From: Scenedesmus sp. PABB004
Taxonomy: Eukaryota
Length of the DNA stretch: 64,000 nucleotides
Reading direction: 5' to 3'
Assembly (NCBI GenBank): GCA_014905635.1
Contig: JABVCE010000010.1
Coordinates: forward strand, 186,001-250,000
The notes beneath the pieces were generated by a model. It did no database searches, was not told the DNA's origin, and was given only the letters and a program-made list of their open reading frames with translations. Below are positions 1 to 64,000 of the stretch, piece by piece (position 1 is the first letter of the stretch; every line of letters starts with the position of its first letter). Made by a program: the position numbers and the translations under genes.

Positions 1-199
1 GCCGCGCCGCCGGCGGCGGCGGCGGCCGGCCCCGCGGCCCTGCAGGCGGTCGGCGCGCCCGCGACCGCGGCGCACGCGTGCGCCCGACCCGCGCCCAAGG
101 CGGCCAAGCTGCTGCAGATGGGCGGCCACCTCGCCGGCCTGAAGCCCCCGGCTGCCTCCACGGCCCGGCCGCGCCTGCCAGCAGTGCCAAGCGCGCACC

Positions 200-1266
200 A
201 TGCCCCCGGCGGCGGCGGCGGCGGCCACGCCGGCCGGCATGGACGCTGGCCCCCCGCCGCGCCCGGTGACGTGCCTCGGCGGCCGACCCGGCACCTTCAA
301 GCTCAGCGGCGCGGCGACCGCTGCCGGCGGCTCGTTTGGCAGCCCGGTCGCGGCGCCGCCGCCGCCCGCGCTGTTTGGTGGCCCCGCCCGCGGCGCCTTT
401 GCCAAGGGTGGCAGCATCTTCGCCAAGCAGCAGCTGCCGGCGAAGGCCCCCCAGCCCCTCCAGCACATCGCATCCGCGGCTGCCGCGCCCGGGCACGCGC
501 CCGCGCCGCCTGGCAGCGGCGGCAGGCCCGCCGGCACCGCGCCGCGCCCGGGCAGGCAGGCCGCAGGCCCGGGCCTGGGCGGCGCGCCGCGCGCGCCCGC
601 GCTGGCGGCCGCGCTGCCCGCCAGCGTCAAGGCGCCCGGCGAGACGGCGGCGCCCCCCGCCGCAGATGCCGCGCCCCCTGCCGCGGCGGCCGCGGCGCCC
701 CGCCCCGGCCCTGCCCTGCGAGCGCCGGGCACGCTGCCGGGCGGCAGCGCGTCGGGCGGCGCGGCGCGCCCCGGCGCGTCGGGCGGTGCGGCGCGCCCCG
801 GCGCGTCAGGCGGCAGGCGCGTCGCGCCTGGGCGCGTGGCGCCGCGGCGCTCCGCGTCGAGCGTCGCCGGCGTGGGCGCGGCGCTGGTGGAGCCTGGTGA
901 CGGCCACGACGGCGGCGGCGCGCTGCCGCCCCCCGCCTCCAGCCTGCTGCAAGACTCGGTGTCGCGCCTGGAGGAGGTGCGGGCGCCGCGCACGTGTCTG
1001 CCGCGCGGCGCCGCCACCGCCGCCAGCCACCCTGGCCTCACCGCCCGCCGCCGCCGCGCCCACAGCTGGCGCTGGTGAGCCGCCAGGTGGCTGACCAGCT
1101 GCTGGACACGCGCGTGCAGCTCGCGGTGCTCGGCGGCCGCACGGTGCGGCTGGATAACCCCATGCTCTCCTCGCGCATCGCGGCGCTGCACGCGGCGCTC
1201 GCGAGCGCCGAGGCGGCGTGGACGCCCGCGCGCGCCGCGGCCGCCGCGCCCGGTGCGGGCGCCTAG
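200..1266 (+). CDS. Hypothetical Ala/Pro/Gly-rich protein with a C-terminal helical/coiled-coil segment; 5' end uncertain and may lie outside the window
   Basis: ORF 200-976, GT-AG intron 977-1065, then exon LALVSRQVADQLLDTRVQLAVLGG...GA* ending TAG at 1266. No recognisable domain. Confidence 0.5.
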
Positions 1267-1299
1267 GCGTGCGGTGGTCGTGATGGGGGCTGGCATCAC

Positions 1300-1952
1300 G
1301 CGCGCTGAACGATCGCGCCGCGGGACGGGCAGAGGGTGACGCGGGTCTCTCGGCGTGTGGCGCGGCTGCCGCCTGCCGGCGCATGCAACTGCGGAGTGCC
1401 GTCATGCCGCTGGTGGTGCATGCAGGGGTGTGGCGCACCGCCGCCGCCGCCGCCGCAGAGAGCGCCCGCTGCGCTCCGGCCAGCGCGGGCCGTGCCGCCG
1501 CCCCGCCAGCACGGCGCCTGCTGCGGCGTGTCAGGAGCTGCACGTGCTGGGAGCGCCGTCGGGGTGTGCGCTGCCCCCGGCGGCGTGGACGCGCCCGTGC
1601 TTGATCACGGCAAGAACCGCAAAACCCGCGCACGTGGGTCGGGCGGCGGGCCATGTGGGGCAGGCGGGGCCCACGCCGCCGCGGCACCGCGCAACCCCCG
1701 CCCGCCCCCGGACCCCCAGCGCCCACGCCCGGGCGCCCCGCGCCGCGCCCGCGCACCCGAGCTCGGCGCGCCCTGCCTGCGCGCGGTGGCAGGCCGCCGG
1801 TGGTCGCCACCGACGGTCGCCGTCGCCGCCGTGGGCCCCGGCCCCGCGCTGCGCGCCCCGGCGCCCGCAGCGCGCCGCGCCGCGGCCCCCGGCATCAGCG
1901 CCCGGCCGGCCGCCCGGTGCCGCGCCTGGCCCGCCCCCGCGCGCCCGCGGGC
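1300..1952 (+). repeat. Left arm of ~650-bp inverted repeat (partner 5851-6510)
   Basis: Reverse complement matches 5851-6510 with small indels; e.g. gcgcgctgaacgatc at 1300 vs gatcgttcagcgcgc ending 6510. Identical shadow peptides appear on opposite strands in the ORF track. Confidence 0.92.
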
Positions 1953-2002
1953 GCCGCGCGCGCTGGCAAGCGGACTGCTGCAGGTGCCAAGGGTGCCAAG
2001 GG

Positions 2003-2007
2003 TTACA
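2003..2007 (-). promoter_or_regulatory. Possible TGTAA polyadenylation signal for the minus-strand gene at 3545-5811
   Basis: TTACA on + at 2003-2007. TGTAA is the established chlorophyte poly(A) signal and is rare at this GC content. It would imply a ~1.5-kb 3' UTR. Confidence 0.3.
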
Positions 2008-3544
2008 GAGCCGCCGCCGACGAGTCAAGTGCCGCCCGTCCGTCCTCGCAGTCGCAGGATGTGCAGCAGCAGCGTACAGACAGATCGGTGGTGGTCGCCT
2101 CGCGCGCCCCGAACGCTGCGCGTTGTACACAGAGCTCCTCCCTCCCCTGTTGCTCCCTCCCGCATCCGCAGGGGTGCCCGGCGAGGGCTGCTGCTGCTCA
2201 TGCGCGGGCGGGCCGCAGGGCCGCGCCGCCGCCGGAGCGGGCGAGCGCTGTCCAACCATGCACACGGGGCCGCGCACTCCCGGGTCCTCGCCCTGATCCT
2301 GAGCCGGCGTCGTCGTCGCCATCCGCCGCCAGCGATGTGATGTGATCCGGGCCATGCCATGCCATCCATGCGGGAGGCGATGGGGCGGCGCGGCGCGCGC
2401 GCCCCTGCAGCCTTCAGTGATGAGTCCGCGGGCACGTGCCAGGCCGGCAAGCAGCCACCCGCGCCCGTCCGTCCGTCCGTCCGCCACCTCGATCGAGCGC
2501 CCGTGCGCGCGTCGCCCGCCGCGGCGGGGCGAGCAAGCCGCGCCCAATCCCAATGAATCAGACCGGCGCGCGCAGCTGTGGCGCGGCGGCAATTCCGCGT
2601 CGCGCCTGCGCCGTGGGCACGCAACATGCATCCCTGGGTCCCCGGAGCAGCAGCGGGTCAGTGCGAGCCCAGCGCGCGGCGGGCGTCTGTCTGCGTGGGA
2701 ACGCGCGCGCGCGGCGTGGCGCGCGCCAGGGCGCGCCGCGGCCACCGCGCAGCGCAGCGCAGGCCGGCGGCGGCGCCCTGGCGCGGGCGCGCCAGGGCGC
2801 GCGCGTGCGAGGGTGGAGAGGGCGTGTGGGTGGGTGCAGTGCAATGTAGCAGACCGGACGGCCGTGCTGGCGGGGGGTCGGCAAGGCAAGGCCCGCCGCT
2901 GCTGTGCCAGCGTGCGTCAATCGGGGGCGAAGGTCAGCCGCGCACGCACCCGATAACCCTGCTGCCACACACGCGTGTCAAGCGCCCGCCGCGGACCGCG
3001 GCGGGCACACACAAAATCTCGTCGCGAGCGCCGGCCGCGAGGGAGCGGCCGCGCGTTTGATTGGTCGTCTTGTTGTTTGTTTGGTTGGTCGGGTGTTTGA
3101 GCAGTGCACGCGGCGCTGCAGGGCCACGAGAGAAATGCGTCTTAGGAGGGGGGCGGGCCTGCCTCGCGCGCCGTGACAGCACGCGCGCCAGCAGCACGCC
3201 GCGCCAGGGCGGCGCGGGCTGCGCCGCCGTGCCGAGGCGCGCGCGCGCGCGCGGCGCCGCGTCTGGTCTAACGAGCCACAGTGCCGCCAAGCTGCCATCT
3301 GCCAACATTATGAAACAACACTGAGACAATCCGCCGGGGGTGCGCACCGCCCGGGGCCCGAGGCCGGCCGCGCAGGCCAGCCCACGCCGGCACACACCCA
3401 CGAGCGGCCGCACGCAGCCGCCCAAGAGCCAACAGTGACCGCCGCCGAAGATGACGCAAGCCTAGCTTGCCGTGCGCAAGTGGTCTGCCGGGCGGGCGCT
3501 GCGCCTCGCCGTTGCTGCTGCGGCCGGGCCGCGCCGCCGCCGCA

Positions 3545-5811
3545 TCAGCAGCAGTCGCTGAGCAGGTCCTGCATGGACGGAAGGATGTCGTCGACCGCCT
3601 GCGCCGCCGCCGCGGCCGACCGCGCGGCGCCGGCGGGCGCGGCGGCGGCGCCGCCGCCCTGCTGCGCCGCCATCCAGCCGGCCTCAAAGCTCTGCGCCAG
3701 GCGCTGCTGCACGAGCTCGTCGACCATGGCCATCAGCGCCGGCGCCGGCGCCCCCGCCTCGCGCTGCGCCGCCGCCGCAACGGGCGCGGGCGTGGGCGCG
3801 GGCGCGGCGCGTGCGCGCCGCGCGCGCGGCAGCGCGGCGGGGCTGCTGCACCCGGCCGCGCCGCTGGGCGCCACGGGCGCAAACGCGGAGCGCCACGCGA
3901 GCTGCTGCGCGCCGAGGCTGCTCGCCGAGGGCGGCGGCGGCGCCGGCGCGCTCGCGGCGGCCGCGGCCAGCGGCACGCCGCGCACCGCGATCGGGGCGCT
4001 CGCGGTGCGCTGCGGCGGGCCGCCGGGGCCCCACGCGCAGAGCAGCTGCTGGAGCTCCGCGTCCACCGCGGGGTCGCGGCGCGCGCCGCCCGCGGGGCGG
4101 CTGCTAGCGCCGCCGGGCGAGGCGAGCAGCGCGCTGCCGGCCATGCTGCCGAGGCTGGCCGTGGACGTGTGCGCCACGGAGCGGCTCAGCGGAACCATGC
4201 GGCTCGCCGGCGGGGAGCCGGCGCACCCCAGCGCGGCGCTGCTGAGGCTGCCGCTGTGCGCGCGGTGCGGCCACGCGACCGCCTCGCTCAGCAGGCTGGC
4301 GCTGCCGGCGCTGCTGCCGCCGAGCGCGACGTACGCGCCGCGGGGCGCGGGGATGCCGATCGCCGCGCTCACGCCGGGGCGCTGCGCGCCGAGGGGCGTG
4401 GCCGCCGCAGCCGCCGCCGCCGCCGCCACCTCGGCGTCCGCGTCCGCGTCGGCGGCCGCGACCGCCGCCGCGAGCGGGCCGCCGCCGGCGGCCGAGCCGG
4501 CCGAGGCGGCAACCGAGGAGAGCCCCCAGTCCGCCGGGGCGGATGGGATGTCCAGCGCCAGCAGGCCGGCGCCCCCGCCGAGGCCGGGCCAGGCGCCGGG
4601 CAGCAGGTCGCCCGCGTCGGCCATGTCGACGTCGCAGCAGGCGCCGCGCGGGGTGAGGCCGCGCGGCACGCCGCCGCGCAGGCTGAGGCCCGGCGCGCAG
4701 GTCATGCTCGACCCCGCGGGGCTCGCGGCGCGGCTGGGCGCGGCCGCGGCGGCCGCTGCCGCGGCGGCGGCGGCCTTGGCCTTGGCCGCGGCGGCCTGCG
4801 CCGCCGCGTTGGCCTCCCGCAGGTACTGCTGCGCCTCCTCGGGCGAGAGCAGCTTGCCGCCCAGGCGCACGCGCGGGCCGCGCGCCACGGCGCCGCTGCT
4901 CGCGCTGCTGGCGGCGCGGGCGCCGCGGCTGCTCGCGCTGCTGGTCGGCTTGAGGCCGCCGCTGCTCACAGCGCGCCGCGCGCCGGAGCGCTTTGGCGCG
5001 GCGGCCGGCGCGGCCGCCTTGGCGCCGGCGCCGCGGCCGCGCGGCGCCGGCGCGCCGGCGGGCTCGCTCGCGGCGGGCGCGCAGCTCGTGCGGGCCAGCG
5101 CGTCGCCGGACGCCTCCGAGGTGCGCCGGCTGTCGCCGAGCGCGCCGCTCGCGGCCGAGGGCGTCGCGGGGCGGCGGTGCGCCTCCAGGCTGGGGCTGTG
5201 CGTGCCCGGGGACGACGGCGTGCTGCACGGCTCCAGCGCCGGCGCGCCGTCGGTGCACGACGCCGACACGACGGAGCACACGCGCTTCAGGCCGCACGGG
5301 CGCGCCCCGCTCGCGTCGGCGGGGTCCTGCCGGCGGCGGGCGGAGAGAGGCGCGTCGGCGCGGGCGCGGCGCAGCGGCGCTGCAGGGGCAGCAGGGGCAG
5401 CAGCGGCAGCAGCGGCAGCAGCGGCCACCACTGCCGCCGCTGCGCGGCGCGAGCGCCGCCGCCGCCGCGCGGCGCGCCGGCAGCGCACCCAGGAGCTCGA
5501 CACCAGCTCGCCGCCCAGCTCCTCGCAGCCGCGCTTGCGCAGCGAAAAGGAGCTCGTCTCCGCTTCGGACGGCGCGTCGGCGGGCCAGCGAGGCTCCTGC
5601 GTGCGCGGGCGGCGCAGATCATGAGGGGGGCCGCGCGCTGCGCCATGCCCGGCACCCAGCGCCCAGGCGCCCCCGCCGGGCCCGGCGCCCTTGCCCCGCG
5701 CGCCCAGGGCATCGTCCCCACCTGATCAGCGGCGCAGGGCGCGCCCGGGTGCTCGTTCTGGCGCACTTCGGCGGCGAGCCAGGCCGGCGCGTGCCAGGCG
5801 GGCAGCGCCAT
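3545..5811 (-). CDS. Hypothetical low-complexity Ala/Ser/Pro-rich protein
   Basis: ATG at 5811 (MALPAWHAPAWLAAEVRQNEHPG), GT-AG intron ~5721-5596, then a long ORF ending DDILPSMQDLLSDCC* at 3545. Further introns possible. Confidence 0.55.
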
Positions 5812-5850
5812 GGCGAGACGCTCGCCCTGGCGCTGGGCTGAAGCGACGCG

Positions 5851-6510
5851 GCCCGCGGGCGCGCGGCGGGCGGGCCAGGCGGCGGCACCGGGCGGCCGGC
5901 CGGGCGCTGATGCCGGGGGCCGCGGCGGGGCGCGCTGCGGGCGCCGGGGCGCGCAGCGCGGGGCCGGGGCCCACGGCGGCGACGGCGACCGTCGGTGGCG
6001 ACCGCCGGCGGCCTGCCACCGCGCGCAGGCAGGGCGCGCCGAGCTCGGGTGCGCGGGCGCGGCGCGGGGCGCCCGGGCGTGGGCGCTGGGGGTCCGGGGG
6101 CGGGCGGGGGTTGCGCGGTGCCGCGGCGGCGTGGGCCCCGCCTGCCCCACATGGCCCGCCGCCCGACCCACGTGCGCGGGTTTTGCGGTTCTCGCCGTGA
6201 TCAAGCACGGGCGCGTCCACGCCGCCCGGGGGCAGCGCACACCCCGACGGCGCTCCCAGCACGTGCAGCTCCTGACACGCCGCAGCAGGCGCCGTGCTGG
6301 CGGGGCGGCGGCACGGCCCGCGCTGGCCGGAGCGCAGCGGGCGCTCTCTGCGGCGGCGGCGGCGGCGGTGCGCCACACCCCTGCATGCACCACCAGCGGC
6401 ATGACGGCACTCTGCAGTTGCCGGCACGCGGCAGCCGCGCCACGCCGAGAGACCGGCGAGACCCGCGTCACCCTCTGCCCCCCCCCCCCCCGCGTGATCG
6501 TTCAGCGCGC
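5851..6510 (-). repeat. Right arm of ~650-bp inverted repeat (partner 1300-1952)
   Basis: Fills almost the whole spacer between the RRM gene stop (6515) and the ATG at 5811. Confidence 0.92.
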
Positions 6511-6514
6511 ACTT

Positions 6515-7187
6515 CTACTGCTGCGGCCAGTACTGGTAGGCCTGGTGCTGCTGCTGGTAGGCCTGGTGCTGCTGCGGCGCGACCGCCGGCAGCCCTGCGG
6601 CCGCGACGACGAGCGGCGCCGCCGCCGCGCCCGGCTGCTGCTGCTGCGGCCACGCGTAGCCCGCGGCCGGCGCCTGGCCGTAGCCCGCGGCCGGCGGCTG
6701 CTGCGGTGCGTACGCCTGCGGCTGCACTGCCTGCTGCGGCTGCCCGTAGCCGGGGCCGCCGCCGATGCTGTACGGCGCCTGCTGCGGCGCCTGCACTGCC
6801 TGCGCAGCATAGCCCTGCAGCGCCGCGGGCAGCGAGCTCTGGTATCCCCCCGCCACCGCCGGCGACGGCGCCGCCGCCGCCGCCGCCGCCGCCCAGCTGC
6901 TGGCGCCGCCGTAGCCGCCGCCCGAGGGCGCGGCGGCCTGGTAGCCGTACGGCTGCTGCTGCGGCGCCTGCTGCTGCTGCGCCTGCTGCAGCTGGTGCTG
7001 CGCCTGCTGCAGCTGCTGCGCCTGCTGCTGCTGCGCCTGCTGCTGGTAGCCGTGTGGCTGCTGGTAGAAGCCCTGCTGCTGCGCCTGCGCGTGAGGGTAA
7101 CCCTGCTGCTGCTGCTGCGCCTGCGCGTGGGGGAAGCCCTGCAGCTGCTGCGCCTGCTGGTAGCCTTGCTGCTGCGGGTAGCCGTAC

Positions 7188-7238
<51 letters not shown>

Positions 7239-8342
7239 GGCGGCGGCGGCGGCACCCCGCGGTGCGCGGGCTGCCCCCCGCCGCCGCCGCTGAACGCGAA
7301 CGCCGCGCCGCCGCGCTCCAGCCGCGCCGCCGCCTCGGCCGCCGCCGCCGCCGCGCGCGCCTGCCAGTCCGAGACGGGCACGGGCACGGGCACGGGCGCC
7401 GGCGGCGCGGGCGGGGCCGCCGGCGCGGGGCGGGCGTCGTACGAGCGCCGCGCGTGGTCCCAGTCGTGGTCACGCTCGCGGCCGAGCTCGGCGCCGCCGC
7501 CGCCGCGCTGCGCCGCCGCCGCCGCCGCGGTGCGGCTGCTGCTGAGGGCGTACGGCGCGTAGCGCGGCGCCGCCGCCGGGGCGCGCCGTGCCTGCGGCGA
7601 GGCGGCGGCAGGCGCCGGCGCGGCGCGGCGAGGTGGGCGGCTTGGGGCGCTCGGGCGCCGCGCGGCGCGGCGGCCGTGCGCGCGCCGCGGCGCACCACTG
7701 CTGCCGCGGGCGGCGGCGCCTCGCCGGCGGCGAGGAGGCGCTTCACGCGCTCCAGCAGCGCGTGGTGCTCCTGCGTGATGTCGGCGGCGTCCACCTCCTG
7801 CGCGCGGCGCGCGACGCCCGGCGCGCAGCGCCGCGGCGGCGCGGCTGAGACGGCGGCGGGGGCACCGGCTGAGACGGCGGGGCTGGCCCGGGGCGCACCC
7901 GGTTGGCAAAGTTGACGTTGGCGGGCGTGCCGAAGAGGCTCAGCAGGCCCCGGTACAGCCCCAGGCAGTAGATCGCGCTCGCCTGCGCGGCGCGGCGGCG
8001 CGGCGCGGCGCGCGGCGGCAAGGCTCGGCGCGGCTCGGCTCGGCGCTGCGTGCGTCGCTGGTGGCGCCGGGCCTCGCACCAGGTCGTGGTAGGAGATGAA
8101 GGCGATGGACTTCCTGCCGCCGTCGGCGTGCTGCACGTGCACGCGCTGCACCGGCCCTGCCTGCCGCGCGCGGCGCGGAGCCGGCGGCGCACGCGTGAGC
8201 AGCGGCTCGGCGCGGTGGTTGGACCGCCGCCGCGGCGCACCTGGACGCCCAGCTCGAAGATGAGGCGCTCCGTGACGAGCGGCTCGAGGTTTCCTAGGAA
8301 GATGGTGCAGCTCGGCGCCTTGATGTGCGTGTGCGCCGCCAT
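6515..8342 (-). CDS. RRM RNA-binding protein (RBM7/SF3B4-like N-terminal RRM) with a Q/Y/G/P-rich low-complexity C-terminus
   Basis: Exons give TIFLGNLEPLVTERLIFELGVQ|AGPVQRVHV...KSIAFISYHDL|ASAIYCLGLYRG.LSLFGTPANVNFAN (RNP2/RNP1-like). The tail has polyQ and YGY/QQ repeats and ends YQYWPQQ*. Confidence 0.75.
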
Positions 8343-8825
8343 CGCGCCGCGGCGGTGGCGTCGCGGGCGGCGCGCTGCTGCTGTTGCCCGGGCCGCCGGC
8401 ACGCCTTGGTGCGGGCGGGGTTGTGGAGAGCGAGATGCCAGTGCGGGGATGGAGGGACCGCATTAGCAGAGGGCGCACGGGCTGTGCGGCATAGCACCCG
8501 AACGGACGCCGCCGAGCTCTGCGCCGCTGCGCCGCTGCGCCGCTGCGCCGCTGCGCCGCTGCGCCGGCGCCGCGGCCCCTCAACCTCTCCGCCCGCTGCC
8601 GCGAGAAGGGCACCGCCGAGATCACCGCCCCGTCCCCCGGCGCGCCCGGCAGGCGCCGCAGGGCCAACACCACCTCGCCTCCGCCCGCCCTTCGCCGGCC
8701 CCGCCCGCCCCGCCGCCCCTCTCGCTCCCGCTCACCGCGGGCGCGCGGCGGCCACACGCGCGGCGCCTGGGCCCGGGCAGCGCCGGGCATCGGCGGGCAG
8801 CGCCTCCGACGCGGAGGCGGGCGCC

Positions 8826-10260
8826 ATGGCGGACAAAGTGAGCGCCGAGGAGGCGTACTATGTCGTCCTGCGCACGGTGGTGGCGGGCAAGCAGACAAAC
8901 TGGGTGCGGCGGCGCCGGCGGCGGCAGCGGCGGCAGCGGCGCCGCCGCTGCTCTCCTCGCCCCGCCCCGCACACTGCCGTGGCCGCTCCGCGGCGCGCGC
9001 CGACGCGCTCCCCCGCGCGCTCGCAGGCGGTGATGGGGCACATGGCGCAGCTGCGCCAGCTCATGGGCGTGTCGGACGACCTGCACAAGGTGCGATCCGC
9101 GCCGGCCTGGGCGCTGCAGCAGTGGCCGCCTGCGGCAGCGGGCCCAGCGGCGGCGGCGGGGAGCAACGGAGCCCACGCAGCGGAGCCGACGCAGCGGGCA
9201 GGGGGCCACACCGCGCAGCGGGCCACGGGCAGTGCTGCCAGCGCGTGCTGGCGGCCCCGCGCTGGCGCTCAGCCCCGTGCCCCCGCGCCCTGCCCTGCCG
9301 CCCCCCACACCCACGCAGCAATACATGGAGGCCATCGCCGCCGACCCCGACGTCTGCGCCATCAACGGCTCCCAGCCGCCGCCGCCAAAGCGCCAGAAAA
9401 CGGGGCCCGGCGGCCCCCGCGGCGCCGCGCCGGGCGGCAAGGCGCGCCCGCGCCCCGGGCGCTCGAGCGACGCCGCCTATGCGCCGCCGCCGCCGACGTA
9501 CGGCCTGCCCCACCGCATCGCGCCCAGCCAGGGTGCGCCCCGCGGGCGCCGTGCCGCGCCCGCGCCGCGCCGCGCCGCGCCGCCGGCCTGCTCCCCGCCC
9601 GCGCGCGCCCCGCCCCGCGCGCCGCTCGCGGCGCCCGGCGCCCCCCGACCGCGCCCGCGCCGCCGCCCGCGGCCGCGCCCGCGCCCCGTCGCGGCGCGAC
9701 CGCGCAGACCCGCACGGCCTGGTTGGGTGCCGCGTCAACATCATCCAGGAGGACGACAGCGTGATGGAGGGCATGGTCGTGGACTTCACTCCCTCCACCG
9801 GCGCGCACTACGTGCTCGTGGGCCTCGGCACGCCCGACGAGGCCGGCGACGCGCTGCCGCTGCTGGAGTACCCGGAGAGCTACCAGGTGGCTGTGGGTGG
9901 GGTGTGGGTGTGGGGTGGGGGCGCAAGAGGGGCGCAAGGGGGGCGCTAGGGGTGGGGGGGGGATGTCAAAAGGGCGGGCGGGCGGGCAGCGCGGCGCGCG
10001 CGCCGCTGCGCGCGCGGGCGCTGCGCCGCCGCCGGGGCGCGCGCGCGCGCGGCCCACCGCGCCGCGCCGCGCCGCGCCGCGCCGCGCCGCAGAACCTGGG
10101 GCTGCACCCGGATTACGTGCCGCCCGCGCCTCCGGCGATGCCGGCGTCGATGCCGCCGCCCGCGGCGCGGCCGCGCACGAGCAGCTACAGCGGCGCAGGC
10201 GGCAGCGGCGGCGGCGGCGGCGCGCGCGCGCCGAAGCAGCGCAAGCAGCCCACCGTGCGC

Positions 10261-10299
<39 letters not shown>

Positions 10300-10509
10300 C
10301 GGCTCGGCGCGGCGCCGTTCAACCCCGCGGCGCTCGACGCGCGGCTGGTGGTGGCGGACCTGCCCGAGCTGGCCAACATGCTCGCGGCCATCAGCCGCAA
10401 GGAGCGCGCGATCCTGGCCGAGATGGAGGCGGCGGGGCTGGTGGACGAGGAGCTCAGCCGCAGCGTGATGCAGCGCGACGAGCTCGTGCGCCAGGTCAGC
10501 GCGCACTGA
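8826..10509 (+). CDS. EML: EMSY-like chromatin reader (ENT domain + Tudor/Agenet domain)
   Basis: Spliced N-terminus EEAYYVVLRTVV...W|AVMGHMAQLRQLMGVSDDLHK|QYMEAIAADP matches the ENT pattern. LVGCRVNIIQEDDSVMEGMVVDFTPSTGAHYVL resembles the plant EML Tudor/Agenet domain. C-terminal helix ends RQVSAH*. Confidence 0.75.
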
Positions 10510-11854
10510 GGGGCGCGCGCGGCGCGCGCCGGCAAGTTTGCGTCGCGACTGCGCGCGCGCGCGCGTGTGCCTGGCCGCGGGCGCGTGGAGCGTTGCTTCT
10601 GCTGCTGCTGCTGCTGCTGCTGCGCGGCAGCTTTTATTCGCGCCGCCCGACGAGGCGCTGCAACAGTGCCCCTGCGCCGCCGCCCGCGCTGCCGCCGCCG
10701 CCGCCACCCGCGCCCGCGCCCGAGCCTCGCCGCCGGGGGTGCACACCAGGGCCCGCGCCGCCGCGCGGCAGTCGCTCCCACACGCGCGCGGTCAGCGCTC
10801 CGCGGTGGTGGTCGGCGGGCGCAGGGCGGACCGCCGCTCGGGCTGCCAGGCCTTGGACCAGCCCTCGACGCGCGCGCGCCGCCGCGCCGCGCACAGACCA
10901 GCTCGCGGCTCGGGCACGCTGCCCGCAAGCACGAACGCGTCCGGCGCGGCGAGCGCCAGCGCGCAGATTAGCGCCCCGCGCAGGGCGTCCATCACGCCGG
11001 CGCCCGCGCATTTCGGCCGGCCCGCAGTGCCCCGGGTGCGCCGCCGCGCGCGCGCGGCGCGTCGCTGCCGCGGCGCGCTCGCGGGCCCGGGGCTGCCCCG
11101 GGCCCCCGCGTTGCCGTCCGCGCCCGCCGCGCCCGCCGCCCTGCCTGACCCGGCCTCCCGCGTCGCAGGTGCCACGCACGGCGCCCGCGGCGGCCCTCGA
11201 GCCCGCGCAGCGCGCGTGGCCGAGCCACCACATGTCGGTCGCCACGGCGCACGCGATGTCGCCGCAGAGCACGTGGATGCAGAGCGCGCTCTTCGCGCCG
11301 TCGCCGGCGGCGCAGGCGCCGCGCAGCTGCGCGGCGCCGGGTGACGCGTCGCTGGCGGCGGCCCGCCACGCGCTGCACGCGCCCGGCGGCGGATACGGCG
11401 AGGACCAGAGCCCGCGGCGCAGCAGCTATAGCGTGCAGGTGCACCAGGCGGCGTGCGTCGCGGAGCCCGCCCCGCCGCAGCCGCGCAGCGCGAGCCAGCC
11501 ACATGCGCGTGCGTCGATGGACTGCGACGCGCACCAGCTCGCCGCGCTGCAGCAGCAGGTCGCGGCGCTGCAGGCGCGCCGCGCGGGGGGCCCGGCCCGG
11601 GCTTCCCCAGCGCTCCCTCCGGCGGCCCCTACGCGCGCCAGCAGCACCAGATCGCCGCGGCGGCGGCGGCCGCCGCCGCCGTGGCGGTGCAGAGCCGCCG
11701 CGCGAGCATCGACCGCGCGATGGCTGCGGCGCGGCGCAACAGCCTCGACGTCGCCGCCGCCGCCGTGGCGGCCCGGCGCGCGAGCATCGACGCCGCGCAC
11801 GCGCACGCCGCGGCGGTGGCGCGGCGCGAGAGCATGGACGCCGCGCACGCGCAC
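10465..11854 (+). repeat. Left arm of ~1.4-kb near-identical inverted duplication (partner 14228-15675)
   Basis: Begins inside the last EML exon (gtgatgcagcgcgacgag) and ends in the 48-bp repeat array. Matches the reverse complement of 14228-15675. Confidence 0.95.
11232..11854 (+). pseudogene. 5' part only (3'-truncated duplicate) of the gene at 12922-14907
   Basis: Same MSVATAHAMSPQSTWMQ start. Homology stops at 11854 and the frame runs into unrelated sequence (stop at 12076). Confidence 0.75.
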
Positions 11855-12921
11855 CCGGCCTTCACGCGGCCTCCCGCGTCGGACGATCGGGGCGCAGGGC
11901 TTCCGTTACTCTCTAGGTCGCAACCGCGCCATGGCGGCATGTCGCGCGCGCTCGCCTCATCACAGTGCAACCGGCAGCGCACGCATGCCGCGCCCGCTGC
12001 TGGAGCCAGGCGCAACGCAGCAGGGGCAAGGGAAAATCAGTGGGGGCCGGCATTCAATCACCATCACGTCAGATGACGACGTGCGAGGCAAGTGATGATG
12101 AGGCCGGCCGGGGCGCACGCGCTTGGCCGCGACCCCGGCCGGCCGTGCTGCAGTGCCGTCAAACGGAGGCAAGCGGGTGGGCCGCTCGTGGCACCGCTCC
12201 CTCTCATGTGCCTGGTCGGCAGCAGAAGCATCAAACGCGCCCGCGTGAATGGGGAGCTCTCAAGCAGTGCGGGGGTCGTGTGCGGGCGTGCGTGGGTGTG
12301 TGCGTGTGCGTTTGGACGCGTGTCCATCCAGCCGAGCCACGTGCGCGTGGCTCCCAATTGGGGGCGCGGCGCCGCGCGCGCTTCCAACACAAAACTCGAG
12401 CGCGCCGCAGGTGGGCGGGTCCTCATCATTATTCCTGGCCCCGCCCGCGCTCCCCAAACGCGCTCGCCGAGCGCCCCCCGCGGCGGCGGGCGGGCGTGCC
12501 TGCTGGCCCCGCCGCCAACCGGCCGCGCGCTCGCGCACACTCGCACGCGCGGACGTGCAGAGAGGCCCCCCCCCCTCCCACACTCTACGCTGCTGCTGCT
12601 CGACCAGCGCGGCAAGGTAAGCATGCGTAGTCGCGCGCCAATGCGTGCCGGCTGGCGGCAGCGCAATGCAGCGCGGCAAACGTGGACGAGCGCGCGCGTA
12701 GCTGACAACGTGCATAGCTGCCGACCCAACCCTGCCGCCCGCCCAGCGCGCAGCCGTGGCGGCACGTTATGTGCGCACCCCGCCCGCGCGAGCGCGGCGG
12801 TGGCGCGCTTTCCCCCTTTCCCCGTGATCATGATGATGGCGGCAACCCATCAAGCATGGTTTGATTATTGCGCCCGCCCCGCGCGTGAGTGCGTGCGGCG
12901 GCGGCGCGCGCGCGCGCGCGC

Positions 12922-13779
12922 TCACGCGCCGTGGTGCTGGCGCGTGACGAGCGGCAGCACCTGCAGCAGCGCCAGCTCCTCCTGCATGACCGCCAGGTCG
13001 GCATGCATCTGCTTCAGCGCCTCGAGCTGCTGCCACTTCAGCGCCATGGCCTCCGGCGGCACGCCGGCGCCGGCGCCGCCGCCGCCGCCGCCGCCGCCGG
13101 GCGGCCACGCCGCGCGCGGCGGCGCGCCGCCGTAGCCGTCATAGCCCTCGCACGGGGGCGGCGGGCTGCCGGCGCGGCGGCCGGGCGCGGACGCGCCGGC
13201 GCCGCCGCCGCCGCGCAGCGCGGCGGGCTCGTCGGCGCCGGCAGCCGCCGGGTCCTCGTCGGCCCGCTCAGCGGCCGTGCCGCCACTGCGGGGGTGGCCG
13301 CCGCCCAGCTCGCCCGCGAGCGCGACGACCTCCCCCGCACCGCGTGCAGCGCCTCCATAGCGGTGGCCATCGTGCGCTCGTGCTTGGCCGCCGCCGCGTC
13401 GCAGGCCGCCGCGACGGCGGTGCCGTCGCCGGCTGCGGCGCGCGCGGCCGCGAGCTTCTGCTGCAGCGCCAGCAGCTGCTGCACCTCCGCCTCCAGCATG
13501 TGCAGCGCCTTGGACGCCGCGCCGCCCGCTGCGCCGGGCTGCGGCTCGCCGCACGGCCGGTCGAGCTCATCCAGCGAGCCGGAGCTGGAAAAGCCGCTGC
13601 CGCAGCGCGCCACGCCGCCGCCGCCGCCGCGCCGCTGCGACGCCCCGGCTGCGGCTGGTGCGGCGCGTCGTGCTGGCCCGCCGCGGCGCCGCGCTCGCCG
13701 TCGCGGGGCGCCGCGCCTGCAGGCGCGCGGCGCACGCGCAGCGCCGCCACCATCTCCTCAGGGTCGGCGGGGCTGCCCA

Positions 13780-13812
<33 letters not shown>

Positions 13813-14907
13813 ACAGCGCCGCGGCGGCGTGCGCCGAGAGGGCGCTGCCGGCGCTGCGCGAGCTGCCGCCGCTGCCGGCGCGCTCGACCGAGCGCTCGCT
13901 GCGCAGCGGCGGGAACGGCAGGTCCACGCTGCGCCGCGCCGCGGCCCGGCCGCCGGCCAGCGCCGCGAGCTGCGCCTGCGTCAGCGCCGCGCCGTGGTGG
14001 TGGTGCGGCGCCGCGGCTGCCATGCTGCCCAGCATCGCGGCGTAGCCGGCCGTGAACCCCTCGTCGTAGCCGCCGGGCGGCCGCGGCGCCAGCGGCGGCT
14101 GCCGGTGCGGGTGGCCCCACGCGTCCCAGGGGCCGCCGCCCGGCGCGGGCGCGTGCCGCATCGCGTCGTGGCTGAGGCGCCGGCTCGTGCGCTCGTACGC
14201 GTAGCCGGCGCCGGCAACCGCCGCGGCGTGCGCGTGCGCGGCGTCCATGCTCTCGCGCCGCGCCACCGCCGCGGCGTGCGCGTGCGCGGCGTCGATGCTC
14301 TCGCGCCGCGCCACCGCCGCGGCGTGCGCGTGCGCGGCGTCGATGCTCGCGCGCCGGGCCGCCACGGCGGCGGCGGCGACGTCGAGGCTGTTGCGCCGCG
14401 CCGCAGCCATCGCGCGGTCGATGCTCGCGCGGCGGCTCTGCACCGCCACGGCGGCGGCGGCCGCCGCCGCGGCGATCTGGTGCTGCTGGCGCGCGTAGGG
14501 GCCGCCGGAGGGAGCGCTGGGGAAGCCCGGGCCGGGCCCCCCGCGCCGCCCGCGCTGCGGCGCGCCTGCAGCGCCGCGACCTGCTGCTGCAGCGCGGCGA
14601 GCTGGTGCGCATCGCAGTCCATCGACGCACGCGCATGTGGCTGGCTCGCGCTGCGCGGCTGCGGCGGGGCGGGCTCCGCGACGCACGCCGCCTGGTGCAC
14701 CTGCACGCTATAGCTGCTGCGCCGCGGGCGCTGGTCCTCTCCGTATCCGCCGCCGGGCGCGTGCAGCGCGTGGCGGGCCGCCGCCAGCGACGCGTCACCC
14801 GGCGCCGCGCAGCTGCGCGGCGCCTGCGCCGCCGGCGACGGCGCGAAGAGCGCGCTCTGCATCCACGTGCTCTGCGGCGACATCGCGTGCGCCGTGGCGA
14901 CCGACAT
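12922..14907 (-). CDS. Hypothetical RRxS-motif-rich protein with C-terminal coiled coil
   Basis: MSVATAHAMSPQ...; probable GC-AG intron after QVAALQ; three 16-aa repeats RR(A/E)S(I/M)DAAHAHAAAVA; C-terminal LHMLEAEVQQLLALQQKL and LKWQQLEALKQMHADL...HHGA*. One frame break near 13332-13336. Confidence 0.6.
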
Positions 14908-15675
14908 GTGGTGGCTCGGCCACGCGCGCTGCGCGGGCTCGAGGGGCCGCCGCGGGCGCCGTGCGTGGCACCTGCGACGCGGGAGGCCGGGTCAGGCAGG
15001 GCGGCGGGCGCGGCGGGCGCGGACGGCAACGCGGGGGCCCGGGGCAGCCCCGGGCCCGCGAGCGCGCCGCGGCAGCGACGCGCCGCGCGCGCGCGGCGGC
15101 GCACCCGGGGCACTGCGGGCCGGCCGAAATGCGCGGGCGCCGGCGTGATGGACGCCCTGCGCGGGGCGCTAATCTGCGCGCTGGCGCTCGCCGCGCCGGA
15201 CGCGTTCGTGCTTGCGGGCAGCGTGCCCGAGCCGCGAGCTGGTCTGTGCGCGGCGCGGCGGCGCGCGCGCGTCGAGGGCTGGTCCAAGGCCTGGCAGCCC
15301 GAGCGGCGGTCCGCCCTGCGCCCGCCGACCACCACCGCGGAGCGCTGACCGCGCGCGTGTGGGAGCGACTGCCGCGCGGCGGCGCGGGCCCTGGTGTGCA
15401 CCCCCGGCGGCGAGGCTCGGGCGCGGGCGCGGGTGGCGGCGGCGGCGGCAGCGCGGGCGGCGGCGCAGGGGCACTGTTGCAGCGCCTCGTCGGGCGGCGC
15501 GAATAAAAGCTGCCGCGCAGCAGCAGCAGCAGCAGCAGCAGAAGCAACGCTCCACGCGCCCGCGGCGAGGCACGCGCGCGCGCGCGCGCAGTCGCGACGC
15601 GAACTTGCCGGCGCGCGCCGCGCGCGCCCCTCAGTGCGCGCTGACCTGGCGCACGAGCTCGTCGCGCTGCATCAC
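14228..15675 (-). repeat. Right arm of ~1.4-kb inverted duplication; includes an orphan copy of the EML 3' end (15631-15675)
   Basis: 58 bp longer than the left arm, accounted for by one extra 48-bp unit, a 12-bp insertion, one fewer Ala codon and one extra homopolymer base. Confidence 0.95.
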
Positions 15676-16359
15676 ATCCACAGCTCCTCCTCCCCATCTG
15701 CAGCCCCACCAGCCCGGCCGCCGCCAGCCCCGCCTCACGCAGCCGTTGAGAGCCGAAAATGGTCGTCGCGCCGCGCGCGCACGAAAAGAAAAAAACTCCA
15801 GCACTGCGCGCCCGCGGGCGGCTCTGAGCAGTGCGGCGCCCCAAACCAGTGCAGTGTGTGTGTGTGCGCGCCCGCCCACGTGCCGGCCCGCGCTCGCCGC
15901 CGCGCCATTCTCGCGGCGGCCGTCGCGCGGCGTGCTCCGTGGTGGGAGTGGAGCGCGTGTGGCGCGCGAGGCGCGCCGCGCTTGTTTTGTGCGCCCGGAA
16001 AGCAGTGCGCTGCAGTGTGACGGCCAGCGCCGCCGCTGGGGCGGCGGCGGAGGCAAACAGATTATGAGTCGGCGGGAGGCGTGCCGAGGTGAGACGCTCG
16101 GCGTCTTATGGGGAAGGGGGCGCGCCCCGCAGGGCACGGGGCGCGCGCGCGTCGCGCTTGTGCGCGTGCGTCGCGCCAGTGGCGCGTGTGTGGTGGTTCA
16201 AGTCGTCGAAAGAACGCAATGTAAAGAGAGCCGTCGACAGGCCCCGCGCGCCGCGCGGTCAGGCCCGCCAGAATCGAGAGAAATCCTGCACACCTAAACC
16301 GGGGGGGGGGGTGGTGTCGGCGGGCGCGCGCGGGGCCCATTCGGGCCGCGCCGCGCGCG

Positions 16360-17844
16360 TCACGGGCAGCGGCCAGTCGCCGCGACGGCCGCCGCCTCGA
16401 GCGCTGCCTCAACCTCCAGCGCGCGCGCCAGGGCCTCCTCGTGCATGCGCGCCGCGGCGGCGCAGGCCGCGGCGAGCGCGCTGCCCGCGGGCGCGGCGGC
16501 CGCCGCGACCGACAGCTGGCCGCGCAGCTGCAGCAGCAGCGCCAGCTCCTGGTGCACCATGCCCAGCGTCGACAGCGTCTGCACCTGGCGCAGGCCGCAC
16601 CCGGGCGCGTCGCGGGGCGACGTCGGCGGCGGCTCGGCGGTGGGGCCGCGCAGCTCGGGGACGTACGTGAGCCCGCAGAAGAGCAGCTCCGCCATGTCGG
16701 CACTGCTCAGGCGCTCCAGCACGCTGTGCGGCCCGCACGGCGAGCTGGCGGGCAGGGCCACCGCCGACGCCGGCAGCGGCCCGCTGGCGCAGGGCCTGGG
16801 GGCCCAGCCTCCCATGGGCGAGGCGCCGCCGAACGCCGCCCAGCCGGAGCCACTCGCGCAGCTGCCGGCGCCCGGCGGCGACTCGCCCGCGTCGCCGGCT
16901 GGCCACCCCGGCGGCGAGCCGGGCAGTGCGCTCGCGCTCGCACGGCGCGCGTGCGGCGAGCCGGCGCCGCCGCCGCCGACCGGCGCGGCTGGCCACCCCG
17001 ACGGCGAGCCGGGCAGCGCGCTCGTGCTGGCCCGGCGCGCGGGCGGCGAGCCGGCGTCGCCTCCGCCCAAGGCCGGCGCGGCGGGCGCGCCCCAGGGCGG
17101 CGGCGGGGCGCCCGGCGCGGGGTCCTCGCAGGGCGGCTCCCAGAGCGCCTCGCCGAGGCGGCGCAGCTCCGCGAGCAGCTCCAGCTCCAGCTGCTGCTCC
17201 CACGCCGCGAGCGCAGCGGCCTGCGCCGCCGGGCCGCCGCGGGCCACGCCGCCGCCACCGGCGCTGTCGCAGCAGCTCGCGCGGCGCGAGCGCATCATGA
17301 GCGGCACACCCTCGGGGATCATGCAGCACGACGTGCGCCGCGCGCGCCGCCCGCAGCGCGGCGACGCCGGCGACCGCGGCGACAGCACGGCGCCCGCGTC
17401 GCCCCACGCGCCGTCCGGCGCGCCGGCCCAGCGCGCGCGCTGCAGCATCGCCAGGCGCTGGTGGAACGCGATCGCCTCCGCCGCGCTCGCGCCGACGCAG
17501 TAGCTCGCGCGCCGCAGCGGCGCCGGCGGCTCGCGCGCCGCCGCGGCCGCCGCGGCCGCCTCGGCCTCGCTGCTCGTGCGGCGCAGCGGCTCTGCCGCGC
17601 CGCGCGCCGCCTTGGGCGCGCGGGGCAGGACGCCGGCGCCGGAGAAGAAGCGCGCCGCCCAGTCCACGTCGCCGCCGCCGGCGGCGGCCACGGCGAGCGC
17701 GCCGTCGCCGCCCACCGCGCTCGCATCAGCTCCTTCCGTCGCGCGGCGGGCGGCATCATCGAAGGCTACGATCGCTGGAGCGGCCGCGGCCGCGTGATGG
17801 GCCGCGGAGCGCCCCAGCTCGCCGGGCAGCCGGGCTGCTCCCAT
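16360..17844 (-). CDS. Hypothetical RRxS-motif-rich protein, probable paralogue of 12922-14907
   Basis: Single long ORF (ATG at 17844) with RRTSS, RRASY, RRTSC, RRASC, RRAST, RRASA and a C-terminal helix that aligns with the neighbouring gene. Confidence 0.6.
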   Translation of the reverse strand: MGAARLPGELGRSAAHHAAAAAPAIVAFDDAARRATEGADASAVGGDGALAVAAAGGGDVDWAARFFSGAGVLPRAPKAARGAAEPLRRTSSEAEAAAAAAAAREPPAPLRRASYCVGASAAEAIAFHQRLAMLQRARWAGAPDGAWGDAGAVLSPRSPASPRCGRRARRTSCCMIPEGVPLMMRSRRASCCDSAGGGGVARGGPAAQAAALAAWEQQLELELLAELRRLGEALWEPPCEDPAPGAPPPPWGAPAAPALGGGDAGSPPARRASTSALPGSPSGWPAAPVGGGGAGSPHARRASASALPGSPPGWPAGDAGESPPGAGSCASGSGWAAFGGASPMGGWAPRPCASGPLPASAVALPASSPCGPHSVLERLSSADMAELLFCGLTYVPELRGPTAEPPPTSPRDAPGCGLRQVQTLSTLGMVHQELALLLQLRGQLSVAAAAAPAGSALAAACAAAARMHEEALARALEVEAALEAAAVAATGRCP

Positions 17845-18233
17845 TGGCGCCCCGCCCGCCTCTGCCGCAGCCCGCCCGGCTCCGCGCGGGCCCGAGACAA
17901 CTGCGCTCAGACCGCTGTCATGCTGCGGCGGATCGGTGGCGCCGCACGACGCGCGCGGCCAGCGCAGCTGGCGGCACGTCGCTGCCAAGATTTGGTCTCT
18001 GAAAGCTGCGGCGAGACGCTGCCGGACGCTCTCACGTGCTTGAGAATGGGACTGGCTGCAACCCGGCCGCGGCACAGGGGCTGAGGTCGAGGAGGGGAGA
18101 GGCAGGTCGGTGGGTGGTCGTATCTATCACCGCGGGGCACCGCAGCAGGGCCCGGGCGGTGCATCCAGCGCGGCTTTCGTGCCACGAGCACGTACGGCCT
18201 GGGCGTGCGCTCGGCGCAGCCGCAGGCGTGGTG

Positions 18234-21200
18234 TCATTGCGGCGCCGGCTTGGCCCCGCCGCCGGCCGCCGGCACGCCGCCGCGCCGGCCACCGCCGTCC
18301 GCCGCCGCCGGCGCGGCGGTGAGCCCGCCCCAGCCGTACACGACAAGGCCCGCCGCCCGCAGCGCTGCCGGCTCCGGCGGGCCGCCGCGCTCGCGCCGCG
18401 CCGCGGCCCACACAGCCTCGGCGAGGCTGCGGCCGGCGCCGAGGCCGCGCAGCACGGCGCCGGCGAGGCCCAGGTGCCCCGCGGGCGTCGCGGCGGCCGT
18501 CGCCACCGCGACCGCCCGCACGCCGCGCGCGAGCAGCAGCATGGCCGCGCGCGTGGGGCCCTCGGGCGCGCGCCCGAGAGCGACGGCGTCCTCGTCCCCG
18601 TCACGCGGCGTGCACGCCGCGGCAGGCGCCCCGCGCTCGGGCAGCCGGTCGAGCACCAGCGCCGCGGCGCAGCCGCTCAGGTCGAGCTCCGCGACTGCGT
18701 GCGGCGGCACGTGGCGCAGCAGGCGCCCCGGCGCCAGGAACAGCAGCCCGCGCGCGCCCGCCATCAGCCGCGCCAGCGCCGCTGCCGGCGGCGCACGCCC
18801 CGGCGCGCCCGCCAGGCCCTGCCACTCGCGGCCGAGGGGCTCGAGCAGCTGCTCTCGCAGCGCGGGCAGCAGCGGCGGCGCGTAGAGCCCGCCCGGCCCA
18901 GCGCTGAGCTCGTGCGCCGGGTCGGCGACGTAGGTCAGGCCGCCGAGGCTCAGCGGCGCGGGCGCCGCCGCCGCCAGCGCCGCGAGCTGCGCCGCGCTGA
19001 AGCACCGCACCGCGGCGCAGCAGGCCGCTTGCAGCCAAGGCAGCGCCTCCCACGGCAGCAGGCAGAGCTCCGGGTCGAGCAGCAGCTGCACGCTCAGCAG
19101 CGCCGGCGCCGCGGCGGGGCTCGCCGCCTGGGCGGCAGCAGCAGCCTTTGCACCGCCGGCCCGGCCCAGCCTGCTGCCGCCCGGCGCGCCGGCGGCGCCC
19201 GGCTTGGCGTCGGCCGCGGCGTCGAGCTGCGCGGCGCGCGGCGGCAGTGCGCGCAGCAGCAGCCCCGCCAGTGGCTGAAGCAGCACCTCGAACTGCGGGC
19301 GGCGGCGTCCGCGGCGGCGCGTGAGCGCGGGCGGCGCAGGCGCTGGCCCACCGCGCGGCGCCCGCACCTCGCGCATGAGCTGATCCCACTCCTCGTCCAG
19401 CTCTGGCGCAAACACGGGCGCCACGGGCAGCCACTCCGCCTCGTCTGCGCCCGCTGCGTCACTGGCCTTGCCCCCGGCGGCCCTGCTGTCCCTGCCGCCG
19501 GGCTTGCCACCGGGCCCGCCGGCGGCGGCGGCGCCCGCCTTTCTGGGCCCGGGCACGGCCGGCGCGGGAGCCCCCGCCGCCGCACCGGCAGCGGCCGCGG
19601 GCCGCGGCGGCGGCAGGCTGGTGACCTGCACGACGTGCTTCCGCAGCCGGCGGCGGTGCGCCCTGAACCGGGCCACCAGCACCTCGAGCGCGCTCTGCGG
19701 CACAGGCGCGGCGCCGACAACCGCAAACGACGCCTCCCCGCCTGCTGCGCCCGCCGGCGCCGCCGCCGCGCTGCCGAGCCTGCGCACGGCCGGCAGCGCT
19801 GGCGCCGGCGCCGGCGCCGGCGCTTGCGGCGGCGCGGGCTCCGTGCCCCAGGCCGCCGCCAGCAGCTCCTCGCGCGCCGCATCGTAGTGCAGGAGTAGCA
19901 GCCGCTGCTCTGGCTGCAGCCCCGACAGCAGCGGCGCCAGCGTCGCGGGCGGGCCGACGCAGAGCCGCTCGGCGGTGACGCCGACCGCCGCCAGCGCCTG
20001 CCGCGCCTGCGGCGTCGGCGGCGCGCCGCATGAGCCAGCGGCGGGCGAGCCGGCCAGCAGCTGCAGGCGGGCGGGCCAGCGCGCAGGGCGCAGCCGCCGC
20101 CGGGCAGCTGCGCCGCACCTGGGCGCCAAAGGCGCTGGTGGCGGCGTCGGGCGCGACCCGCGCCAGCTGCTCCAGCTGCTCCTGCAGCACAAGCTCTGGG
20201 TGGCCCTTCCCAAACGCGCACCTGCGGGCGAGGCGGGGGTCAGTGCCTCCCAGCCGCGCGCCACGCGCCGCGCGCGGCGCGCGCTGCCGGACTGGCGCTG
20301 CGCGCACCGCCTGAACATGCCGGCGACTGTGTCGGACGACTGGCATCCCTGCGCGACCGCCAGGCACGCCGCCGCGCGCGCGGGCTGCAGCAGGCCGTGG
20401 CAGCGCGCGAGCGCGAGCGCCGCCTCGCGGGCCGCGCCGAACGCCTGGGCTTCGAGCGCGTCGTCCAGCGCCTGGCCCAGGACCTCTACGGCCTCCGCCA
20501 GTGGCTGCACCGCGCCCGGCGGCACCGTCCGGCCTTCGGTCAGACCCTCGGTCGGACCCTCCCGCGCCGCCGCGCTCGGCTCCGCAGGCCCGCGCGCCGC
20601 CCCATCCACGCTGCGCTCGGTGGCCGCGCTGCCCTCCGGGGCAGGCGGCGACGAGCCGCGCTGCGCCGGCCAGGGCGCCCAGCACGCGTCCGTGTCAAAC
20701 GCGGCCGGGTCTGCCCGCGACAGCACGCCGCTGCCGGAGCTGCTTGCGAGCTCGCGCAGCATCGCGGCGTGCGCCTGCTGCGCACGCGCCCGGCCCGCTA
20801 CGACGAGCGCCGCGGCGCGCTCGCCGGGCGCGGCCGCCAGCGCGGCGGCCGCCGCCTCGGCGTGCGCCAGCGCCAGCTCGTGGAAAGGCGCGGTGCTGTC
20901 GCCGCCTGCCTGCCCGTCCAAGAACGCGATAACCGCCGCCGCGTCGCGCCCCGCCACGGTCGGGAACGCCGGCCGCCGCGCGGCGTCGGCCGCCGCGAGC
21001 GCCAGCGCCTGCGACCCCAGCTGCAGCTCCACGCGCGCAAGGTGCAGCCGCACGGCAGCGAGGGCGCGCGCCGCGGGCATGCTGGCGGGTGCGGCGACGG
21101 CTGGCCCGGCAGGAGGGCTCGCCGAGGCCAGCAGCGCACCCGCCTCGCGCTCGGCAACCTGCAGCACCTGCCGCACCGCCAGCAGCAGCGGCCGCTCGTC

Positions 21201-21506
21201 CAGCGGCTGCGCCGCGCCCTGGCGCTGCTGCGGCCGGCGAGGGTCGGCCAGCATCAGCTCCGCCGTCGCCGTCAGCGCCGCCACCCGGGGCAGCACCGCG
21301 CCCGCGTCCGCGAGCTCCGCCGCCGCCCCCTGCACCAGCGCCAGCGCCCGCGCGTGCCGCTGCGCCGCCGCCGCGGGCTCGCCGTCCAGAGTGTGCTGCC
21401 GCGCCCCCGCCGCCAGGCGTTGCGCCAGCGCCAGCTTGATCGGCCACGCGGCCCGCACCGCCAGGTGAGCCGCAGGCGCGCCCTCCCTGCCCGGCAGCGG
21501 CGGCGC

Positions 21507-21586
<80 letters not shown>

Positions 21587-24500
21587 CACGAGTCAGGAGC
21601 CTGCCTGTGCGCAGCGCAAGACTGCCTTGCCCCCCACCCCCGCCCAAGGCTCACCTTTCTAGCGCGCCCAGCATCGCCAGGCCGCCCTCCAGCGCTGAGG
21701 CCGCGTCGTGTCGCCCGCCTCGGCGCACGCCGCCACACACCGCCGCATACAGCTGCACACTCTCTGCCCACAGCTCCAGCGGGCCGCCGAGGGCCTGCGC
21801 CGCCTGCAGCAGCGCGACGGCCCGCTCCGGCTGGTGCGCAGCTGCCGCGAGGCGGGCCTGCAGGAGCAGCGCCTCTGCCTCGGCGTCAGCGTCGCCCTCG
21901 GACCTGCGCACGGGTTGGCGGCCGCGCGGCGCGCAGCCGTCGGCGCGCCGCAGCGTGGGCTGGCAGCGCGGGCAGTGGCCGCCGCGCCCCCACCTGGCCA
22001 GGTCCAGCGCCGCGCCGCACAGCCGCGCCGCGGCTGGGTGCTGGGCTCGATCTGCCAAAAAGCGGGCGATGCGAAGCCACGCGCCCTGCAGCGCCACGGG
22101 CCGCAGCCAGCTCACGAGCGCACCCGGCGCGCCGCGCGCTGCCCCGGCGCGCAGCACCCCGCCGCCGCCGCTGCTCGCGGCGGCGCCAGTTGGGCTGCTG
22201 AGCCAGGCTCGGAGCGTCGACGGCTCTACATGCTGCAGCGCGGCCAGCAGGAACCCAGCGTGAGGCAGCGACTCAGAGTCGTCGGGGGAGTCGCAAGCGC
22301 TGTCGGCGGGCGCCGCCGCGGCGGAGCCGCCGCCAGCCGCCGCGTCTGCGGCCGCGGCCGCCCCGGACGCACGGCCGAGCAGCCGCGCCGCCAGCCGCTG
22401 CACCGCCGCCTGCTGCGCCGCCTGCTGCAGCTGCGGCGCGCTCGGCCAGGCCTCGGGCGCTGCCAGCACAAGCCAGATCTCAGCGTCGCTGCCCAGTCCC
22501 AGGGCCTCGCATTGCGCCGCCAGCTGCAGCGCCAGCGCGGCCGCAAGCGCCGCGTCGTCGCACGCAGCCAGCGCCAGCAGCCGCGCCAGCTGCAGCACCG
22601 GCAGCGCATGCAGGTGGTGCCCCGCAGTGCCCAGCTCCGCCGCCAGCCGCTCCAGCGCCGCAAGCAGGAGATCTGGCGCTGCGCTGAGCGGCCGGCTGCC
22701 GGCAGCCAGGGCGGCCAGCAGCGCGGGCGGCGGCACCCAGCCCGCCCAGTCCAGCAGCTCGGTGGGGACGGCCGGCGGCTCCGCGACGGCGCCGCCGGCC
22801 GCGCCCACCGCCCCGCCAGCCGCGCCCGCCGCCTCGCCGGGCCCGCCCGGCGCTGAGTCGGCCGCGGGCGGCTCAAGAACCGCGCCGCTGCCCGCCTCGT
22901 GCGGCTGAGCGGCCGCAGCAGCAGGCGCCGCTGCCGCCAGCGCGCTGGTGAGCAGCTGGCACGCGCGCCGCTGCGCGTGCAGCAGGTGCTGTTGCCGGTC
23001 CGCAGCCGACGGCGCGACGTGCGAGAGCAGCACCAGCGCGCGGATCAGCTGGTCCAGCTGCCGGGGCGAGAGGCCCTGCGGGCCCGCGGCAGCCTCGGAC
23101 TCGAGGCGCTCGGCCCCCGCCGGGCTGCCGGCCCTGCCGGCCGCGATGGCGCTGGCCGCGCCGCTGCGGCGCCGCGCGGCGCCGGGGGCGGGCGCCGTGC
23201 CGCCGCGCTGGCCCTGCGGTGAGGCGGCGCGGCCGCCGCAGTCCAGGGGCGAGGCGTCATGTGCGTCGGACGCGCCCGCCGCCTCGAACTCCAGCAGCGT
23301 GGCCACCGCGCCGCGCAGCAGCGCCTCAGGGTGGGGCGCCTCGTCGCCAACCGGCTCGCCGCCGCCGCCGCCGGCCGTGGAAAGCCAGCCAGCCAGGTCC
23401 AGGGCGTGCTCCACCGCGTCCAGGGCGTGGCCCTGCGACGCCGCGAGCCCCGCCTGCCGCGCGGCGAGCTGCTCGCGCCGCGAGGGCACGGCGCGCGCGA
23501 AGCACAGCCACGCGTGCGCCTGCGCGCAGGTGTTGCGGGCGGGCGCTGGCCTCGGCGGCGTCCGTGCACGTGCACGCGCGCGCACCCGCGCAGCGCCTGC
23601 CAGCGCGGCGCGCGCCAGCGCCGACCTTGGCCTGGTGCGTGTTGAGCTCTGACAGCAGGCGGTTGAAGTCCTCGCCCGCCCGGCCGCTGGTGCGCGCGAT
23701 GCACGCCGCGCGCCAGCCCGCCGCCGCGAGCGCCGCGTCGCCAGCGGGCCCGGCCGCGCTCAGCGGCAGGGCGCGGTGCAGCGCCTCCATCTGGAGCCGT
23801 GCGGCGGCCCAGTCGCCGGCTGACGCGAGGCACTCGCACAGCAGCGTGTTGCACGCCACCTGACCGAGGGGGAATAGGCGGGGGGGGGGGGGGGGGGGAT
23901 CGCACAGCGCACACAGCACGCCTGCCCCCTCCCACAAACACAAACCTGGAAGCGCACGTCGACGGGGCGTGTGGCGTTGAGCGCCGCCGACACGGCGCGA
24001 AGGTGCGGAATCGCCGCCGCGCGGGTGAGCGGCGTGGACAGCAGCAGCCCCCCGCCCGCCGTGCACGCGTTCCAGGCGTGCCGCGCGGCGGCGTCAGCCA
24101 GGTCCGCGCGCCCGACCGCGCCGGCGAGCGCGGCGGCGGCGGCGTGGTGGCCCAGCGCCGCGTGCACCAGCGCCAGCTGCGCCGCGGCGTCCTGCTCCGC
24201 CGCCGGCGGTGCGAGCAGCGCCAACGTCGCCTGCCCATCGGCCATCTCCGCGACAGCCGCCCAGTAGCCGCGCGCGCCCCGCAGCGACGCAGGCAGCGCG
24301 CCGCCGCCGCCGCCGCGCACGAGGGCCGGCAGGTCCCGCGCGACGCCGGGCGGCAGCGCGGCACGCGCCGCCGCCGCGCACTCGCGCGCGCTCGCCCAGC
24401 AGCCGTGCCGGGCCGCGGCGCGCGCCAGCTGCGCCCAGAGCTCCTGGTGCGCGGCCGGCGAAGAGGCGAGCAGGGCCATGGCGCCGCGGAGTTCCTGCTC

Positions 24501-27500
24501 CGCCTTTGCGACCCCACCGGCCGGCAAAGGGCCCGCCGCGCCGCGGCCGCCACCCGGCGGCGGCCTCGCGGGCCCCGCAGCAATGGCTGGCGCAGCTGGC
24601 CCCGCAGCCGCGCTGCCGGCCGGGCTGGCTGCGGTCAGCGCCTCGATGGCCGCCAGCACTGCCATGCCCGCGGGGGCGCCGCTCGGCGCCGCGGCGGGCC
24701 GGCCCAGCAGCTGCTGCAGCCGCGCGAGCGCCTGCAGCAGCCCCTGCGGCTCCGCGGCCGCCGCGGCGCGCGAGAGAGCCGCGGCGCAGCCGTCCACGCT
24801 GTCAGACATGAACTTGCAGTGCGCGGCGCCGCCTGCGCCGGCCTCACGCAGCAGGGCGGGCACGTCCGGCAGCGCCGCCGCCAGCCGGCGCGCCTCCGCC
24901 AGCGGCACGAACCAGCGCGTCCCGCCCGCGCGATACGACCAGGGCCCCGGCGCCGCGTCGCCCGCGTCGCCCGCGTCGCCCGGCGGCGGGCGCAGCACGA
25001 AGAGCAGCGCGGCGTGCTCCGCCGCCTTGGCCGCAGCCTCTGCCAGCATCACGCAGAGGTCTGGGTCCACCGGCCCGGGTTCCTGTGCGCGGCGGCACAG
25101 CAAGCACACCTCTCAGACAAGTCGCAGCGGGCGCGCCCCCGCCGCCGACGCGCCACGCCGCCCGCGCCGCCCGCGCCGCCCGCGCCGCCCACGCGCCGCA
25201 CCCGCAGGAGCGCCGACAGCAGCGGCAGCGCGACGCCCGCGAGCTCGGCGTGGCGCTGCCGCTGCAGCAGCGGGAGGTAGGCGTTCCAGGCCGCGAGGGC
25301 GCCGTTCATGCTGACCCACGGCTGCCCGCCCAGGCGCATGCCCAGCAGCAGGTCCTGCGCCCGGGCGCGGCGGGGACGGGGGCGCGGGCGCGTCGGCAGC
25401 GGCGCGCCCCCCCTGCAGCGCCGCGCGCCGCCGCGCCATATGTCTGCGCGCGCGCGCACCTCGATCAGCAGCCGCTGCAGCTGCTCGTCCGTGGCCGACG
25501 GCAGGCGCACGCCGTCGCCGCCCAGCTCCGCCGCGCCGGGCCCCCCGCCGCGGCGGCGTCGGCTGCGTTGAGGCCGGCCGGCGGCACCGGCTCGCGGCCG
25601 CGCAGCTTCAGCGCCGCCCTGCACGCGTCCGCTTCGGTGAACGCCACGCGGGCCTGCAGCAGCAGCATCTCGGGGTCGCCGCCGCGCCGCCAGTCGGCGG
25701 CCAGAACGTGGGGCGCCGCGGCGCGCACGAGCCCCTCCAGCGCGTACGGCGACCACGCCAGCTGCACCGCGTCGCCCCACAGCTCGGTGCGAGCCCGCGT
25801 GCGCCGCAGCCGCTCGCCGCGCGCGGGGTCGAGCGGCGCGCCGGCGGGCGCCGCCGCGGGCGGCGGCGCGGGCGGCAGCAGCGCCAGCTTGTCGATGGCC
25901 CTGCGCGCCGCGGCGGGGAGGCCCTCGCTCACTGAGCCGCCCGCAGCCGCCCCCGCCGGCTGTGTGCAGCAGGGTGCCACCGCCCGCTCACTTGCGGAGG
26001 TGGTCGCCGCGCATCGCGGCGCTGCGGCTCTCCCTCGCCCTCTCGAGCAGCACCACCGCGTCGTCGTCGTCGTCCGCGCCGTCGCCGCCGTCCTTGGCGC
26101 CGCCGCCGGTCACGCCGCCGCGCAGCCGCGCCGCGCGCGCGAGGGGGACGATAAATCGATCGAGCGGCCGCTCGAATCCCCACAGCGCGGCCGCCTCGGC
26201 GCTGGACGCGTAGTTCAGCGCCAACGCCCGGCCGACCTCCCTGGCGGCCTGCGCGCGCAAGCCGAAGGGAGCGCATAGTTGGAGGCGTGTGCGCGCGCTC
26301 GGGCGCCGCCGCCGCTGCCCCGCCAGCGGCGCCTGGCCGCCTGGCGCGGCTCGCCCACCTTCGCGCAGCTCTCCCGCTCCGCCTCGGCCTTGGCGGACTC
26401 GAGGTGCAGGCTCACCTGCAGGCGCGCGAGCGGGCTGGCCACCGACTCCAGCGCCTGTGCGACTGACGCGAAGCAGCGCCGCAGCGCGCCGCGGTGCGCG
26501 GGCTGCAGCAGCGGCAGGCCTGCCGCGGCGGCGGCGGTGGCGGCGGCGGTGGCGGTGCGTGGGCGGCGCGTCAGTGCACGCCGCCCGCCTGGCTGCGCCG
26601 CACGGGCACACGCCGGCAGCCGCCGACCTGCATTCCAGGCGAGCCGCGCGCAGCAGCTCACGCCCTCCGCGTCGTGCAACCGCGCAAAGGCCGCCACCGC
26701 CTCCTCCACGCCGGCCAGCACCGCCTGCCGCTGCGAGAGCGCGTCGGCGACGCACGCCGCCCCCACGCCCGCGGCGCTCCCAGGGGGCGCAAGCGCGGGC
26801 GCGGGCGCTGCTTGGAGCGCGCACTGCAGGCGCGCGAGGTCTGCCCAAACGCGGGGCCCCAGGTCCTGCGGGCGGCGTGGCGGCGCGGCGCTGAGTACGG
26901 CGCCCGGGCTGCGGAGCGCAGAGCGCCCGCCAGGGCCGCCGCACAGCGCCGCGCTGCCGCCGCCCACCGGCGACGCAGCCGCACGCCGCGCGCACGCCTC
27001 CGCCAGTGGGATCGCGCCCGCCAGCGTCGCCGCCCACGCGATGCGCGCCACGACGCAGAGCAGCGCGCCGCGCGTGGGGCCGTCGGGGTGCGGGTCAACC
27101 ATCTTCCACGCCGCGCGCAGCTGCTGCTCTGCCGCAGCAGCGTCGGGGCGCGACGAGAGCACCCACTGCAGGATGGACAGTGCGCCGGCCTCGTCGCCTG
27201 CGCGCCCCGGTGCACGGCGGGGCGGCGCGCGTGACATCCTGGCGCCGTCGACGGTTGCGCAGCTGCCCGCGCCCGCGGCGGGGCGACCGCTCACGCTTGT
27301 CCGCCGACAGCGCCGTCAGCTCGCCGGTGCGGCGCCGCGCGGCGGCCGCCATGCCCGGCGCCGCCGTGGCGCTCGCTGCCTTGCCGCCTGCGCCCCTGCC
27401 AGGTTGCGCCGGCGCCGCCCTGCCGCCGCGAGGCGCGCCGCCGCGAGCGCCTGCACGTGCGTCTGCAGCTGCGCGGCCTCGCGCTGCGGCGCCGCCGCGG

Positions 27501-28514
27501 CGCGGCCGCGTCAGCGCGGCCGCCAGAGACCCCGACCGAGCCGCTCGCCCCGAGCGCTCGCCCGCGCCGCCGCGCCCGCGCCGCGCACCTGGAGCTCCTG
27601 AAGCCCCGCGCCCGCCGCGAGCTCGAGCGCACGGCCAAGGGACTTGGGCGCCTCCTCGGGCCGGGGGCCCTCCGCCTGGGCCAGCGCGAGCGCGATGAGG
27701 TGCCGCGCCCGCCACGCCGGCTGGCCCTCCACCTTTTCCAGCGCCTGCGGCCCTCCCCCCGGGCCGTGCCCCTCAGCCGCCGCCGGGAGGGTGGTGGTCG
27801 TGGCGGGGCGACGCTGCCGCGCCGCCCGCGCCGGCCAGGCGGCGCACCTGGTTCAGCCGCTCGCTCGCCGGCAGCAGGTGCGCGCGCAGGCCGTCGGTGT
27901 GCAGCGGGCGGCACACGTGCCAAAAGTGGACGCTGCCGTTGTAAACGAGGTGGGCGTGCCTGCGGGGTCGGCAGGCGCCGGCCGGTTCGGACGAGCGCCG
28001 CGAGCGCCGCGCGGCGCCGCGGCGCAGCGGACCCGCGCGCACGGACGCGCGGCCGCCCACCTCGGCCCGCCGGCCGCAGCGAGCTCCACGCCGGCCATGA
28101 CGTGGGAGACCGCCTCCAGCGTCGCGGCCACGAGCGCCTGGCCCTTGCGGCCGGAGGCCAGCGCCGCCGCGAGCAGGCCGGCAGCAAAGTGGGCGCGCGC
28201 GGCGAGCTGCCCGGCGCACGGCGGGTCGGCCTCGGCGAAGAAGGTCTCCAGGCAGGTGCGCGCCAGCGCGAGGTCGCCCGCCTGCGCGGACGCGGCGGCG
28301 CGGCAGTGAGCGCGAGAGCACCGGCGCCGCGGCCCCACGCGGGTCGCCTCACATGCAGGGCCGCCTCTGCAGCCATGACCACCGCCTCCAGGGCGTCCAG
28401 GCCGCCGCGGCCGGGCGCGCCGCGCAGCCGCGCGACCGCAGCGGCGGCGGCCGCGGCGAGGCTCCCGCGGCCCGCCGCAGCCTCAACGACCGCCCGGCGC
28501 GTGATGGCCGCCAT
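18234..28514 (-). CDS. CFAP46: Cilia/flagella-associated protein 46 (TPR-like helical repeats, C-terminal CHAT/separase-like region); multi-exon
   Basis: ~10-kb multi-exon gene. Motifs HLVYNGSVHFWHVCRPL, NGALAAWNAYLP, QLLLDPELCLLPWEALP and YVADP fit CFAP46/FAP46 as I recall it. Confidence 0.7.
21507..21586. repeat. (CGG)n microsatellite within the CFAP46 gene, probably intronic
   Basis: Uninterrupted CGG run seen directly. Confidence 0.9.
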
Positions 28515-28764
28515 GACGCAGTGAACTCGCGTCCGTGCCGGGCGCGCCTCACGCGCCTGGCGCCATGCTGCGCGGGTCAATCCTGATGCCCGCCGCCGGA
28601 CGGCGGCGAGGGCCTTTCAGAGCGCCGTGGAACGCACGCGAACGCACGCGAACGCTACGGGCGTGTAGGGAACGCAGATGCAGGCGCAACGAGCGAGAGC
28701 AGCGAGTTTCACGCCCGGCCGTCTCCCGCAGCGGCGGCAACGGTTCAACGCCCTCCAGCTGCCG

Positions 28765-29584
28765 CTACTCGTAAATGTCGTCGTCGTCGGGTGCCAGCGC
28801 CTGAGGGCGGATGCAGACGGCGGCGTGTCGGGCGGCGGCGCGCCCGCTGCTGCTGCTGCACAGCGCGCGGGCCGCGCCGCGCCGCGCCGCGCCGCCGCAC
28901 CGGCGGTGCCAGCCCCCCGCGCCCGCCGCCACGCGGCGGCGGCGCGCCGCCGTGCTGCGCGACCTGGCGCTGGTATGCGTCGACCAGCGCGGCGGCCTGC
29001 GCGGCGCCTGGCGGCGGCGCCGGGGCGGCCGCCTCGCGGCACGTGGCCGCCGCGGCCGCTGCCGCCGACTGCAGCTCGGCGCCGTCGACGCCTGCCTTGG
29101 CGAGCGCCGCCGCGACCGCGGCGTTGCTCACACCCAGGAGGCCGAGCAGCAGGTGCGGCGTGCCGGCGCAGCCCTGCCCCGCGGCGGCGGCCGCCTCTGC
29201 CGCGGCGTCCAGGCTTTCTCGCGCGTCGGGGGTGAAGTGGAGATCGCCTGCCGCCGCGGGGCGGCTGGCCACGGCGCCGCCGTTTGCGGCGCCCAGGGCG
29301 GCCGCCGCCGCGTCGGCGGGCAGGCCGGCCGCCTCCAGCAGCGCGCGGGCCTCGCAGTCGGTCCGCGTCACGCCTAGAAGCAGCTGCGGGGGCGCGACGA
29401 ACATCCCCGCCTCGTCGGCGGCGGCGCGCTGCGCTGCGCGGATGGCGGCCAGCGCCTCCCGGCTGAACGCGACGGCCGCTAGCCGCGCGGCGCTGCGGCT
29501 GCCGCTGCCGCCCGGCCGCGGCGCCGCCGCTCGCCGGCGCGCGGAGGGCAGCGTGCGTGGCGCAGCGTAGACGCGCAGCTGCAT
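28765..29584 (-). CDS. Stand-alone double Clp-N domain protein with plastid-type transit peptide (ClpT-like architecture)
   Basis: FSREALAAIRAAQRAA...VAPPQLLLGV and FTPDARESLDAAAEAA...GTPHLLLGLL are two Clp-N repeats. No AAA+ domain. Arg/Ala/Ser-rich N-terminus. 3' end approximate. Confidence 0.7.
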
Positions 29585-29940
29585 GGCTGCGGGCCGCCGG
29601 GGCGGCGCGGCGGCGCGGCGGGCGCGTGCGCGCGCTGCTGCGCGTGCGTGCGGCGCGACGCGGGGCTGATCAGGCTGCTGTTGTGCTGCGCGGGTGGAGC
29701 TGGGGGCCCTGAGTCGCCGGAAGAGCGCGTAAGGCAGGCGATCCAGGAATGACGGCGGCGCAGGACGCGGCGGTGCAGCAGTCGCCGCCCCAGCCCGCCG
29801 CGACCGCCGCAGCTCCCGCCAGACCGCGCGCAGCCGCCAGGATCGATTGTGAAGCTCTCCTCTCTAGCTACGATCTCGCTCAGCCCGCGCCGCTGCCGCC
29901 GCTGCCGCTGCGTCTGCCGGTGCCGCTGCTGCCGCTGCCG

Positions 29941-31236
29941 ATGCGCGCCGCGCTCTCCCGGCGCTCCACGGCCCTGATCCGCTCCGCCCGTCCAGCCGGC
30001 CCCGCAGCTTTCCGTCGCCGCGCCGGGGCAGGATCAGCCGCGCGCATGGCGGCGAGCGCGGCGGCGCCGGGCGGCGGCGCGCTGCCGAGCGGCGACGTGT
30101 TCTTCCTGGACGCATTTGCCGCGCGGCAGTGGGACGACCCTAACTACAGGCGAGGCGGGTTGCTGGCTGCCGGGCAGCGCACGCCGCCGCGCCGCAGCGC
30201 GGGCGCGGCCCGAGCGCAGCGCCGCGCGCCCGCGCCCGCCCCTCGCAGCGGCACGCGCCTCTCCTGCGACAAGGCCGCGTTTGTGCGCACGGTGCACGAG
30301 CTGTACGCGGCGGGCGGGTGCGCGCTGGTGGACGGCTACGCGCCGTTCTGCAAGCACCTGTTCGTGCCCAACTTTGTCGGCGCGGCGGTCGGGTCGCTGC
30401 GCATCACGCCCGCCAACCGCCACCTGCTGCGCTCAGCCTACACACGGCGGCGGCCCGAGGAGCTCGCCGTGCTCACGCGGTGCGGCACGGCGCGCGCGCG
30501 GCGCCCGCTGCCCGCCCTCCCTGGCCGCCGCTGGGCCCGGCGCGGCGGCGCGGCCTGCCCGCTGCGCCGGCCGCTGAGCGGCGCCGCCGCGTGCGCGCGC
30601 GCGCGCGCGCCGCGCACAGCTGGTTCCCCGAGGCGGTGGTGGCGCCCGTGCCGGCGGCGGCGCACCTTGACATCATATTGTACAGCCGGGAGCAGCTGGT
30701 GCAGGAGCACGAGGACATGCCCTCGAAGGCCGGCGCCCCGCTGCCACCCGCGCCGTGGGGCATCATCAGCATAAAGGCCCAGGTGACCTCCCCGCTTGCG
30801 CTGATCGTCGGTGCCCGCCGCGCGTGCGGCGCCCCGCAACAGCAGCGACCGCGCGCGCGACGCCCGGCCGCAGCCGCGGCGGCGGCGGGGGTGCGGAGCG
30901 CGCGCGCGCCCCGCCGCGCGGCGTGCCCCCGCGAGCGGCGGGCGGCGCCTGCGGCGCCGGCGCGCAGGCGGAGGACTTCGAGACGCCCATGGCGCCCATC
31001 ACGGTCATGCGCAACGCGCTCGGCCGCGAGCAGGGCGGCAGCGGCGTGCCGCTCGACCGCGCCGCGTACGAGGTGCGGCGCCGCGTGCCGCGCGGGCGCG
31101 CGGCGCGGCGGCCTGCGCCGGCGCCGCGGCGCCGACGCCCCCCGCGCTGCCGCCGGCCCGCCGGCCGCAGGCGAGCGTGGCGTACTGGCAGGAGCACGCG
31201 GCGATCGTCGCGGGCGAGGAGCCGAGCGGGGAGTGA
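29941..31236 (+). CDS. DUF3228 family protein
   Basis: Motifs FLDAFAARQW, LVDGYAPFCKHLFVPNF, RRPEELAVLTRWF, LDIILYSREQL, WGIISIKAQ, PMAPITVMRNALG, GGSGVPLDR and SVAYW across spliced exons. Alternative start at 30046. Confidence 0.85.
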
Positions 31237-31403
31237 GGCCTCGCGCGGCGCGGCGGCGGCGGCGGGCTGCGGGCGCGACGCAAACGGCAACGTTTGCACC
31301 TCGGCCGCTCGTGAGCGTCAACCTCGACCAGCGCGCTGGCCGGCACACGCGCGGCTCGCCCCGCACGACGCACAGCGCAGCGGGCAGCCCCACACAAGGC
31401 CGC

Positions 31404-34370
31404 CTAGGCCCGGGGCCGCAGGCCGCGCGCCGGCGGCTCCTCCTCCTCCGGCGCGGCGCGCTTCTGGACCTTGCGCTTGCCTGTGCCGCTCCCGCCTGCG
31501 CGCGTGCCGCCGCCCGCCAGCGGCTCCTCCTCCTCCGGCGCGGGGCACTTCTTGGCCTTGCGCTTGCCCGTGCCGCTGCCGGCGCGCGCGGCCCCGCCCG
31601 CCGCCGCCGCCGCGCTGCTGCCCGCGCCGCCGCCGCCGCCGCCGCGGCGCGTGCCCAGCAGGCCGCCGCCGGCGCCAGTGCCGAAGCAGCGCATGACCAC
31701 AAACTCGGCGCCCTCGGCGAGGTCGCGGCTCTCGCTCGCGTTGGTGTAGACGCCGGGCAGCGCGCCCGCGCCCGCCGCGGCGTCGGTCGCCGCAAACAGC
31801 GGGTTGCACCGCCCCGGCACCGCGACCGCGCCGCCCCAGCCGCGCGCAAACGCGCCCGCGCGCGCGAGCTGCGCGAGCAGCGAGCCGTGGTTGGGGACAA
31901 ACACCTCCACGCCGCGCACCGCGCCGCCGGCGTCGACGAGGGCGGGCAGGAAGTGGGTGAAGAGGCTGGGGCGGTACATCTCACGCATGTAGCCCGCGGG
32001 GCAGCGGTAGTAGTCGCAGAAGATCGCCGAGAACTGTGAGGACGCGCGGCAGGGGGTGGAGGTGGCGGTGGCGGTGGAGGGGAGGGAGGGTGAGGCGGCG
32101 TGGCGCGCGGGACGCGCGGGCACGCGGGAGGAAGGGCGAGGGGAGGCGCGGCGCGGCACGCCCCCGCGCGCGCGCACCTTGACGCCGGGGAAGGCCGCCA
32201 GCACGTCGGCGGCGCCGCGCGCGGTGTTGAAGTTGCCCTGCACGTGCGCCGGCGCGCCACGCACGTGGTGCGCGCCGGCCGGCGCGTTGTCGCGGTTCAT
32301 GCTGTGCGGCGCGTACGCGGCCGGCCCCCGGCCCGCGCGCCCGAGCGCGACGAGCCGCGCGCGGTCGCGGTGCGCCGCCATGCCCGCGTGCGCCTCGGCC
32401 GCGGACGCGGCGCTCGCGAAAAACATGCCCAGCGCCAGCACCGGCCCGCCCGGCGGCACGTCGTACTCGCGATCAATGGGCGGGTGCACCCACGCGTGCT
32501 TGTCCGCCTGCCCCGGGCACAGCACCAGCCCGTCCTGCGCGCCGACGTCGCCGCCGGCGGCGGCCGCCGCGGCGGCGGCGGAGCCGCCTGCCGGCGGCCG
32601 GCGCCCGCTGCGCCCGCTGCGGCCGCTGCGCCCGCTGCGGCCGCTGCGGCCGCTGCGCCCGGCGGCGGCGGCGGCGGCGCCGCCGTCGCGCGGCGGCCCG
32701 CGCGCGACAAAGCCGGCGCCCGCCTCGGCCAGCGCGTCCAGCAGCACCTCGTCGCCCAGCAGCGGCGCGGCCGGCGGCGGCGGCGGCGCGCCGCGGCGCC
32801 ACGCGCCGCGCGCAGGCGCCGGCACCAGCCCCGGCGCGCGCGCGCCGAGCGACGCGGCGCGCGCCTGCAGCGCCGCGAGGTAGGCGACGCACGCGCCGCG
32901 GCTGCGGAAGAAGCCGCGCAGGCTGGGGTGCGTGATGTGCAGGCCCTTGGCGGGCGGGCCCTGCTCCGCCGCATAAGCGAGCCAGTCGCCGTCGAGCTGC
33001 TGGCCGGTCACCTGCTCCGCGAGCGCGGCCGCCAGCGCCGCGCGCGCCGACGCCGACGGCAGCCGGCCGTCGGGCAGGCGCGTGGGGCGCGGCGGCGGCG
33101 GAGCGGCGGCGGCGGCCGCCGCGGGCGCCGGCGCGGCCACCACCGCGGGGGCCTGCGCGCGCGGCGCCGCGCCGGCCGGCACCTGCGGGCGGCTCCGCGC
33201 CGGCTCGGCGCGCGGCGCCGCCGCGCGCGCGGGCCCCTGCTTGTCCGGCAGCGGCTTCGCGGCGGGCGCCCGCGCGCCGGCCTCCGCCATGCGCTCCTCG
33301 CGCTGGCGCTGCCGCGTGGCGGCGGCCGCCGCCGCGCGGCGCGCGGCGGCGGGGTCGATCACGGCGCCCGGCGGCGGCGCGGGGCCGGCGCCAAAGTACC
33401 AGGCGCCGTTGACGAGCGGCCGGAAGCTCCGGCCCGCCGCCGCCGCCGCGGCGCGCTTGGCCGCCGCGAGCGCCGCGGCGCTGGGCGCACGCAGCGGCGC
33501 GCCGCTGCCGGCGCCGGCGCGGCCGCCGTCGCGCACGCGCTTGCCGCGGGGCGGCGCCGCCGCCGCCGCGGCGACGAGGCCCGGCGCGGCGACGCCGGCG
33601 CCGAGGCGCCCGCGCAGGGCCGCCAGGTACACCAGCGCGGCGCGGCGCGAGCGGAACCAGCCGCCGAGGTCGGGGTGCAGCAGCACCGGGTCCAGCCGCA
33701 CGCGCTGGGGCGTGTCCTCGGCGGGGAAGCAGCGCCAGCCCCCGTCCAGCGCGTCGCCCGGCAGCGCGGCGGCGACCTCGTCCGCCAGGCTCGCCGCCAG
33801 CTCCTCGCACGGCACGCGGCCGTCGGGCAGGCGCTTCGGCGCCGGAACGCTGTTTGGCGCCGGCTGCTGCTGCGTCTGCTGCTGCTGCTTCTGCTCCTGC
33901 TTCTGCTCCTGCGGCCGCGCCTCGTGCTGCTGCTTGCGTGCCGAGGCCGCGGGCGGCGGCGCGGCGCGGCTGCGCTTGGCCGGCCGCTCCGCCACCGCCG
34001 CCACCTCCTGCTCCTCCTCCTCCGTCTCGTCGGCTTCGCTCTGCTCACTGGTGCCGCCCGCCGCCTGGTGCCGCACCGCCGTCGCCGCCGCCAGAAAGGG
34101 CAGCAGGCGGCCGAGCCAGCCGCCGCTCGCGCGGTCGTCCGGCTGCTCTGCGCTTCCCGCGTCCACGCTGCTGCTGCGGCTGCTGGGGCCGCCGCTGTCG
34201 CGCCCGCCGGCGGCGCCGCGGCCGCGCGGCGGCGCCGCGTCCGCTGCCGCCGCTGCCGCGGGCCGCTTGCCGGCTGCCGCCGCAGCCAGCGCCGGCGCCC
34301 GGGGCGGCTTCTGGGCGCCACCCAGGCGGCGCGCCTGGTCGCGCGTGTCGTCGGCTGCGCCGCGCATCAT
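31404..34370 (-). CDS. Hypothetical protein with two MBD-like repeats and a C-terminal alpha/beta domain
   Basis: 988-codon ORF containing an in-frame GT-AG intron (~32177-32034). Two copies of RLPDGR...LDGxW...HPxLxGxFRSR...YLAAL. Basic NLS-like ends (KRKAKK). Confidence 0.6.
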   Translation of the reverse strand: MMRGAADDTRDQARRLGGAQKPPRAPALAAAAAGKRPAAAAAADAAPPRGRGAAGGRDSGGPSSRSSSVDAGSAEQPDDRASGGWLGRLLPFLAAATAVRHQAAGGTSEQSEADETEEEEQEVAAVAERPAKRSRAAPPPAASARKQQHEARPQEQKQEQKQQQQTQQQPAPNSVPAPKRLPDGRVPCEELAASLADEVAAALPGDALDGGWRCFPAEDTPQRVRLDPVLLHPDLGGWFRSRRAALVYLAALRGRLGAGVAAPGLVAAAAAAPPRGKRVRDGGRAGAGSGAPLRAPSAAALAAAKRAAAAAAGRSFRPLVNGAWYFGAGPAPPPGAVIDPAAARRAAAAAATRQRQREERMAEAGARAPAAKPLPDKQGPARAAAPRAEPARSRPQVPAGAAPRAQAPAVVAAPAPAAAAAAAPPPPRPTRLPDGRLPSASARAALAAALAEQVTGQQLDGDWLAYAAEQGPPAKGLHITHPSLRGFFRSRGACVAYLAALQARAASLGARAPGLVPAPARGAWRRGAPPPPPAAPLLGDEVLLDALAEAGAGFVARGPPRDGGAAAAAAGRSGRSGRSGRSGRSGRSGRRPPAGGSAAAAAAAAGGDVGAQDGLVLCPGQADKHAWVHPPIDREYDVPPGGPVLALGMFFASAASAAEAHAGMAAHRDRARLVALGRAGRGPAAYAPHSMNRDNAPAGAHHVRGAPAHVQGNFNTARGAADVLAAFPGVKVRARGGVPRRASPRPSSRVPARPARHAASPSLPSTATATSTPCRASSQFSAIFCDYYRCPAGYMREMYRPSLFTHFLPALVDAGGAVRGVEVFVPNHGSLLAQLARAGAFARGWGGAVAVPGRCNPLFAATDAAAGAGALPGVYTNASESRDLAEGAEFVVMRCFGTGAGGGLLGTRRGGGGGGAGSSAAAAAGGAARAGSGTGKRKAKKCPAPEEEEPLAGGGTRAGGSGTGKRKVQKRAAPEEEEPPARGLRPRA

Positions 34371-34835
34371 CGCTGCGGGCGCAGGCGCGCGAGCAGCAGG
34401 CGCGCGGCGGCAGCGGCGGCGGCGCGCCGGCGGCGGCGGGCGTGAGGCGATGTCGGGGCGCGCTCCGGATCGAGGCGGGCCTCTCGGCGCCGAAATGGCC
34501 CCGGGCGCGGCCTGGCGGCGCCAGGAGGCCGCGCGGGGGCGCGGCTGCTGCTCTTTGCGTAGCCGCGCGCGGATCGCCCGGCGCGCACCGCCGGTGTGCG
34601 TCTTGATCTCGGCCAGCGGCCACGCAGCGGCCGGGGCCTGGCGCGCGCCTTGCAGCGCGCGAGGCGCGCGCGCTGCTGCCGCGGCCTCTTAGCGATCGGC
34701 GGAGGCCCCAGAGCTGGCTCCCGGCTGGCGGTCTCGGGTCTGTGGGTTCGCACGCGGAGCTGCTCGAGCCGCGGCGGCGGCAGGCGCCTCGCCGCCGTCG
34801 CGACCGCCCAGCTGGTTTCAGCAACTCGTCCGCGC

Positions 34836-36683
34836 TCACACGCCCGCGATGCCCGCCTCGCTCCAGTCCCAGCGAACGTCGTCGCCCTCGCCGCGCGGCG
34901 CGGGCGCGGCGCGGGCGCGCGGCTCCGCCACGTTGGCGACCGGGACCTTGGACACGGCGCTGAGCACGGTGCGCGCCTGCTCGCCGCCCGCCTCGGCCAG
35001 GAGCTGCTTGATGAGCGCGCGCTGGTCCTTTTCGCTGTTGGCGGCGAGCAGCTGCTCCTGGAACGACGCCAGCACCTGCACGGCCGGGCGCAGCCGGCGC
35101 GCGCGGGCCCGTGGGCGCCGGGCGCAGCACGCGCCGCGGCGGCCGCGCGCCAGGCCTCCCCGCGGCGGCGGCGCGCACCTGGGGCGTGACGTGGGGCAGC
35201 GTGAGCAGAAGCGCGCGGATGGGCTCGCTGCGCGGCAGCCACGTGACCAGCAGCTGGCGCAGCAGGTGCAGGACCTCCGGCTGTATGGTGATGCTCGAGA
35301 CCTGGCGTGGGTGCGGCGCGCGCGCGCGGGGCGGTTCGGGCGGCTCCGCGCCGGGCCCTCCCTCCCCCACGGCGCGCGCCGCGGCCTCCCGCCGCGCGCC
35401 GGCGCCGCCCACCTGCACCGCAGAGAGCATCGCGCTGCGCAGCATCTCCGGCAGGACCAGCATCTCGAGCTCGGGGTGGCTCGTCTCGGCGAGCGTCGCG
35501 AAGAAGCGGCAGAGCACGGTGCACTTGCCCGCGCTCGGCGCGTCGGGCCAGCAGAGCCCCGCGACCGCCGTGCCCATGAGCGCCTGCGTCGCGCCGGCGT
35601 TGAACCGCCAGAGCGTCTCGATCACGCTCTCCTGGTCCTCCGCCGGCACCGCCGCGAGCGCCGGCGGCGCGAGCCCCGCGCCGCCTCCAGCGCCGCCGGG
35701 CGCGCCGCCGCCGCCCCCGTTGGCCGCGCCGCCGCCGCTGCCGCCGGCGCCGGCGGCGCCGGCCGCGGCGGTGAAGCCCGCGCCGCGCTCTGCGGCCTTG
35801 GTGAGCATCACCACGTACTCGCGCGTCGCCTCGCGCAGCAGCGACTCGCCGACGACCTCGTCCGAGAGCGCGGCCTGCGCCGCCGGTGGCGCCGCGCCGG
35901 CGGCGCCGCCCGCCGCGGCCGCGAGCAGCGCGCCCCAGCGCTCGGCGAGGCGGCCGCGCATGAGGGGCAGCAGCTCGCCGAGCAGCGGCAGCAGCCACGC
36001 GCGGCGCGCGGGCACGGGGCAGTGCGCAATGAGCGGCGTGATGCCGTGGCGCAGCAGGATGCGCAGGTGGCGGTCCTCCATTACGGCCAGGCCGCTGCCC
36101 AGCGCGGGCGGCAGCAAGCCGGCGAGGCGGTCGTTGAACCACAGCGGCGGCCCCACGTGCTGCGCGGCGTACGAGCTTATCATGTAGCACCCCTCACGCA
36201 CGCCGCGCAGCCAGTAGCGCAGCGCGGGGACGTTGGTGCCTGGTGCCGCGGCGCGGGCGCGGGCGCGGGCGCGGGCACGGGGGCGCGGGGCGCGGGGGTG
36301 GGGGCGGGCGGCGTGGCGGCGCAGGCCCGCGCGCGCGGGCGGGGCCGAGGCGCCGCGCCGGCGCCGCGCACCCGCGATGGTCCCGGCGTCCTCCTCGGTG
36401 CGCTTGGCCGCGTCGCGCTCGCCGCCGGTGCGCAGGGCCTTTTCGACGGGGTCCATGCTGAACGCGGCGGCGATGGGCGCCAGCGCGGCCTGGCGGCGGC
36501 GGCGGCGGCGGCGGCGGCGCAGCGTGGTGGGCGCGGCGCCCGGGGCGGCCGGCGCGCGCAGGGGCGGCGGCGCGGCGCGGCCGGCCGGGGGTCACCTGCA
36601 TGGCTGGCTCATACATGCCGTGCAGGCAGCGCACGATGGCCGCGACGGGCGCGAGGCACCACTCCAGGTGGGGCGTGAAGGGG

Positions 36684-36758
<75 letters not shown>

Positions 36759-39700
36759 GCCGCCACCGCTGGCTGCGGTGGGCCGCCGGGCGCGCCGCCG
36801 TCCGCCGCCGCGGGCTGCGGCGGCGGCGGCGTGCGGCGCAGCACGCGCTCGAACAGCTGCAGCTCGTGGTGCAGCGACCAGCGCTGCGGGCTGCACGGAC
36901 GGGCGGGCGGGCAGGCGGGCGGCGGGCGGGCGTCAGCGTCAGCCGTCAGCGGCGGGCCGGCCCCGCGGCCGCAACGACGCACCTGCTGCCCACGGTGATG
37001 CTGCCGTCCGGCCCGACTTCGTGCTGCATGTACTGCGCGGCAAACGCGGCGGGGCTGGCCAGGTGCGCGAGCCAGGCGGGGTCGCTCCACTTGGCGTGCA
37101 CGGGGCGGAGGAGCCACTGCAGCAGCGTGTGCTGCAGCTGCGCGTCGCTCGCGGCCACCGCAGCCATGAGTCCCTCGTGCAGCGCGACCTGCCGCACGCG
37201 TGCCAGCGGCGGCGGCGGCGGCGGCGGCGGCGCGGCGACGGGCCGGGGGTCGGCCTCGGCGCGGCGCCGAGCGAGGCGAGCCCAGCGCGCCGGCGCGCGC
37301 CGTCGGGCCCGCCCGCACGCGCGCACCTTCTCGCCCTCGCGCAGCTGCCCCGCGTCCCAGAGCTGCTGAATGCGCCCGACCAGCGCCTCCAGGTGGGGCG
37401 TGAACGCGGCGGGCGCCTCCTTGGCAACGTTGAGCATGACCTGGCGCGCAGCGCCGCGGCGGCGCGCGGGTCACCCGCCGCGGCGGCGGCGACGGCGGCG
37501 CGCCGGGCAGCGCCGCGCGCGGCCGGGAACGGCGCGGCGCCCCCACCCAGCAGCCCCCCGCACCTTGGCCATGCTGAGCCGCGCCATGGCCTCCTCCTTC
37601 CAGCGCGGGCTCACGCGCGCCGGCGGCGGCAGCTGCCCGCTCTGCTCCAGCGGGATGGCGGCCATGCAGTCGAACGACGCGCTCAGCAGCGGCACCAGCA
37701 GCTCCGGGCTGGATGAGATGAACCGCGTGAACGCCTCCAGCGCGCGCGCGTGCTGCGGCGGCGGCGACGGGGGCACAGCGCAGCACGGGGTGAGCCGCCG
37801 CGGGGTGAGCCGCCCGGCCCGGGCCGCGGCCGGGGCGGTGGCCGCACGGCAGCGGCGGCGGCGCCGCCGCCGCCGCACCAGTGTGACGAGCAGCGGGTCG
37901 CGGTAGCGCAGCGCCATGAGCTGCGCCAGCAGCGCGCCGAGGCCCGCCCGCAGCGCGCCGCCCTCGCGCGCCATCGCGCCGGCGTTGCAGAGGCTCGGCA
38001 GCACGCTCTCCAGCAGGATCACGCACGCCTCGAGCGCCATGTGCGCGCCCTGCAGCGCGCCGCGCGGGCTGCCCGGCGCGCCCGCCGCGGCGCCGTCGTC
38101 CGCGGCGCCCGCGGTCGAGAGCACCGTCTGCTGGAACGCCGTCACCGACGCGAGCACCGGCGTGGGTGCCAGCTTGGCCGCCGCGCGCGCGACGAGCTTG
38201 GCCTGCGTGCATGCAGGGGGGGGGGGGGCACACGGCGGCGGCGCGGCGGGGTGCGGTCGCCAGTGCCGCAGCGCGGCGCCACGCGCGCCCGCCGGCTGCC
38301 TCGCGCCGCGCGGCCGCGCACCTGGCTGCGGAACTGCCCCACCGCCTCCTTGTAGTCGGTGGCGCTGTCCGCCCACAGCGGCACCTCCGCGTCGGCGTCA
38401 AAGCGCACCGGCAGCCGCACCAGCTGCTCCGCGAGCGCCTGCACCAGCAGCTGCGCGCGCGGCGGAGCAGCAGCGGCGCGCGAGGCGCCGTGCGGCGGTC
38501 GGCGGCGGGCCGCCCCCGGCGCCGGGCGCGCCCAGCCAACCCCGCGACTGTCCCACCGCCGCTGCCCGCTGCGCACCTGGCAGCACTCCGGGGGGATGAC
38601 GCCCGAACGGTCCACCGGCGCCGGCGCCGCCGCAAACGGCGCCGGCGCGCCCTCGCCGCGCGGCGACTGCACCTGCGCCTTGGCCGGCCCCGGCACCACG
38701 CCCACCTCGCGCATGAGGCTTGCCCAGAACGCGACCGTGGCCGCGGCGAGCGGCAGGTGGGGGTGGCGAGTGAACTCGAGCATCTGGCGGCGGCGGGCAG
38801 CGGGGCGCGCGGCGCAGGGCGCGTGGGCCACCGGCTGCGCGCTGCGGGTCGCCGCCGCCGCCGGCACCGCCGCGCGCCGCGCGCCGCGCGCCGCGCGCGG
38901 CCGGCGCTGGGCTCACGTGGCGCAGCAGCTGGTGCTGCCGCTCCACGGGGCGCATGTGGGTCCAGTGCCCGTCCGCGTAGCTCCCGATGACGCCCACGAG
39001 GCGCCGCCCGTACTCCTCGGCGCCGCCCTCCGCGCCGAGCTCGTCGGCGGCGTTGGGCGCGCCGAGCAGCGCGTCCGCCGCGCCCGCCAGCGCGTCGCCG
39101 ACCTTGGCCATCACCGCCGCGTGCGCCTCCTGGTCCCCCGGGTCCTTGCCGGGCTTGCGCCCCACGATCTGCGGCGCGCGGGGCGCGCGCGTCGGCGCCG
39201 CGCCGCCGCGCCGGGCGGCGAGCCCAGGGGCTGCCCGCCGGCGCCGGTGCGCCCGCTGGCCCGTGGCTGGGGGCGCAGGGGCGCCGCCGCGCGGTCCGCC
39301 CCGCCCGCGGGTGCCGCCGCGCCTGCTTGACGACCGCGAGCGCGGCGTCGCGGAAGTCCGGGGCGCCGAGGAAGAAGCTGCAGGCCTCGACGACGCTGCC
39401 GTTGCAGAGGCGGCCGAGCGGCGCCCACTCGACGTAGCCGCCGAGCGTGCCCAGCGCCGCCGACACGACCGCCGCGTGCGCGCGCGCCGCCTCGGCCTGC
39501 CCCGCGCCCGCGGCCGCGGACCCGGCCTGGAAGCTCGACTGTGGGCGCGGCGCGCGGCGCGGCGCACACGTCAGCGGCTGCGGCTGCGGCGCCCGCAGCG
39601 GCTGCGGCGCCCGCAGCGGCTGCGGCGCCCGCCGCGCGGCGCGTCCCACGCGGCGCGTCGGGCGTGCCTGCAGCAGGTTGACGATGAACGGCAGCACCGC

Positions 39701-40679
39701 CTCGACGCTCGACAGCAGCGCGGAGAGGTAGTTGCGCTTCCACTCGCCGCCGCGCTCCTCAAACTGGGTGAGGTCCTCGCTCACAAACTGGAGGACCATG
39801 CAGCTGATCTCGGCCTGCAGCGGGCCCTCGCGCGCCGACGCGACGAGCTGCGGCAGCAGCGCCGCGTAGGTGTCGGGGCCCTGCTGCCGCGTGACCGCGG
39901 CGAGCAGCATCGCGCACTTGGACTTCAGCGGCCACGCCGCCTGCGCGCCGAGGTGCCCGACTGCGGACAGTGGCGCGGAGCGGCGGCGGGCGCGTGGGCG
40001 CGTCCCCACGCTGCCGCTGCCGTGCTGACGCGGCTGCGCGGCCGCGCTGCCACGGCACGGCGGCTGGCGCGGCTCACCGTCCTTCATGTGCTGGTACGCG
40101 AGCTGCGTGATCTTCTGGTGCTCGTCCGCTGAGAGCTCGGCCCAGCGGTTGCGCACCTGCGCGCGCGCGAGCACGCGCTGAGCGCCGGCGCCGCCCGGTG
40201 TCGCCGCCGGTGGCGCCGCCGCGGCCGCGCCGCCGGGGCGCACCAGGATCTGGAGCAGCGTGTACGCCGACATCTGCACCTCCAGCGCGTACTCGTTCCC
40301 CGTCAGCACCGCAGCGGCGTACACGGTCGCGTGAATGTCGCCGTGCTTGAGCTGCGCGCCGCAGGGTGCGCCGGCCGTCGGCGCGCGCGGGCGCGCGCAG
40401 CGCGGCGGCGCCGCTGATCAGCCGCGCCGCCGACCCGCCCCCATTCCCAACACGGCCGCGGGCGCGCCCGGCTGTCGGGGACGGCTGCGCCCCGCCGGAG
40501 GCCGGCCCCGCGGGCGGCGTGGGAGGCGGGAGGCGCCCCGAGCGGGCCTGCCAGCGCGGCCCCACCTGCTCGAAGAACTGCACCGCCTCCGCGCGCTGCG
40601 CCGGGCTGGAGGCGGGGTTGTGCGTGATGGCCGTGGCCTGCACGATGGCCTCAGCCAGCTGCGCGGCGCTGGCGGCCAT
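34836..40679 (-). CDS. XPO5: Exportin-5 / HASTY-like importin-beta family protein; multi-exon
   Basis: N-terminal RAEAVQFFEQLK, plus WPLKSKCAMLLAAVTRQQG, GPLQAEISCMVLQFVSEDL, YVEWAPL, RYWLRGVREGCY and SEKDQRALIKQLL, match HASTY/exportin-5 segments in order. Confidence 0.8.
36684..36757. repeat. (CAG)n tract encoding polyQ in exportin-5
   Basis: CTG run on +, in frame between PAVAA and HPFTPHLEW on the minus strand. Confidence 0.9.
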
Positions 40680-41749
40680 CCTGCGCGGCGCGGGCGCCCT
40701 TTAGGCGCGGCGATGGCCCCCCGCGGGCCCGCGGGGTCGGCGGCGCCGCTGGCGCTGGCACGGGGTGATAGACCTCCGCTGCGGGGCGTGGTCGGCGGAT
40801 GCCGGGGGCCTGCTGCGCGCCGGCGCGCCGCCTGCTGCCGCCGCAGCGCTCAGCGCTGCTGCTGCCGCCGCGTCGCGGTGCGGTGCGGCGCGGCGTGTGT
40901 CGTGGTGGTGGGGTTGTCGATACCAGGCGGTCGGCGCGTGTCGGGGCACGGCGCGGCGAGCGGGGCTAGCTGCGCGAGCGAGCGCAGGCGGCGCGTTTCA
41001 GGGCGCAGGCAACCGCCGCCCGGGCGGCGCTCCACGCGGCCCGTGCTCTGGCGGCCTCCCCGCAGAGCCGCCCCTGCGCGGCCGGCCGGCCGCACAACGC
41101 GCCGCGCGCGCCGCGCAGCAGCCCGGGCGGGCGCCGCCGCTGTACGCGCGCTGCCGCGCTGTGCTGCTGCGCGGGTGCGCTGGCGGCGGCGGTGGCGCGC
41201 CTGCGCAGCGCCCGGCCGCGCGGCGCCGAGGGGCCTCGCCCGTCGCGGCCAGCTCGTGCTGCGTCGCCCGGCGCGCCGGCGCCGAGCCCCGCTGCACGCC
41301 GCCGCCGCGCGCGTGGCACGTGCGACCGGCTGCTGCGTGCGACCGGCTGCTGCGCGCGCACGCGGCAGCAACGCATGTTCCAACACACACGGTGGACCTG
41401 GAAGTTGCTGCGCCGTTGCCGGCGCCCGCACGCACGCGTCTTAGCTGAAGCGCGCCGCGCCGCCGCGCCGCCGCGCCGCGGCTCGATCCGCGCGCTTCTC
41501 CCGTCTCCCGCCCGCCCGCCCGCCCGCCGCACTCGCTCCTCGCCCGGCGCCCTCGCGAGCCAGCAGCACGCCACCGCCCGCCCGGACGGCCATCAACCGC
41601 CTCGCGCGCCCCCCGCGCCTCCCGTGCGCCCCGGGGTGCCCTGATCTTGGGCGTCGCGGTCCGCCACCCGGCCCCCGCGCCCTGAGCGCTCCCGCGCAGC
41701 GCGCAGCGACAGCCGGCGGCGGCGGCGGCGCGCAGCAGAACGCGCCGAG

Positions 41750-43503
41750 ATGGCGCGCCGCTACGACAGCCGCACGACCATCTTCAGCCCCGAGGGCCGC
41801 CTCTACCAGGTCGAGTATGCCATGGAGGCCATCTCGAACGCGGGTGCGGCCATCGGCATGCTCTGCACCGACGGCGTCGTGCTGGTGGCGGAGAAGAAGA
41901 TCACCTCCAAGGCGCGCGCGGCCGCGGGCGCCGCGCCGCGCGCCGCCGGTCCCCGTCCAGCCCCGGGCCCCGCCCCGGCCCTTCGCCCACGCGTCGCCGC
42001 CGCGGCCGCGCCGCGCAGCTGCTGGACACGCACGCGGTGGGCGTGCGGCGCGAGAAGATGTACAAGCTGGACGACCACCTCGCCTGCGCCGTCGCCGGCA
42101 TCACGGGTGCGGAGCCGGCCGCGCCCCCCCCCAAAAAAAAACAGCGCACGCGCGCGCGCGCGGCCCCCGCCGCGCGCCGCCCTCACCTCACGACACACGC
42201 CGCCGCGCCCTGCGCAGCGGACGCCAACATCCTCATCAACACCTGCCGCCTCACGGCGCAGCGCTACTACTTCACCTACCAGGCGCGCGCACGCCGACAT
42301 ATGCAGCGCGCCCACGCCGACATGCAGCGCGCACGCCGACATATGCAGCGCGCGCACGCCGACATGCAGCGGCAGCGCTGACCTGCACAGCGCGTGCAGC
42401 GGCGGCGGCGCCGGCCTGCGCTGACCTGCACAGCGCGTGCAGCGGCGGCGGCGCCGGCCTGCGCAGCGCGCGCTGTGCAGGTCGGCGCTGACCTGCACAG
42501 CACGAGCGCAGCAGCGGCGCGCTGCGCGGCGCGGGCACAGCAGCGGCCCGCGCGCGCCCATGCCGCTGCCCCCCACGACGACTGCCGCACGGTGCTCGCG
42601 CGCGCTCGCGTCCGCAGGAGCCGATGCCCGTGGAGCAGCTGGTGCGAGCGCTGTGCGACACAAAGCAGGGCTACACGCAGTTTGGCGGGCAGCGGCCCTT
42701 TGGCGTGTCGCTGCTCTACGCCGGCTGGTGCGGGCCGCGCTTGCACGCGCGCAGCGCGCGCGCGCGGGGCCGCCGCGCCCCGCCCCGCCCCCGCCCTCCC
42801 GCCCGCGCTGCTGCGCTTCGCCGCGCGTCACCGCCCCGCACCCGCACCGCGCCCCTGCCGCCCCCGCACGCCCCCCGCCCAGGGACGAGCACTACGGCTG
42901 GCAGCTGTACCAGAGCGACCCGAGCGGCAACTATGGCGGCTGGAAGGCGGTCGCGATCGGCGGCGGCCACGCGGCGGCGCAGAACCTGCTCAAGACGGAG
43001 TACAAGGACGACGCGGCGGTGCGGCCGCGGGGGCACCGCAGGGGGCGCCGCAGGGGGCGCCGCAGGGGGGCGCACGGGGGCGCGGGGGCTGAGCGTCAAG
43101 ACGCTGGGCGCGGCGCGCGCCATGTGCCACGCGCTCACGCGCTTGCGCGGGCGGCCGGCCGTGGCCCGCCAGGTCGCTGAGGGCATCCCGACGATCATCA
43201 AGGTGCTCTCCAAGTCCATGGACAGCAGCCTCACGCCCGACAAGGTCGAGCTGGCCACCATCACGCGCGACGCGGCGACCGGCAAGGTGCGGCGCCCGGC
43301 GCGCGGCGCGCGCGCGCGCGCGCCCGCCCGCCTGGCGCGCGGCGGCGCGGCGGCGGCGCGGCCGGCGCGGCCGGCGCCGAGCGCCCGTGTGCGTGCGCGC
43401 ACGCGTGCCCGCGCCGCAGGTGGTGTTCAAGGTGTTTGAGGCGGCCGAGCTCAAGCCGCTGCTCGACGCCGCCAACGCGGAGAAGGAGGCCGCGAGCACT
43501 TAG
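41750..43503 (+). CDS. PSMA4: 20S proteasome subunit alpha-3 (PSMA4/PRE9/PAC1 type); 7 exons
   Basis: [80 protein letters not shown] at 43501-43503. Confidence 0.97.
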
Positions 43504-44012
43504 CGGGCGTGCCTGGCAGGGCGGTGCGGTTGAGGCGGCGATCCGACGTTAACGGCCTGCGTTTGACGTGGTTCTGGGCGGCGGCACAGCGGAGCGGCGA
43601 GCGAGAGCGTATCCAGCCCGCCCGCCCCCGGCTGGGATCCACGCTCGCGTCCCTCCGCGCCCCGCCTGCGAGCTGCTCGCGTGCGCAGCGCGCACTCGAC
43701 CGCTGCTCCGCAGGCCGGCGCAGCGCGGCGCCACGTTGGCGCGTTCCCGCTGCGCGCCGCGCTCAATGGCCGCTGGGCGCCGGCCGGGCGGGGGCCTTGT
43801 CGCCGCGGCGCGCCAGGGCGTTTGATTGATTGAGACCCTCGCTCCGCGGCCGCGGCCCCTGCCCGCTGGGCGAGGGCGAGGAGGGAGAGGACGGTGCGGG
43901 CCTGCAGCTGACAGGCGTGCGGAGCTCTGGCCTGCGCCGGCGGCGCGCGGCGCCGGCGCCAACCGTTTCGCCGCCGCCCACGACGCCGCCCGCCGCCGCG
44001 CCCTGCAGGCCG

Positions 44013-45954
44013 ATGCAGCCGGGAACGCAGCAGCAGCTGCAGGCGCAGCTGCTGCAGCGACTGGCGGGCGGTCAGGGCCTCGCGCCTGCCGGCGGCGCGC
44101 TGCAGCAGCAGCAGCTGGCGCCGCCCGGGCTGCCGCTGGCGCCGCTGCCGCTGCAGCCGCAGCCGCACGGCCCGCAGTTTGCAGGACCGGGGCCGCTGGC
44201 GCCCGCCATCGCGCGGGGCGAGGCGCCAAGCCTGCTGCGCCCGGGCGGCGGCATCGCGCCCGGCCGCGGGCTGGCGGCGGCGCCCGGGCTGCAGCCGCAG
44301 CAGGGGCTGCAGCAGGCGCTCCAGCAGGCCCAGCTGGCGCCCGCTCAGCGGCCGGCGCTGGAGCCGCTGGGACCGTTCACGGCGCTGCTGTCGTCGGTGC
44401 TCAACGACTCCCCGCCCGCGTCGCCCCGCGCGGGTGACGGGGCGCCCGCCCCGCAGCTGCCCGCCGCGGCGCAGGCGTGGCCGGGCCACGCCCAGGCGCC
44501 GACGGCCGGCGCGAAGCGGCCGCCGGCGCTGCTGGAGCCGCACGGCGCGGCGCCGGGCGGGCTGGTTGGCGCTGGGCTCGCTGGCGATGGTGCCGCCGAC
44601 CCAGCGCACCCAGGAGCGAAGAGGGTCAGGCTGGAGGGGCGGCCACCGGGCCCAGACGTGCTCCCAAGCGGCTACACCGACCAGGCACACCCGCAGCAGC
44701 TGGCCGCACAGCCACCGCTGACGCAGCTGCCAGGCGGCCAGCAGCCCCAGCCGCTGGCGGCGCACGGCAGCACGGCGCCGCTGCAGCTCCTGCTTGCACA
44801 GCGGGCGGCGCTTGCGCAGCTGCAGTGCCAGGCAGAAGCGCAGCAGCAGCACCACCACCACCACCAGCAGCAGGCGGCCGCGGCGGCGCAGCAGCAGCTG
44901 CTGCAGCAGCTGCAGCAGCAGCACGCGCAGCAGCAGGCAGCCGCGGCGGCACACCAGCAAGCGCAGCAGCAGGCGGCGGTGGCGGCGCAGCGGCAGCTGT
45001 TGCAGCAGCAACAGCAGCACGCGCAGCAGCAGGCAGCCGCGGCGGCACACCAGCAAGTGCAGCAGCAGGCGGCGGTGGCGGCGCAGCGGCAGCTGTTGCA
45101 GCAGCAACAGCAGCACGCGCAGCAGCAGGCGGCCGTGTCCGCGCAGGCGCAGCTGCAGGCGGCGCAGCAGGCGGCGCTGCACCAGGCGGCGGCGCAGGCG
45201 GCGCACCGCCAGCTGGCGCAGCAGCTGCACGCGGCGCAGGTCGCGGCGCTGACCGAGGAGCAGAAGGCTCAGCTGCTGGCGCAGCACGCGGCGCAGCGGG
45301 CGATGCAGCAGGAGGAGGCGCGCCGTGCCGCGTGGCAGCAGCAAGCGCCGCCGACGGCGCCGCCCCCAAGGGCGCCGCCAAGAAAAAGCCCGGCAAGGCG
45401 CCCAAGGCGGCCAAGGCCGCCCGCAGCAAGGGCGGCAAGGGCAGCGACGGCGACCCCGCGCACGCCCTCGCCGCGCCGGAGGCCGACGCGTGGGCGGCGC
45501 CCGCGCGGCCGGTCAACCGGCGCAAGGCGCAGCTCGGCAAGCGCAGCTGCGGCGCCCGCCCGCAGCAGCCCGCCGCGGCCTCCGCGCCGGCCGGCGCGCC
45601 GCCGCAGCCGGCGCCGCCGAGGCGCAGCGCGGCGCCGTGGACCGAGGCGGACGACGCCATGGTGGCCGCCGCCGCCGCGGCCGCGCTCGCGCCGGCGCCG
45701 GCGCCGGCGCCCGCTCCGAGCGGCGCCGACGGGCTCATCATCGGCACCAGCGGCAGTGGCTTCAAGCCCAACCCGCGGCTGCAAGCGCTAGTCACACTCC
45801 GGGGCCTCTTTGCGTCGCGCGGGCTGCGCCTGGAGGCGCTCGGCCTGTCCATCCGCGACGCCGCGCTCGACGAGGGTGCGCCCGCGCGCGCCGCAGCGCG
45901 GCGCCGACCGCTGCTGGGCCGAGCGCCGCCGCCGCCGCCCGCGGCGCGCGCGTG

Positions 45955-45986
<32 letters not shown>

Positions 45987-46785
45987 AGGCATGTACCTGG
46001 ATGGCGAGCCGCTGCTGCTGCCTGGCAAGCTGGGCCGGCCGCGCAGCGAGGTCACGCGGCTCATCACGGCACTGACGCAGACAGCGGATTGGCTCGCAAA
46101 GAAAACCAGGGGACTCGCCGCGTCCAAGGCAGCGGCGGCCGCGGCGGCTGCGGCAGCCGCAGCGGCCGCGGCGCCGCAGCAGGGGCAGTCGGCGGCGGCG
46201 GGGGCGGCGGCGGCGACGGCGCTTCCGCCGCAGCAGGGGACGGCGGCGCAGGGGCAGGCTGGCACTGGTGCCGCCGCCGCCGCTGCGCCCACGCAAGCGC
46301 CGGCGGCGGGTGCTGGCGCCGCGGCGGGCGGGGACGCCGCCGGCGCGGCGGAGCAGCTGCCGCCGCCGGCGCCCAACCCGCACGTGCTGGCGGCGGCGCA
46401 GGAGGTCGCGCTGGCCATCGAGCTCACCCGGCGCAAGCTGGCAGCGGGGCAGCCCGCTGCGGCGCTGGGGCAGCCGGCCGCGCCAGGGCAGCCGCCCGGC
46501 GGCGCCGCCGCGCCGGGCGCCGCGGGCGAGGCTGGCGCGGCTGCCCCGGCGGGCCAGCCCGCCGCGGAGCCCGGTCGCCCGGTGGGCGTGGGCGCGTCGA
46601 TTCTGGCGGAGCTGATGCACCCGCGCCCCGCGGCGTCCACGCCGGCGTCGCCGCCGCCCTCCGCGGCGGCGGGCGGCACGCAGGCGGCGCAGGGGCAGCC
46701 CCTGCTGCCCGGGGCGGCGGCGCTGCTGCCGGCGGGGCCCGCGCACCCCCAGGCGCAGCAGCAGGGCATCCTGCCACACGCCTGA
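44013..46785 (+). CDS. Hypothetical Gln/Ala-rich, probably nuclear protein
   Basis: Long Q/A-rich ORF with a duplicated QQQAAVAAQRQLLQQQQQHA unit, K-rich segment, GT-AG intron ~45876-45988 and stop at 46785. Apparent frameshift near 45330; start uncertain. Confidence 0.55.
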
Positions 46786-47391
46786 TCGCCGCCTGATCGC
46801 CGCGTGCGGCGATCAGGCCGGACCCCCTGCCCCCTGCACCGGGCGGCTGTACTTCTTTTGATGTCCTTCTCATCACCTCGCTGCTCCTGCGGCGTAGCGG
46901 AGTTCGTAGGGGAGAGCCGGCGAACGGCGCGACCAGGGAGCAGCGGCGCGGGGCGCGGCTGTGCAGTTCGAGCGCTAGGCAGTCTCGCAGCAACGTTTGA
47001 GGCAGGCAGGGAGAGTTGCCAGGGAAACGGTGCCGCCGGGCTGCCGTGCTTCGCTCCGCGCTCAGCGGCCGCAGCAGGCGCACCAGCCGCAGGCCAGTGT
47101 TGGCGGCGCGGCGCCGCGCGGCGCGGTCCCTCTCCAGCGTCTCCTGACTCGCAGACAGCTCAGCGACCTGTGCGCCGGCGCCAGCCGACCGTGCGTCGCG
47201 ACGGAGACCTGCGGCGGCGTTCGTCGCCTCTGCCGCGGGCACGCTGCCTGCGCAGCTCCCCGCGCTACTCCCACGCACAAAACGCGTCGGTGTCCACTCA
47301 CCGCGACCGCCTAGCCGCCCGCCGGCGCCCGCGCGCGCGCGGCCGCGAGCAGCAGGGCGCCCGGCCGGCCCGGGCGCGGCGCCTGCTGGCC

Positions 47392-50300
47392 ATGGCGGCC
47401 GCCGACTTCAACCCCGGCTTTTCGTTCGACGCGGGCGACCTGGAGGCGCCCGCGCAGGCGCCGTGGGAGTTTGGCGGTGCGCCGGCGGCAGCGGCGGCTG
47501 CGCAGCGGCGGCCGGAGGCGCCGCCGGTGGCCGCGCGCGCCTCACGTCGCGCCGCCGCGACGGTCGCAGGCGCGCTGAAGATGGCTCTCAAGGACCGCGG
47601 CCCGCCGGCGAGCACCGTGGACGACAAGATTCAGCAGCGCCTCGCCGCGAAGGCGCAGCGCGGCGCCGCGCGGAAGGTGCGCGTGCGCGGCCGCAGCGGC
47701 GGGCGCGGCGGCGGCGGCCCGGGCCCGCCGGGCAGGCGCGCCGAGCCGCGCGCGCTTGCCGCTGCCGCAGGCCGCCGGCCGCAAGCGCTCGCGCGCCGAG
47801 AGCGAGGAGTCTGAGGAGGAGTCTGAGCCGGACAGCGAGGCCGGCGCGGCCGGCAGCAGCAGCGACGGGGACAGCGAAGAGGACGCGCCGCTGCCAGGTG
47901 CGGCGCGGCGGCGCGCGCTGCGCCGCCCCGCCGACCGCGCCGCCAGGCCGCGCCCCGCCGCCGACCGCGCGCCCCGCGGCGCCGCACACAGGCGAGCTGG
48001 ACAGCGACGACGGCGAATGCGACGACGACGACCCGGCCGGCGAGGGCAGCGGCAGCGATGAGGAGATGCAGGGCGACGATGAGGAGGGCGAGTCGGACGA
48101 GGAGCCGCCGGCGACTGGCAAGCGCGGCAAGCAGCAGCAGCAGCAGCAGCAGTCGGAGCAGCAGCAGCAGGGGCAGCAGAAGCAGGCGAGCGCAGCAGCT
48201 GCAGCGGCAGCCCGGCGAGCCGCGGCGGCGGCGGCGGCCAAGGGCGGCAGCGGCGGCGACGCCGGCGACGGCGACGGCAGCGGCGGCTCGGAGGACGGAA
48301 GCTTCGACGGCAGCGACGACGAGGAGGAGGAGGAGGAGCAGCAGCTGCAGCAGCAGCAGCGGCCGCAGCGCGGCAAGCAGGCGGCGGCGGCCAACGGCGC
48401 CGCGCCCGGCGGCAAGGCCGCGCAGGGGGCGGCGCCTTTTACGCCGAGACGCGGCGCGGCGCCGGCGCGGGCGGCGCGGGCAGCTTCGCGGACCTCAAGC
48501 TCTCCCGCCCGCTGCTGCGCGCGGTCGCCGCGCTGGGCTACACGCAGCCCACGCCCATCCAGGCGCGCGCGGCGCGGCGGCGGCGTGCGGGTGGCGGCGC
48601 GCGCTCGGCGCGCGCTCCGCGCTCCGCTCCGCGCGGCGCCCGGCGCGCCCGCCGGCGCCCCGCCGACGCCTCCTCCTCTGCCGGCGACCCGCGCCCGCCA
48701 CGCAGGCCGCGTGCATCCCGCTCGCGCTCGCGGGGCGCGACATCTGCGGCAGCGCAATGACTGGGAGCGGCAAGACCGCGGCGTTTGCGCTGCCCATCCT
48801 CGAGCGCCTGCTCTACCGCCAGCGCCAGGTCGCCGCGACGTACGTGCTCGTGCTCTCGCCCACGCGCGAGCTCGCGGCGCAGGTGAGGGGCACGGCGCGG
48901 CGCGGCGCACGGCGTGCACGGCGCGGCGGGGCACGGCGCGCGTGGGACGAGCGCACCGAGCGCGCGCCCCCTGCCCCGCCCAGATCCACTCCATGATCAC
49001 CAAGCTCGCCCAGTTCACCGACGTCGACGCCGCGCTCATCGTGGGCGGCCTCTCCCTGCAGGCGCAGGCGGCGGCGCTGCGCGCGGGGCCCGCGGGTGCG
49101 CGCGCCGCGCCGCGCCGCGCCGCGCCGCGCCCTGGCTCGGCGCGCCTCGCACGCCCGCTCCCCGCCCGGCTGCGGCCCACGCCGCCGCCGCGCCGCCGCC
49201 GCGGCCCGCAGTGGTGGTGGCCACGCCTGGGCGCATGATCGATCACGTGCGCAACAGCCAGGGCTTTGGGCTGGAGGACCTCGCGGTGCTGGTGCTGGAT
49301 GAGGCCGACCGGCTGCTGGAGATGGGGTTCAAGGAGGAGGTGCGGTTCAGGGGCTCAGGGGCCGCAGGGTTCAGGCGTTCAGGGCCGCCGGGCTTGGAGG
49401 TTGTCAGGGTTCCTGGCACGGGTCGGTGGCGGCGCGGCCCAGCCGTGCTGCAGCCCGGGCTCACGCACGCCCGTGCCCCCCGCGCCCGCCGCCGCGCCGC
49501 CAGCTGCGCGAGCTGCTGCGCCTCGCGCCCAAGGCGCGGCAGACGATGCTGTTCAGCGCGACCTTCAGCGACGACGTCGCCGCGCTGGCGGGCATGTCGC
49601 TCAAGCAGCCGGTGCGCCTCGCGGCCGACCCCGCGGCCGCGGCGCCCAAGAGCCTCAGCCAGGAGGTGCGGCCGCCGCGTGCGCCGGCGCCGCCGCGCCG
49701 CAGCAGCCGCAGCAGCCGCAGCAGCCGCAGCAGCAGCCGACGCAGCAGGCGCGGCGGGCGTGCGGCGGCCGCTCGCTCACGGCCGCCGCCGCGGCGCCGC
49801 CGCCGCGGCAGATCGTGCGGCTCAAGGGCGCGGCGGCGGGCAACAAGGAGGCGGTGCTGCTCGCGCTCGCGGCGCGCAGCTTCAGCGGCGGGCGCACGAT
49901 CGTGTTCTGCAAGTGAGGGACCCCGCTGCGCGGCACGGCCCGGCAGCAGCGCCGCGTGCCTCGGTCAGCGGCGCACCGGGCCGCGCCGACCCGCCGACCC
50001 GCCGCCGCGCGCCCAGGACCAAGCAGCGCGCGCACCGGCTGAAGATCCTGTTTGGCCTGTGCAAGCTGCCGCCGGCGGGTGCGCGTCCTGCCGGCGTGCC
50101 GGCTGCCGCGCCGCCCGCGCCGCGCCCGCCCACGCGCCGCCGCCCGCGCGCCGCCGCAGCCGAGCTGCACGGCGACATGACGCAGGCGGGGCGCCTCGCG
50201 TCGCTGGAGGCGTTCCGCGGCGGCGAGGCCGCGTTCCTGCTCGCCACCGACGTCGCGGCGCGCGGCCTCGACATCCTCGGCGTGCAGGTCGGCCGCCCCG

Positions 50301-51870
50301 CCGCGCCGCGCCCTGGCGCCCTCCCTGCGCGCCGCCGCCGCGCCGCGCGCCCTCAGCGCTGCCCGCGCGCCGCGCGCCGCCCTGACCCCGCGCGCCGCGC
50401 GCCGCCCCGACGCCCGCGCGCCGCCCCGCCCCTGCGCCGCAGGCGGTGCTCAACTTTGACGCGCCGCGGAGCCTCGAGACCTACTTGCACCGCGTCGGCC
50501 GCACCGCGCGCGCGGGCGGCAGCGGCGTGGCGGTCAGCCTCATCACCGACGACGACCGGGCGCTGGTCAAGGACGTGGTCAAGCGCGGCCGCGTGGCGCT
50601 CAAGCAGCGCGTTGTGCCGGCGGCGGCGGTGGCGCGCTGGCAGGCGGCGATCGAGGCGGCCGAGCCGGACGTGCAGCGCGTGCTGGGCGAGGAGCACGAG
50701 GAGGCGGCGCTGCGCCGCGCCGAGATGGAGGCCAACAAGGCAGCGGTGCGGCACGCGCGGCACGCGCACGCGCCAGACGCACGCGGCGGGGCGGCAGGGC
50801 TGCTCTCGGCTCTTGCGGCGTGCGGCTCACTCCACTGCCGACGCCGCTCATCACCGCCGCCGCGCGTCACAAACGCGCACGCAGAACCTGCTGGAGCACG
50901 AGTCGGAGATCTTTGCCCGGCCCGCGCGCACGTGGTTTCAGACGGAGAAGCAGAAAAAGGCGCTGGCAGACGCGGCCGCCGCGGCGGCGGAGGGGCGCAC
51001 CGTGCTCGAGGACGCGGCGGGTGCGCGCCGGGGCACACGCACGGGCCGGGGCACACGCGCCGGGGCGCGCGCGTGCCCGCCAGCGCCGCGCGCTCACCCG
51101 CGCACCGCGGCGTCGCGCGCGCGGCGCGCCGCGCAGGCGCGGGCGGCAAGGCCGGCGGCGGCAAGGCGGCCAAGGCGGCGGCGAAGCAGGACAAGCGCAA
51201 CGCCAAGCTCAAGGAGCGCCGCGCGGCCGAGGCGGCGGCGGGCGGCAAGCGCGCGCCGCCGACGCTGCAGGTGCGCGGCCGCGCGCCGCCCGACCCCCGG
51301 CGGGGCCGCAGCCCCGCCTCGCAGCTCGCTCACGCCTCCGCCCTCCTCGCATCCGCCCTCCACGCGCGTGCGCGCGGCCAGGCGGAGACCGAGGCGTTCT
51401 CAGGCGTGATCAAGGGCGCCAAGCGCCGCGCGCGCGAGCTCGTGCAGCAGGGCATGACCGCCAAGGCGGCGCAGAAGGCGGCGCAGAAGGCCGCCACGGG
51501 TGCGCGCCGCGCCGCCGGCGCCGCCGAGCCGTGCAGCGGCAGGGCGCGCGGGCCGCGCGCGCGCCTGGCCCACGCCCGCCCGCGCCGCGCCGCGCGCAGG
51601 CGTGAGCGGCAAGCGGCAGACCAAGAAGCGCAAGCCCAGCGGCGACGCCGGGGCGGCGCCGGCGGCCTGTTCAGCGGCGACGGCCTGGGCAAGCCGGGCG
51701 AGCCCGGCGCGGCCGGCGCGGCGGGCGCGAAGGGCGGCGGCGGCGCCCGGGCGGGCGGCCGCGCCAAGCCGGCGGGCGGGCTGAGCAAGGCCGAGCTGGC
51801 GCGCGTGAAGCGGGGCGGCAAGGGCAAGAGCAGCTTCAAGAGCAAGGCCAAGTTCAAGCGCCGCCGCTGA
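47392..51870 (+). CDS. DDX27: DEAD-box RNA helicase DRS1/DDX27/RH28 (60S biogenesis); multi-exon
   Basis: Q motif (GYTQPTPIQ), [48 protein letters not shown] and C-terminal [14 protein letters not shown]. Two apparent single-base frameshifts in G runs. Confidence 0.93.
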
Positions 51871-51986
51871 GAGGGAGGGGGAGGCGCCTGCTCGGCGGCC
51901 GCCGGCTGGGCTGCGCTGCGCGGGCCGCCGAGAAGCGGTGCGGCGTGCGTCGCGCGCGGCGGTGCGGCGGGCTCGGTAACAAGCAG

Positions 51987-51991
51987 TTACA
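51987..51991 (-). promoter_or_regulatory. Probable TGTAA polyadenylation signal of HCP
   Basis: TTACA on +, ~485 nt downstream of the HCP stop codon on the minus strand. Confidence 0.5.
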
Positions 51992-52474
51992 CGGGGCCGC
52001 GAGTCAAACCGAGAGACGTCTAGCGCAAAAGAAGTGCAGCCGCACGCGCCTGGGGGAAACCGGCAGCGGCGCCGCGTGAGGAGATAAGCCGGGGAGTGCC
52101 AGCGGCAGTGCGTTGGTCGAGGGATGACTGCAGGCATGCGTGCAGGGAGGCAGGTCGCCGGGCCGAGCACGTCCACACAAGGCCGGTGGGGGTGCGGGCG
52201 GCCTCCGCAGCCAGAGGCACCACGCCATATGGGGCGGGGCGTTTGATTGTTCGGGGCGCGCGGTTCGTCGGCAGCGCGCGCGGGGGCCACGGATACGCAC
52301 AAAGACCGACACACCACGCAGGCGTCGCATCACATCACGCAGCGCGCGCGCGGCACACCGACCGATACCACGACACACCGTCACACCTTCAGCCGGTCAG
52401 TCGGCCTTCACCAGTCGGCCGCCATGCTGGCTCATCAGTTGCTTGAGCAGCTGATCAGTTGCTTGAGCAGCTGA

Positions 52475-52973
52475 TCAGTGCCCCTTCATCATGAGCTTCA
52501 GGTCGGCCGCCGGGTCCTCCGTGTTCGCCGGTTTGATCGCGAAGGCCTCCACCAGCTGGGTAACGGCCTCTGGGGTCAGGAAGCCCGGCAGGCGCGGGCC
52601 GAGCCTGACCGGGCGGCAGGGGAAGGGGGCGGTGTGGCGCGGGCGCGGGCGGCGGCGGGGCGGCACGGGCGCGGAGGGGCGCGGAGGGGCGCGGAGGGGC
52701 GCCGACGCCGCGGCGCGCACCTGATGTTGCGCACGCCCAGGTGGAGGAGCGTGAGGAGCACTGGCGGCGGGGGCGGGGGAGGCGAGGGGCGGGGCGCGTG
52801 AGCGCGGGGCGGCTTGTGTGCCGCCGCCGCTGCGGCGGGCGTGCGCCGCCGCGGGCGCACCCGCGACCGCCTTCTGCTCAAACCAGCTGATGTCCAGGCT
52901 GAGCGGCAGGCCTGCGGCGCGGGCGCGTCGGTCGGGGGCGCAGCCGTCGGGGACCGCGCGCGCCCCGCACACT

Positions 52974-53012
<39 letters not shown>

Positions 53013-53030
53013 CGGCGCGCGGGCGCGGGC

Positions 53031-53083
<53 letters not shown>

Positions 53084-53084
53084 C

Positions 53085-53169
<85 letters not shown>

Positions 53170-54608
53170 CGGGCGCGGGCGCGGGCGCGGGCGGCGCACC
53201 GTTGACGTCAGTGTTGAAGGCCTTGGCCAGCTCTGTGGCGACCACGAGCGCCGAGTACGCGTCGTTGCACTGCCCCATGTCCAGCAGGCGCGGCAGGCCG
53301 GTGCCGGGGAGCATGCCAAAGTCCTGGCAGCCACAGCGCGGCGGCGGCGGCGCGCGCGTCGGCCGGGCGCGCGCTGCGGCGCGGCAGGGCCCGCCGCCGC
53401 CGCCCCCCCCCCCCCACCTGGTTGAAGATGCGGAACTTGCCGCAGCCGAGCGTGAGGACCATCGTGTTTTGCGGCATCAGCCGCGCAAGACGGTCGTAGT
53501 ACTTGCGCTGCGGCTCGCTGCCGTCGCAGCTGCACGGCGGCGCGGGGGCGCGCGGACGCGGCGGCGGCGGCGGCACGGCGCGCGCGCGCGCGCGTGAGAC
53601 AGCCCGCGCGCGCGCGCGCGCTGGGAGGGCCGAGCCCAGCCCAGTCGCCTGGCTCCCGACTCTGAACAGGCACCAAGCATGACAAAACAACCAAGTCTGA
53701 CAGTCTGACAGTGCCACGCACCCGCCGATGACAAAGATGTGCTCCAGCTTGCCCGTCTTGACCGCGTCCACGACCTGCCCCGCCACGCCCAGCACCGCGT
53801 CGTGCCCAAACCCAACCGTCACGACGCCCAGCCTGTCGCGGCGCGCGCGAGGCGGGGCGCGGAGGGAGGGCAAGGAAGGGACGCGGCGGGGCGGCGGGGT
53901 GAGGGCCGGGGCCGGGATTCAGGGCCGGAACTGGCGGCTGGGCCGCGCGGGCGCTGCGCGGGCGCGGCGCGGGCGCCCCAGCGGCGCGCCTGCCCTCCTC
54001 CGCGCGCTCCTCCGCGACCTCGTCGGGGTCGGGCATGTTGTCGGGCGTGAAGCCCTCGGCCGACAGCGCGGCGGCGATGACGGGGCTGAAGTCCTTGGCG
54101 GTGCCGATGTGCGTCACGCCGGACAGGCCCGTCTGCGCGGCGCGCGGGGGCACGGCGCGCGGAGGCGTGAGCTGGGACGGCGGCAGGCGCGGCGTGGGGC
54201 GCGGGGCGCTGTGCGCTGCGCGCTGCGCGCTGCGCGCTGCGCGCTGCGCGCTGCGCGCTGCGCGCTGCGCGCTGCGCGCTGCGCGCTGCGTGCCGGCCGG
54301 GCGCGGGGCGCGCGGCGGCGCGCCTCGTTGGTGGTGAAGAGGCGGTCCTTGTAGGCCTTGGGCGGGTCCAGCACGCACTGCAGCGGCGGCGGCGGTCGCG
54401 GCAGGCGCGCGCGGGGCGTGGGCGGGTGGCGCGGCGCGGTGCGCGCGGCGCGGGAAAACAGACGCGCAGCCGCGCTGTTGCGCCCGCTCGCTGCGCCGCG
54501 CCGCACGTTGGTGGTGGCCAGCACGGCGCCGGGGAACTGGGAGAAGTCAATCTTCTGCCGGTACCACGCGCCGCCGAAGTGGCCTGCGCGGCGCGTGCGT
54601 GTTGTGTG

Positions 54609-54672
<64 letters not shown>

Positions 54673-55996
54673 TGTGTGTGTGTGCGCGCGTGCGTGCGTG
54701 TTGCTTGTGTGCGTGCGTGCGTGCGCGCGTGTGATGTGTGTGAGCGTGCTGTGAGCGCGCACAGCGGCGGGCACAGCGCGCACCGACGAGGTGCTTGTGC
54801 TTCTTCAGCTCGGGGTAGCCGTGCGCCGGCAGCATCTCGCCGTGGGTGTACACGTTGATGCCCTTTGACCCCACCGGAGGGGAGGCAGGGAGGGAGGGAA
54901 CAGGAGGAGCGGGACGGGGCGCGCGCGTTCGATGTGTGAGGAGGGGCAATGGCCGGGACGCGAGGGGGCGGGCGGGCCCCGGCGCCGGCGCGCGCGCACA
55001 GAGCCGCCGCGCTGCGCCGCCGCGCCGCGCACCTTGCCCGCCGTCTGCTCCAGCAGCAGGGACAGGTCGTGCATGTCGTGGCCCTGCGGCGCGGTCGCGG
55101 CGGCCGCGGCGGCGGCGGAGCTCAGGCCCGGCGCGCGGCACGGCGCGCCGCCGCCGCTCGCGAGCCGCTCCCGCGTCGGCTCCCCTCCCCCGCGTCCGTC
55201 TGCGCGCGGCGCGCGCGCGCGCACCGTGACCAGGATGGCCTTGCCCTCAACCGGGTCCAGCGACACAGGCGTCGGCGTGGGCGTGCCAAACCTGCGGCGC
55301 GCGGCGCGTCGGCGCAGCACCCGGCCGCTCGCGCGCGCGCTGCGCGGGCGCGGCCCGGTGCTAGTGGGTTGCGGCTGCGTGCCGCCGCATGCTCACCGCG
55401 CCTTGTGGCCGTCGGAGAGCATGGCCATCACGCCAAAGTTGGCCTCCCCGAGCGCCATGCACATGCCCAGCACCTGCGCAGAGCGTACGCGCCCTCAGCA
55501 CCGTCACGCGCGCGGCGGCGCGCGGCAGCGGAGCAGGCGGCGGCCGCGCGCGCGCGCGTTCCCCGCACCTCGCCCGGCGTCTTGGCGGCGGGGCTCGCGA
55601 GGAAGGACAGCGCGCGGTTGATGTAGGCGTAAGCGTCGCCCGACGTCTTGCCCAGCGCCTCTGCGGCGGGGGCGGGCACAGCGGCGGGGCGGCGACGTGG
55701 GCGGCGCGCTCCCGCAGCGGCCGCCGCCAGCAGCGCCGCCGGAGCCGCTGCGGCGGCAGCGGCGTGCGGGTCGCCGCGCCGCGTCGCGCGGTGGCGTGTG
55801 GGCGCCGCAGCGCGGGCGCACCGGCGTGGTGGGTGTAGGCGGCCATGCCCTTGAGGCCATAGGCCAGCATCTCCTGCAGGAGGGGGGGGGGGGGGGACGG
55901 GCGCAGGTGGGCAGCGGGGAGCGAGCCGACGGCGTCGCCGGTGCCCGGCGTCGGCGCCCAGGCGTGCGGGCTGCGCGCGCTGCGCGCGCGCGCGCG

Positions 55997-56027
<31 letters not shown>

Positions 56028-57470
56028 CCTGCAGCCCCGCCAGCGTCGCGCCGAGCGCCTCGCGGCGCGGCGCGACGCCCGCCGACTTGGCCTGGGCGCG
56101 CAGCAGCGCCATGTCGCCTGCGCCGGGGTAGTCGTACGTCTGCAGGGTAGCGGCGGGGGGGGGGGGGGGGCGGGTGAGCGCGCGGCGCCGCGGCGCCGCG
56201 GCAGGCCCCGCCGGGCGGCAGCGCGTCGCGCGGCCGCGGCTGCGCGCCATGGGGTGCGGCAGCTCGCCGCTCCAGCCGAGCTCGGCGGGGTCGGGGATGG
56301 CGGGGTCGGGCACGCCCTTGGCCTTGAGCGCGGCGCGCAGCTGCGCGCTGTAGTCGGCCGCCTGCTGCAGCATCTCGGTGAAGCGCGCCTCGTCAAAGTT
56401 GACTGCGGCGCGGGGAGAGCGGGGGCCGGGCGCCGCGGGTGGGCGCCGCGGGCGGGCGCCGCGGGCGGGCGCCGCGGGCCCGCAGCGCGGCGGCGGCGGC
56501 GCAGCGGCGCGCACCGTTGGTGAGCGTGGAGAAGGTGCTGCCAGTAATGAAGCTCTGGATGTGCTGCGGCACCGGCACGCCCGCCTCGTTGGCGAGGTGC
56601 GCCCAGCCGCCGAGGCCCTTGAGGCTGTAGATCAGCAGGTCCTGCAAGGACGGGGGCAGCGGGGGGCAGACGGGTCCGGCGCCCGCGGCCCAGGCGCCCA
56701 GGCGCGGGGGCGCGGCGCGCGCGGGCCGCGGCGGCGCCGCCGCCGCGCCTGCAGGCCCGCGACCTCGGGTGTCTTGCCGCACACGCCGACCGTGGTGCAG
56801 GCCTTGTTGTCCTGCGTCTGCTCGCACTGGTAGCAAAACATGGGCGACTCGGCGACCGCGGGCTGTGCCGCAAAGCCGCGCAGCGACGCGCCGGGCGACG
56901 CCTGCGCAGGCGAAGCAGTCGCGGCGGCCGCGGCGGCGCGCGAGTCAAGGCTGGTGCACGGCGCAAGCAAGCGCGGCGGCCGGCGGCGCGCGCGAGTCAG
57001 TCGGCGGCGCTGTGCTGGTGCGCTGCGCAAGCAAACGCGGCGGCCGGCGGCGCGCGCGAGGCGGCGGCGCTGTGCTGGTGCGCGGCGCGGCGCGGCACCC
57101 CCGGGGGCGTGCCACAGCCGCATGCGCATCGGGGCCCCGATCGGGCCCCGGCGCGCTGCCGCCGCGCAGGTGCCGCCGGCGCCGCTGCTGCTCTGGCCGC
57201 CGCCGGCCCGCAGGGGGGCGCGGCCCGATGCCGTCCGCGCCCCCAGAGCCGCACCATGACTCCCGCGCGCGACCCGGCGGGGCGCGGCGCCGCGTGCGAG
57301 CCCCGATCGCCGGCGGGGGCGGGCGCGCCGTTGCTGCCGATCGAGGAGATGCCGCGCGCGGGCGCCCGCAGGCCCAGGTTCTGCCGTGCGGCGGTCAGCG
57401 CGGGCGCGGCCGCGGCCAGGGCGGCGGCCAGCGGGCCGCACGCGCCGCTGGGGACGAGCGCGGGGAGCAT
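52475..57470 (-). CDS. HCP: Hybrid cluster protein (prismane; hydroxylamine/NO reductase) with N-terminal organellar targeting extension; ~20 exons
   Basis: MFCYQCEQT...CTTVGVCGK (ATG at 56841), [58 protein letters not shown] and LGPRLPGFL. Upstream ATG at 57470 (MLPALVPSG...RGISS); first-intron boundaries uncertain. Confidence 0.96.
52975..53195. repeat. (GCGCGG)n intronic tandem repeat in HCP
   Basis: Pure G/C hexamer array seen directly. Confidence 0.9.
54212..54290. repeat. (GCGCGCT)n intronic tandem repeat in HCP
   Basis: Heptamer array seen directly. Confidence 0.85.
54594..54742. repeat. (GCGT)n/(GT)n intronic microsatellite in HCP
   Basis: Seen directly. Confidence 0.85.
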
Positions 57471-57738
57471 GATGTCGGAGCGAGTCCCGGCGAGCGCGGG
57501 CGTGGCGCGGGCTGCGCGTGCGGCGTCGAGCGACCGGCGTGGCGCGAGTGAGGTGCCGGACGGGGCGCGACGCAGCTTTGAGGGCGCAGGCGCGCAGCCA
57601 AGGGTCCAGCACGGGACGACGACGTGCGGGGTCCACCCCACGCCGCGACGCGTGTGCTCGGCCAGGCGCAGCCCGCCACGTGTCGCCGCAGCGTGCGCGA
57701 CCCGCGGCTGGGTGACTCACCGCGCGGCGAGCAGCAGC
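57471..57738. promoter_or_regulatory. Putative bidirectional promoter between HCP and the b5/b5-reductase gene
   Basis: Only 268 bp separate the two divergent ATGs. No specific element identified. Confidence 0.55.
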
Positions 57739-60390
57739 ATGGCGGCGCTCGCGCTCGCGACCGCCGCCGCGCGGTGGGGCGGCGGCAGGTGCGGAGGGCG
57801 GGCCAGGGGCTCCGTGCGGTGGCGCGGGCGCGATCTGCCAGCGTGCGCTCACACCGCCCGCCGCCCCGCCAACCGCAGCGCGGCGGCGGCGCTGCTGCCG
57901 ACCGCGGGCGCGGCGCTCGCGCGCCTGGGCTGGCGCGGCGCCGCCGGCGGCGCCGCCGGCGGCGGCTCCCGCCAGCAGCGCCCGGCGGCGGCGGGCGGGC
58001 TCGGCGGCGGTCGGCGGCAGCTCGCGCCACTGGGCGGGCTCGCCGCCTGGGGCGCGCCCGCGGCTGCGCCCGCGCCGCTGCTGCAGCGGCGCTCGTGCGC
58101 CGCTGTGTCGAGCACCCCGTCCGCGGCCGCCGCGGCGCAGCCAGAGGCGGAGGCGACGGCGCAGGGCAGCAGCGCGGCGGAGCCGCCCGCCGCCGGGTTC
58201 GTCAACGCGGCCGCGCCGCCGCCGCCGCCGCCGCCGCCCGGCGCGGCCGCCGGCGCGCCCGCGGCCGCCGCCGGCGCGGCGGCGGCCGCCGCGGCCGCGG
58301 CGTCGTCGGTCGGCGGCGTGCTGCCCGGCGGCGCGCCGCTGGCCGAGTACACGATGCGCCAGGTCTCCAAGCATGCGAGCGACGATACCTGCTGGATCGT
58401 GGTCAACGGCAAGGTGGGGCCCGCCGCCGCCGCGGCCCGCGCCCTGCCGCCCACGCCCGCCGCGCCGCGCCGCCCGCGCCGTGCTGCTGCTGCTGACCGC
58501 GCCCCGGCCAACCCACCGCTCGCCCGCCGCCGCGCGCTGGATCAGGTCTATGACGTGACCAGCTACATCGACGACCACCCGGGCGGCAGCGAGTCGATCC
58601 TGCTCAACGCGGGCGTGGACTGCACCGAGGAGTTCATGGGCGTGCATTCGCAGGTGCGCGCGGGCGCCGGCGCGCCACCCCAGGGCGCTGGGGCGGCGCG
58701 CCGCCGGCGGCCACTGCGCGCCCGGCCCCGGCCCACGCGCGGCGCCCCGCGCGTGTGGCATTGGGTGTGTGCTGCGTGTGCTGCCTGCGCAGGAGGCCAA
58801 GGACCTGCTCAAAATGTTTGCCATCGGCACGGTGAAGCCCGGCGGCAAGAAGGCGGCGGCTCCGGCCGGCGCGGCGGCGGCGGCCGCCGCGGCGGCGCGC
58901 GCCGCCGCCGACCCCGGCGCGCCGCCCGTCGCGCTGGTGGACCCGCGGGAGCGCGTGTCGCTGCCGCTGGCGCTCAAGGCGCGGCTGAACCACGACACGT
59001 ACTTCATGCGCTTCGCGCTGCCCACCCCGGCGCACACGCTGGGGCTGCCGTGCGGGAAGCACGTCTTCCTCTGCGCAGGCGCGCGCCGCGCCGCGCAGCG
59101 CGGCGCGCAGCACGCGGCGCCGCCGCACACCGCGCAGCGCGGCGCACAGCGCGGCGCGCCGCGCGCGTGGCGCCCACGCGCGCCGCCCGCCCGCCTGCGC
59201 ATGCGCCGCGCGCCCGCAGACATCGGCGGCGAGGCCGTCGTGCGCGCGTACACGCCCGTGAGCGGCGACCGCAACGCGGGCGTGCTGGACCTCCTCATCA
59301 AGGTCTACTGGGGCTGCCCCCGCTTCCCAGAGGGCGGCAAGATGACGCAGCACCTCGCCGCGATGAAGGCGCGCGCGCGCGCGCACGCCCGCCGCGCGCG
59401 CCCGCCGCGGCGCCCGCTTGCAGCGTGCTGCGGCCCTGCATCTGCCGCCGCCGCCGCCGCGCGCGGCCGCCCCACGCCGGGCCGCGCTCGCGGCGCCGCT
59501 CGGTGGCGCGCAGGAGGGCGACACCATCGATGTCAAGGGCCCGTACGGCAAGTTCCACTACCAGGGCCGCGGCACCTACACGCTCAACAGGCACGCGGCG
59601 CCGCACTCGGCGCCGCCGTCGGCGCAGCCGGGCGGCCGCAGCAGTAGCGCAGCCGGGCGGCGGCGGCGGCGGCAACGCGCGCGGGGCGCGGCCGCTGCCG
59701 CCGCCGTGTCGCGCGCTCACGGCCGCTGCCGGTGCGCGCGGCCGCAGGGCGCCGGGCGTGGCGCGGTACCTGTCGATGGTCGCCGGCGGGAGCGGCGTGA
59801 CGCCGTGCTACGCGGTCGCGCGCGAGGCGCTGGCCGACCCCGCTGACGGCACGCGGCTGGCGCTCATCTACGCCAACAAGCACGAGGAGGACATCTGGCT
59901 CCGCGACGTGCGGCGCCGCTGCCCCGCAGGGCGCAGCGCGGGCGCAGCCGGCGCTGCCGCGCGCGCGCAGCGCGGCGAGCCGCGCCGGCCGACCGCCGCC
60001 GGCCCGCACACCGCGCCGCCGGCGCGCGCGCAGGAGCTGGACGCGCTCGCGGCGGCGCACCCGGACCGCTTCCACGTCTGGTACGTGGTGGAGGAGCCCG
60101 GCACGCCGCCGACCCCGTACGCAGGGCAGCAGCAGCCGGCGCAGCAGGCGGCGGCGGCGGCGGCGGCGGCACTGGGGCAGCAGCAGCAGCGGCCGGGCCC
60201 CTGGCAGTTCAGCCGCGGCTTCATCACGCCCGACATGATGGCGCAGCACCTGCTGCCGCCGCGGCCCGTCGGCGGCGACCCGGGCGGGGCGCTGGCGCTG
60301 ATGTGCGGCCCGCCGGGCATGCTCGAGGGTGTCGTCGTGCCCGGCTTCACCGCGCTGGGGTACGCGCCGGAGCAGATGGTCGTGTTTTGA
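57739..60390 (+). CDS. Cytochrome b5 + FAD/NAD(P)H cytochrome b5 reductase fusion, nitrate-reductase diaphorase-like, lacking Moco and dimerisation domains; 8 exons
   Basis: Exons 57739-57788, 57879-58413, 58546-58653, 58793-59078, 59220-59368, 59514-59590, 59748-59907, 60034-60390. Motifs CWIVVNGKVYDVT, HPGG, NAGVDCTEEFMGVHS, LGLPCGKHVFL, RAYTP, GGKMTQHL, KGPYG, AGGSGVTP, YANKHEEDI, CGPPGM. Confidence 0.92.
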   Translation: MAALALATAAARWGGGRCGGRARGSVRWRGRDLPACAHTARRPANRSAAAALLPTAGAALARLGWRGAAGGAAGGGSRQQRPAAAGGLGGGRRQLAPLGGLAAWGAPAAAPAPLLQRRSCAAVSSTPSAAAAAQPEAEATAQGSSAAEPPAAGFVNAAAPPPPPPPPGAAAGAPAAAAGAAAAAAAAASSVGGVLPGGAPLAEYTMRQVSKHASDDTCWIVVNGKVGPAAAAARALPPTPAAPRRPRRAAAADRAPANPPLARRRALDQVYDVTSYIDDHPGGSESILLNAGVDCTEEFMGVHSQVRAGAGAPPQGAGAARRRRPLRARPRPTRGAPRVWHWVCAACAACAGGQGPAQNVCHRHGEARRQEGGGSGRRGGGGRRGGARRRRPRRAARRAGGPAGARVAAAGAQGAAEPRHVLHALRAAHPGAHAGAAVREARLPLRRRAPRRAARRAARGAAAHRAARRTARRAARVAPTRAARPPAHAPRARRHRRRGRRARVHARERRPQRGRAGPPHQGLLGLPPLPRGRQDDAAPRRDEGARARARPPRAPAAAPACSVLRPCICRRRRRARPPHAGPRSRRRSVARRRATPSMSRARTASSTTRAAAPTRSTGTRRRTRRRRRRSRAAAAVAQPGGGGGGNARGARPLPPPCRALTAAAGARGRRAPGVARYLSMVAGGSGVTPCYAVAREALADPADGTRLALIYANKHEEDIWLRDVRRRCPAGRSAGAAGAAARAQRGEPRRPTAAGPHTAPPARAQELDALAAAHPDRFHVWYVVEEPGTPPTPYAGQQQPAQQAAAAAAAALGQQQQRPGPWQFSRGFITPDMMAQHLLPPRPVGGDPGGALALMCGPPGMLEGVVVPGFTALGYAPEQMVVF

Positions 60391-60557
60391 CGGGGCGCGC
60401 GGTGCGGCGAGCGCGGCGAGCAGCATGGCGCCCCCGCGTCGCGGTCAACGTTGAACCGGCGCGGCGGTCAACCGGCCGTGTCCAGGCAGCCCCCCCCCCC
60501 CACGCTGCCCGCGATCACTCCCGACGCCCCCTCGCGCTCCGCGTGCAGTCGCTCGCA

Positions 60558-61842
60558 ATGGCGGGCGAGGCGTCGACGTCCAAGCCGGCGCTGTGGCAGC
60601 TGCGCAACAGCAAGGCGTGTTGCGGCGCTCAGCGGCCCGTCCTGCTCGCCCGGCGGCCCGCCGCGTGGGCCGAGCAGCAGCGCCCGCGCTCTGAGCACCT
60701 GTCTGCGCGCAGGCGCAGAAGGAGGGCGCGCGCTGCACCGTGTTCAGCCCGAGCGGCGAAACATATCGAGGGACCTGGCACGACCACAGGCGCCACGGTG
60801 CGCTGCCTGCCGCCTCCTGGGAGGCATGAAATGGGGATCGCCCAGCCGCTGGCAGCTTCGCGGGGCCGGGAAGCTCGCAGCGCGGCCGCGGCGCCGCGGC
60901 GGAGCTCGACTTGCTGCTGGCTCTGCGACTCGGCACGCCGGCCGCCGCCGCCGCCGCCACTGCAACCGCCAGGCAAGGGCGTGCTGACCTACACGAACGG
61001 CGACAAGTACGAGGGCGACTTTGCGGACGGCCGGCGGCACGGCGACGGCACGCTCTGGGTGCTGCGCGGCGGGCGATACGTGCTGCGATACGCGGGCGGC
61101 TGGGCGGACGACCTGCCGCACGTGAGCGTCGCGCATGGGGAAGGCGCCCGCGGGCGGCGGCGGCGACTGCGGGCTGCTGCACCGCGCCGCCGCGGCCGAG
61201 GCGCCGCCGATCGGTCGCGACGTGCAGGGCAGCGGGTCGTTCTTCGACGAGAGCGGCGGCGTGAGCTACGAGGGCGAGTTTGTGCGGGGGCTGCGCCACG
61301 GCCGCGGGCGCGGCGTGAGCGGCGGCGACGTCTATGAGGGCGCCTGGGCCGACGACATGCGGTGCGCAGACCTGGCCCGGCGAGCTCGCCACCAGCCTCG
61401 CGCGTCGCAGCCGCAGGCGGCACCCAACCGCGCCGCCGCGCCGCGCCAGCGCAGGCACGGCACGGGCACGCTGATGCTGGCCAATGGCGATCTGTACGAG
61501 GGCGGCTGGCAGGCGGACGCCAAGCACGGGCAGGGCACCTTCTTCCACTGCGCGAAGGGCGCGCGGTGCGCTGCGCTGTGCGCGCTGCGGCTGCTGTGCA
61601 CGTGCGCGCCGGCGACCCTGGCCGCCGCTGTCGCGCTGGCCCGTGGGGGGCCTGACGTCAGGCCCGTCGACGCTCCGTGCGCCTGCAGGTTCGACGGCGT
61701 CTGGCACGAGGGCACTGCCCGGTGCGGCGCGTACAGCGAGGTGCAGCCCGCGCCGCCAGGGGCGCGCGGCGCGCTGCCCACCTGCGAGCTCGCCGAGCCG
61801 GACGCGGTGCTGCAGGAGGCGCTGCAGGGCGCGGCGGGCTGA
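60558..61842 (+). CDS. MORN3: MORN-repeat protein, MORN3-like
   Basis: KAQKEGARCTVFSPSGETYRGTW, then repeated YEGxF/W...RHGxG units (YEGDFADGRRHGDG, YEGGWQADAKHGQG); ends LPTCELAEPDAVL. Confidence 0.75.
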
Positions 61843-62166
61843 CCCCCGCGGCGGGCGCGGGCGCGGGCGCGGCGGGTGCTGGGCTGTGGAAGCGCCGTCG
61901 CGGCCGGCCAGCCGCGCGTTGCCGCGCCGCGTTCGGCGGCAGTCCCGCACGCCCCCCGCTCACTGCGCTCCAGTCCGGCCTGCTGCTCTGCACTCCCGCC
62001 GCGCCCGCCGCAATACCCCGGCGCGGCGGGCGCCCCGCCCCGCCGCCGCCGCCGCTCTCCTCGGCGCCGCCCCGCGCGCGCAGCAGCAGCCCCCCGCGGT
62101 CGCACGCGCGCGCTCGTGGGCCCCCCGAGGCCGGTCCCTCGTCCCCCGTCCCCCGTCCGCTCATCA

Positions 62167-63878
62167 TCACAGCTCCTCCTTGTCGTCGTCGCCGCCGACG
62201 ATGCCGCCAAATATGTCGCCCATGATGTCATCCAGGCTGAACTCGTCCTCCACCTCCACCGCCGCGTCCTGGCCGTCCCAGGGCTCGGTCGTCGCCACCG
62301 CGCCGAGCCGGCCGCCCGCCACGGGCGCGACCGGCTCGTAGCGCAGGCCCTTGACAAACTCCTTGAGCGCGGGCCCAGCAAACGCGCTGCGCGGGCGGGC
62401 GGGCGCGCGCGTGCGCGTGCGGCGGCGCAAGGGCATCGGGCGGCGGCGCGCGCGGCGCGCGCGGCGCGCGGGCAGAGCCAGCGGGCGCAGCCGGCACGTG
62501 CGCCCCGGCTGCAGCCGCCGCGGCGGTGTGTGTGGCGCGCGTGCGTGCCTGCGCATGGTGGAGTACTTGAGGTCGCCCGGCTTGAGCGCGACGAGCGCGG
62601 GGTAGCCAAAACCGCCGACGCCGAGGCTCTCCTCCAGCGCGGCCTGGCGCCCGCCCTCGGCCCACAGGTAGCTCCAGTTCCTGCGCGGCGCGCGCACCGA
62701 GGGCGGGTCGCGGCGGGTCGCGCGGGGCGGCGGCGGCGGGTCGCGCAGGGCCGTGCGAGGCGGCGCGGCGGCGCAGGCGCGGCGCAGACGCGGCGCAGAC
62801 GCGGCGCAGGCACGGGCGCAGGCGCGCCCCGCCACGCGCCTGTCCTTGTGGTCCGCGGCGAGCGCCTTGAGCGCGTCGAGGTAGGCCCGCCGCCCGTCGG
62901 CGCGCGAGTCGAGGATGTTGGGCAGGAAGGCGACAAAGCACAGCTGCGCGGGCGCCGTCTGCGGTGCGGCGGCCGCCGCCGCGGCGAGGCGTGGGCGCGC
63001 GCGCGGGCGCATGGCGCGGCGGCGCCGGGCCCGCGCGCGGCCGCGCGCCGCCCCACGCTGCGCCGCGCCGCCCCACGCCGCGCCGCGCCACGCTGCGCCG
63101 CACACCTTCTCCATGCCCGGGTCTGTCACGCCGAGGCACTCCGTCTCAAACACCGCCTCGTCGACCAGCTCCCGCACCTGGCCCCCGCCGGGCGGCAGGC
63201 GGCGCGCGGGCGGGCGGGGGCGTGATCAGAAGCCGGTCACCAGGTCGCGGGCGCCGCGAGCCGCGTGCCGCGCCGCGCCGCCGCACCTCGCGCGGCTTGG
63301 CGTTGGCGCTCCACAGCTTGGTCGCGGCGTCGACGATCGACCCGCTGTCGCGGCCGCCCTGGTAGTCGGCGGGGCGGGCCTTGTCGGCGCCAAAGGTCTT
63401 GATCGTCGGGTACCCCTGCACGCCGTACTGCCCGCACGTCGACGCGTGCGCGGTGCAGTCGACCGCACCGAGCTTGACCTTGCCGCGCAGCTGCTCCGCC
63501 GCGTCGATCCAGGCCGGCTTGAGCGCCTTGCAGTGCCCACACCAGGGCGCGTAGAACTGGGGGGGGGGAGCCAACGATGGGAGCAGGAGCAGGGGAGGCG
63601 GCGGGAGCGCGGTGAGAGGCAGGAGGGCGGACGGCGCCGGCGCCCGGCGGCAGGGCAGCCAGCGGCCGCCGCCGCCGGGCCCGCGGCGGGCCGCGCGCTC
63701 CCCCTGCCGCCGGCCGCGGCGGCCGCGCCCCCGCCGCGCCGCCGGCGCTGGGCGGAGCCCTGGCCCCCCCCTGCCCCCGCGCACCTCGACCAGCCATACG
63801 TCGTCGCTGTCGATGACCTCGTCGTTGAAGTTGCCGTCCGTGAGCGTGACGACGTCGGTGCCGCCGTAAAAGCCGTCC

Positions 63879-63927
<49 letters not shown>

Positions 63928-64000
63928 TCGCGCGGCCGCCGCCGCCGCCGCCGCTGGGCGGCTTCTCGCCGAGCTGCTTGAACGCGTACGCGCGCGCCTT
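62167..64000 (-). CDS. PDIA6: Protein disulfide isomerase, PDIA6/P5 type; 5' part lies outside the window
   Basis: WLVE|FYAPWCGHCKALKP, VQGYPTIK, GVGGFGYPALVAL, PWDGQD and C-terminal ER retention signal KEEL*. Confidence 0.92.

What the first reader, a model, noticed from the sequence alone, without database searches (positions are those of the whole stretch)
57739..60390. Stand-alone C-terminal half of nitrate reductase, apparently retargeted to an organelle
Seen: SILLNAGVDCTEEFMGVHS.EAKDLLKMFAIG, the hinge-like VALVDPRERVSLPL, LGLPCGKHVFL, IKVYW..PRFPEGGKMTQHL and KGPYGKFHYQGRG. From memory these follow eukaryotic nitrate reductase heme/FAD domains more closely than ordinary b5 reductases. 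Upstream of the b5 domain lie only ~170 low-complexity codons, leaving no room for Moco or dimerisation domains. The gene splices cleanly and retains both heme-ligand His residues. Inference: a domain-loss duplicate of nitrate reductase reused as a dedicated electron donor.
Basis: partly seen in the sequence, partly recalled or inferred. Interest (0 to 1): 0.7.

Follow-up and report, generated by a model that had tools for sequence, protein, structure and literature searches.

The report
Nitrate-reductase half beside hybrid cluster protein
A green alga keeps an intact copy of only the electron-carrying half of nitrate reductase, with an organelle-type leader, head-to-head with a hybrid cluster protein gene, and it may be the so-far unknown electron donor of that nitric-oxide-handling enzyme.

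Summary
Confirmed. 57739-60390(+) is an intact 8-exon gene of 573 aa: a leader with no acidic residue before position 106, then cytochrome b5 and FAD/NAD(P)H domains, and no Moco or dimerisation domain. A complete nitrate reductase (NR) lies on another contig. Orthologues occur in Scenedesmaceae and Selenastraceae. Top domain matches and a concatenated tree (98/99) place them among chlorophyte NRs, but an AU test did not reject grouping with ordinary b5/b5R fusions (p 0.084).

A class I-type hybrid cluster protein (HCP) gene starts 268 bp away, head-to-head. Orthologue and HCP carry consecutive accession numbers in 3 of 3 other genomes I could test, and one orthologue shares a leader motif with HCP.

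Best reading (0.45): an organellar, probably mitochondrial, NADH:HCP reductase, a convergent stand-in for bacterial Hcr. Main rival: a co-regulated donor to other NO-cycle enzymes. Targeting, expression, binding, gene orientation in relatives and background synteny are untested.

The parts
57739..60390 (+). Moco-less NR-derived diaphorase gene, 8 exons, 573 aa (leader + cytochrome b5 + FAD/NAD(P)H)
57739..58341 (+). Leader, codons 1-171 (intron 57789-57878): Ala/Gly/Pro-rich, 9 Arg/Lys and no Asp/Glu before residue 106; putative organellar presequence plus spacer
   Evidence: targeting inferred from composition
58342..58840 (+). Cytochrome b5 domain, residues 172-247, His206 and His229; introns 58414-58545 (same position and phase as in the genome's NR) and 58654-58792
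58841..58933 (+). Hinge of about 31 residues, Ala-rich; too short for an extra domain
58934..60390 (+). FAD- and NAD(P)H-binding domains, residues 279-573; GC-AG introns 59079-59219, 59369-59513, 59591-59747 and GT-AG intron 59908-60033; acidic residue in WYVVE
57471..57738 (.). 268 bp between the two divergent start codons; putative shared promoter and 5' UTRs
   Evidence: promoter role inferred, no shared k-mers with the NR upstream region
52475..57470 (-). Hybrid cluster protein (HCP/prismane) gene, Cx2Cx8Cx5C cubane motif, leader ending in RGFAA

Best explanation
The gene arose in an ancestor of Scenedesmaceae and Selenastraceae by duplication of the 3' half of nitrate reductase. It gained an organellar (probably mitochondrial) leader and sits head-to-head with a class I-type HCP gene. 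After import it oxidises NADH (FAD, then heme b5) and hands single electrons to the HCP cubane and hybrid cluster, which reduces NO to N2O or does related nitrogen chemistry. It works like bacterial Hcr, with heme b5 in place of the [2Fe-2S] domain. Shown: gene structure, cofactor residues, separate full NR, orthologue clade, adjacency to HCP. Inferred: NR ancestry (about 0.9), targeting, co-expression, NADH preference, HCP as acceptor.
For: Head-to-head with HCP, 268 bp apart. Consecutive accessions in 3 of 3 testable genomes: Raphidocelis GBF96264.1/GBF96263.1 and Monoraphidium neglectum XP_013900866.1/XP_013900867.1 (with Table 2 of PMC7412212), and Scenedesmus sp. NREL 46B-D3 KAF6254264.1/KAF6254265.1, both on a 218,666-base contig; these span two families. 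Both proteins have leaders poor in acidic residues. The leader of orthologue P0001 shares a 10-residue identical stretch with HCP P0130 (z 8.0, 0 of 20,000 shuffles; the top 4 of 224 pairs are P0001 with Scenedesmaceae HCPs). Class II hcp genes often lie beside hcr, while the class I donor is unknown and NAD(P)H coupling would need a partner (PMC10210160, introduction passage and section 4.3). No Hcr match over cut-off in this genome (weak, exon-wise search). A Moco-defective NR with intact FAD and heme still donates electrons to NOFNiR in Chlamydomonas (PMC6473468 passages).
Against: Adjacency was read from accession numbers; orientation and distance in relatives were not seen. The three genomes plus this one are related, so this is roughly one deep conservation event, and background microsynteny was not measured. 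The genome's second HCP has no such neighbour. Chlamydomonadales have HCPs but no orthologue appeared among 84 hits (weak, since only the top 7999 candidates were scored), so HCPs may work with other donors; ferredoxin has been proposed for HCP4 (PMC8003979 passage). The shared leader motif was found for 1 of 5 orthologue leaders tested and not for the window's own protein. Class I clusters lie at -250 to -150 mV with the cubane about 40 mV lower; NR heme is about -120 to -170 mV (recalled), so heme-to-cubane transfer may be uphill. AU p 0.084 for a non-NR origin.
Confidence: 0.45

Rival explanations
1. NR-derived organellar diaphorase that shares a nitrate/dark-responsive promoter with HCP but feeds other acceptors (ARC/NOFNiR, truncated haemoglobin, NirK or cytochrome c).
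For: NR's diaphorase half is a documented donor to NOFNiR (via heme) and THB1 (via FAD) (PMC6473468 passages). The genome has 2 MOSC matches and 1 truncated-globin match. Head-to-head layout explains co-regulation without contact.
Against: None of those matches lies on the window's contig. NR and NOFNiR are described as cytosolic, whereas this protein carries a leader. It does not explain the shared leader motif better than the best reading.
Confidence: 0.28
2. NR-derived organellar b5/b5-reductase with a general role (desaturase, P450 or redox housekeeping); adjacency to HCP is inherited gene order without function.
For: Background synteny was not measured. Stand-alone b5+reductase proteins are common among the hits (48 rows classed so, some being NR fragments). 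No promoter k-mers shared with NR.
Against: The pair survives across two families whose orthologues are separated by 0.56-0.60 changes per site. A chance neighbour that is also a nitrate/NO-linked enzyme needing a reductase, with a matching leader motif in one orthologue, is a coincidence to explain.
Confidence: 0.15
3. Not from NR: an ordinary b5/b5R fusion (NCB5OR-like or fungal type) that resembles NR by convergence or tree error.
For: AU test does not reject grouping with six ordinary fusions (p 0.084, lnL 34.9 lower). b5 alone is unresolved. In the mixture-model FAD/NAD tree the enclosing NR nodes are unstarred. Only 1 of 6 domain-region introns matches NR exactly. Identity to own NR is 52% against 48% to own CBR.
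Against: Concatenated support 98/99 inside chlorophyte NRs. Top 13 b5 and top 15 FAD/NAD matches are NR; alignment score 660 to own NR against 414 (own CBR), 357 (P0302) and 419 (P0243). No room for an inter-domain insert. Of 13 b5 matches in the genome only this gene and NR show the internal exon over profile positions 19/20-59/60.
Confidence: 0.08
4. A decaying NR fragment, or part of a longer gene (Moco exons upstream, or fusion to the downstream MORN gene as in public model P0008).
For: Public model P0008 joins these domains to MORN repeats and keeps intron 7. Three GC donors are needed.
Against: Frame open, cofactor residues kept, 78% identity over 334 columns to P0001. Five other full-length-ending orthologues (P0001, P0003, P0005, P0006, P0007) stop at the same terminal Phe. 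HCP occupies the upstream DNA.
Confidence: 0.04

Closest known systems
Eukaryotic assimilatory nitrate reductase (NIA1/NIT1 type), C-terminal diaphorase half
   Same: b5-hinge-FAD-NAD(P)H order, all cofactor motifs, 52% identity to the genome's own NR over the FAD/NAD part, one identical intron, tree position.
   Different: No Moco or dimerisation domain, so no nitrate reduction; long leader without acidic residues (NRs show the first Asp/Glu at residue 5-19 in 6 of 6 checked); separate locus.
Bacterial HCP reductase Hcr (E. coli hcp-hcr)
   Same: NAD(P)H-oxidising FAD module with a one-electron carrier domain, encoded beside hcp.
   Different: Heme b5 at the N-terminus instead of a C-terminal [2Fe-2S] domain (Hcr layout recalled); 20.5 bits against a cut-off of 383 on NF007964; partner HCP has class I spacing; eukaryotic NR ancestry; divergent genes, not an operon.
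NR:NOFNiR and NR:THB1 systems of Chlamydomonas
   Same: NR's FAD/heme chain serving an NO-cycle enzyme independently of Moco (PMC6473468 passages).
   Different: There the donor is full-length cytosolic NR or a mutant; here it is a natural, conserved, separate gene with a leader.
NCB5OR (CYB5R4) and other b5/b5R fusions
   Same: Soluble b5 + reductase in one chain without Moco.
   Different: No CS or other insert between the domains (hinge about 31 aa); lower alignment scores; outside the clade in the best trees. The labels 'NCB5OR-like' (P0302) and 'fungal type' (P0243, P0254) are my recall from motifs, not tool output.
NADH-cytochrome b5 reductase (CBR/MCR1)
   Same: FAD/NAD fold and motifs; solved CBR and NR fragments score alike (E about 1e-65).
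   Different: Fused b5; no N-terminal membrane anchor; the genome has separate CBR-type genes at C1 and C24.

Membership tests
Eukaryotic nitrate reductase (enzyme) | Moco domain and dimerisation domain | tested here: not met
Eukaryotic nitrate reductase (enzyme) | b5 domain with two His ligands, then FAD and NAD(P)H domains | tested here: met
NR lineage (ancestry) | Domains branch inside NRs | tested here: met
   (98/99); caveat AU p 0.084, b5 alone unresolved; 7 of the 13 'green NR' rows are unnamed and were labelled
NR lineage (ancestry) | Shared intron positions | tested here: inconclusive
   1 of 6 domain-region introns identical, one more 4 nt away
Hcr (PRK10684 family; link of NF007964 to Hcr recalled) | Family profile above cut-off; [2Fe-2S] domain | tested here: not met
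   20.5 and 20.6 bits against 383 for P0001 and P0006; no Fer2 match in Pfam
Hcr (works-like) | Gene adjacent to hcp, conserved | tested here: met
   window plus 3 of 3 testable genomes by accession order; 3 further named organisms with an orthologue or fragment (M. minutum, Hariotina, Enallax) not testable
Hcr (works-like) | NADH-dependent reduction of HCP | not testable with these tools
   needs biochemistry
NCB5OR/CYB5R4 | CS domain between b5 and reductase (recalled) | tested here: not met
   hinge of about 31 residues; no such Pfam match
Class I HCP (neighbour) | HCP family score and short cubane motif without the 4-residue class II insertion | tested here: met
   TIGR01703 583 bits against 360.8 for P0085, whose best local alignment to the window's frame is 100% identical; Cx2Cx8Cx5C as in Chlamydomonas HCP4; class rule from PMC10210160, exact spacings recalled
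Organelle-imported protein | Cleavable presequence and localisation | tested here: inconclusive
   composition only: first Asp/Glu at 106, 108, 92 in three orthologues but 31 and 15 in two unspliced ones; no predictor run

The most novel reading that the evidence does not exclude
Sphaeropleales algae built their own HCP reductase by fusing a copy of the HCP gene's targeting exon to the back half of nitrate reductase, keeping both under one bidirectional promoter. This would be the first dedicated electron donor named for a class I or eukaryotic HCP and a mitochondrial NADH-to-NO/N2O route.
Probability: 0.35. Interest if true: 0.82.

Novelty: new variant of a known kind. Interest (0 to 1): 0.62.

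Why it matters
The electron donor of class I HCPs is stated to be unknown (PMC10210160, section 4.3), and whether algal HCP is an NO reductase is stated to be unsolved (PMC7412212). This pair gives a two-protein assay: NADH + this diaphorase + HCP + NO. It bears on N2O release by mass-cultured Scenedesmus- and Monoraphidium-type algae. It would also show a eukaryote reinventing a bacterial operon partner from a piece of nitrate reductase. Public labels hide the gene: 'nitrate reductase' in Raphidocelis and 'cytochrome b5 reductase 2' in Monoraphidium.

Tried and rejected
Expression: no RNA holder was listed for 52400-60600, so splicing and the 5' end were not checked on reads.

Complex prediction of HCP with the b5 domain gave no verdict; it was not folded. 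Binding is untested.

Metagenome scan: 6 of 92 pattern matches confirmed, all distant (23-33% identity), none an algal locus.

Promoter: shared 7-9-mers with the NR upstream region were at chance level (86-235 of 500 shuffles as high). No exon-to-exon inverted copy between the HCP and reductase 5' ends stood out among 220 GC-rich inverted pairs, of which the 25 longest were shown.

AU tests with single fusions (p 0.155 and 0.236) do not discriminate, because the constraint lets the fusion move into the NR clade.

Upstream in-frame ATGs at 57469/57472 were rejected as starts: GC3 0.84, and they overlap the HCP start. The MORN fusion in P0008 was rejected.

Co-expression from published tables: no HCP rows in the supplements searched. 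PMC6913025: 9 files, one cut. PMC7161124: 12 of 17 files. PMC5556983: 4 files, with the large table MOESM3 unreadable. These unseen files may bear on co-expression.

Background synteny: no usable figure in PMC7354681 or PMC7590803 or in searches. van Lis et al. 2020 (10.1111/febs.15025) is not held and may discuss algal HCP donors. dN/dS was not computed because no orthologue DNA was fetched.

Full report
Observation. Eight exons splice to 573 codons plus stop through 4 GT-AG and 3 GC-AG introns. Six of 7 junctions align without gaps to P0001, a 624-aa orthologue from a 2181-base intronless contig that I take to be a transcript (inference); the first junction lies in the unalignable leader. 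Pfam finds Cyt-b5, FAD_binding_6 and NAD_binding_1. His206, His229 and the reductase motifs are intact. The leader is coding by GC3 (0.97, against 0.84 upstream) and has no Asp/Glu before residue 106. No Moco or dimer profile matches the protein.

Genome context. G000 (40 Mb, 80 contigs) has PF00174 matches at two loci only. One is a complete 865-aa NR on C5 with 15 GT-AG introns. The other, on C24, I read as sulfite oxidase because b5 precedes Moco. FAD_binding_6 matches four loci: this gene, NR, and two CBR-type genes. So this is an extra gene, not the alga's NR.

Ancestry. Orthologues came from Raphidocelis subcapitata, Monoraphidium neglectum, M. minutum, Scenedesmus sp. NREL 46B-D3, Hariotina reticulata, an Enallax fragment and unnamed contigs. 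The four I looked up are Sphaeropleales of two families. Against all non-orthologues collected, the 13 best of 142 b5 domains and the 15 best of 196 FAD/NAD domains are NRs or NR fragments; the set was gathered with an orthologue profile and classed with NR-built profiles. A FastTree of 185 FAD/NAD domains puts 8 orthologues (support 99) in a 25-row set with 14 NRs and 3 other fusions (97). A mixture-model tree of 58 rows keeps that placement, but the enclosing nodes are unstarred and the bootstrap had not settled. The concatenated b5+FAD/NAD tree (38 rows, 336 columns) gives the clade 100/100 inside 13 NRs at 98/99. Five of those NRs are named Chlamydomonadales, one is the genome's own, and seven are unnamed rows that I labelled. 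Long-branched rows P0023, P0051 and P0184 and all CBRs were left out of that tree. Against: forcing the clade with six ordinary fusions costs 34.9 log-units but is not rejected (p 0.084), and b5 alone is unresolved. Forcing it with the genome's own NR gave a slightly better tree (+3.4, p 0.56), which fits a duplication within the order. One intron (GK^VY, phase 0) is identical to NR's, one lies 4 nt away, four differ. I put NR ancestry at about 0.9.

The neighbour. On the - strand, 57470 to 52475 encodes an HCP (PF03063; TIGR01703 above cut-off for the matching public model P0085). Its Cx2Cx8Cx5C motif equals that of Chlamydomonas HCP4. The start codons are 268 bp apart and divergent. Table 2 of PMC7412212 lists HCPs GBF96263.1 and XP013900867.1; the reductase orthologues in the same species are GBF96264.1 and XP_013900866.1. 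In Scenedesmus sp. NREL 46B-D3 they are KAF6254265.1 and KAF6254264.1 on contigs of the same length. That is 3 of 3 testable genomes; M. minutum, Hariotina and Enallax could not be tested, and no Tetradesmus orthologue appeared. Orientation in relatives was not seen and background gene-order conservation was not measured. The genome's second HCP (C4) has no reductase beside it.

Targeting. Three spliced orthologue leaders lack acidic residues for 91-107 residues; six NRs have one by residue 5-19; two unspliced orthologue frames have one at 15 and 31. Five of 5 HCPs of this type that were checked end their leader in R[SG]FAA, and two orthologues carry RGLHAS or RGFATS, which I recall as mitochondrial-type cleavage motifs; the window's own leader has no clear one. 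P0001 and HCP P0130 share ten identical leader residues (z 8.0; 0 of 20,000 shuffles), and the top 4 of 224 reductase-HCP pairs are P0001 with Scenedesmaceae HCPs. The signal is absent for the window's own protein and for the three Selenastraceae-type leaders, so it rests on one sequence. It suggests the leader was copied from HCP. The 1004-bp inverted copy of the second HCP's 5' end shows such an event is possible, though it may be an assembly artefact.

Mechanism. From NR biochemistry, electrons run NAD(P)H to FAD to heme (PMC6473468, passages). An acidic residue in YV[LV]E in 6 of 6 full orthologue rows points to NADH (rule recalled). Without Moco the heme needs an outside acceptor. A Moco-defective Chlamydomonas NR still drives NOFNiR through heme, and NR also drives THB1. 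HCP needs a reductase: class II hcp is often next to hcr, and for class I the donor is unknown (PMC10210160, passages and section 4.3). Chlamydomonas HCPs are raised by nitrate and darkness, HCP2 is mitochondrial, and their NO-reductase role is unsolved (PMC7412212, passages, section 2.2.2 and tables). I therefore propose an organellar NADH:HCP reductase (0.45). Heme-to-cubane transfer may be uphill (cluster potentials, heme potential recalled), and ferredoxin has been proposed for chloroplast HCP4 (PMC8003979, passages). Rivals: co-regulated donor to ARC, THB or NirK (0.28); general reductase with incidental adjacency (0.15); non-NR fusion (0.08); fragment or longer gene (0.04).

Membership. 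Not a nitrate reductase (no Moco), not an Hcr-family member (20.5 bits against 383), not NCB5OR (no insert). It descends from NR and may work like Hcr.

Novelty. Ten full-text searches listed no paper that describes this gene or pair; I saw listings and abstract starts for most, and the named passages above. The library lacks most subscription papers, including van Lis et al. 2020. The scan's index gave one different finding by words and nothing by sequence or place. Stand-alone b5+reductase proteins are common, so the architecture is not new; the NR origin, leader and conserved HCP linkage are. Verdict: real, a new variant of a known kind, interest 0.62.

Noticed in passing
L015:803-1805 and L015:5156-6157 (G000:C4, about 963.3-968.7 kb): The 5' end of the genome's second HCP gene, including its first coding exon, has a 1004-bp, 99.1% identical inverted copy 3.35 kb away, with a metallophosphoesterase-like gene between (my reading). 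Recent duplication or assembly artefact.
   Followed up: partly
window 11196-11447 and about 14834-14943: The same peptides appear on opposite strands about 3.6 kb apart, implying an inverted repeat, possibly the ends of a mobile element.
   Followed up: no
window 60559-61842 (+): A MORN-repeat gene begins about 170 bp after the reductase stop; public model P0008 wrongly joins the two and keeps intron 7.
   Followed up: partly
proteins P0051, P0195, P0023: Other Moco-less b5+reductase proteins with leaders: P0051 and P0195 mitochondrial-looking, P0023 with an internal MGCGNS stretch. P0051 and P0023 fall near chlorophyte NRs on long branches but outside this clade, hinting at repeated independent reuse of NR's back half.
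   Followed up: partly
window 59079-59747 and HCP gene 52475-57470: GC-AG introns are frequent here (3 of 7 in the reductase gene) while all 15 introns of the genome's NR are GT-AG.
   Followed up: no
window 56898-57093: Degenerate direct repeats of about 47-60 bp, spaced 52-64 bp, within the HCP gene's 5' intronic region.
   Followed up: no
window 62167-64000 (-): Thioredoxin-domain (PDI-like) gene ending in DDDKEEL; ordinary.
   Followed up: no
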